In this document: one piece after another, positions 1-64,000 of the stretch
How positions within the stretch are numbered: the stretch's first letter is position 1
How the letters are laid out: every line of letters starts with the position of its first letter
DNA from: Podospora anserina
Lineage: Eukaryota
Direction: 5' to 3'
DNA length: 64,000 nt
Assembly (NCBI GenBank): GCA_017654855.1
Contig: CM030332.1
Location: forward strand, 3,658,001 to 3,722,000
Position numbers and translations under genes: made by a program
Notes under the pieces: model-generated
Told to the model about the DNA's origin: nothing
Seen by the model: only the letters and a program-made list of their open reading frames with translations
Database searches by the model: none

Positions 1-2250
1 GTACCCCTATGTCTTTGAGCGTGTCAAGCAGAAGGTCAAGGATGGCCAGTTCCACCCCATCGGCGGCAGCTGGGTTGAGCACGACACCAACCTGCCCAGC
101 GGCGAGTCTCTTGTCCGTCAGTTCGTGTACGGCCAGCGCTTTTTCGAGGAAAACTTTGGGAAGCGCTGTCAGACCTTCTGGCTGCCCGACACCTTTGGAT
201 ACTCCAGCCAGCTCCCTCAACTGTGTCGGCTGGCCGGCATGACGCGCTTCCTCACCCAGAAGCTCAGCTGGAACAACATCAACAAGTTCCCGCACACCAC
301 CTTCAACTGGGTTGCTCTGGATGGCTCACAGGTGATATGCCACATGCCGCCGGCTGAAACATACACGGCGGAGGCCCACTTCGGCGATGTCAAGCGTAGC
401 ATGTCGCAGCACAAGTCTCTTGACCAGGACCCGACCTCGCTTCTTGTTTTTGGAAAGGGAGACGGTGGCGGCGGTCCTACCTGGCAGCATCTCGAGAAGC
501 TCCGCCGCGCTCGTGGTATCAGCGACACGGTAGGCCTTCTCCCTCGGGTGCACATGGGCAGCTCAGTCGATGACTTCTTCCATCACCTCGAAGCCAAGGG
601 CGACAAGCTCGTGACGTGGTATGGCGAGCTGTACTTTGAATTGCACCGCGGAACATACACCACTCAGTCCAACAACAAGCGCAACAACCGCAGAGCCGAA
701 GATGCGCTCCGTGCTGTCGAGCTGCTGGCTACCATTGCCTCGATCGAGGGACACTGCGCCTATCCCAAGAAGGAGATTGATGAGATGTGGGAGTCGGTTC
801 TTCTTTGTCAGTTCCACGACTGCTTGCCCGGAAGCTCGATTGAGATGTGCTATCATGATTCTGATGAGGTGAGGGATCTGAATTTGCATAGCGAGATGGT
901 TGCTGACACGATGTGCAGATTTACAAGAAGGTTTTCGAGACCGCCGAGAAGATTCTCGGCGAGGCTACAGGCCTCCGTGAAGCCACCGCCGATGCTGTCA
1001 CGTCAAACACTGGTGTGGCATTCACCTCGCTTCCGTGGTCGCGTCACGAGATAGTCGAGCTTGCCGATGGCGAGCTTGCCGTCGCTTCCGGCCCAGGCCC
1101 CTTTATGAAACTTCGGCCTTTCTCCCTTGAGAGCGAGGAAACGCTGGTGACGCTCGAACAGCCATCCCCGGATGTGTTTGTGCTCCAGAACACCCAGTTG
1201 AAGGTCAAGCTCGAGAGCGGCCTCATCACATCGCTCTACGACCTGAAGGCCAACCGAGAGATCATTCCCAAGGGACAGAAGGCCAACCGATACGTCATTT
1301 TTGACGACAAGCCTCTGTACTGGCAGGCTTGGGATGTCGAGGTGTTCCATCTCGACAGCCGCAAGGAGCTCTCGACTTCTGAGACCAAGGTTCATGAGCA
1401 GAAGAAGCACCGCGTCAGCGTCATTACCAAGACCAAGATCAGCGACAAGAGCTACATCGAGACGGTGATTAGTCTTTCGGCGTGCTCTCCCAACCAACAG
1501 TCGTTCGTCGAGGTCAGCAGCAAGGTGGAGTGGCACGAGACGATGAAGTTTCTCAAGGTTGAGTTTCCCGTGGATATCCGCAACACGGAAGCGAGCTATG
1601 AAACCCAGTTTGGTATCGTGCGGAGGCCTACTCACTACAATACGAGCTGGGACATGGCCAAGTTTGAGGTTTGCTCGCATCGGTTTGCGGATTTGTCGGA
1701 GCATGGCTATGGTGTTTCTGTTTTGAACGACTGCAAGTATGGGTTTGCCACGAGCGGGAACCTGATGAGGCTGTCGCTGCTGAGGAGCTCCAAGGCGCCT
1801 GATGCGCATGCTGATATGGGAACTCATCACATCCGGTGGGGAATTTTGCCGCATCAGGGGGGGCTGAGCCATGTAACTGTGAGGAAGGGGTACGAGTTTA
1901 ATAACCCGCTCAAGATTTTTGAGGTGGAGAGCCTGGGGGATGTGAAGAGTTGGTTGCGGACGAGGAGGGTGTGGTTGGACAGCGAGTCGGATGAGGGGTT
2001 GGTGCTGGACACGGTCAAGAGGGGGGAGGATGATGAGAAGACGGGGGAGGAGAATGTGATTTTGAGAATGTATGACAGTCTTGGGGGGCTGGCGAGGGGT
2101 AGGGTGAAGAGTGTGTGGGGGATCAAGAGGGTGACCAAGGTGAATTTGCTGGAGGATGAGGTTGAGGAGGTGGAGGTGGATGGGGATGGGTTTGGTGTTG
2201 AGCTGAAGGCTTTTGAGGTGGCGACTTACAAGTTGGAGTTGGACCATTAA
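1..2250 (+). CDS. AMS1: Vacuolar/cytosolic alpha-mannosidase (GH38), 5'-partial; intron 869-918
   Basis: Frame from nt 2 reads ...[58 protein letters not shown] (GH38 motifs). A GTGAGG...GCTGAC...CAG intron joins ORFs 125-1054 and 913-2250. Confidence 0.95.
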
Positions 2251-3442
2251 GGAGACCGTCTTGTATGGTTGGGCGAGGTGATTTTTTTTGGACTGTTTTG
2301 TTTTGAGATTGTGCGAAGAGTGGTGTTATCGGGTTATGAGATTCGAGATTTTGATTTTAGGTCTCGAGAGTTTAATTGAAGAATGGTTATCACGCTTCAA
2401 GTTGCTTGAGGAGTGCCAGTGGCAGCAACGTCTCAAGGAATCAATCACCATCAACCCCTTCCCTCCGAAAGTATGAGCTCAACACGCGACACACATCCCC
2501 CAATTCTCAGGGATGTGGCTACAAATCTCAGAGCAACTATCAATTGGGGACGCCCGAGAGGTGTACTTGGATTGAGCAGACTTATCTTTGGAACAGCAAG
2601 CAGCATGCATGAGAGCAGTGATCCTGAATTCCATCGCACTTCGTTGTCGACCTCACCGCACACGCAATTTTGCGAGAAAGGGATCGAGGTCTGTAAACCG
2701 TGGTCAAGCAAGTCACTCAAAGTCAAGCATCATCATCGCTTCCATAACAATTTCACATTCCCTACTTCCTACTTCCTACCCCGCTCTCCCTCCTTCCCCA
2801 TCTATTGTATTCACCGATATCCCCTTTCTAAAACGCCAAAATTCAGAAATCAAACCCCCCATTTCAGCACCCCCCCTCGCCATTTCCACACCAAACAACA
2901 AACAAAACTCTTCTCCCTTCCCTCCCCCCCCTACCCCCCCCCCCTTTTCACTTAGGAGTCGCTCCAAGATTCACCCCCTCTCCTCCCCCCCCTCCACCCA
3001 CCAAAGAAAACCTCAGAACATAAAAAGCGACACAAATAAACCAAGTAAAAAAAAAAAAGAGCCTCTTGTTTTAGGTATAACATCAACCAAACAAAGAGAG
3101 CCTTGCCCCCCATCCCATCCATCCCATGTCTTTCCAGCCCATGCAAATATTTGTTTGTTTGAGAAAGAAGAAAGAAAAATAAAACATTTTTCTCATGCTC
3201 ACCACCCTCCACACCGTCCATCAAAAAACACCCTTCAAAAGGGGCTATATCATGAAGCAAGGAAAGAGACTTTTTTTTTTTTTTGTTTTTGCAAAAATGT
3301 CCGCATCCAAGATGCAGTAATCAATAATCTTGAGCTACTGCGGGTATGGATATATGTCTTGGTGTGTGTGACTTTTTTGCAGAAAAAAAAAAAAAAAAAA
3401 ACTCCAGTCTCCCCAAATCACATCAACCTCCCCCGCCCCCCC

Positions 3443-4886
3443 TTACTGCGAAGCGCACTGTACGCGCTCGGCATGCGGGTGCCCATCATCCTCGTCCTCA
3501 TCCATGGCAGTGGCCCCGCCAAAGCCACCCTTGGAGCTGGCGTCCACATCCTCGATATCAGCCGGTTCCGTCATGGCATTAGCAGGGGGTGTGTTGATGA
3601 TCTCCGGCGATGGGAGGCACTTCCGAAGGGCCTCAAAGGCGGCCTCGTCTTGAGTCCAGCCCTTCTCGGGGAATTTGACGCTGAATCGGATGTACATGTT
3701 GCCAAAGTCGTGGTGGCGGTATGATGGCATACCTTGCCCGCGGATCATCTTCACGGTGCCTTTAAATCGTGTTAGACAGACGTTCTTAACCAACAGACAC
3801 CAGTCAAAACTTACCAGGTGAGATAGCCTCGCCAGGCAGAATGTCAACACTCAACCACCTCTCATCAAGGTGCTCGATGTAAATTGTTCCACCAGCAAGA
3901 GCCGTTACGAGATCAATCTCGGCGTTGTAGAGCAGGTCGTCCTCCTTGCGCTCGAAGCGAGGGTGTGGCTTCTGCTCAATCTGGAAAACGACATCACCCG
4001 CAAGGATGCCTGGCGCTTGGTCACCCTCACCACGGAATTCCACCTTGGTACCGCTTCTCACGCCACGGTCAACGTGGACATGGAGAACCTTCCTGTCAAC
4101 CACCGTCTTCTTGCCCATGCACCCTCTGCACCTGTCCTTCTCCTTGACAAGTTCACCCTCGCCGTTGCAGTCTGGGCAAACGGTCTGGAAGCGTTGGATC
4201 ATGGGACCCATCTGGCGCATCATAGTCTTCATACCGTGACCGTCGCAAGTTGTGCACTTGCGAACGGCACCTTCCTTGCCACCGCGACCCTCGCACTTGG
4301 GGCAGATGATGGAGCGCTGAAGGGCAAGCTTGGAGACCTTGCCGCGGTAAATGTCCTCGAGGGAGACGTTGTGAACGTGGTGGATGGTCTTGGCCTTGCT
4401 TGGCCCGCGATTCTGCGTGCCGCCGCCGAACATGCCACCAAGACCACCGCCGAAGCCGCCGGAACCAAAGAACTGGGCAAACAGATCCTCAGCAGCCATG
4501 CCGCCACCGCCGCCGGCACCGCCCTCAAGACCAGCCTCGCCATACTGGTCGTAGATCTGGCGTTTTTGTGGGTCGGAAAGAATCTCGTAAGCATGTGAAA
4601 CCTCCTTGAACTTGTGCTCGGCCTCCGGGTTGTTGGGGTTCTTGTCTAGACAACAAAGTCAGTCATGCTACAGCAACCTGCCACTGTGCCAGCAACAACT
4701 ACATACCTGGGTGGAACTTGAGGGCGGAAATCTTGTACGCCTTCTTCAACTCCTGCTCCGTCGCATTTGGCGAGACCTGCAGCACCAATCATGTCAGAAA
4801 CTCTACATGCTTTCCTCAAAAATCCGAGATGGCATTCTGGGATTCCTTACGCCAAGGATCTCGTAGTATTTCGCTTCCTTAACCAT
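3443..4886 (-). CDS. YDJ1: Type I Hsp40/DnaJ co-chaperone (Ydj1/Mas5); introns ~4777-4850, 4646-4706, 3760-3814
   Basis: Spliced N-terminus [12 protein letters not shown]...FHPDK (HPD J-domain), G/F region, four CxxCxGxG/K zinc-finger repeats, C-terminal CaaX box CASQ. Confidence 0.96.
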
Positions 4887-7193
4887 GTTTGCGGTTGGAT
4901 CTGATTGTATCGAAAAGGAAACAACAGCTTGCTGTCTCGATTCGGCGGATGACGCTTAGTAAAAAGGGTTTCCTTCCGAGAAAGCTGAAATGGCCAATAA
5001 AGTTAGCAAAGATGTTGGGCACTTTCCCAAAAGATATGGCGCAATAGAGTAAAGTTGGGAAGAGCAAAGAAAGCCACAGGCCAAAGAGGTCTTCTTGAAC
5101 TTTCTGAAGTGAAAAGCGGTGGGGGGATAGGTGGGCAACTGGCAAAGCCAACCGTTTAAAAACAAAAAAAAACAGGGCGCCCAGAGTATGTGTATGCCGT
5201 ACCCCCGAGGCTGTGTAAGCTTTCTGCTGGGCCGCTGGCAAGACCGGGCTTGGTGGCTGCCAGGAAAAACCGATAGAGTTGGATGTGTGTGTTGGAAGTG
5301 GAAAGAAGGAAAACCTACAGTCTGCTTTGGAATTTTGCGCTCGCCGATTTTGCGCAAATGCGTCAAACTCTCTTGAACTTCTTCTTCTCAAAGTTGCCCG
5401 ATTTTGTTGTCGCAGCAAGCAAGAATTTGTCACTATCGCAGGTGTAGGAAATAGCCGAGCCCTTCTGCTGAGTCGTCGGTTTGTTCGTTCGTTGACTTTC
5501 GTATCTTCTGGGGAAGAAAACAAAGGGTTGGGGTGGGGTTGTTGTTTGCGTTGGACCTTTTTCGAGGCGCCAGTTGGTCAAGTAAGTTAAAATGAACTTC
5601 GTCCTTTAAGAAACTGATCGCAAGGAGAGGGGTCCTGTCCAAGGGGAATATGAGCAAGGGCAGATTGGGGTGGGAAAGAGGGCGGCAGAAGAGGCTGAAA
5701 TTCTTCCCCCAAGCCCAGGCGTTGCCTTCCCTCCACTCCCCTCCTGATGGAATTCCATCGAAGACTCTAGAGTGTGGCTGGTGCTGTTAGTGCAGTACTT
5801 TCCAGTAATCCCCCCTTGTCAGGCCCCAAAAGCCGCATGCATTATAGGCCCGTGCACTGCTTGAGCAGCGGCAACACTGACAGGTAAGGGGTACCCATCT
5901 ATCTAATTCTGTAGAAATCCCAGTGCTGCGCCGATGCGCATGGAAACCGAACAATATCTATCTAGCGGGAGGCTTCTGCGTTCAGGAAGCCTGGTCACTC
6001 TTCAACCCCTCCAAACTGTGGCTTGAAAGGAAGAACCCAGGGTCTTCTGTCGTCACCCTCCCACACTCCCTTCCCCCACCCAACCATCCGCCACACCACC
6101 CACAAGGGATCCTCCTCCGCATCGGCGCCGGCGAACGGGGGAATCTTTTTTTAGTGAAGCGAAAGGGAAATCCCATGGCAGCTGCAAAGTCCCAGAACAC
6201 ATGTGCGCGCACGTACTTTATCATGACATGACATAATCGTGAGAATTTCTCCAGGTTTCCAGGGTTCTCTCACCAGGTAGTCTACAGGTTTGTAAGTCAA
6301 CTCGGAACTGACCAGCAGGGAAATAGAGCGCTTACCTAGTTAGTGTACACTACCCTACATGCATCTTTTGGAATTCCCAGATCACGGAATCTTACCGAAA
6401 CTCACATGCATTGATCGCCCCTCTCCGTTCTCGGGCGAAGAAAGGCAAAACCCACCTACCTCGCTGGCGGGTCGGAGAGCCATGGCAATAATGCCATTTG
6501 CCTGGCTATAGGGTGTCAGGCTGCATCACTTTCACGTAACAGGACCCAAGAAGCGTGAGCATGAAGCATATTTGTCCACAGTTATTGATATTTATTATCA
6601 CACTCGCCATAACATCTCTCCCATCTCTCCCTCCCCCTCAACCACACAACAGAACCGCCCAGTGCCTATGCATACCTCCCTCCCCAACCAGAGCAATATA
6701 ATGTTGAAAACAACACCATTGACAAAACCCCCCTTCCATGCTTTGCTTTGTTGAAACCACCACCTCCCCCAATGTAGACCTGCCTGCCAATACCCTATGC
6801 CACGATATACAAAAACACCCCCCTTGTCAAAAACACCCCTCCCCCCTTTTTATAAAACTCCCTCAAACACCACCAACCCTTCTCCCCCCCCAAAAAAAAC
6901 AAGACAAGAAAAAGGCCCATTCCAGACCCCACACCGCAGTTTTATATACCATTCACTCCAATCACGCTCAAACAAACAACAACCCAGAACATGTAAAAAG
7001 AAAATAAAAATAAAAACTCAATAAACGCTCTTTCCCGCTCTAACAAACCCTCAGAAGCCCTTTTTTTCCCCGCTACCCATCTCCCCCGAATGTGTTCCCC
7101 CTCAAAATATACACTATATATTACACTCCCCTGTCTACCCACTCCTTCTTCCTCCCCCCATAAAACCCCCTCCTCCTCGGCCACTAACCCCCC

Positions 7194-10100
7194 CTAAGAA
7201 AGCAAATTCCTCAACGAAGGACTAGCACTAGCCCCACTCGCCCTCGGCTCCCTGTTCGGAGGCGGTAGGCTCGGCTCTCTCAACGGCGGCGGGCTTTGAT
7301 GCACATGTCCCCCCCAGTGCGGCCCCCCCTGCCTCAGATAATTCGGCTGCGGCTGCGGCTCCATCATATGATGCTGCGGTGGCGGCGGACGCATATGCTC
7401 GACATGATGACCATACCCATTCATCACCGGCGGCGGCTGGTGAGGTCCACTCGTCCTCCTAGGCGGTGATGACCCTCCTCCGTTCAGCCCTACCCCGTTC
7501 CTATAAGGCGAGTGCATTATCCCGTTGTGGGGTGGTGGTCCAGGCGGTGGGCCAATTGTCTGGATCGGTGGTGGACGGAGGTGGTTTGGTGGTGGTGCCA
7601 GGGGTGGCATACTCAGTGGGGGAGGGGTCGGGCCGCGGTGGTGGTTCTCGCGGTGGTGGTTCTCGCGGGGGTGGTTGAGTAGAGGTGACATGTTATTTGG
7701 GTGGGCAGAGGCTCGGGGCCAGTCGCTGTAGCCCCTGTTTGCTGGGGCGTACTCGGGCGGTGGAGGTTGGACGGGCAGTCCTCTCGGGACGATGGTGGGC
7801 GGAAGAGGAGGTGGTTGCACCGCCTGTGACTGGACGGCTACTGGTGGAGGGATCAGTTGGGGAGCAGTCGGACCTGGTAAAGGAGCTTGTAGCTGCGGTG
7901 GTGGCTGAACCACGGGCGGAGGACCCGACGCAGAATGCATCGGGGGAGGTGACCAGGTCCTGTAGGAGTTGATACTGGGGTGACGAGGCTCGGTAGGGCC
8001 ACCGATAGGAACAACAGCCGGTGGTGCTTGCGAAGCCTGCCGGACCGGCTTGGGTGGTGGCGTAGGCTCTCTTTTGAGCTGCGGATGAGGATTCGGCTGG
8101 CGACCCAACTTCTTGCACTTGTGACACTGGAAACTGCGTTGTTCCACGAACTTTTGCGCCTCGGAGCCCAGGTTCCCGAAGTACCCGTTGGTGAGCCCGC
8201 GTTCCTGTTCCTGATTGATCGGGTGCCACTTGGGACTGACATCCGTGGCGCAGGTAAGACAGATCTTGCCGTTCTGTTGCATCGACGGTGCGTCCTCCAT
8301 TGGCGCATCCCCGTTGAGAATGTGCGAGATGGAGTTGTTGATCAGAGATGCCCGGCGGTTGACGTGATGCGAAGGCGTGGATGGCGATGTCGAAACCTTG
8401 GACGTGACAGCGATCTGGTTGGCTTTCTTGGCGCATCCCTTCAGCGCTGTATCGGCCTGTTTGTAGTTCTGGACATACAGCTGCAGAGCAGTCGTCCCGT
8501 TTTCCGCCACAATGTCGTGCATTCGGTAGATAGCCGTCTTGGTAGGCAAGTGCTCCTTGCAATAGACAACCGCCGACATAGTTCCAGCGTCCCCATTGAT
8601 GCTGACAATATTGTGCTGATCGCGTCTCGAGCCCTTGACAGGCGTGATGTCAAAACCCAGAGCATAACCTGCCTGGTGAGCACACTCGACGTGGACAGAA
8701 GCGCGGCACTGGTGGCAAGACACACAAGCTCCTCCGTCTCTCTTGCAAGCCTTGCAAATCTCAGCAAACTTCGCCCTCGGGATCGTGGGAATTCCTTCAG
8801 CAGGACACAGCGCCTTTGCGCTACCGAACTTGACCTCCGGTGTCCAGACCGCGCATGTGACGTGCACCCAATTGTTATCGGTCGTGCACTTCAGGGGCTC
8901 GCGAGGGTTGACAGGCCGATTCATCTCCTCCTGCTTCTTGCGGTAAAAGTCGGCCGCTTTTTGCGCATTTTCGCGCTCCATCCTGTCTCTTTCTCTTTCC
9001 TTCTCCGTTTTCTTCTTGTGAGAGATTTTGGGCGGCTCGACAAAGTCATGGTGGGTATACTCATGTGGGCAAAGCACGCACTTGTAGTCCTAGATACACA
9101 AGTTAACATCAATTGCACCTTTGCAATCAAACCTGAGCAAAACTTACAATAGCGACCTGCGGGTTCTTGTCATTGGCACACATGTCGCATGTCCACTTTC
9201 CAGGAGGTCTGTTGTCCAGCACACCGTAGCAACTCCGGTGAACCGTCAAGCGGCACTCTCTGCAGCACAGATGCTGATTACCCATGGGCTCCATCTCAAG
9301 GCAAATAGCACAAGGCAGCGTCCGCGGCTTGGGCATTTCCGGGACGGGAGGTGGCGGTGGAGGTGGTTTCTCAACCGCCTTCTCCTTCTTCTTGGAGATC
9401 GGAGCATTGACCACACTACCCGACTCAGAAGCGGTCTGATCAGCATCCTTGTCGGGAATACTCTTGAGCTTCTTGCGAGGCGGTTCCTTATCCGTCGGTT
9501 GGGCGCTGAAAGAGCGTCCCGGGCTCGCAGTAGCAGCCGGATCGGGGGTGCGATATCGAATATTGTTGGCCATCTCCTCAGCCGCCAACAACTCCTTGTA
9601 AAGATCCTCGTCCACCTTCTTCCGCCATCCGCGACCTCCCGTCTGGGCCACCTTCTTCGCAACCTCTTCAACATCCTCCCACTGGATAGCATAACGTCTC
9701 CACAGCTCGGCGCATCGTCGACAGAGCGCCTGGATGCATTGATCCTTCTTGTCCTTGTTAGCGCCACGGCCACCATTCTCGGTGACCGCGGATACAGCAG
9801 CAGCCGGCGCTCTCCGCCACTGGCGAGAGTTTTTGGTGCCGCAAAACTTGCACAGGAAGCCTCTCTTCTTCTCCTTGGCCTTCTCCGTGTCGAACGCCGA
9901 GTCATCGTGAACATCAGCAACGTCGTCAGCCAGCTTGTTGGCAGCCGCCTCGGCCTTTTTGGCATCTTTCTTGCCCTTACGTCCGGAAAAATTGCCCCAA
10001 ACTTGCTTGCCGCGGTCTGTCTTTTTCCAAGTGTAGTAGTATCTGACGACGGTAGCTGGTTTCAACGTCTTGACGTGCTTCATGACGAGATGCAACTCGG

Positions 10101-12783
10101 AGCCATATTTGGCCACGCCCTCTTCGAACTTCTTCTGCTCTGCTGGGGTCAAATCTGGCTCTTTGAAATCTTCTTTCGGCACCTTGGGAAGTGTCCTGAG
10201 GGCCTTTTCGGCATTGAAATCGAACTTGAAAAGAAGATCTCTCGCCACATCCTGGAGATTGGTGGATTGTTTCGGTACACCAAGCGAGACGGCCATAGAT
10301 CTGGCGGTGTCCATGTAATCATCGATGGCAGCATCAGGCATTTCCTTTCCAACCTTGGCCGGCTCCTTCCAGAGGGTGGTGACTGTCTCGTCGCCGCCGC
10401 GCTCGATATACCCTGGCGGAGTGTCTTGAACCCATTTTGGGCGCTTCTCCTTCTCGATCCGCTCAGCTTCCAAGAGAGCCTGCTGTTCCTTGGTGAGCTT
10501 GTTGCTGCCCTTGCCACTTTTCTTGAACTCTAGAGGCTTGACATATTCCACCGGTCTCCCGGGCCAAGGACCCACGACAGCTTGATGTTTCAAACCCAGT
10601 CTGGTGCTGGCACGGGGAAAGATGCGGTCGTCCAGATCGAGAGCGTCCTCCACCTTGCAATGCATGCCAAAGTAGCGATATGGCCAGAGACTAGCATGGT
10701 ATATCTGCTCTGCGGTAGGCGGCTGCCGGGTTTCATCCGAAGCAGGGCTTGTCCGGCTGGTGCGGCCAGTCTGCACACCATCGACACCACCCATCTCCTC
10801 GTCCTCATCGTCGAGGAGCTCATCGTCTTCGCCATCACGACCACCGTCGGCGAGACCAGGAGTGTTGCGACCTTCAAGCCTGCGCTCGTGTGCTCTACTG
10901 CAGGCGGCGCAGGACCAGGCAAAGCCACGACTGGGTTTCTTGAGCAAGGGTGGTTTGACACAGTTCATGTGGTACGTGTGTTGGCACACGGCACAGTCGA
11001 CCGAATCGTTGCTGGTTGATGTGTCAGCATTTCAAGATACTTTGGTACAAGTTATAGCTCTCCACTTTAATCGCTTTTTTGGTGCATGCACGGGGGTGCG
11101 GTCCTATTGGGTCACGCCAGGGAACCCCATTGGTCCCGCGCCCCGGTGCGAACGAACCACGACCACCTCACACTCACCCCCCCCCGCGCCAAAATGGAAA
11201 ATGGGAAAGGCTCGGGGAAAAAGGAAACAAAACTTACTTTGCGCAGTACGTAACGCACCGCTTGCACGTCTTGACGGCACTCGTCAACTCCTTGCCGCGG
11301 CCCTGCTCCGTCAGGACGTACTTCCAGTGCTCGTCCAGCACCTTCTTGACATGCTCGGGCACGTTGATGACCTGCTTCGTCGGGATCACCTCGTAGTTCT
11401 TTTGGATGTAGCGATCATAAAGCTTCTCGTACCAGAAACAGTCGGGCGCCCGCTTGTAAGCAGCCAGGTCCTTGATCTCCGCCTTGTGGCGGATCTGGCA
11501 CTTGCCGCGGAGTGAGGTCAACGGGCTGATGTCCGAGTGCATCGTGGCAAAGACCAGGCGCGTGTCTTGCACCTTGCGGCCAATGTCCTTTGGTCGGTAG
11601 TACCAATTGACGCGGATTGCGTCTATTGGCAGGCTGGTGTCATTCTTGACGTGCAAGAACTCCATGATGCGGCCAATGTAATAGGGCTCCCCCGGAGGCT
11701 CACAGACCAGGTAGACGTGATCTGCATGTCTGTGTCAGAAGTGAAATGTCGTCCAAATTTCCCGGTATCCGACTCACCTTCTTTTTGCAGCACAGTCCCG
11801 TCGTCGGCTATCATCTTGCCGTCCTTTGTCGGCCGCGACTTGCAGTTTTCAAAAGTGAGCATGTTCGTCTCACCGTAGCCAGGCGCGCCAGGAGTCGCAC
11901 TTCCGCCATCCATCGAGCGTGATGCCGTCCCCGCGAGTCGCTGATGAACAGCCGCCGCTAGCAATGAGGTCGAAGCTCCATTGGTCCCGGACGGGGTCTG
12001 GCTTCCGCTGGGAGTCGAGGCATCAGCAGCCGGAGCCGCCGCAGAAGTAGCTTTTCGCTTCTTGCCTTTGTGACTGTTTGAGGTCGAATTGCCATTAGTT
12101 TTGTTTGCCGTGTTTGTCGACGTCGTAGATGATGGAGTCGGGTGAGAATCCTTGGTGCCATTTGTGGTGGCCGTGGTTTGCCTGCTCTCATCGGGCAGAG
12201 GCTTTCGTGAAGATGCATTGCCGGAGCGCGGGGCTGTTTGGCCTGCATTGGCTGCTGGTGGTGCTTGTGATGATGACGATGTCGCACCGGCTTCTTGTGG
12301 TATTGGTGGTTCTAGATGTTGCTGCTTTGATGATGGGGCTTTCTTTGAGTCGGTGTCCTTTTTGTTGGTGTGCTCAAACAGTTCCATGTCGATGTCCCTG
12401 TCCTCGGCATAATTTGGGCGCGCAGCACCAGTGCGATTTCGAGATCGCGTGCCGTAGGGAGAGGCCTTCTCACCGGCATCTTTGGCGGCGGCCGAAGCCG
12501 AAGACTTCTCCATGGGCTGTGGTGATTCCGATTTTGTGGTGCTCGCCGTGGAGGACGACGAGCGAGATGAATTGGGGAGGTTGCTCATGGTAGGCGGTGG
12601 AGGGTGATCCGTGGATGTGGATGAGACCGGGCCGCCCAAGTTAGTATTAGAGTTGGCGACTGTTGCTCCCGCGCCGTCCTTGGCGGACGAGGACGAGGAG
12701 GGAGTGGCCGAACTGGTAGAAATTGCAGATTGCGCCTGGTCCTCAGACTGCTGCTGCTGCTTCACACCACTTTTCTGTGCCAT
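7194..12783 (-). CDS. SNT2: BAH, PHD and SANT/ELM2 chromatin protein, Snt2-like; at least 3 introns
   Basis: BAH segment (WYYRPKDI...FATMHSDISPLTSLRGKC), PHD1 (YHMNCVKPPL...WSCAAC), SANT (FEEGVAKYGSEL), PHD2 (CAIC...VHRSCYG...WTCDMC), extended PHD (WVHVTCAVW...VHVECA), Pro-rich tail. ATG at 12783 gives MAQKSG. Confidence 0.9.
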
Positions 12784-15700
12784 GGTGGGGAACAGGTCAC
12801 CGAAAAGCAAAACAAAAAAAAAACAGAAAAAAAACAAGAGGCGTCAGATTCCAGATACCAGATACCAGAGAAAACTCGCTCCGCCTAAGTTTCTTGTCGA
12901 GCAGTGAAGACGCGGCTGAGGCGGTTGTGGCGGTGATATCGTGGTTGAAAAGGTTTGTTGGAAATGAAGGGCGCCCTGGTCAGTGTTGCTGTTGATGTCA
13001 AAAGGCAGTAGTGGTTGGCGTGAAGAAAGAAGGTGGGTTTGGGTTTGGGTTTTGGGGGGGGGGGTAGGGGCGTGAAGAAGGGCGCCGACGCCAGATGTCA
13101 TGGGAGGAAAAAGAAAAGCCAAGAGAGGAGTGACGGCGGGCCGGGTAACGGTCCATAAGATGAGACGGGCAATGAGTGAATCTCAACAAGCCTGGCTGCG
13201 AGCCCCCTGCGTGGAGACACGGAGGAACCGTCGGGGTGGAAAGATGTCTGCCAGACCGTGGGGGGATTGAAATTCGCGATACCTCGCCGGACGAGCCATA
13301 TAACAGAGAGAAAAAAGGTCGTCGGCACCGGATCGGGGAGACCAGGGAGCAAGTGTGAGGTCAAGGCCAAATCCAAGTAAATCGACAAATGTATGTATGG
13401 GGGCTCAGGTCAGTCGCGGCCGTGGGTGAATGGAGGGTGAGTGAGTGGAGTGGCCTGGGGACGATGAGATGGAGTCAAGGGGGGCCGTGTACTATGCGCG
13501 TTGGCCGTGGGCTGTCGTCGGGAAGCTCCTGTGCAGACGTGTGTCTATGGGCAAACGGCTGATGAAGCTAGATGGAGCGCATCTGGATCGGGGGAATCTT
13601 GCCAAAGGAAAGGGAAAAAGGAAGGGAGAGGGAGATATGTGGGCAAAGGTAATAATGGAGACCCAGACCCAGTCAAGAAGCGTCAAATGGGCGTGCGGTG
13701 CCGTGGGTGCGTGCAAGGAAGGCAAGGCAAGGCAAGGCAAGGCACAAGGTACAGGCCGTCTACAATTTGGTACATTTCTGGCCCCGGCTCTTCGCCATTT
13801 CTTTTTCGGTATATACTACCACCTGTGCTATGAGAATAGAGAAATGCCGTGCTTCGGGATAGATTCCGGCGTCACGGATGAGTTGCGTAGACTACCTACT
13901 AATTATCTCTGGCTCGTCGTCCTTCATCGACTCGAGACTGGGTCGTCCAATGGAGGGCACTGAAGAAGAGGCGACAAGACCCAAGAGTGACAGATGGACG
14001 TGGACGGGCAGCGAAAGCAGAGTGAAGAAGCGGCACCTAGCAAAAAAGAAGGTAGCACACACGGACCAAGCCCACACAATTGGCAGGCTAACACGCCTCC
14101 GGGTGTCGAAGAGGTGTGGGCCGTCGTCGTCTGGCACTGTGAGGTTTGTGGGGCCCACGAGGTAGATATCGCGTACTGCGCGGCCTGCAGGGATTTGCAT
14201 TCCCGCATCGTCCACATTTCAACGTCGGCAAAACCACCCATGGCCAGCCACGGCCTGGTACCTGGGCGATACTTTGTGCCCCAGAACCCCCGAAAACCTC
14301 ATCAACCTCACCCCAATCGCAATCCCTACGTACAACCACCACCGTCCACTTTTGGTTTCCTGTTGACATATATATTTCTCCCCTACGGACCGCGCGGGGA
14401 TGTTGACAAAACCAACCTCATCATTCGACAGTAGGGTGTGGAGCAAGGACAGCATAGACAGCATAGACAAGTGGAGAGCGATGGGAAGGGTTTGGAACCC
14501 GAAAGGGATGCTTGGAACAACGGCACTTGTAGTCAGAAAGAATGTTATATGATGGGATGGATGGATGGATGGACGGAAGTGATACCCATCTGTATTTCTT
14601 CGGTAGCTTTCACGTAGTGCTGCTGACTGGCTTGCTTTCGGTCGCCGTTAGCACAAGAAATGGTAAAAGCTAAGGTAGAAAATCGAGGGCAAATGCTTCC
14701 AGTCGCGCGCCCAGCTGGAACGCTGCCGCTGCTGCTGATGCAGACGGTCGCGCGGGCAGATAGGGCAGGCAAAATCCCCCGAATGGTGGGATATCAAAAC
14801 TAAAAGGGCGGGATCGAGGGATCGAGAAAGAACCGCACCGTGTGTCTAGCGAACATGAAGCTTTTGCGCGGGTATTTACCACAAGAGCCCCAAAAGCGGC
14901 CACACTTGCGGTCATTCAGCCAACCCTCTCACCCCCTCGTTCTAGACTCCTCTATCAATCAATGTCCATGACTGTTAGTACTGCCAGACCTGATGGTTGA
15001 TGATGGAGGTGGCCATGGAATATTGGCTTATGCAGGTGTCACTTTCATACTAGCCCCAATGTGTGTCCGCCCAACATCCCGCCTTCTGTCATCAAGCAAC
15101 CACCATCAACCCCAGATGCCCCTCTTTTTGATCCGTAGTTCGGTCTGTTATTAAATGGGTGGCCAGATCTCTTTGTCTCCGCGTTCAGGTAAAGCTTCTC
15201 GTAACCAGGACGGGACCCAACTCTTGGACATGTTGGAAGTGCCACATGTGTGTCGGCGGCGTATCTCATAAGGCTGCGACCGATCGGATGCTTTGGTTGA
15301 GCTGTCCCTGTGCGCCCCTGATGCCTTGAAATATCAGCTGGAGACGGTGGTCCTGAGCAAATCCGAATCCTTTCCGTATCATGGTCACGGCCGTTCCATC
15401 TGTTGAAGCACGCGCACCGCCTCTTCTCATGGTCGAACCCCTGTCCACGCCAGCCAACGGTTACATTCTGCAACGACCTCACCTTGCTAGCGATAGCTTG
15501 TCTCTGTCCTCACCTGTGGCCATCTGAAGATGATATCGGCGAAATAAAAACCTGCGGTGTCTTTGTTTGTACTGTGAAATGAATCGATGGATGCACGTAC
15601 GTTTTGGGCATCTTGCTTGATGATCGGCGAATGATGTCGACATCCCCGACATCTTGGCGTTCATCAACCCACCTCCGCTCCGCCCGGTCCGCAAACAAAA

Positions 15701-18700
15701 AACGCTTCTCCAGACCTTCTCTCATCACCGTCATACAAAACCTCGCGACCGCCCTCGAGGTCTCGCTGGTGGGGTTGGAGGGCTGGAAAGCAACTGAAAA
15801 GAGTCGAGAACACAGCAGCATTTTCGGCCCAACAGCTTGACACGATTTTGTGCAGACAGATCGCGAATCGCCAAACCATCTGATGTCGACACCAATACCG
15901 ATTTCCCGAATGGGCGAGATTTGAGCCCAGCCCAGGATCGTTCGTTGGAAAACCCCGTTGCCCCACAATTCAAACTTCCTGCCATGTGCATGCCGAATTG
16001 CAATCGTCTTGTCTCGTGGAGCTCAGCCCAAACAGCTTCATCATCAACAACATGGGATCATAGAAACATCGGCTGTCCGAATTTTCCTGCTGTTTCAGAG
16101 ATCAAACTTGGGAAGGGGGAGTGGCTCTCATCTTGGCGGTTGCAGCTGTCCAAAATCCGTTCAAACCGTTCGGGGAGTGGGGGCAGTCCTATATCACAGC
16201 ATAATAAGATCAGAGTCACCCACCAAAACGCTGCCATGTGCCTTTGACCGCTCCCTTATCAAAACCCTCTCTGTCTTGTTAGCATATCCTTTGGCCTGGC
16301 TGATGAGCCTTACTGTTGGCACTGCCGCCGCCGTCCGGTCCCAGATGGTGTTCCCTGCAGACGCCCCCAGGTCTGAGGTATCACGACAGGTTTCCCGGGC
16401 TTCGTCACGGGCGCACGAGGATAGAGTAGCGCACAAGCCTAGGTTACGTGTGTCATCCAGCTTGCGAGGTCTTACTCTCCCCCAGGTCCTAATATGACAG
16501 CGCAGGCCCCCTGGCTGACATCAGGAGGCTGTGGCGTCTGGTCTGGTGTCGGCGGGAATATTGTGTCAGCAGCCCCAAAGGTAGAGAGAGATGGTAGATC
16601 AAGAATTGTTTCTACAGTGGTCAGCACAGACGTAAAGCGCGTCCTCGTACCCAGCTGGTAATGGTGGTCTTGTCGAACGACAACGGAGAGAGATGAGATG
16701 AGTGGTCGGGATTTGAGGAATGAGGCTTTCCTCGGCCAGCCCCCAGTGCGACCCCGAACCATCACGCACTGTCCTGCTAGTGGCGAACGGGCGACGGGGA
16801 GCAATCTTGGCTTCCTTTCTTGCCGGGGGCTACCGTCCTAATTAACAACCGAGAGCGGTTGCAAAGAAAGGATCAAAATGTCCCGCTGTTGCATGATGAC
16901 AGAACACCTTCCAAGGCATTGTTAGGTCTCGATCTGTTGCTCTTATTTCTGCGAAGCAAAATGTTTGATGTCTCCGACTGTTTGTGTTGTCGAAATAGAC
17001 ACCATATCTCTCCTGCCGACCGTCGATCTCTTCTCAACACGACACCAAATCACCTGCCCCCCCCCCCCAGAATGATATTCTGCCGCCCTTGCCATGGCTG
17101 CAAAGGGGACAGACAGATAGGGAGCGGGGCCACATCTGTGGAGAAGCCCAAATGATGTCTGGCCTTCGACCTCTTCTTGTGTTGATGCGGTGACCTGCGT
17201 GGTCGGACAGCCGATCATCGCGGAGGTCAAATACCGGGAAGCCAGCAACTCGAGATCTTGGGACTATAATTTTTCAACATCGGGACAGCAAGGGCGCACT
17301 GGCTACCTGTATTCACCTAGTGAGTAACCTTGTCGATTCGGCATGGAAAAAGCCAGGAGTCAACAAAGGGGATTCCGTTGTTTGGTGGGTACGAAGGACG
17401 GAGTTAGCAGTCCATTTTGTATCCCCTTCCACCCTATCCGCTTCGGCCAGCCATCGGCCTCATTAGGGTTTATCCCTTGATCTGGATATCACTAGACGAA
17501 CGAAGCAGCGGTCAGTGCAGACATAAGCTTCAACCGCCAGAATGCAGTGCTCAGTGTTTGGGCTTGGGGCATCAATGTGTCGCCTGCTCGTAGGAGTGCT
17601 ACCTTGGCGCGTGTCCTGGGTCGTCATTGGCGCTTTCGAAGCCGCCGCCTCGCTGTTGTGTGCCCTAACTCCATGTTCGAGGCCACGGGCGCGAGATAGT
17701 AGCACATTTTCGAGCTTATTGTTCTCTGTTTCCTTCGGAAGTGTTTCAGGTGGCCAGATCGTAGCTTTTGATGTTGACAGCTTGATCGGCCGGTCACGTT
17801 ATGAGGTGAAGATTGCCGTGTCACCTGCGGCGCTGAGGAAACCAAGCCGGATGTGGGGATGGAAAGGAGTCGGGCATGGGCCGGAGCTTGATGACGATGG
17901 GGTCCCAGGGTGATGTGCCAGGCTGGTGAGAGTAAAGGATCAGACAATTCAAGCTCCCTGCTGTTTCCTGTTGAGCGACTTGGTGCCGTTGTGTTGTGTC
18001 GTCTCCGGCGGCTGCGAGTTCTGTGACAGCTGTTCCTATCTCCCATCCTCGAAAGGTGGGAGCTGGAGGTCGGTGGGAGGTCAGCCGGAGGTTTCTGGTA
18101 CGGGACAAGTGGGGCTTCGACGCCAATTTTCTTTGGGGAGGAGGGGCGTTCCCAAGTTCAAGGGACTTTGATCCCGAATTCTTGGCAAGAGCAGGGGTTA
18201 GAGATGGAACCACCCGCCTCCTCAAAAAGGTGGGGCTCCTTCCCCTGCTGGATCTTTTTCCGCCCAAACGGCTGGGAAGAACCGACGTCGAGCGTGACTT
18301 CTTCAACAAGGCCAGGCAACAGTGGCCCTGGTGAAATCATCATGACCTTGGAAAAAGGCTTTTGTATCTATCAAATCATGAGTAATAATTCTTGCTGTGT
18401 TGTTTGAACCACAATTTTGCTGCACTTTCTTGTTATTTGTGCTGTTTGACAGGGGATGACTTGCTTGCATCAACATCTGGAGTCCCTCTTTCCCCCAGAT
18501 CGTATTCTTTTTCTAGCATTTTTGGGTCTTGGGTAAGTAGAAATCTTCCATTCTCAACATGATGAACGTGAAAGCTGATAGCTACGTACAGAGTTGATGT
18601 ACCAGCACCCTCTCATGAGATTGGATGAAGCTTGGAACTTACCCTTCAAGAAACAATAACAACTCAACGTCTAAAGTGTCATTTCACCGGCACTTGTCTC

Positions 18701-19900
18701 AACATGGGCATCTTGGGACATGGTCTTTGGAGATGTTAGCTCGGAGATATCGCAGACCCAAAAGCCCCAGTTCAAGGTCGCGAGTCTCATTGTTGCAACA
18801 ATTCAAATGTCAAGATATAGCGGGATCTGAAATGCCCTGACTACTGAATTCGTTCTAGGCTGGTCCTGAAGGGTCCTAGGGGCTTGACAACGACAACAAC
18901 AAAAACCCCGCAGTCGCTGTCTGTGCCGCACAGAAAAGGAATCGAACGAGAGACATTTCACATGTGCCGTGGTAACACAAGGCCTCATCTTCGACTCGAA
19001 TGACTGGCAAATATGGAGTATGGCGCCCCTATGTCTCACTCGCTGACCATAGAAATCGCGGCAGCTCGAGATCTGGCAATCAGTGACACCAAAGAGAGAA
19101 TACCGTCTCGAGGGACCAAAGGACTGTTGTTTTCTCACCTCGTGGAAAGGATACTTCTGCACGTCTCTTTGCGCCGTGCAGCGACCACCAGCAGCAAGGC
19201 GTATGCAGCTGGTTGTCGGCCTCTCGGCTGCCCATTCTTCCCCTTGCACGACATGCAGCCAGCCAAACATGTTCTGTGGTTTTTGCCCCGCATCCGCAAC
19301 AGCAGTCAGTGGTCGAGTGGGCACGTTGATGCGTGTCACCGTCCGGTCTGTCGCCTACAACACCACCTCAGGTCAACTGACCAGTCACCTTTTTGTCTGT
19401 CGACCGAGCGGTCACGGCCGGCTTGTACGTGGATATGTGTGTGTTTGACAGAGGCAGAAAGCAGCAAGCTACCCGTCTTCCGGTTCCCGCTTCCCGTCAA
19501 TCTGCCCTCTCTCATCCTTCCATAGCCCCGTATCGGGTGTGAAGACCTTTTGGCATGGCCAATTTTGCCGCTTCCCCTATGACTTGTACATACAGGCAAC
19601 CGGTGTGGCTGCCTGAGTGCTGAGTGTGTGCCACACTAGCAGGTAGCTGATGCCTTTTCGGTTGCTTCCCAATTCTCTTCGGCTCTTATCAGGGCGGCCC
19701 CCGTCCTCTTTGTCTCTGCGTACATCGGACCTCCTTCTTGACCTTACCTTTTCGTTGTCTAGTCAGTTGTTTTCTGTCGACCGGTGATTTTGCTGCCCGC
19801 TACTCCAACATCTCCGACTATACCGTGTGTGTGCAAAGGTGCTGTGCTTTATATCGTCGCATCACGTCAGATCGGTCCCCATCACATAGCAATAGGCACC

Positions 19901-21933
19901 ATGGCTGGGGCGGCTAGCGCCTCCAACATAGACGCAGCCGCAGAGCACAGCGGAAGTGGGAACGGCAGTGGTAGCAGAAGCCCCAACGCTGTCGCAAGGC
20001 CCAGTGTGATTAGCAATGGCGAGGGTAGTTCCTCTTCGCCTGTCACCGGAGCAGAATTAACATCGGGCTCCGGCCCGGGGTCTCGGTCGGCATCGGCATC
20101 GGTGCCGGGATCTGGATCAGTTCGGACCCTAGAGGACGTCATGAAAGAGCCATCCACCAGTGTTCCTGATGTTGTTGTCCTAAACGCTGTGCCCGAACCT
20201 CGTCTGCGTCGGGACACACTGGACCCGAAAGAAGACCTCTGGATGTCCACGGCAGATGGGTAAGAATTTCATACATGATACGCCCCCACACTCGTGGGTG
20301 CTTTCTTCTGTTCTGAGTGATGTCAGATAGTAGTCTAACACAAATGCGCATAGTCGATATAGCTCACCTATCATCCCCTTGAAAGTTGGCTCATCGCCGC
20401 ACATAGAGACCTTCTACGTTAGTATCAGCACCCAATACTTCCCACTCGAGTCCTTCTTGATGCTGATGAAACCTCACAGGTGCACAAGCACATCCTGATC
20501 AAGTATGAGTACTTTGAAAAGGCACTGTGCGGACCTTTCAAGGAGTCTGAGACCCAGTCTATCGAGCTCCCGGAGGAAGACCCAGCCATCTTCCACTTCC
20601 TGGTGTCATACTTCTACGAAGGGCGATATGACCCCATCAAGCCGCTAGCCGCCGTGTTGAGTATGTCATCAATGTCATATCCTATCCCTTCTCTCAACTG
20701 AAAAATTACCGCCATCCTGACACGATGCCAGTTGCCGACCAACCCAAAGGCAAAGACCCCGAACATGAAATCTCCCACCCGGCCACCACTTCCGCCAACC
20801 TCAACACCGGCGCCGACTCGGACTCGGACCGCTCCCTCTCCTCCCTCGAATCAGACGTCAGCACCATCTCCCGCCGCCGCCGCGACCGCCGCATCCGCCG
20901 AGCCGAACGCCAGTACGAACGCCTCCGTCAAAAACACCCCGGCCACCACCGCACAAACTGCCCCTGCCCCTCCTGCAGCAACGTCCAAACCGGCCCCGCA
21001 TGCTGGTCCTGCCGAGCACCCCGTATGCCACCCCCCCCTCACCCTCCCCCAGGCGCCATCCACCCCAACGTCCTTCTCATGAACATGAACGGCGTCCCCG
21101 GCCCAGGCCGACCACCACCACCACCACCACCACCAGGACACCCAGCCCACCACCGCCGCCGCAACGCCAACCGTCGTGGTCCCCATCCCCCTCCTCCCCC
21201 TCCACCACCACCCCCCCTCCCCCCCTCAGCAAACACCAACCCCAACCCTCGCCTCCCCACCCCAGCCGACCTCCAAACCTGGCTGTTGACCTACAACCTC
21301 TCCCTCTCGGTGTACATCTCCGCGTCGAAATTCCTCCTCGAACCGCTAAAACGCTGCGTGGCCCGTCACATCATCGATCTCCTTGAATCCGCCGGCCCAG
21401 ACTGCGCTTCCCTCGAGCTGTTGTACTCGTGTTCGACCCTCTACACCAACCTCCCCTCTTACGACCCCCTCCTCAAGATGATTTTCGCCAGGGTGGCCTT
21501 TCTCCAGTGCTGGAAACTTCCTACTGAAGGTGGGGACGGGGACAGGTACCTGGTTGAAAATCCCGAGATTGCCGCTTTGCTGCTGAAGGAGATGGCGAGC
21601 AGGACGGAGGATGGGGGGTTGGGGGGGACAAGTTGGATGGTCATGGGGGCAGATGGGGGAAGGATGTTGCCTTCGATGGAGAGGGTTGGGGATGGGTGGG
21701 CGGATGGGGTTAGGAATGGTGGGGGGATCAACGGAGGGGGAACGGGGTGGATGGTGCAGAATGGGGGAGGGGGAGGGGGGCACCATGGTGGGGGGGGACA
21801 TCATCACAATCATCCGCTGCCGCCGCCTGGGCCGCCGGGGAATTATCAGGGTTATGGGGGGTGGAATGGAGGAGGGGGACAGGTGCAGGGGCAGGTTATG
21901 TATGGGCACAATAATTGGCCTGGGAGGAGGTAG
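19901..21933 (+). CDS. BTB/POZ-domain protein with Cys cluster and Pro/Gly-rich low-complexity regions; 3 introns
   Basis: Spliced BTB motif (ETFYVHKHILIKYEYFEKALCGPFKESETQSIELPEEDPAIFHFLVSYFY), CPCPSC...CWSC, BACK-like YISASKFLLEPLK. GT-AG introns near 20260, 20418 and 20661. Confidence 0.85.
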
Positions 21934-22759
21934 GAGAAGGGGAGGTTATGGTTTGTCAATGTTCCGGTGATGGGGAATGGGTGATAATGGTGGGGATGGG
22001 GGTTATTGGATTGGAGTTTTGTCATGTTTTGGAAATACCATATAGATTGGATGCTTATTATGGTGTGTCGGTGATGGGAATTGAAAGAACGCTCTGAACC
22101 ATGTTGAGATATTGTAAAGAGTCAAGCAATGTGAATAGACTGAGCTGTGTGAACTTCCTTTCACTAATTTCATCCGGTATTTACTCATAACAAAACACTA
22201 CAACGACTAGATTCCGAATAGCCAAAAGAAAGTATCGACGTGTAAGTTAGGCAGGTCAAAAAGGTGTAAAAGTCCAAAAAGATCGCCGGCATCCACACTT
22301 TATTTGGTTGTGGTGTGTGGCGCCGAAAACTCGGTTTTACGAGGATTTGAACAAGGAAGCTCTCCGGGGTCGAGACAACTGGGTGGGGGAGGGGGGGGGG
22401 AGGGCTTTGCCCTCAGCCAGCAAGTCTTCCCGCTTGACCATTTGGCCAGAGTGAGCTGCTGTTCTTTGTTGAAGAAGATGTGTTGGACGAGATATACATA
22501 CCGTTGTTGGGGAAGGAGGAAGGTGCGGGGACAAACAAGGAAGGAAGGAGCGAGGGCTGGTGGTGCGAGAAGGGGGTGGTGGAGGAAGGAGCGAGGGTTG
22601 ATGCTGGGACAAGAGGGCAAGAGCGAGCTCGGAGAGTTATGTCATTCGTCGTTGTGGTCACTCGGAGACACAGCATACCGTTATTCGAGAAGTTCGTAGA
22701 TGAGCCAGCTCAAGTATTTATTCATATCTCACGCCTCTTCTGCATCAGTCAGTTGCCCG

Positions 22760-24234
22760 CTAATCCAGGGTATCATCCCGCAACTTAAACAGCATCCCTA
22801 GCACCTCGTCCCCTTTTGCCCGGATGGCATTGTGATGAAGCTGGTTCGTCTCGTGGACCTTGATCCCCTTGACCAACGCGGCCGTCTCCCTCGCTGCCCC
22901 GATGTCAACGTACATGTCGTCAATATAGCTCACGGCGTACACAGGTACTTCGTTACGGCGCAGCTGCTCTTCATCGTACAGATCTTCCTCCCACTGAGAA
23001 TATCTCGCCAACGCTTCCGCCGCTGGCTTGAGCGGCCTCAAGGTGGGATACGTGTCAAAGAATTGAGGGAAAACCATCTCGCCCGAGAAGTAAAATCTGA
23101 CCATTCCATCCACTGGCAGAGACAACTGGCTATGATCAGATTGCGTCCAAAAGAAGAAGTTTTCAAACTTGCGAGCTGCATTCAGTGCCGCCCAGTTGGA
23201 CGCTACGCCCCTGGAGCAGTAGATGCTCTCGTGTAGAATGGCGTAGACAGGGTTGCTGTCAAAAGGGACCTCACGCTCAAGTGCCATCAGTGTCGGAGTG
23301 GTAAAGTAGTTGAACTGATCCAGGTCGGAAATGAGCTTGACTACTAGATTGTGTACAGTATCTAGACCTCCGTGGCCACCAAAGGCCATGCCGAGACCGA
23401 GGAGACGGTGGACTGTAAAAGTACCACCTCCGGGAAGGAGGATATCGGCTTCATTCGTGGTCAGGTATGATGCGATTCGGGCGACGTTCGCCTCGTCTTC
23501 AGGATATTTGCTGTAGTAGGCTTCGTTTCGCTGGATGACCTTTCTATAGAGGGCGGAATACACTTCTAGAGGTTGGCGCTCGACAGGGGCCAGACCGCCG
23601 GTCATGAAAACCTCTCTAAGGCCTTGGGGGTACTTGGACAAGTATGACAGACAGACGAAGCCGCCGAATGACTGCCCAAAAATGGACCATGTTTGATACT
23701 CTGGCTTCCAGGACTCGGTCAGACAAAGCCGGATCGCTTCGAGGTCTCGCACGATGCTGTTGGCGCGGAAGAGCTTCAGGTACTCGACCTGCTGGTTGAC
23801 GTCCCCCTGTTTGAGGACGAGGTCTGTGTGGATGGGGTTGCTCATTCCGGTCCCGCGGTAGTCGACATAAAGCACCGTGTATCCGGCGTCCAAGGCACGG
23901 TTGGAAACGGGATGGCTTCGGGGCTCAGGGCCACCAAAGCCTGGGCCACCTTCAAGGTAGACCAGATACGGCTTTATGGGCTCATCCGCCGGTTTGGAGA
24001 GTCCTGGAATAGTCTTCTCCGGCCGGCTTATGCTGCGGGCAAAGAGCCGAATGGTTCCGTCTCCCGGGCGAGCATAGTTCAACGGGACCTCGAAGAACAG
24101 CTCAGTCACATGAAAACCGCCTAGTGATGGGTTAACCAAAGATTCAATACTTGTAACAGATAGAAATAAGGGCCATTACCAGGATGAATATGTGACCGGC
24201 TGCTGACCAGACGCGCAGTCCAAACAGGATCCAT
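22760..24234 (-). CDS. Proline iminopeptidase (alpha/beta hydrolase, S33); one intron near the 5' end (~24121-24179)
   Basis: YLEGGPG, DYRGTGMS, nucleophile GQSFGG, DDMYVD. Spliced N-terminus MDPVWTARLVSSRSHIHPGGFHVTELFF. Confidence 0.92.
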
Positions 24235-24788
24235 CTTGCATGTTGTTGTTTAAGAAGTGGCCGTTGGAAGTAGTTAAAAAGTTGCAGATGCGGGGATAAT
24301 AACCTTGAACTACCCATCGGCTTCCACCTAGGTTGTGACTGCCTCATGGCGAATGAGATGAGAGAACAAGCTCGTATTAACTTACAGAACCCTATGTGAG
24401 GCACGACAGGCTGCAACAACTGATCCAAAACGCATTCCATCGCCAGTTCCCATCTACCTTGGGTACCTCTTCAAGAGCCACGATCTCCACAGACATCGAT
24501 TTCCAGCTAGGTACAACCACAGGCGCCATCAGCATCGAGGTTGTGCTCCGCTGCAGATTGGAGCTGGGACCACACCTGATCTCCAGATCCCTGCACCACG
24601 CTAACGGTCGCCCCGCCCAGCCACGGAATCGGCCAAACATTCAGGGCCTGGTCGCTAAAAGTGGACTCGGCGGGGTGGTTTAAAAAGCTGGCGCGACTGT
24701 TTTCCCTCTTCCAGACCAACCATTTTCCACCAAGCTCTTCTTTCTCTGTTATACCAAGCAAGAGCTTACAAATGCGGCATCTCCCCTC

Positions 24789-26554
24789 ATGACCCATGGG
24801 ATGTCTGCCGCAATCCTCATCCAGACTCTGACAGAGTCCTTCGCCGCCCTTGCAGACGAAGTTCAGTCGCTGATTGATCGCAAAACCATCTTGGAGCACA
24901 AGCTGCGCTACGCCCATGAACAGGTACGTTCCTTTATTTTTTGTTCTCGTCTCATCGCTACTTTGCGATGTCACCCCTCCCCAGCCTCATATGATGATTT
25001 CATTAGCTCTAGATCTGGAGCTGTTTTAAACGAGCAGCAGATGGAGACACTATTCACACTCTGATATTTTCGCTGGCATTTTCTTTTACGTTACGACCCC
25101 CGTCATCTTCTTGCGGTCGATCACAGTTTGCTAACATCAAGCTCGTGAAGCAGTTTCAATATCTCGCCGACAAGTATGCAGTACCAGACGTGTCCGAGAC
25201 TCTAGCAAAACTCCAAATACCACCAGATTTACATCTACTCGCGACGGCAACGTCAGCTGTGCCTTTGCCAAAACGTGGACTTGACGGGAACAACCAGCAC
25301 CAAATCGCGCTGCTCATCAGAGAGGGACGCAAAGCCGCAAAGCAGCTTGCTATCGCCATGACCGACGCAGTCCAGTTTGCCAGGTCAGGTCAAGACACTC
25401 CGCTGTCGCTAGGAATGGAAGGGTTGACGGCTGCGTCAACGGTCCTGGAAAAGGACTTTACCGTTCATGGGAGAAAGGGCTCCCTAGCGTGCCCCTTCTC
25501 GACCAAGCTGAATCAAAACGGCATACCTCATGGTCACCACGCTGAGCAGGTCGACGGCTCCCAGGACCTTGCTGGCGGCGCCGGTGCTGATCCCACGCCT
25601 CACAAGTCAACTGATCCCATATGCGCCGCCATGCTTGAAGATGCCGTGCCCAGTCCCACGGCCGCCGCTACTGCCTCCAAATGTCCGATCCGTTTCCTAG
25701 ACAAGCACTCGCCTGAAGAAATTGCGCACTACGTGGAGACCCACAAGCATGAGATTCCCCGAAGCCATGAGGTCTGCGTCAGGAGGTATCAGCGGAACGA
25801 AGAGCAGATAAGAAAGCTCGACGCCAAGTATGGTAACCTCGTGAGCATGGTCGAAGACTTGAGCCACTTGCACCGCCCCATGTTACCTCCTGCTGCCGGG
25901 AACGACAAGACCAGGGTGGGCAGCACCTCGTCGAATAAGAGAGTAGAGGACTGGGCCCAGACGATTGTTGCTGCCGATCCTGACATCCAGGATAACGAGA
26001 TGCCACCGACGCCTCATGACGAGGAAGGGGATCGGGAGAATAGATTCGACCGCAACTTCCGCGAGGTCCGTGTGGGCGAGTCGCCGACTAGACCTTGGGG
26101 AATTCCTGTGCCTATCCAAGCCGGCCTGCGACCCCAAGATATACCTCCTGTCCGCAGCTCATCGCCCGTCCCTCCGATGAGAACAGAGGCCCCGGCAGTT
26201 GCGCCAGAAGTCAAAGCGGAACCTAAGAAGTGTCCCTTTGACCATACCAAGATGGGATTCAAAACCCAAATGAAACCGCATCCTCCGACGGCAGACCCGA
26301 ATCTCAACGCTGGCCATAATTTGAACACATTCTACTTGCCGCTTAAGTACCACCAGGAGTTGCCTTCGAGTCCGCCCCAGCCACCGTTTGTCAACCTCCC
26401 CGAGTCTGTCAAACCTGCCGCCCCAACATCGGGCGACAAAGGCGCCGATCGGCCGCCGCAGATTGTGTATAACTTCAACGGGCCGGTGTTCATTGGGTAT
26501 CCGATGGAACAGGCCATGCAGCTTATGCAACAGTGGCAGCAACAGAAACAATAG
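24789..26554 (+). CDS. Fungal hypothetical protein with N-terminal coiled coil and several Cys-Pro motifs; snoRNA host gene; intron 24924-25153
   Basis: Exon 1 (start ATG 24789 or in-frame ATG 24801) ...LEHKLRYAHEQ splices via GTACGT...GCTAAC...CAG to FQYLADKY in frame with ORF 25145-26554. Motifs ACPF, KCPI, KCPF. Confidence 0.8.
24991..25064 (+). ncRNA. Intronic box C/D snoRNA, predicted 18S rRNA 2'-O-methylation guide
   Basis: Box C ATGATGA 24991-24997 and box D CTGA 25061-25064, flanking stem CCAGC(24981)/GCTGG(25072), and ATTAGCTCTAGA (25002-25013) antisense to the conserved 18S segment UCUAGAGCUAAU. Lies in an unusually long 230-nt intron. Confidence 0.85.
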
Positions 26555-27170
26555 GGCGGGCATCTCTTTTCTTTTTGCATGTATAATGTTTTGGCAAGCG
26601 AGGAGTTTGGGGCAAAGAATCAGGATAGTATCACAAGGTATTGAGAGCAGGTTAATTGGTTTATAGCATTAGCATTTGAGGTAGACATGACATGTAGGGA
26701 ACATGCTCGGGAACAATGGGCCTGCCTGCTGTAAAAGACAGAAACAACTCTTTGCTTGAGTACGTGTACAAGGCTCTCTCCAGACCTCAGAGAGATAATC
26801 GAAATGCATATGTCACATCTTCCGAAGCCTTCATTGAGAGGTCGCAGTCTCTGTTTTTCTGTTTCCACAATGTGGCCATCTAGATTTCTCCTTTGTGTGA
26901 TCCCCTTGGTAAACTGATGAAGTGATTTCCAGAAAACAACCCCAACAACGCCTTGCCAGTGTAAAAATATCAAATCTGCAACATCCAAAACCTCCAACCA
27001 AAACGCCGCCAAATGCTTGCCAACCCAGATCCAACCACAGATAGGTAATCCCACACACACCCATATATTCACCTGCTTTGTAAATACCCTCTCCCCTTCA
27101 ACTCCCAACCAAAGTTGCCCCCTTCCCTTTGATCCCCGCCCCCTCGTTTGTTTGAACATACCCTCCTCCT

Positions 27171-28533
27171 TCACTTAAACCCCCTCGGCAACTCAGGCGC
27201 ATCCTCCCAAACATCATCCCTATACCCTTGCTCCTGTCCCGTCATCCCCGAACTATCATTATCCCACAAGCTAATATCATCATCATCCATCAGCACATCA
27301 ACCGCCGCAGCATCCATCTCATCCGGATCGACCAACCTTTCCTCTTCTTCTCCAGCTTCTGGCAGCAACCCCCCCTCCAGATCCTCTCCCGCAAGCTCCT
27401 CGGCCCTCTGCATCGTCTTCTTATAAACCGCCCACGCAACCCCCATGCCCACCGCCGCCCCCACCGCCATAGAAGCATAATTCACAAACTTGTCAAACCC
27501 TGTCATTTTATCCCCCGACTCGGCCAACAAGGCAAGCCGACTGCCAATAAAAATGTGGACTAGCAATTTCGGTCTATAAAATTCCCCGTCAGTCAGCACA
27601 TACCATCATGATAGGTAAAAGAAAAAAAAAAAAAAAAACTCACGTCGTGAGCGCAGTAGCCCCAGCAAAAGTAACCGGACTAATACTCCCAACCGTAGCC
27701 AAAAACCCATTCGACAACGAGTACGGCAACGGACAAAGCCTAATCATCGCCAGCACCACCACCCCGTCCTTTTTCAGCACCTGCCCCAACGCAACGAATC
27801 GTTTGTCTTTTCCTACCAGGTTGTGGACATAGCCTTTTAACACGCCGCGTGAGGTGACGAAAGCGGCAGTCGAACCGGCTACCGTTGCTGTTGCGGCGAT
27901 GGGCCAGCCGTGGGGGAAGCCATAGACAAAACCGGTGATCGTGACGCAGGTGCTGTAGCCTATTATGGGGGGGAAGCCGGTTAGGCATGTGAGGAGGAAT
28001 ATTACGATGAGGAAAAGCCAGGATTGTTTCCAGGATGCGGCTAGGGGGGCGAGGGAGGTGAAGATTGTGTGGGAGTAGACTAGGAAGAGGATTCCTAGGG
28101 AGAAAAGGACTGAGAGGGCTAAGAGGACGAGGAGTTGTTGGGTTCGGGGGAGGGAGAGAAAGAGGCGGAGGGTGGATTGGGAGAGGGTGATTGCTGTTGT
28201 TGTTGCTTTTTGGAGGAAGGACTGGGGGGTGTCGAGGAGGGGGTTGGAGGAGTAGGGGTTGGATCGGCGGCGGGTGGTGCTCAGTCGGCGGGAGGACGAG
28301 AAGGAGGTGGAGGGGGGTCGGGATTGGGATTGTTGCTGCCAGAGGTCGTTTTGGAGATTGGGGGAGGTTGGGTTGGAGGTGATTCTCGGGACGGAGGTTA
28401 GTGATGGAGAGGGGGAGGAGGAGGTTGAGAGGGAGAGGCGATGGTGGTGGTTGAAGGTGTTTTTGGTTGGGGAGGGGATTCGTCCCCCTCCTCCTGATGA
28501 GGGGCCGAAGGGGGGAAATTCTTCGCCTGGCAT
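27171..28533 (-). CDS. TVP38: Golgi membrane protein Tvp38 (VTT/SNARE-associated DedA family); one intron ~27.57-27.64 kb
   Basis: FPPIIGYSTCVTITGFVYG, MIRLCPLPYSLSNG, PKLLVHIFIGSRL; multiple TM segments. Confidence 0.9.
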
Positions 28534-29579
28534 GGTCGTCGTTGTTATAAGCCTCGGTGTTGTCCGATCGGTTCGTTGGGTGAAGATGTCGTGGTGGTAG
28601 ACGTCTCGTTCAAAGTGTATGTATATAGTGTCGCAACAATTTCCACCAGTTCTCGTGCGTTGTTATCGCAAGCCAAGCCCAAGAATATGTACCCTCCTCC
28701 ACTTTCTAGGTTATCCCTCTTCGTTCGGTACGTTCGTTTGTTCGTTTGTTCACTCTTCGGTCTCCGCGGTACCCACGGCTTTCGTTCCCTCTCCGCCCTG
28801 CTACTTATCGTCTTGTCGCTGAGCGTGTCACTGCCTCTGCAAGTCCATTGGGTTTGCACCTACACGATAACTCCAACAAAACTATCTCTCTCTCTCTCTC
28901 AGAAGTAAAAGTAAAACAGAAATGCCTCCTGTGACCAAGGGTGTCGAAAAGAAAAAAGGGATACCTAATTCCAAAATAAGATAGCGAAAAAAAAGGATCC
29001 CCCGAAATCTGGACCCAACTGGAATTAAAGTCAGCAACGAGCTGGCTCAGCCTCACAACCAGCCGACCCCCCCCGATCATCCCGCCGCCGAGTTCCAGAA
29101 GGCCCAGCCCAAAGAACAACCTAAAACGGCGTAAGGCTAGACCTAAAACAGTAGTTTCAGGGGCACCACACCACAGCAGACTGCATCATGAAACCGAGAC
29201 CTCCCTTTCCCCAAAGATATGAGAATGCGATGCGAACAATATTAAGATGTCCCGAACCAACAAGTTGGGATGGATGTCAAAGAAGTAACGCAACCTCTTG
29301 CATCCTCGGTAGCACCCGAAAGCCTGCCAGCCGCGCAATCCGACGCACTCAGAGCGCCTTGCATGACATACCTACTTAGGTAGATAGGGCAACAAGACGT
29401 CATCAACGGCACAACCCACATCCCCGGGCCCGTCTCTGCATAGGTATAACCTCTACATTTCACATTATCCCAACTGGAACAAACAAAGGTTTAATAAACT
29501 GTTTTTTGCTCTATTCTACCCCATCCAGCCAACCAGTTAGTATCAGCAACCCCCCCCCCTCCTCCTCGGAAAAAGGGCG

Positions 29580-31902
29580 TCACCTCCTCGCCGGCCCCTT
29601 GGGTGGCTCCTTGGCAACCGACGTGTCCCTAACAAGAAGCTTGACCTTGCCCTCCCCAATCTCGACACCCTGCGAAAGAATATCCACATCCTCCTTCTCT
29701 CCCCCGTCACCACCGCCGCCATCCTTCTTCGCATGCGTCGCCCCGTCCTTGGAGAGACTCCGGTCCCAGCTCCGCGCGTCAATGCCCAAGATGCCGCCCG
29801 TGCTGTTGCGGTCGCCCGGCACAGAAAACTCCCGGTAGGCATACCGCCACTCGTTCAAAAAGCTCCGGACCGCCTTGCCAACCTTGTCCTTACCATTTTT
29901 GCTGTGGTGGCCGGTGCCCGTGATGGCGTAGATTGGTCTGACCTCGGAAATGTTCTCCATGAGCACCTTCTCCAGATACTCGACCGCCTCCTCGGGGTGC
30001 AGCCCGTGCAGGTCCACGTAGATTTCTGGGCAGTTGGCCCGGTCCTTGTTGCGCTCCTTGTACAGCTGATCGGCTGCCTCGCGGTGAGCTCTCCGCATCA
30101 GGTCGTTCTCGCTCTGTCCCCGGAGACTGAGTGCCTTGGCGGCTCTGGCATCGTTACGATTCCAGGCTTGAGCAGCACTGTGAACTTTGTTAGTCTTCAC
30201 CGCTTGCTATTGGTTTCAACTCACGATCACCTTTGGAGAAACTTGTTGCGGAGGCCACCATGCTTGATAGCCTCCTGGCGTGCCTTGAGATAGGCCTTGT
30301 TGGCTTTCTCGCCCGTCTCGAGCCACGGAATATGCTTGGGATTTGGGATGGCTTGGGCGGCCGCGCTGTTCTCGCCGTTGCGAATGCTAGTCGAACTACC
30401 ATTGCGGGCCATCTTTCGGGACTGCTGCGAAGGCGTAGGGGATGGCGACATCTTGACGATATCGGCAAGTGTGCTAGGAGGAAAGTTCTCCTTGTGACCG
30501 TGACCGTGCCCACCCCTCTTGCCATGGTGCTTCTTACCCTGCTTGGCAAGGGCAGCCCCGAGCGAAGGAAAAGCATCCGCATCATCCGGCGAGGGCACAG
30601 GCTGTGTTGCCTCCTTTTGCTGATGGCGACTTCCAGGCCGGGATCGCGGCCGGTCGTTAGCGTAGCCATGGTGTCCTTTAAACCCAGGGGGCGGCGTAAC
30701 ACCGAGGGCCGGATAGTTGCCAGCGGCCGCAAAGATAGGCAGTTGCTCCGGAGTGCCGGGCTGCAGAGCTGGGAAGCTGCTGTAGTCTTGCAGATTAACC
30801 GTGGCGTGCTGGGTAGGAGGTGTATCCGACCCATCGATATGAAGCCTGTTGGCCAGGTGTGCCGGGTCATGCGAGAAGATACAAGTGCTCCCAGCGAGAC
30901 AGTTGCCTGCCACCCAGTATCTAAAGTTGTGTCAGTTTTTCATGACCGACAATTTTCGAACTCTACTCTCGAGACTTACTTGCAAATGTGACTGCTCAAA
31001 TCATGGCTAAAACGGCAGTCGGCGCGCAGACAGCTTCCGGTGGACAGATAAAACTTGCAAATGACACCCGTCTTTTGCTGGTCTCCTGGGGTCGACGGTC
31101 GGTTGTCGGGAGTCAGTGACCTCCCGATAGTCACTCGAGCCTCCTCGGCCTGGGCGGCCAGAGCGAGGTTGTCTTGCATTTGTGTCTCCATGATGGCCTG
31201 GACAGTGGCACCAAGATCGTAGCCATGCATGGCAAGGGCAGCACTAATCTCATCATCGGTCTTGGTAGGTCCCAGGATCGTGCGCAGCATGTCGTACGGG
31301 CTCATATCTGTCTCCTGGCGCGTGGATACGAACTCGGGAGCCGCCACGTTCAGGCCACTGGCGTTGCCGATTGACGAGGTTACACTGGCGGCATCATCGC
31401 TCACCAGCCAGTCCACATTGTCAGACTGGTAGTCGCCAAAAACCTCCTGAGAGGGCGGCTCATCGTTGAAACGGTACGCATTCAAGCTTGGGCTGTGAGG
31501 CACGGGAGCGGCAAAGGCCAGCCTCGGAGACGGTCTCGGCGAGCCGAAGGGGGAGGCCGTTACGGACTTGGCCCGACTGAAAGGGGTCGGCATGAATCCT
31601 GGCGGGGCAAGGGGGCTAACACCCAAGCGCGGTGAGCCCGACAGTGGGGTTCCGGAGCCGCGCCAGGGGGCCGGTGAAGGACGCCGCAAGATGGTCTGCC
31701 GTATAGACGGCGGTGATGTTGCCGTCCCACCTCCATCTCGAAATCGCCAGAGGGCGTCTAATATTGCATTTTCTAGCGCCTGGTCCCTCAGCGTTGTCTT
31801 TTCCCTCAAGACCTCCTCGAGCTTGTCGGTCTTATCCTCATCTTCCAGGGTAAGGTCTTGAAGGATCGGGAGGCAGATCTCGTAGGTCTCGTCAGAAACC
31901 AT
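29580..31902 (-). CDS. CCCH zinc-finger and SMR-domain protein (Cue2/N4BP2-like); 2 introns
   Basis: CKFYLSTGSCLRADCRFSH plus a second CCCH, PAM2-like LNVAAPEFV, DUF1771-like AAQAWNRNDARAAKALS, SMR motifs VDLHGLH and ITGTGHHS. Confidence 0.9.
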
Positions 31903-33230
31903 GATTGTGCGCGCGCCGTATTATTATTTCGAGAGGCTCCCGGGTGCTAGTATTATGTTGGTATGAAGGCAGGCCGTCCGTATACGTGTTGCTGGCGGTG
32001 TGGAACGCGCAGGATGAATGCGAGCCCGAGAAAACGGTGTAACGACGAAGGCAGTATTGGGAAAGCGAAAGTGTGGGTTGAGTTGAGGTGTTGGTACAAG
32101 CTAACTGTCAGAGACCCGATCGTCGTGCTCGAGATTGTCGTCGGCGCCAAGGTGTCAAACTTGAACCGCCCTCAGGGGTCAACTAGTATAGTAATGCGAT
32201 AATGGGGGTGGTGGACGTCGGTTTCGGGGCAGCCAGTCTTGTCTAACAGCATGTTGTTATCATGCCAGGGCTGTCTTTTGGGAGATCGTCGGACCCGTTG
32301 GTCCTTGGTGTGGAAAGGGGGTCGTCGGAATCGGGAGTCGATCGAGGCAGCGAGGCAGGAACGCGGGGGTCGGCGGCTTGCTAATGAGGGGCGGACAAGA
32401 ACAAACAAGGCGGCATGGGTAGAGCAGCACTTGGGAAAGTAGAGTCCAAAAGAAAACAGAAGGAGGGCAAGCAGATGAGGTAGGAAAAAGCCAGGCAGAC
32501 AGGCTGCGAGTTCAGCTGAGATGGGTGATGGCCCGGGAGGTGTGTCGGTCGGGTTCAGTTCGACCACAGTCCACAGTCCACAGTGCTGCTGTTGCGGAGC
32601 TGGGGGAAGAGAGGCCCCACGGGGACAGTGCCGAAACACTGTGCAGTCTATCTTCAAATTCAGTTATTCTGCGGGACGGCAGCCCCAACACCGCTTTCTC
32701 GCGGCACTGTGCGGGCAGTGCCAGGGTCAGCATGAATGACAGCCAAAGCTAGGACCATAGCGCCGCCCGACTTTAGCACACCGGGATGGGCCATCTGATT
32801 GGCACAGGGCCAAGACAAAGAAACATGACTTCAACGTGCTCACTTGATCAATTTGACACTTGGGATTTCTTTTGGACATGTCATTTTATAGTATTTTCAT
32901 ACAAAGGAGCCTCTGTTTGGGAGCTCTGGTCTTCGGAACGGCCACTGCGGTGTCAGTAGTGATATGTCAAGTTTCGGTGAAGCATCTCGTTTCTGCACCG
33001 TTTGCTGAGCTCAGCCACCTTCAAAAAGTGTACTTGTGCTGAGATGAGGCCCGATGTGTGAGCCGCCTGGTTGCAACTTGTGTCCTCTTGTGCCTCTATG
33101 TGGTGTTTTTGAGACCCTTCGCAGTCTGTGGTGCTTCTTCAGACCCCGGGCAGTGTACAGGTTGGTAGTGTGGGTATGTAGGTAAGTACGCTCTATACAC
33201 TTTTGGCTTTCTATCCAACAATGCCAGCAT

Positions 33231-34980
33231 TCATGGAATTTCCTCATCATCATCGCCCCCAAAGCAGAATCCAAAACTGAACCCAGTGCTTTTCTTCTGT
33301 GGGTGATCCTCGGCTTCACTGTCGCCAACCACGGCATCCCATCGTCTTTTCTTTCGTGCCTGCTTCTCGGCTAGTTGCCTGAGTCCCTCCTCAAGCAGTT
33401 CAGGGCACTCCTCTCTCAAACGCTTCACAAAGAGGTTGTATGGGTCTGACACATCGTCTTCAAACCCGGACACTTGGTCAGCCTTGTCACTTAAGAATGA
33501 CAAGACATTGGCAAGATGCGACTTGGGCACAAAGTTCTGTGTAAGTGCAATTCCGTCCTCCAGGTTGACCACCAGATGCCACCATCCGCTTGGAACGTGA
33601 AGAATTTCGCCCGCTCTGCAAATGCCTTCTCTGCATTCTGGAAGTTGTCGGGCTTCTCCGTGAAACTCAAGCAGCCACTCAGCAATGGAGAGGGGGCTGG
33701 TCACCTCACTACTGTCTTTGGAGACGTAGACTCCAGGAACCGAGGCTGACGGAGGAAACATGATCCAGTACTTTGCCCCCTGAATCACCGCGTTCCAGGC
33801 TGATGTGGCATTGGGGTCCTTGTGAAATGTTGAACCGCTGCGTTCGGGGCCAATGATTAGCCATCGATGGGCAGGACGCTCGGCCCCAAGAAGTTCGAAC
33901 AGATCTGAGCCAAAACAGCCAGGCTTCCAGTATGCCGCACCTTCCTCCTTGCCAATTTTGAGCTTCATCTTTTCGGCAAACTTTCGGTCGAACAAGTAGA
34001 GGGGGCTCTCATCTCGGCTGTTGCGCATATAATCGCAATATGTCCTGAACGTCCAGTCCACAGCCTCTGCCCTGAAAACGACATCTGGGCACTGGGCCAA
34101 GAGACTGTCTATGCTCCAAGTCTGGCTGACAGGCCAGGACTGAATACACTTGGTCAGGATGAACGGTTTCTTGCTCCACTTGTCAGCAAATTCTTCGTAA
34201 GAGAGATCCTCCATGCGGTCAATCTCGTTTCCTGCTGGGATCTTGGTCGTGTAGTTGCGCAACGAGATATGACTGCAGACGAACGGGCGATGCAGCACGT
34301 CGGAAAACACACTGCTGCAGTCCATCTGAATCTGCTTCTCTGTTGAGAGGCCTAAGACGGTAGATCTCCATGACCCCAGCCAAGGAAAGGATGACTGTTT
34401 TCCCAAATCTGACCTGGAGAGAAAAACGTTAGACCTTTGACTCGCACAACCCCCTTTGCCCATTCATCCCAAACGAGACAAAGGTCACAAGGTCTCCATT
34501 AGGGTTCCAACCACAGGGAAAAGAGAAAGAAAAATTATCCTCGGCTTCTCCCTTGCCTTTGAACTGAATGCTTTGTGAAAAATCAACCACAAACAGGGAC
34601 AATACTTACTCCAAGAAGATTGTCTTCCACACATCGTCTGACATGCAGCAAGCAAAGAGAAATTTGCATGTGTAGCCCAGAAGCCTCAAAGTACGTGTAT
34701 CCAGATATTCAAGAAGCTGCATGAGCATCTCATCCGGGAGGCCCTGCAAAGTGCCCAGGTATTTCCGAGCATCATTCCCATTGGAGAAGTACTTGTTTCC
34801 GAGCGGCTTGATACCGAGCGGGTGGAGTGGCACAGCCGAGGAGTCAACAGTAGAATCCTCCAAATCTACCTCCTTGTCACCATTCCCAGTCACGCTACGG
34901 TGAGTCAAAGGTTGGCTCCCATTGGCAGCCTCCTCAAAGGCAATACTCCTGTTGTGGCGTTGGTGGTGTGGCAGAATCAT
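33231..34980 (-). CDS. F-box and JmjC-domain protein (JMJD6-like); intron ~34414-34608
   Basis: F-box LQGLPDEMLMQLLEYLD; JmjC motifs PLYLFD, GPERSGSTFHKDPNATSAWN, VPSGWWHLVVNL, ALTQNF. Confidence 0.9.
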
Positions 34981-35802
34981 CGTTCGTGTGGCGCCCTGAT
35001 TCTCAGGAGTCAGGGGGTGGTAAGTAAGGTGTGGGGGGCGGGAGCCTCAACGGTCAGTCAGGCCAGGCCAGGCTTTGGGCAACCAAGGAAATAGAAGAAA
35101 AGGACTGCTCGCTCTTGACAGCACCCCAGAGCCTCCTAAAAGTGAGTCAACCGACTGGATGATAGTATGTGAGAAATATGCGTATGACGTGTGCCGACTG
35201 GTTGGGCCGTAAAGGTGGGCGAGGATGTGGGTTGCCCCCGGCAAGTGAAGAAAAAAAAAAGTTCCTCGCAGGAAAAAAAAAAAAAAAAAAAAAAAGAGGT
35301 GTTAGTCTGGCCACTGGGTGCCGGGTGTGGGTGAGGTTGCAATTCCTTCAGAGGCTCACTCAGTGCCGTAGGAACGGTTGCTCCAAAGCCTGGAAACAAT
35401 GAGCAGAACGCTAAAGTGAATGGGGGGCCTCTTTGCCCCACTAAGAGTTGGCAAAAGTGGGAGGGGTTGATGCCTGAGGCGTTCATAAATTCTCCGCCAA
35501 ATCGAATTTTTATCACTTCCCTCCCACCCTGCTCTGGTCTCTCTTCTCCGTCCACCACCAATTCTAAACAATCCACAACCAAGATACCAAACGGCCTTTT
35601 AGATTCAGTTGTTCTCAGTGTTCTAACTGAGACTCTCTAATCTATCTTCTTTTTATAAGGAGACTCCAGCTTCAAAAGCACTTCGCAACACTCTCCGAGT
35701 CGTCTGCGGATTTTTTTTCTCGCTACCCCACCATCTTTTTCTGATTTCTAGATCTAAGCAGCGCTTGGATCTGGAAATTTTTGCCAACTCAACACCGCAA
35801 TC

Positions 35803-37389
35803 ATGGCTGACAAGGGTCTCGAGGACGTCCCCGAGGGTACGTTTGGCTTCTTCCACCTTTGACGAGCATCGCATGGCGTCGCATCGCCGCTGCCCGCGCA
35901 CCTCTCGAGAGCGTTGGGCATCACGGTGCGGTGCGCATTCTGCCTTCGACCCCGCCCATAACCCACCGGCCCCCCAAAGCACTCGATGCGCAAACGGAAC
36001 GAGCAAGCACAGCCGCTGACCGTGATGGCAACATACAGGACAGATCGAGTCTAACTACGATGAGACCGTCGACTCTTTCGATGAGATGAACCTCAAGTCG
36101 GAGCTCCTCCGCGGTAAGCACCCCATCGGTCGACAACGATACCCAATAGGGTGGCAATAAGATCAAAGATTTTCTGACAATTTCCAAAGGTATCTATGCC
36201 TACGGTTTCGAGCGCCCCTCTGCTATTCAGCAGCGTGCTATCATGCCCGTCATCAAGGGTAAGACTACTCTAACCCCCGTCGCATACACACGACATGTCC
36301 TAACAAGATATCAGGCCATGATGTTATCGCCCAGGCTCAGTCCGGTACTGGCAAGACTGCCACCTTCTCTATCTCGGTCCTCCAGAAGATCGACACCTCC
36401 CTCAAGCAGTGCCAGGCCCTCATTCTCGCCCCCACCCGTGAGTTGGCCCAGCAGATTCAGAAGGTCGTTGTCGCCATTGGCGACTTCATGAACATTGAGT
36501 GCCACGCCTGCATTGGTGGTACCAGCGTCCGAGACGATATGAAGGCTCTCGGCGAGGGCCCCCAGGTGGTTGTCGGTACCCCCGGTCGTGTCCACGACAT
36601 GATTCAGCGTCGTTTCCTTAAGACGGACTCCATGAAGATGTTTGTCCTCGACGAGGCCGATGAGATGTTGTCTGTAAGTAATATTTGTGGGCTGGTGTGG
36701 GTTGTGGGTGCGAATCCAAGCTAACCCCCTTCTAGCGTGGTTTCACCGAGCAGATCTACGACATCTTCCAGCTCCTTCCCCAGAGCACCCAGGTCGTCCT
36801 TCTCTCGGCCACCATGCCCCAGGACGTCCTTGAGGTCACCACCAAGTTCATGCGCGACCCCGTCCGCATCTTGGTCAAGAAGGACGAGCTTACCCTTGAA
36901 GGTATCAAGCAGTTCTACATCGCCGTCGAGAAGGAGGAGTGGAAGCTCGATACCCTCTCCGATTTGTATGAGACTGTCACCATCACCCAGGCCGTCATCT
37001 TCTGCAACACCCGCCGCAAGGTCGACTGGCTTACCGACAAGCTCACTGCCCGTGATTTCACCGTCTCGGCCATGCACGGTGACATGGACCAGGCCCAGCG
37101 TGACCTCATCATGAAGGAGTTCCGCTCCGGCTCCTCTCGTGTCCTCATCGCCACTGACCTTTTGGCCCGTGGTATTGATGTCCAGCAGGTTTCCCTGGTC
37201 ATCAACTACGATCTCCCCGCCAACCGTGAGAACTACATTCATCGCATTGGTCGTGGTGGTCGTTTCGGTCGCAAGGGTGTTGCGATCAACTTTGTCACTG
37301 CTGATGATGTCCGCATGATGCGCGAGATTGAGCAGTTCTACAGCACCCAGATTGAGGAGATGCCGATGAACGTGGCCGACCTCATCTAA
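35803..37389 (+). CDS. TIF1: ATP-dependent RNA helicase eIF4A; 4 introns
   Basis: [12 protein letters not shown] start, [39 protein letters not shown], ends MPMNVADLI. Confidence 0.98.
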
Positions 37390-38183
37390 ACAGCACACAT
37401 CTGTACGACGTTCCTGGACCGTTTTTCTCTGTTCTTACGGCATACCTGGTCACGTTCTGCGCATCGGCACTGAGATACACTGAAGAGCAGCGTGATTGCG
37501 TTCGTCTGGTAGGTAGGGAGGAGGGAATCTGCTTTATCGCTCGGGAATTTTTTTATTTTAGTTTTTTTGCCAAAGGCCTGGGCATCTGGGGTGGGTTTCC
37601 GTTACCCATAAAAGCGTTGATAGGAGGGATAGGCTGAGAGCATCTGCACCGTAATCTGTTTGGATGGTGCGAGGTGCTTTAGGACGGATAGTGCCTATCA
37701 ATGAAGGCTGGTTTTCTTTTATCTGCGTTGTCTTTGGCTTGTTTCACGGTGTTATGTGTATCCAGGGATGTTACCAAAAATTCGACGTAGACCGAACCCA
37801 GAAGAAGAGACGAGGAAGGGCTGTTCGATATGTGACTATTTATGGTGACTGATGATGTGAGCCTCCTGGAGCTGTTTCCAAGACATGTCCATCCATTGCC
37901 TTCTTTGACAGGTCTGATATGCGTCAAGTGAATATATATGTAGTCGTCAAGTGAATATAAATCCAGCCCCTCGGTACGTGCACACCCCCGCGGTCAACAG
38001 TGGGTCCTGGACAGGACGGTTCCATCTTGGCTCAACAACGGCCCCACTTGTGTCTAAAGGCCTTGGCGTTCCATTCTCCAACTGTGTTGCGACCGCAACT
38101 TTGAACCAACTCTCGACCATTGCCAACATCACCTAGATCGCCTCCCATTTTCGATCTTTACCCTCCCTACCAAACTGCCCAGC

Positions 38184-39873
38184 ATGGAACGTATTCTCGA
38201 CCGCAGCCTTGACGAGATCCTTGCCGACCGCAAGCAGGTATGTCCAACAGCCCTCCCCACCGCCGGTTGCTTGTTGACCGCCCCCCGGCATCCTGCATCA
38301 CAGGTGGTGCCGTGAAGGAAGATGCTGACGCGAGACTGCAGAACAACAGAGGAGGCAATCGGGGAAACCGCGGCGGCAACAGCAGCAATTCCCGGGACGG
38401 TCGTCCCCGTAGGCGCGACAACAACAACAACAACAACAACAACAACGACAATCGGTCGGATTATCCCAGGGATGGCGTAAGAAAGGTACGCTCGTTGCGA
38501 TTGTTTTTCCTCTCTACCCGTTTTTCTTTGAGTACGGTCTGTTGTCAAGTTTCTCGCAAAAAACACCATTTGCTTAAGCTCGTCGGGCGACCGCTATCTC
38601 TAGGTTGAATGAACCCTCTCCTCCCTTTCTCTCTTACCGCACCTCCGGGTCACTTCTCAGACTGTTCGACGCCGCCATTCAATCCACACAGACGATACTC
38701 CCTGATGTGTGTTGTGTGCGCTTCGATGCGGCCTCGGATCGGATCGGAATCGCGACCGGGGGGAATAGGTAACGCATTGGTTGAAACTTGCCGGCTAACA
38801 GCTCCCGTTTCTTGTGGGGGAGAAACAGTCCTTCAGAGACGAAGCGCCTCGCAACCTCGACACGTACGTATAGATATTTCGACCCATCGGCCCGGGTTAA
38901 AGACACAGGCCGGAAAATTGACGGATTCCGCAGCGAATGGGTTCATGACAGATATGAGGATCATGGTATGTTGGGTCGAGGATGAGGTTTGGGGGACGTG
39001 CTAACAATTGTTTGTAGGGAGCCGCCGATCTGCTCCGAGAAGACGAAACTCGAACGAGTACTCTGGGTATGGCAGGATACCATGGAGTGTTTTATTTTCA
39101 TGTACGGTAACTAACCGGGTTTCAGCGACTCGAGAGGCAGCAAGGTCCGTGTGGATAATATCCACTATGAGTTGACGCAAGAGGAGTTGGAGGTATGTCA
39201 AAACATTTTGGTGGACTGTTTCGGGATTCAAGCTCACCAGCATATGCAGGGACTCTTTTCCAGCATTGGCCCTCTCGTCAAGTTGGAGATGAAGTATGAC
39301 CGCGCCGGCCGCTCAGAGGGTACAGCGTTTGTCACGTACCAGTCATCCCACGACGCTGCACAGGCAATCAAGGAGTTTGACGGTGCCAACGCTGCCGGCC
39401 AGCCAATCCGCCTTACCATGATGCCTACGGGCCCAAGGCGCAACCCATTTGATACTGCGATCAACCCTCGCCCGCTTGCCGAGCGTATCACGGTCCCGAG
39501 CGGCAGATCCCGCTCGCTTTCGCCCCATCGCCAGTCTGATGAGGAGGCCGCTCGCAAGGGCATCGACAGATACCGACCTGGCGCCAGTCGTTCGCGCAGC
39601 CCTATGCCCCCGAGACGTCGTGAAGGAGGTGGAGGTGGCCGGAGACAGGGCGGGGGTGGCCGTCGGGAGCGTGGAGGTGGTAGACGTGACGACGGCGGGC
39701 GTGGCGGTGGTGAGAAGTCTGAGAGACGTCCAAAGAAGACCCAAGAGGAATTGGACGCCGAGATGGAGGATTACTTTGGCGGTGGTGGTGCTCAGCAGAA
39801 CGATGCGGCTCCTGCTGCGAATGGTGCGGCGGCTCAGCAGCAGACTGACGGGGACATTGACATGATTGAGTAG
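38184..39873 (+). CDS. YRA1: mRNA export adaptor, THO complex subunit 4 / Yra1 / ALYREF-like; 6 introns
   Basis: N-terminal UBM LDRSLDEI, WxHD motif (EWVHDRYED), RRM (VRVDNIHYELT...GRSEGTAFV), C-terminal UBM TQEELDAEMEDYF. Exons join in frame via GT-AG introns at 38238-38341, 38486-38828 and four further short introns. Confidence 0.88.
38418..38446 (+). repeat. (AAC)n microsatellite encoding poly-Asn in YRA1-like exon 2
   Basis: acaacaacaacaacaacaacaacaacaac, translating RDNNNNNNNNNDN. Confidence 0.85.
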
Positions 39874-40496
39874 ATCAGTCAGCGGGGGAATGATTGGTAC
39901 ACGGGATAGCATGGGGATGGGGTTTTATAATCATAAGCAACTAAAGCGAAGTATGGATATCGCTGCTTGTTGGTACGCGCCAGCTTTTTTTTTTTTTTTT
40001 TTGGCTGTTATTCTATAGGAACTCTACTCCTTTATCAAGCGTTGATGTTTTGCGTCTTGGGTTGCTGCTGAGGTGTGGTGTTATGTACGGCTCAAACTGC
40101 CAGAGTCATGGTGGTCGGTTCTGTACAGGATGTATGTTGTCAAAGGCCAAGTTATTATCATTCAACAGCACGGTTTTTGAAGTACATATAGGTGTACTAG
40201 ACGAACTTTGTTTTACTATGATCAATCCAAAAGTTCACTGGACTAGATATGCAGGCAGACTTGTAGACACGACGATACATTCTTGCCCGAGTTTTGAGTC
40301 GTAGCTGCCTTTTGCCCTAAGCATTGAGAACTGATGCAATGTGAGCACGCAACCGCGGGGTTGTTTGATTCTTTCCCGTCCGTCACTTACAAAGCCCTCC
40401 TCACTCACCAACCATCTAATATTTTCAGCCCTCAAGTTCCCTAAAACCGTCACTTTATGGAAGTCTAAAACATATTTCAAGTATCTGAATCCTCCA

Positions 40497-41521
40497 ATGG
40501 CAGACCTCCCCGACTTTGACGCCCTCCGGGGCAGGCACCTCGGCCTAATAGGGGTCATCTCCATGGGGGACATGGGAAGCGGGGTCGCACGGTTGCTGAT
40601 GGCGCATAATTATGCTGTGTTGACCAATGTTTCCGACAGGAGGTCTGTTCCTTCCCATTTTACGTGTCCTGTCCATACTGACACCTTCCCAGCGAGGACA
40701 CCAAATCCCGCGCGCTCTCCGCCGGCGCCGTCCTCCTCCCCTCTGACGAGTTACTAGTCGACCACTCGGACCTCATCCTGTCCATTGTCCCCCCTGCCGA
40801 AGCCTACTCGACCGCGGAGAGGGTGGTGAAAGCGTGGGATAGGAAGGAGACGGAGCTGGTTTATGCTGATTTGAATGCTGTCTCCCCTTCTACCCTGCTG
40901 TCCATCTCCTCCCTTTTCACTGGTGTCAAATTCATCGACGGCTCCATCCTCGGCGGCCCCCCCTCTTTTATTGGTGGCAGTTGGACGAAACCGATCATCC
41001 CCACCTCCGGCCCGTTTTCTCTCTCGGATATCTTCCCTGGCCTCGGTGAGGTCCTCGGGGAAAAACACATCTCCCCCGAACTAGGCCAGGCAAGCGGCCT
41101 GAAAATGGTCTTCGCCTCCTTATCAAAAGGTTACGCGGCCGTGGCACTTCAGTCAGTGACCACCGCTCACCAGTTGGGCGTCCTACCCGAACTATTGGAG
41201 TCGGTCAATGAACTCCAGGGTGAGGCAGCGGGGAAGAAACTGGAACAAGCTGTTACTGGGCTGGCTCCCAAGGCGGGCAGGTGGGTTAGGGAGATGGAGG
41301 AGATTGGAAAGACTCATAGGGAGAATGGAAATTGGGAAGAGTGGGAGGGGATTTTCGAGGCTGCGGCGAAGGTATATGAGCTTGTGGCGAAGGGGACGGT
41401 GTTGGGAGGGGAAAGGATTGGGAAGAGGGAAAGGGGGACGACGGTGGAGGGGGTTGCTGAGGCGGTGGGGGAGGGGTTGGGGAGGAGGAAGGAGAAGGAG
41501 GAAGGAGAAAGGGAGGTGTGA
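40497..41521 (+). CDS. NAD-binding 6-phosphogluconate/3-hydroxyacid dehydrogenase-like protein (DUF1932-type C-terminus); intron ~40643-40692
   Basis: Rossmann motif IGVISMGDMGSGVA, DLNAVSP, FIDGSILGGPP, ASGLKMVFASLSKG, KAGRWVREMEEI. Confidence 0.85.
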
Positions 41522-41738
41522 TATGGGCGAATGGACATGATGGGGGTGGTTCGATAGATGGCGGGGAGTTTGTCAAGTGCTCAAAGTTCAATCGACTACA
41601 AAAAACACTGCCTCGCTAATTTGAACTCCAGTTTCACAAACTGGTTTCTCTTCACATCCATGGGCATTGTTGGCAGACTCCATGTCTGTGTGGACTTGGG
41701 CAAAAAGAAAAACAAATGCTGGAAAATCAAACGCTGAT

Positions 41739-41809
41739 TGGCGGGCCAGGAGTCGAACCTGGGTCGTCGCTCAAACTTGGGAATGCAATAACCGCTATAC
41801 TACCACGCC
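41739..41809 (-). tRNA. tRNA-like element or tRNA pseudogene; isotype not assignable
   Basis: GGCGTGGTAGTATAGCGGTT...CCAGGTTCGACTCCTGGCCCGCCA: A box, canonical B box, perfect 5-bp T stem, 6-bp acceptor with bulge, downstream T4/T5 runs. The anticodon stem does not pair. Confidence 0.75.
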
Positions 41810-42017
41810 ACGGAAACTGGCTTTTGATTTCGGAATGCTAAAGGGCTGTCCAGTCTGGCCTGGGTTGTGCTAGGGCCAGAAGGGAAGACGTGGCGTTCCT
41901 GGAGCGGAGTCTCTTGAACTCTATCAAACGACGGACGGCTCTGGCCTGGCGCCACATGACGCGACCTCAAGGTTGAAGATGATATCGGTACAGTGTTGTC
42001 ACATTGCACTGGGCATG

Positions 42018-43736
42018 TTATTCCTCACTCGCGTGAGATACCACATAAGATTGTGGCGCGTCTAGCTTGGTCGTTATGGCGGCGTTCTCTTCCGAAGAGA
42101 TGTAGACACCCTCTGAAGAGACAGCACCAAAGAGGTCGGGGAAAGTCTCCACCTCCTCTGACGTCTTCCCGCCAGATGTTCCAATGGCAAAGGTAGGGCG
42201 GTCAGAAGGCCAGGCCAGCTTTAGCCTTGTCTTTTCTGTTGGGGGGATGGCCTCGGTGAAGAACTGGACGTAGGAGCCCGGCGTGACAATACCGCCGGTG
42301 GCATCCTCGCGCTTGAAAGACCGTATAAAGCTCTCCATGTCTTCGTGCTCTTCTCTTGCGTATCTTGTGTTTGGATCAAGTGACAGGAGGCCTTGCTTGA
42401 GACCCCAGCCGCCGCCGCCGCTGACTATTGACAAGAGTATCAGAGCCGTCAGTCGTGGCAGGAAAAGAGATAAAGACTTACGGATCTTGCGCAACTGGCA
42501 CCCGGCAGCTATTAGCCCGTCCATGGCCTGCGAGGTTTGATGTACCAAGTCCCACTCGCTAGATGGATCATAGTTCTGCACGTCAAGGGGGTTTGGGATG
42601 GGAAACTGATCGACGGCACCCTCGGGCATGATCAAGGCCCAGACGCCTACAGGCCCACTATACGTCAGCTCGTCCGACTCGGAGTGCTCCAGGCGCTTCT
42701 TGAGAAGTGCGGGAATGATCGCCTCAAGTTCCTTGGACGCCGGCTCTGGCTTGACCCCCACCTCGACCTGTCGAAGGATGTTTCCCAGGCCGGCAACAAT
42801 CTTGTGTGGGCGCGTGACTGGTACAAGTGCTGTGTACACGGTACTCGCCGAGGATTGATCGTACCCTGGAAGAAGGATAGTCTGTGTTGTCTTTTCGACA
42901 CTGGCCGCCATGCTCAGGCCTTTTCGGGCCGCAGCGGGATCATGGCGCCATTTGCTCGCAAAAAGAGCGTGGGACTTCCCGGTGGTAAAGATGGTATTGG
43001 CAAGAGGGACCGTGACCTGGAGAGGCTCTGCTTTTGGTTGGAGCCCAGGGAGACGGAGCTCGAGGAAGGACAGTTGCTGTGAAGGTGAGAAGGTCTGGTT
43101 GCTCCCGACTTCCCACAGACCGGGGAGCAACCGGGTAGAACTTCCGCGCAAAACAGACAAACCCTCGGAAGAACTTGGAGCGCCCTGAAACCGTGGAACT
43201 TCATCCACCGCCGCACTCAAGACGCTGAGCTCCCTCCCCGTCTCATCAGAGGTCGTAGCCTCGAGCAGCCCAGCCATAAACGCCTGATCCTCCAGCCAAG
43301 GGGCTAGTGACCTGGACACAAGAACCACAGCAGCGTCATCCGTCGACGAGACGCGCAAGCTCTGAGCAACAGCAGAAATGACTCTTTTCTGGAAAAGAGC
43401 GGTCGTGAGTGGTTAGCCCTGTTGTCCTTGTATCATCGGGCTTGCGTAATCGTAACTACTCACCTTCAACTCGGCTGTTGACATGGAGGAGGACAACTCT
43501 AATGAGCCAAGGCCAACAGTGACACACTTGTGCCTGGCCAGCAGGCTCTGTATCATCCGTCTTTGCTGACCGATATTATGACAGCCATGATGACTCTTGT
43601 GGCTGCTGCTGATGTGACTGTGGCCATGAGTGACAGAAACAACGCGTCGTCCAGGAAAAAACGACGACAGAGCCCTCCCCCCTATTACTCCCCCACCACA
43701 ACCCGCTACCCGTCGGAGAAAATTAGCCGGCAGCAT
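42018..43736 (-). CDS. Hypothetical protein with possible mitochondrial presequence; at least 2 introns (~43389-43463, ~42424-42481)
   Basis: 446-aa ORF with globular-looking motifs (LANTIFTTG, AGLGNILRQV, SGGGGWGLKQGLLSLDP). Upstream ATG exon MLPANFLRRVAG...; GTGAGT and GTAAGT donors with branch/acceptor signals. Confidence 0.7.
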
Positions 43737-44297
43737 TGTCCCTCACCGTACCATCTCTCACGGGCGTGATTCCACAGAATCGAGAGACAGAAAATAGACC
43801 GAAGGTGGTGGTGTGGTTCGATCGAGGTGGTGGTGGTCGTTCAACAAGAGAGCAGCACACAAAATGGTCACCAAAATCCCAGTTGATCATAGCTTCCATG
43901 CAGTACAACCCTAACCCTTTGTCAGCGAAGGGCAGAACCACTTACCACCGCTGCCCAGCCAGTGACATCATCTCTTCTTGACCAGCCAGCAATTGACGAT
44001 CCTGATCATATGCTCTCATGTTTTCCAAACAAAAGAGGCATATCACAATGTAAATTTTGTACTCACCGCGCAATTTAACTCCATGTTTTTGTCCTCACCG
44101 CCTCGAAATCAAGGCTCACTTGTGCCTTTGTGAAAGTGTAACTCAACACCACCATCTTTCACCCAAGAACCCAGCTATATAACCACCTATTCACTTCCCC
44201 CATCACCCACCTCTCCTTCCTCCCAGACATCATCTCATCAACTATCTTACTCAGCCTTGAATCTTTTAGCAACAAACCAACTCAAACAACTTTGAAA

Positions 44298-44570
44298 ATG
44301 GCAACCAACTCCTCCCGCGGCAACCCGATCGGCGCCCGCGACGGCCCCAAGACCTCCACCGGCGCAGAGGTGCCCCCGATCGGGGAGGACACGAAGCAAG
44401 ACCTCGCCGAGACCTCCACCGCCGAGGCCACCGGCGAGCACGTCCCCGGTCAGGATCCCACTGTCGAGGCTGGAACGACAGAAGAGGGGGCTGCTGCTGC
44501 TGCTGTTCCTGCTGAAGCTGCTGCGGAGGAGGGTGAGCAGGAGGAGACGAAGAGCAAGAAGAAGCATTGA
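44298..44570 (+). CDS. Small acidic, probably disordered protein (90 aa)
   Basis: ATG in AAAATGG context, coding-like C/G third positions, CTATATAA about 120 nt upstream, pyrimidine-rich leader. Confidence 0.65.
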   Translation: MATNSSRGNPIGARDGPKTSTGAEVPPIGEDTKQDLAETSTAEATGEHVPGQDPTVEAGTTEEGAAAAAVPAEAAAEEGEQEETKSKKKH

Positions 44571-45034
44571 GTTTTGTGGGAGGGGGCGGCGTTGGCAGGG
44601 GGGTTTGCAGGGGATGTGGAGATAAGGGGTGGTGGGGGATGATGATGATGATAGGGGGGACATTCGTTTAGTTTCTTGCTCCAAGTTTACTTTGCACTTG
44701 ATTTTGGGGAGGGAACTAACTGAATTGGAGTCACTCGTTCTGAAATCACTGTTTTATGATGAGATGTGGTGATGTTTGTTGTGTCGTAATATATTGTGTG
44801 TAAAAGACTTGATGCGGTGAGTGTCTGCTGAAACTTCTGAAAGATGATAATTGCTGATTGGCCGAGTCACGCAACATGCTGGTGTCTTCCACTAAATCTT
44901 ATGAACTCCAGATTTATATTACAATTCTTACTTCACATCCCTTACAATGACCAATAGCACCAGCTCTGTCTGCCACCCATGTCCTACTTACTTGTCAATA
45001 TCAAGAGTCAAACAGCACCTCATATATACCATTG

Positions 45035-45680
45035 AGCTGTAAGGTTGTGAGAAGAAAGCGCGATCATAAAACTGGGGACAGCTGTGATGTTGACGGCTGT
45101 GAAAGATGACTGTGAAAGAGATATACAGCTGTGAAAAATGACAGGTGTGAAAAGTGACCGAGGTGAAGAAATAGCTGTGAAAGTTAAACATGAAATAGAT
45201 TGATGGCTGTGAAAAAGAAGCTGCGAAAAAAGTAACTGTGAAAAAAAGTAGCTGTGAAAATGTGGTCGTGAAAATGGATAGCTGGGAAAATGGATATATG
45301 GGAAAATAGATAGCTGGGAAAAGATGTAAGTGTGAAAAGAGTAGGTGTGAAAAAGTAGCCGTGAGGAGTGGTTGTGAAAGAAACAGGTAGCTGTGAAATG
45401 ATTGCTGTGAAAAAAAACAACCGGGAAAAGTAGCTGTGAAATATAAGGTGTGAAAGAACAATGGCGATGAAGATATACCTGTGAAAAATTAGCCGTGAAA
45501 GAATAGCTGTGAAAAGTCCATGTTAAAATGTAGCTGTGAAAATACGGCTGTGAAATTGTAGGTGAGCAAATAAGTATAAAATAGTCGGATACCTTGCTGT
45601 GAAAGAGGAGTTGCAGAAAGGTAGTTATAATAGAGATAGCTGTGAAAAGAGATTGTGGGAGAGACAAGTAGCTGTCAAAA
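45035..45680 (+). repeat. Degenerate single-orientation array of (TA)GCTGTGAAA motifs with variable A-rich spacers
   Basis: By manual count 23 exact GTGAAA cores plus about 12 near-variants (GCTGGGAAA, GCTGCGAAA, GCTGTCAAA), spaced roughly 13-25 nt; no reverse-orientation copy seen. Confidence 0.9.
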
Positions 45681-46120
45681 CAACCTTTGACAACTACTTA
45701 AGAGTCAATCGTTGCATGTAGCCATGAAGCATTGAAGATATGAAGACACAGATTTTTTGTGAAATAGCAGTCCTCGTAGACAGCATCAAGATCTCCAAAC
45801 AACAGCTTGCCTTCAAATATCTCCTTCACTGGTCACAAGATTGGCTTTCGTCTTTCTCTTGATGTATGGGAGCATACGACTCCAACAAAGCACTCACTCA
45901 CCCAAAACCCACAGAAACAGTCATATCAAGTCCACATTAGTAGTCATTTCATTACCCTCCACCTTCCCTTTCCTATCCTACCTTGTACCCTGTCCTGTTA
46001 ACCAGCAACCCTCCTTCATTAAATAAACACAAAGAAGCCCCCCCTGCTATATGCCCTATCAAACGCATTCCCACATATCTACCCTTCATACCCCAACTGA
46101 TATATATCCCATCCCATCCA

Positions 46121-49100
46121 TCACATTACCACACACTTCTTATCCTTTTCCTTTCCCCCTTGCCCTTGACCCTGCCCCCTCTGCCAAGTAACATTATTCC
46201 CCTCAACATTCGTCCACGCAACCGTACTCATCGCATCCATCTCTTGCTTCTTCTTCCCCCTCCCCCTTCTACTCTTACTCCTAACCGTCATCCCACTCCA
46301 CCCCCTCTTCTTCGCATCAGCAATGTTCTTGGCCGCCGACCTCTCTGCTCTACTCGGCTTCCTATTCAGACTCGGCACCCTCCTCGCAAACCCACTCAAC
46401 CCCCCACCACTCGACGACCCCGGCACAGGGGGCGGATGATTCAAAAACTGATGATGATGTTGCTGCTGCTGCTGTTGCCCGTTATCTGACAAACTGAAAA
46501 TAGTATCCAACCTCTCCGGCACCTGCCGTGGCATAAGTATGGACGACTGCGTGACAGGCCTAGGATGCCTCGGCACCGGCGCCAAAATCGGCGTCTCCGC
46601 CCTTTGTTGAGTTGACGAAAACGACCCAGGCGCATCAAATGCCCCCTGAACCCCCTTTGGCGTCGAAATAATAAGCGGCATGTCCTCCTGAGGCTGCTGC
46701 TGAACCAAAGGCCCCGAGGTAACAATATCCGACGGCCTCCTCGGCTGGGGCTCATGAATCGTAGCGCGGGAGTGACACGATCGATGATACGGCGGTGAAC
46801 CGCCACCGCCTCCTCCCTGCAAGGGGAAAGAATAATGTTGCTGCTGTGATACAGGTCGTTGGTACGAGGTCCTCCTCCACGGCTGCTGAGGTTGCGGCAG
46901 ATGCTCATCCATAGTCATGGCAGGGTGGGCAGAATGTGGGCCTGCCACCGCCACGGGAGCACGCGGTGGCAGCTGAAAGTGGCCAGAGAACCGATGGTTA
47001 CCGTTCCCAAGATTCGAGATCTGATCGGGCCGGGGCAGAGGCGGGAACGACCGAGACATAGTACCGTCGGTCCCGTTGCCAGGAACAGGAGCCGAGTACG
47101 GGTAGCCGTCGGATACCGCAGTCGTGTTAATTGGTACTGGCTGCGTTGGCCAGGTCCTCGAGACGGACAAGCGTCTCACAGCTGGGGGTTCCTCCGACGC
47201 GACTACTGGTCGGTGACTCGGTGGCACCAACGAATTGGTGACCGACGAGGACGACGCCATAGTCGTCTCACTAGCCCCTGGAAGGCCCGTTTCTGGAGAA
47301 ACACGAGCAGCTTGGCCGGCAAAGGGGCTGGGACCGGAACCGGCAAAGTCCCCTTGACTGGCCGTGGGAGGTGACACAAACAACATGCTGGCTCGAACGG
47401 GTGGCGACGGATCGTTCTCTGCCGGGCTGCCACTAGGTTCTCGGGATACATGTTGCCTTACCGGTGCCAGAGCAGGCGAGTCTGGCGGTGAAACATCATA
47501 GATGTTGTCACCATCTAGGAAGCGTGAGCTGCTGGAACCTGGCCGCACAACGGGATTTTGCACCGAAAGCGACCCCGAGCTGCTGTTTCGTTCGTGAGAG
47601 GCCATGATTCGAGGAGGCGGCGGCAGTGGTGAGCCCATAATGCCTGCCGGGAGAGCCGGTACCGGCGGGATTATATCGAGCGATGGAAGTGGTGGGACAG
47701 GGGGAACGGGCGGGTTTGGCGAAGAATGACGATTATTGGTAGTGGTGGTGACAGTCTGGCTGCGACGGGGCTGGAACATAGAGGCTGACGACATGCGTGC
47801 AGCTTGCCTGTCTGCTGTGCCGACCTGTAGCTTGCCGTCATGGGTCTGAACACCGGCACCGGCAGCCAAAACGGCCGTGTGTCGAAGGAAAGCTGGGAGG
47901 TCGCCGGGGTCTTCTTTCTGGTACGGTGGTGGTGGAGGAACCCAGTTGTCCGCATCACTCTCATGGGGATGCTCAGCTCGACCATCAGCTCTGCGATATT
48001 CGACCGGTCCTGCGGCTGCTTGTTGTGGCTGCAACCGGCGGTTGTTGGCAGCGGCGGTAGCCGCACGGCGAAGAGTTGTCCCTGAGCGCGGATCTCCTTG
48101 GGAATAGGGCGCATCGAGTGCCTCTTGTTCTTCGAGCATAGATTCTGTCTCTCCGCCTTCATCGACTGTCGACGGTGGACCATTGCGGCGAGGTGGGACG
48201 GTACCTACTCGACGAGGAACCAAGGGGTCATCCTCATCTTCCTTTTGTGTTGAAGAGGAGGGCTGGGTAGGCAACGGTGGTGGGCGAGGAGCAGCAGTTG
48301 TTGCACTGCGCATGACAGTAGACACAGCCCTGCTGCCCCTTTTCTGAGCGACAGTCCTCCGACGAACGATGGCCACTTCGGTCTCCATATCACGATGCTC
48401 TTCCTCCAGCACTTCGGGCTCCCTCGTTCCTACGTCGATGGTAAACTCCTTGATAACCCCGTTGGTTACGCTGTAGTCGAAGTCGAGAAGAGTGATCCGG
48501 CCGCCATCTACAAAATCGATGCCCTCCTCGTCCGCGACAGAGATATTAGGCGTGACGCCACGGGCAGTGATTACCAACCGCTCTTTTATGCACGAGTCTG
48601 CAAAATCGGCCACGAACTTGACAGTGCTTACACCTTCGAGCTCAGCAATCTTGTATCCTCCCACAAACGTGTTGCGCAGTTTGTCGCATAGAATCTGCCA
48701 TTGGGGCACCCGAGCCTCATTCTCCTGAACTCGTGAAGCTGCCCGCATCGATGGACCGCTATTTCGTCGTAGAAGCCCACCATTGCCCGAGTTGTTCTCC
48801 GCAGCCGCACTGGTGGTATCCGGCACGGCGTCAAGGTCCTCAGGAACACCATACAGCCAGATATCCTTCCCCTGAAAGCCTGCCGAAACCAGCTCTCCAT
48901 AATAAGAGGCAGCCGGGAGTGTACATGGAATGAGCCTGGTCTGCGATTCGGTATTGGGAACTGGCCCTGTGAAATAGGTTGTGCCGTTCCTCAGATCGTC
49001 AATACGCACGGCCCGGAAGGTCTCGAAGCTACGGTCGTAGGTAAAAGTCCATGCTGCTTCCTCGTATTTCCCATTCTGTAACAAGACGGCGTGACTGCAA

Positions 49101-64000: not shown

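Follow-up and report, generated by a model that had tools for sequence, protein, structure and literature searches.

We describe a two-copy motif array in the genome of Podospora anserina that is real and apparently undescribed. Array A lies in the 64-kb stretch of DNA analyzed here (the window, to which positions refer), and array B lies elsewhere on the same contig (Table 1). We read both as the two members of a very small family of degenerate minisatellites with a 14-bp unit, which would also be homotypic site clusters, live or former, in which one DNA-binding protein would read TGTGAAA. That protein binding shaped array A at all, be it within a mobile element or at a host site, we consider somewhat probable. 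The narrower reading that we prefer is tentative, i.e., a serious possibility rather than a probability: A and B may be protein-binding arrays that grew by tandem duplication and were left by a Mutator/MATE-like element.

Table 1. Features in and around array A (window positions) and location of array B.
Feature	Position	Strand	Remarks
90-aa gene	44298..44570	+	no Pfam match; occurs in sister Podospora species
9-bp direct repeat AAGAGTCAA, left copy	45003..45011	+	candidate target-site duplication
Stop-free frame, 225 codons	45020..45697	-	judged to be a by-product of composition
Array A	45042..45679	+	about 40 degenerate head-to-tail units, consensus TAGCTGTGAAAAAG
Three adjacent 16-bp units with variant TGGGAAAA	45279..45326	+	from sequence and unit table
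Terminal palindrome	45666..45699	.	last forward unit (TGTCAAA variant) plus inverted copy
9-bp direct repeat AAGAGTCAA, right copy	45700..45708	+	begins directly after the palindrome
DUF7165 gene	46121..49972	-	stop-to-stop frame; matches Pa_1_10480 by geometry
Array B	G000:C1 about 3,900,630-3,901,300	same as A	198 kb from array A on one contig

The interval 45035–45680 contains 23 exact GTGAAA, all on the forward strand, 13 of which read GCTGTGAAA, and no reverse-strand TTTCAC; both the count and the single orientation given in the initial annotation were hence reproduced. When one mismatch was allowed, GCTGTGAAA matched 39 times in the window, with 25 matches inside array A, all forward, compared with 16.9 matches expected for the whole window from shuffled sequence. 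With the terminal palindrome counted, the array extends over 45042–45699. Its units are 13–19 bp long, with modal periods of 14 and 16 bp, consist of 69% purine and all contain a self-complementary AGCT. Start-to-start spacing was 13–17 bp in 34 of 39 intervals, TRF reported a period of 16 bp with 10.5 copies, and tiling with a cyclic consensus covered the whole stretch with 40–41 units of 78% mean identity. The long 'spacers' are decayed units, and we therefore regard array A as a degenerate minisatellite that bears traces of growth in tandem. The freely diverged spacers that had been described between the cores thus did not hold up. Three neighbouring units with the variant TGGGAAAA are the trace of one local tandem duplication. 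Neighbouring units were barely more similar to each other than distant ones (0.64 versus 0.61–0.63), which suggests that array A is old. A matrix derived from the units found 32 forward sites per 700 nt in array A, and 14 DNA-like sequencing runs contained 0.98 of the words.

As had been noted, array A lies between convergent 3' ends, i.e., the stop of the forward 90-aa gene at 44570 and that of the minus-strand DUF7165 gene at 46121. By coordinate geometry, the 90-aa gene matches Pa_1_10475. In several sister Podospora species it bears the label 'valine--tRNA ligase', apparently a mis-annotation passed on by transfer. The stop-to-stop gap measures 1551 bp around array A and 1577 bp around array B. 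In published reference coordinates the former is 1563 bp and the latter differs by 1; the difference at array A could be a length polymorphism of (GAT)n or of array units, or an annotation offset. Elsewhere in the window we observed a 75-nt intron of a minus-strand gene (43388–43464, joined in four of four contig sets), an A at position 43130 that is C in four of four contig sets, a xylose-isomerase-like TIM-barrel gene (51865–53493, +), a BUB1/Mad3 kinase gene (53729–57669, −) and a frame with NACHT/NPHP3_N plus DUF7791 (58987–60648, +).

Array B shares word and orientation with array A, has a modal period of 14 and carries TAGCTGTCAA at its end as A does. It also lies between convergent stops, namely of CK2 alpha (+) and an M28 peptidase (−). 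It is more decayed, with 68% mean identity, and opens with six near-identical 14-bp units that represent a recent expansion; four of these fresh units contain GCTGTGAGA, in which one core base is changed. The flanks of both arrays are unrelated and gave no alignment, and the arrays themselves were at most about 70–75% alike in local alignments. When all units were used, A and B appeared collinear, with 1 of 200 and 0–8 of 300 shuffles as good; this collinearity was lost once the fresh block of array B was collapsed (29–62 of 300 shuffles as good). The 11-letter consensus common to A and B points to a common origin or a common reader. A gene with a Het-C domain (L051 910–1581, +) lies near array B, about 7 kb upstream of CK2 alpha.

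We searched the genome, i.e., 36 Mb in 9 contigs, for further clusters. Pattern searches found arrays A and B only and no third cluster, although RIP-mutated copies would escape such patterns. Both clusters are on C1 and none on the other contigs (n = 2); the genome scan proposed in the initial annotation returned two loci on one contig. Across 689 kb of contiguous chromosome, the matrix found 32 sites in A, 19 in B and at most 4 elsewhere. A word-agnostic scan of 689 kb likewise placed A first (22 copies of one hexamer) and B second (10), followed by a next-best of 9. DNA searches with the arrays gave self-matches only. Candidates for a third array at C1 7.197 Mb (L039), C1 1.364 Mb (L005), C5 0.607 Mb (L017) and C7 1.108 Mb (L209) were rejected, with at most 6 matrix hits per 700 nt versus 19–33 for A and B. 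At L209 1480–1535 (C7 about 1,108,310–1,108,360) we observed three TGTCAA-variant units with 15-bp spacing downstream of a forward gene, then CAACCTT, as at the right end of array A; a nearby stretch looked tRNA-like by eye, where ARAGORN found none. At L005 1490–1530 (C1 about 1,363,860), an AT-rich, RIP-looking patch holds three TGTGAAA/TATGAAA units preceded by AGTAG and is possibly what remains of a related repeat.

The terminal palindrome was also considered as a genome-wide dimer site and rejected: it gave 152 strand matches with up to two mismatches versus 35 in the control, but no array at the 22 loci examined (21 besides A), and these palindrome-like loci often lay within long ORFs. 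The pattern TAGYTGTCAAA was not enriched genome-wide (29 versus 48 in the control). A metagenome scan returned at least 121 stretches, and the inspected loci with four or more hits looked like unrelated tandem repeats. Four of the metagenome loci (L072, L135, L070, L139) were unrelated-looking sequence with dense TGTGAAA-containing tandem arrays, and the word may hence be a common minisatellite seed.

To assess retention of the core we used the 36 of 40 array A units with at least 9 of 14 consensus matches. Mismatches fell on 29 of 252 positions in the core TGTGAAA and on 68 of 252 in the other seven columns, i.e., the core took 29 of 97 in total. Neutral growth-and-decay models comprised duplication history, uneven unit ages and A-run indels, and were allowed their best seven columns. 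The core retention of array A was reached in 0, 7, 3 and 3 of 300 runs each (13 of 1200), and none of the 1200 runs contained 23 copies of one hexamer; a simple-decay model gave a similar answer. Within the unit, TAGC carried 38 mismatches versus 17 in TGTG (binomial p 0.006, with units that are not independent). The best-kept columns are the two TpG guanines, and 0 of 600 simulations reached values as low. This is the opposite of what RIP leaves, so RIP does not explain the pattern, and we found no RIP signature in the array. A core-minus-rest measure was as high as observed in 25 of 356 matched simulations, and we therefore call the core signal in array A moderate. Core retention in array B was weak, with p 0.08, or 0.24 once five shared changes were dropped. 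The conserved core described in the initial annotation is thus kept beyond neutral models in A, where a cluster of binding sites is plausible, whereas the effect in B is weak.

These numbers bear on a neutral origin, which we consider somewhat unlikely. A palindrome-seeded 14-bp unit would have expanded by slippage, a single copying event, through ectopic repair or a rearrangement within the chromosome, would have given the second locus, and the repeat would now be decaying; the core would look kept since the junctions of duplications and slippage in A-runs lie outside its seven letters. Duplication junctions placed preferentially outside the core were not part of our models, so this explanation stays alive. 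The clear tandem structure fits it, as do the fresh expansion in B, which even alters a core base in the four GCTGTGAGA units, the weak core retention in B and the matched simulations equalling A on one measure. Moreover, P. anserina is described as evolving mostly by gene shuffling inside chromosomes, as stated in parts of PMC2441463. On the other hand, the core excess of array A survived the other neutral models, and the same 11-letter consensus has been kept at two loci despite 22–32% unit divergence. Such arrays are also no common by-product here, given that A and B ranked first and second in the word-agnostic scan.

The ends of array A carry two further features. The terminal palindrome has 14-bp arms with one mismatch and a 6-nt loop, and no second hairpin in the 64-kb window matched its quality. 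A 9-bp direct repeat, AAGAGTCAA, brackets the array, whereas the initial annotation had seen no target-site duplication. We noticed this repeat post hoc. As an estimate of chance, a 9-mer located at most 5 nt from a fixed place and recurring in a 100-nt stretch 660–760 nt upstream was found for 31 of 5455 window positions. In a whole alignment, the left and right flanks of array A showed no significant similarity (438 of 1000). Candidates for terminal inverted repeats (TIRs) at array A stayed at chance level with none convincing, and the palindrome is present at the right end only. At array B no 9-bp flanking repeat was found, and the terminal stem has only 5 bp. A candidate target-site duplication in the range of 9–10 bp is hence found at A, with the chance estimate given above, and not at B.

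We favour a mobile origin because array A has the 9-bp repeat and the terminal palindrome, because a second copy with unrelated flanks lies nearby and because VANC target arrays (see below) set a precedent; it is weakened by the missing repeat at B, the one-ended palindrome, the lack of a convincing TIR and the non-collinearity of A and B. Further points against the full reading are the weak core retention in B, the matched simulations that equalled A on one measure, the absence of both loci from a catalogue of 1680 repeats, and flanking genes that show neither H3K9me3 nor H3K27me3 peaks (PMC8105982). A perfect 9-bp duplication would fit a young insertion, against which stands the lack of a near-identical donor: genome patterns found neither a parent element nor a near-identical copy sharing the word, although RIP-mutated parents would escape them. 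The earlier suggestion of a transposon relic has thus gained a flanking repeat, a palindrome and a second copy with unrelated flanks, and still stands with neither parent nor convincing TIR. We propose that the array served a non-autonomous Mutator/MATE-like DNA element, which would have had no terminal inverted repeats, as its cis-acting part. Units would have multiplied by slippage or unequal exchange, and core changes would have been purged because a protein had to bind. The element may have hopped locally, leaving the 9-bp duplication at A, and may have persisted at places where two genes converge and an insertion hits no promoter. The binding protein would have been encoded by the element and may be lost.

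A Helitron or Helentron relic was rejected, as the array A hairpin ends in CTACTT and is directly followed by the 9-bp repeat; Helitron termini are described, in parts of PMC3422177, as a 3' hairpin followed by a CTRR end, with no target duplication. The arrays compare more closely with two other systems and with minisatellites in general. In Arabidopsis, the target motifs of VANC accumulate through tandem-repeat formation in VANDAL (Mutator-like) elements, as outlined in sections of PMC5735166. As in A and B, a short motif is tandemly multiplied in non-coding DNA, and there it is read as a site cluster for one protein. In contrast, nothing linked to the arrays here corresponds to a transposon body, a transposase or a VANC-like gene, kingdom and motif differ, and binding at A and B is putative. 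The second system comprises the MATE elements and the AMA1 replicator of Aspergillus nidulans. MATEs are low-copy dispersed repeats of about 6 kb that are near-identical, with RIP-like mutation in some copies. Their short motifs are clustered, each end has a sub-terminal palindrome, and target duplications measure 9–10 bp. Compared with this anatomy, the arrays are likewise a low-copy dispersed fungal repeat, but with 0.7 kb, one palindrome and a different word. With minisatellites (10–60 bp units) they share the head-to-tail units of 13–19 bp, sub-blocks with shared variants and the fresh expansion in B. They differ in having two copies with unlinked flanks and one consensus, a better-kept core (A) and, at A, a terminal inverted unit and the 9-bp flanking repeat.

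Both arrays lie to the left of AT-rich, centromere-like DNA at C1 4.465–4.50 Mb (2 of 20 samples), and we infer that they are on the left arm of P. anserina chromosome 1. SLA2, which we take to be a MAT-flanking gene, is at C1 7.647 Mb, and the arrays are thus on the arm opposite MAT. The his-3 orthologue is at C1 4.017 Mb, about 115 kb away from array B (3.901 Mb), and no array is present within C1 3.947–4.147 Mb. A check against a repeat library had been proposed in the initial annotation: the 1680-row repeat table of PMC8105982 contains neither A nor B, and its chromosome 1 rows skip both places, with coordinates mapped by inference. The literature searched, with most subscription papers and slide-format supplements outside its scope, held no description of either array.

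This setting bears on a live host cis-element of chromosome 1, which we judge unlikely. One host protein would use the arrays as a pair of polar platforms, for loading or as a barrier, and they would serve as a pairing-centre-like or recombination-control site, as a polar fork barrier or as a read-through block between convergent genes. The period of 14–16 bp (about 1.5 helical turns) would set proteins on alternating faces. Such a role would fit two co-oriented arrays on one contig, 198 kb apart and both between convergent 3' ends. It would also fit the absence of a RIP signature and flanking genes that appear euchromatic, since all four lack an H3K9me3 or H3K27me3 peak in the data tables of PMC8105982. 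Moreover, published transcript ends fall inside or beside both arrays (Table S1 of PMC9801653), and meiosis of chromosome 1 is unusual, with an obligate crossover between centromere and MAT and incomplete synapsis on the MAT arm, as far as covered by portions of PMC12005146. However, only two arrays were found, which argues against a general terminator, origin or boundary signal, and they are on the arm opposite MAT. Sites of known fungal factors do not fit either: Ste12 and Ndt80 sites were absent from the arrays, Ace1-type sites occurred 1–2 times and CSL once per array. The T-box-like AGGTGTGA had 3 and 2 hits in the arrays, and a search for T-box genes gave none, with an uninformative control.

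Among known chromosomal sites, the cog hotspot with rec-2 is a cis site for a chromosome region near his-3, and array B shares its contig arm with the his-3 orthologue. Identity with cog was rejected by position, as the Neurospora site lies distal to his-3, about 3 kb from its 3' end, compared with about 115 kb for array B; parts of 10.1101/2023.11.13.566876 describe no repeat array at cog. A further proposal, which we hold to be improbable as a whole, is that A and B still act as loading platforms specific to the mating-type chromosome, with about 40 co-oriented sites under minisatellite turnover. In this proposal, such platforms would be read by one sequence-specific protein, possibly domesticated from a transposon, and would direct how chromosomes pair, where crossovers are placed, or where forks or transcription are arrested in a polar manner in this region. 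Pairing-centre motif clusters of Caenorhabditis elegans and the polar fork barrier RTS1 of Schizosaccharomyces pombe are chromosome-restricted or polar clusters of oriented motifs with one reader protein. Unlike these, the arrays amount to only two clusters, near neither a chromosome end nor MAT, and their reader, barrier activity and meiotic role are putative.

Finally, the arrays could function as RNA, a reading that we consider very improbable. A stage-specific non-coding RNA or extended 3' UTRs would present GUGAAA (+) or UUUCACAG (−), and the repeats would serve an RNA-binding or splicing factor as decoys or as sites for localisation. Two guessed-RNA runs yielded contigs over parts of array A (44950–45163, 45086–45359 and 45544–45960), which gives neither strand nor level, and in two of four guessed-RNA contig sets most of the array was uncovered. 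As far as Table S1 of PMC9801653 shows, one listed transcript of Pa_1_10475, from an unstranded dataset, ends inside array A at about window position 45397 with an 827-nt 3' UTR extension, a Pa_1_10480 transcript ends at about 45769, and six transcript models of the minus-strand gene at array B end within that array.

The forward strand of array A folded into rods in which the palindromic part was paired and GAAA mostly unpaired, with a z of −4.9 compared with dinucleotide shuffles (structured-RNA z-scores: −4.9, −4.0, −2.6). However, folding was no better than in unit-order shuffles (22 of 40 as good) or column shuffles (18 of 40), and selection for RNA structure was not supported, since unit-shuffled arrays fold equally well. 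Among eight tests, the sole exception was the minus strand of array B, and only against column shuffles (1 of 40). A ladder in which six pairs of units had matching deviant units gave a borderline value (56 of 1000), whereas the other three ladder tests (336, 539 and 376 of 1000), a nested test for A (133 of 150) and the tests for array B were not significant, i.e., we found no order-dependent RNA structure in the arrays.

Rfam gave a single match within 40000–52000, a weak tRNA match outside array A. This match (41739–41809, −; 27 bits versus a cut-off of 29) is possibly a tRNA relic. The minus strand of neither array contains a GTRAGT-like 5' splice site, and none of four guessed-RNA contig sets had a joint ending inside array A, which is weak evidence; use of the CAG acceptors was not supported. 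The stop-free minus-strand frame was rejected as a gene: it had no match in Pfam or the protein collection, was equalled in 122 of 1000 unit shuffles and is absent in B.

To our knowledge, filamentous ascomycetes have few sequence-defined chromosomal cis elements. If the arrays are relics, they would show motif arrays expanding by tandem duplication in a fungus, as for the VANC targets, and would add a repeat that is missing from catalogues and evaded RIP. If they are neutral, they warn that a minisatellite seeded by a palindrome can resemble a binding-site cluster as well as a structured RNA. Should the improbable case of loading platforms be true, they would be the first sequence-defined cis element of such kind in a filamentous ascomycete. 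If the core is selected, the arrays would offer, in a genetic model, a small deletable target through which a new DNA-binding protein and its role could be identified.
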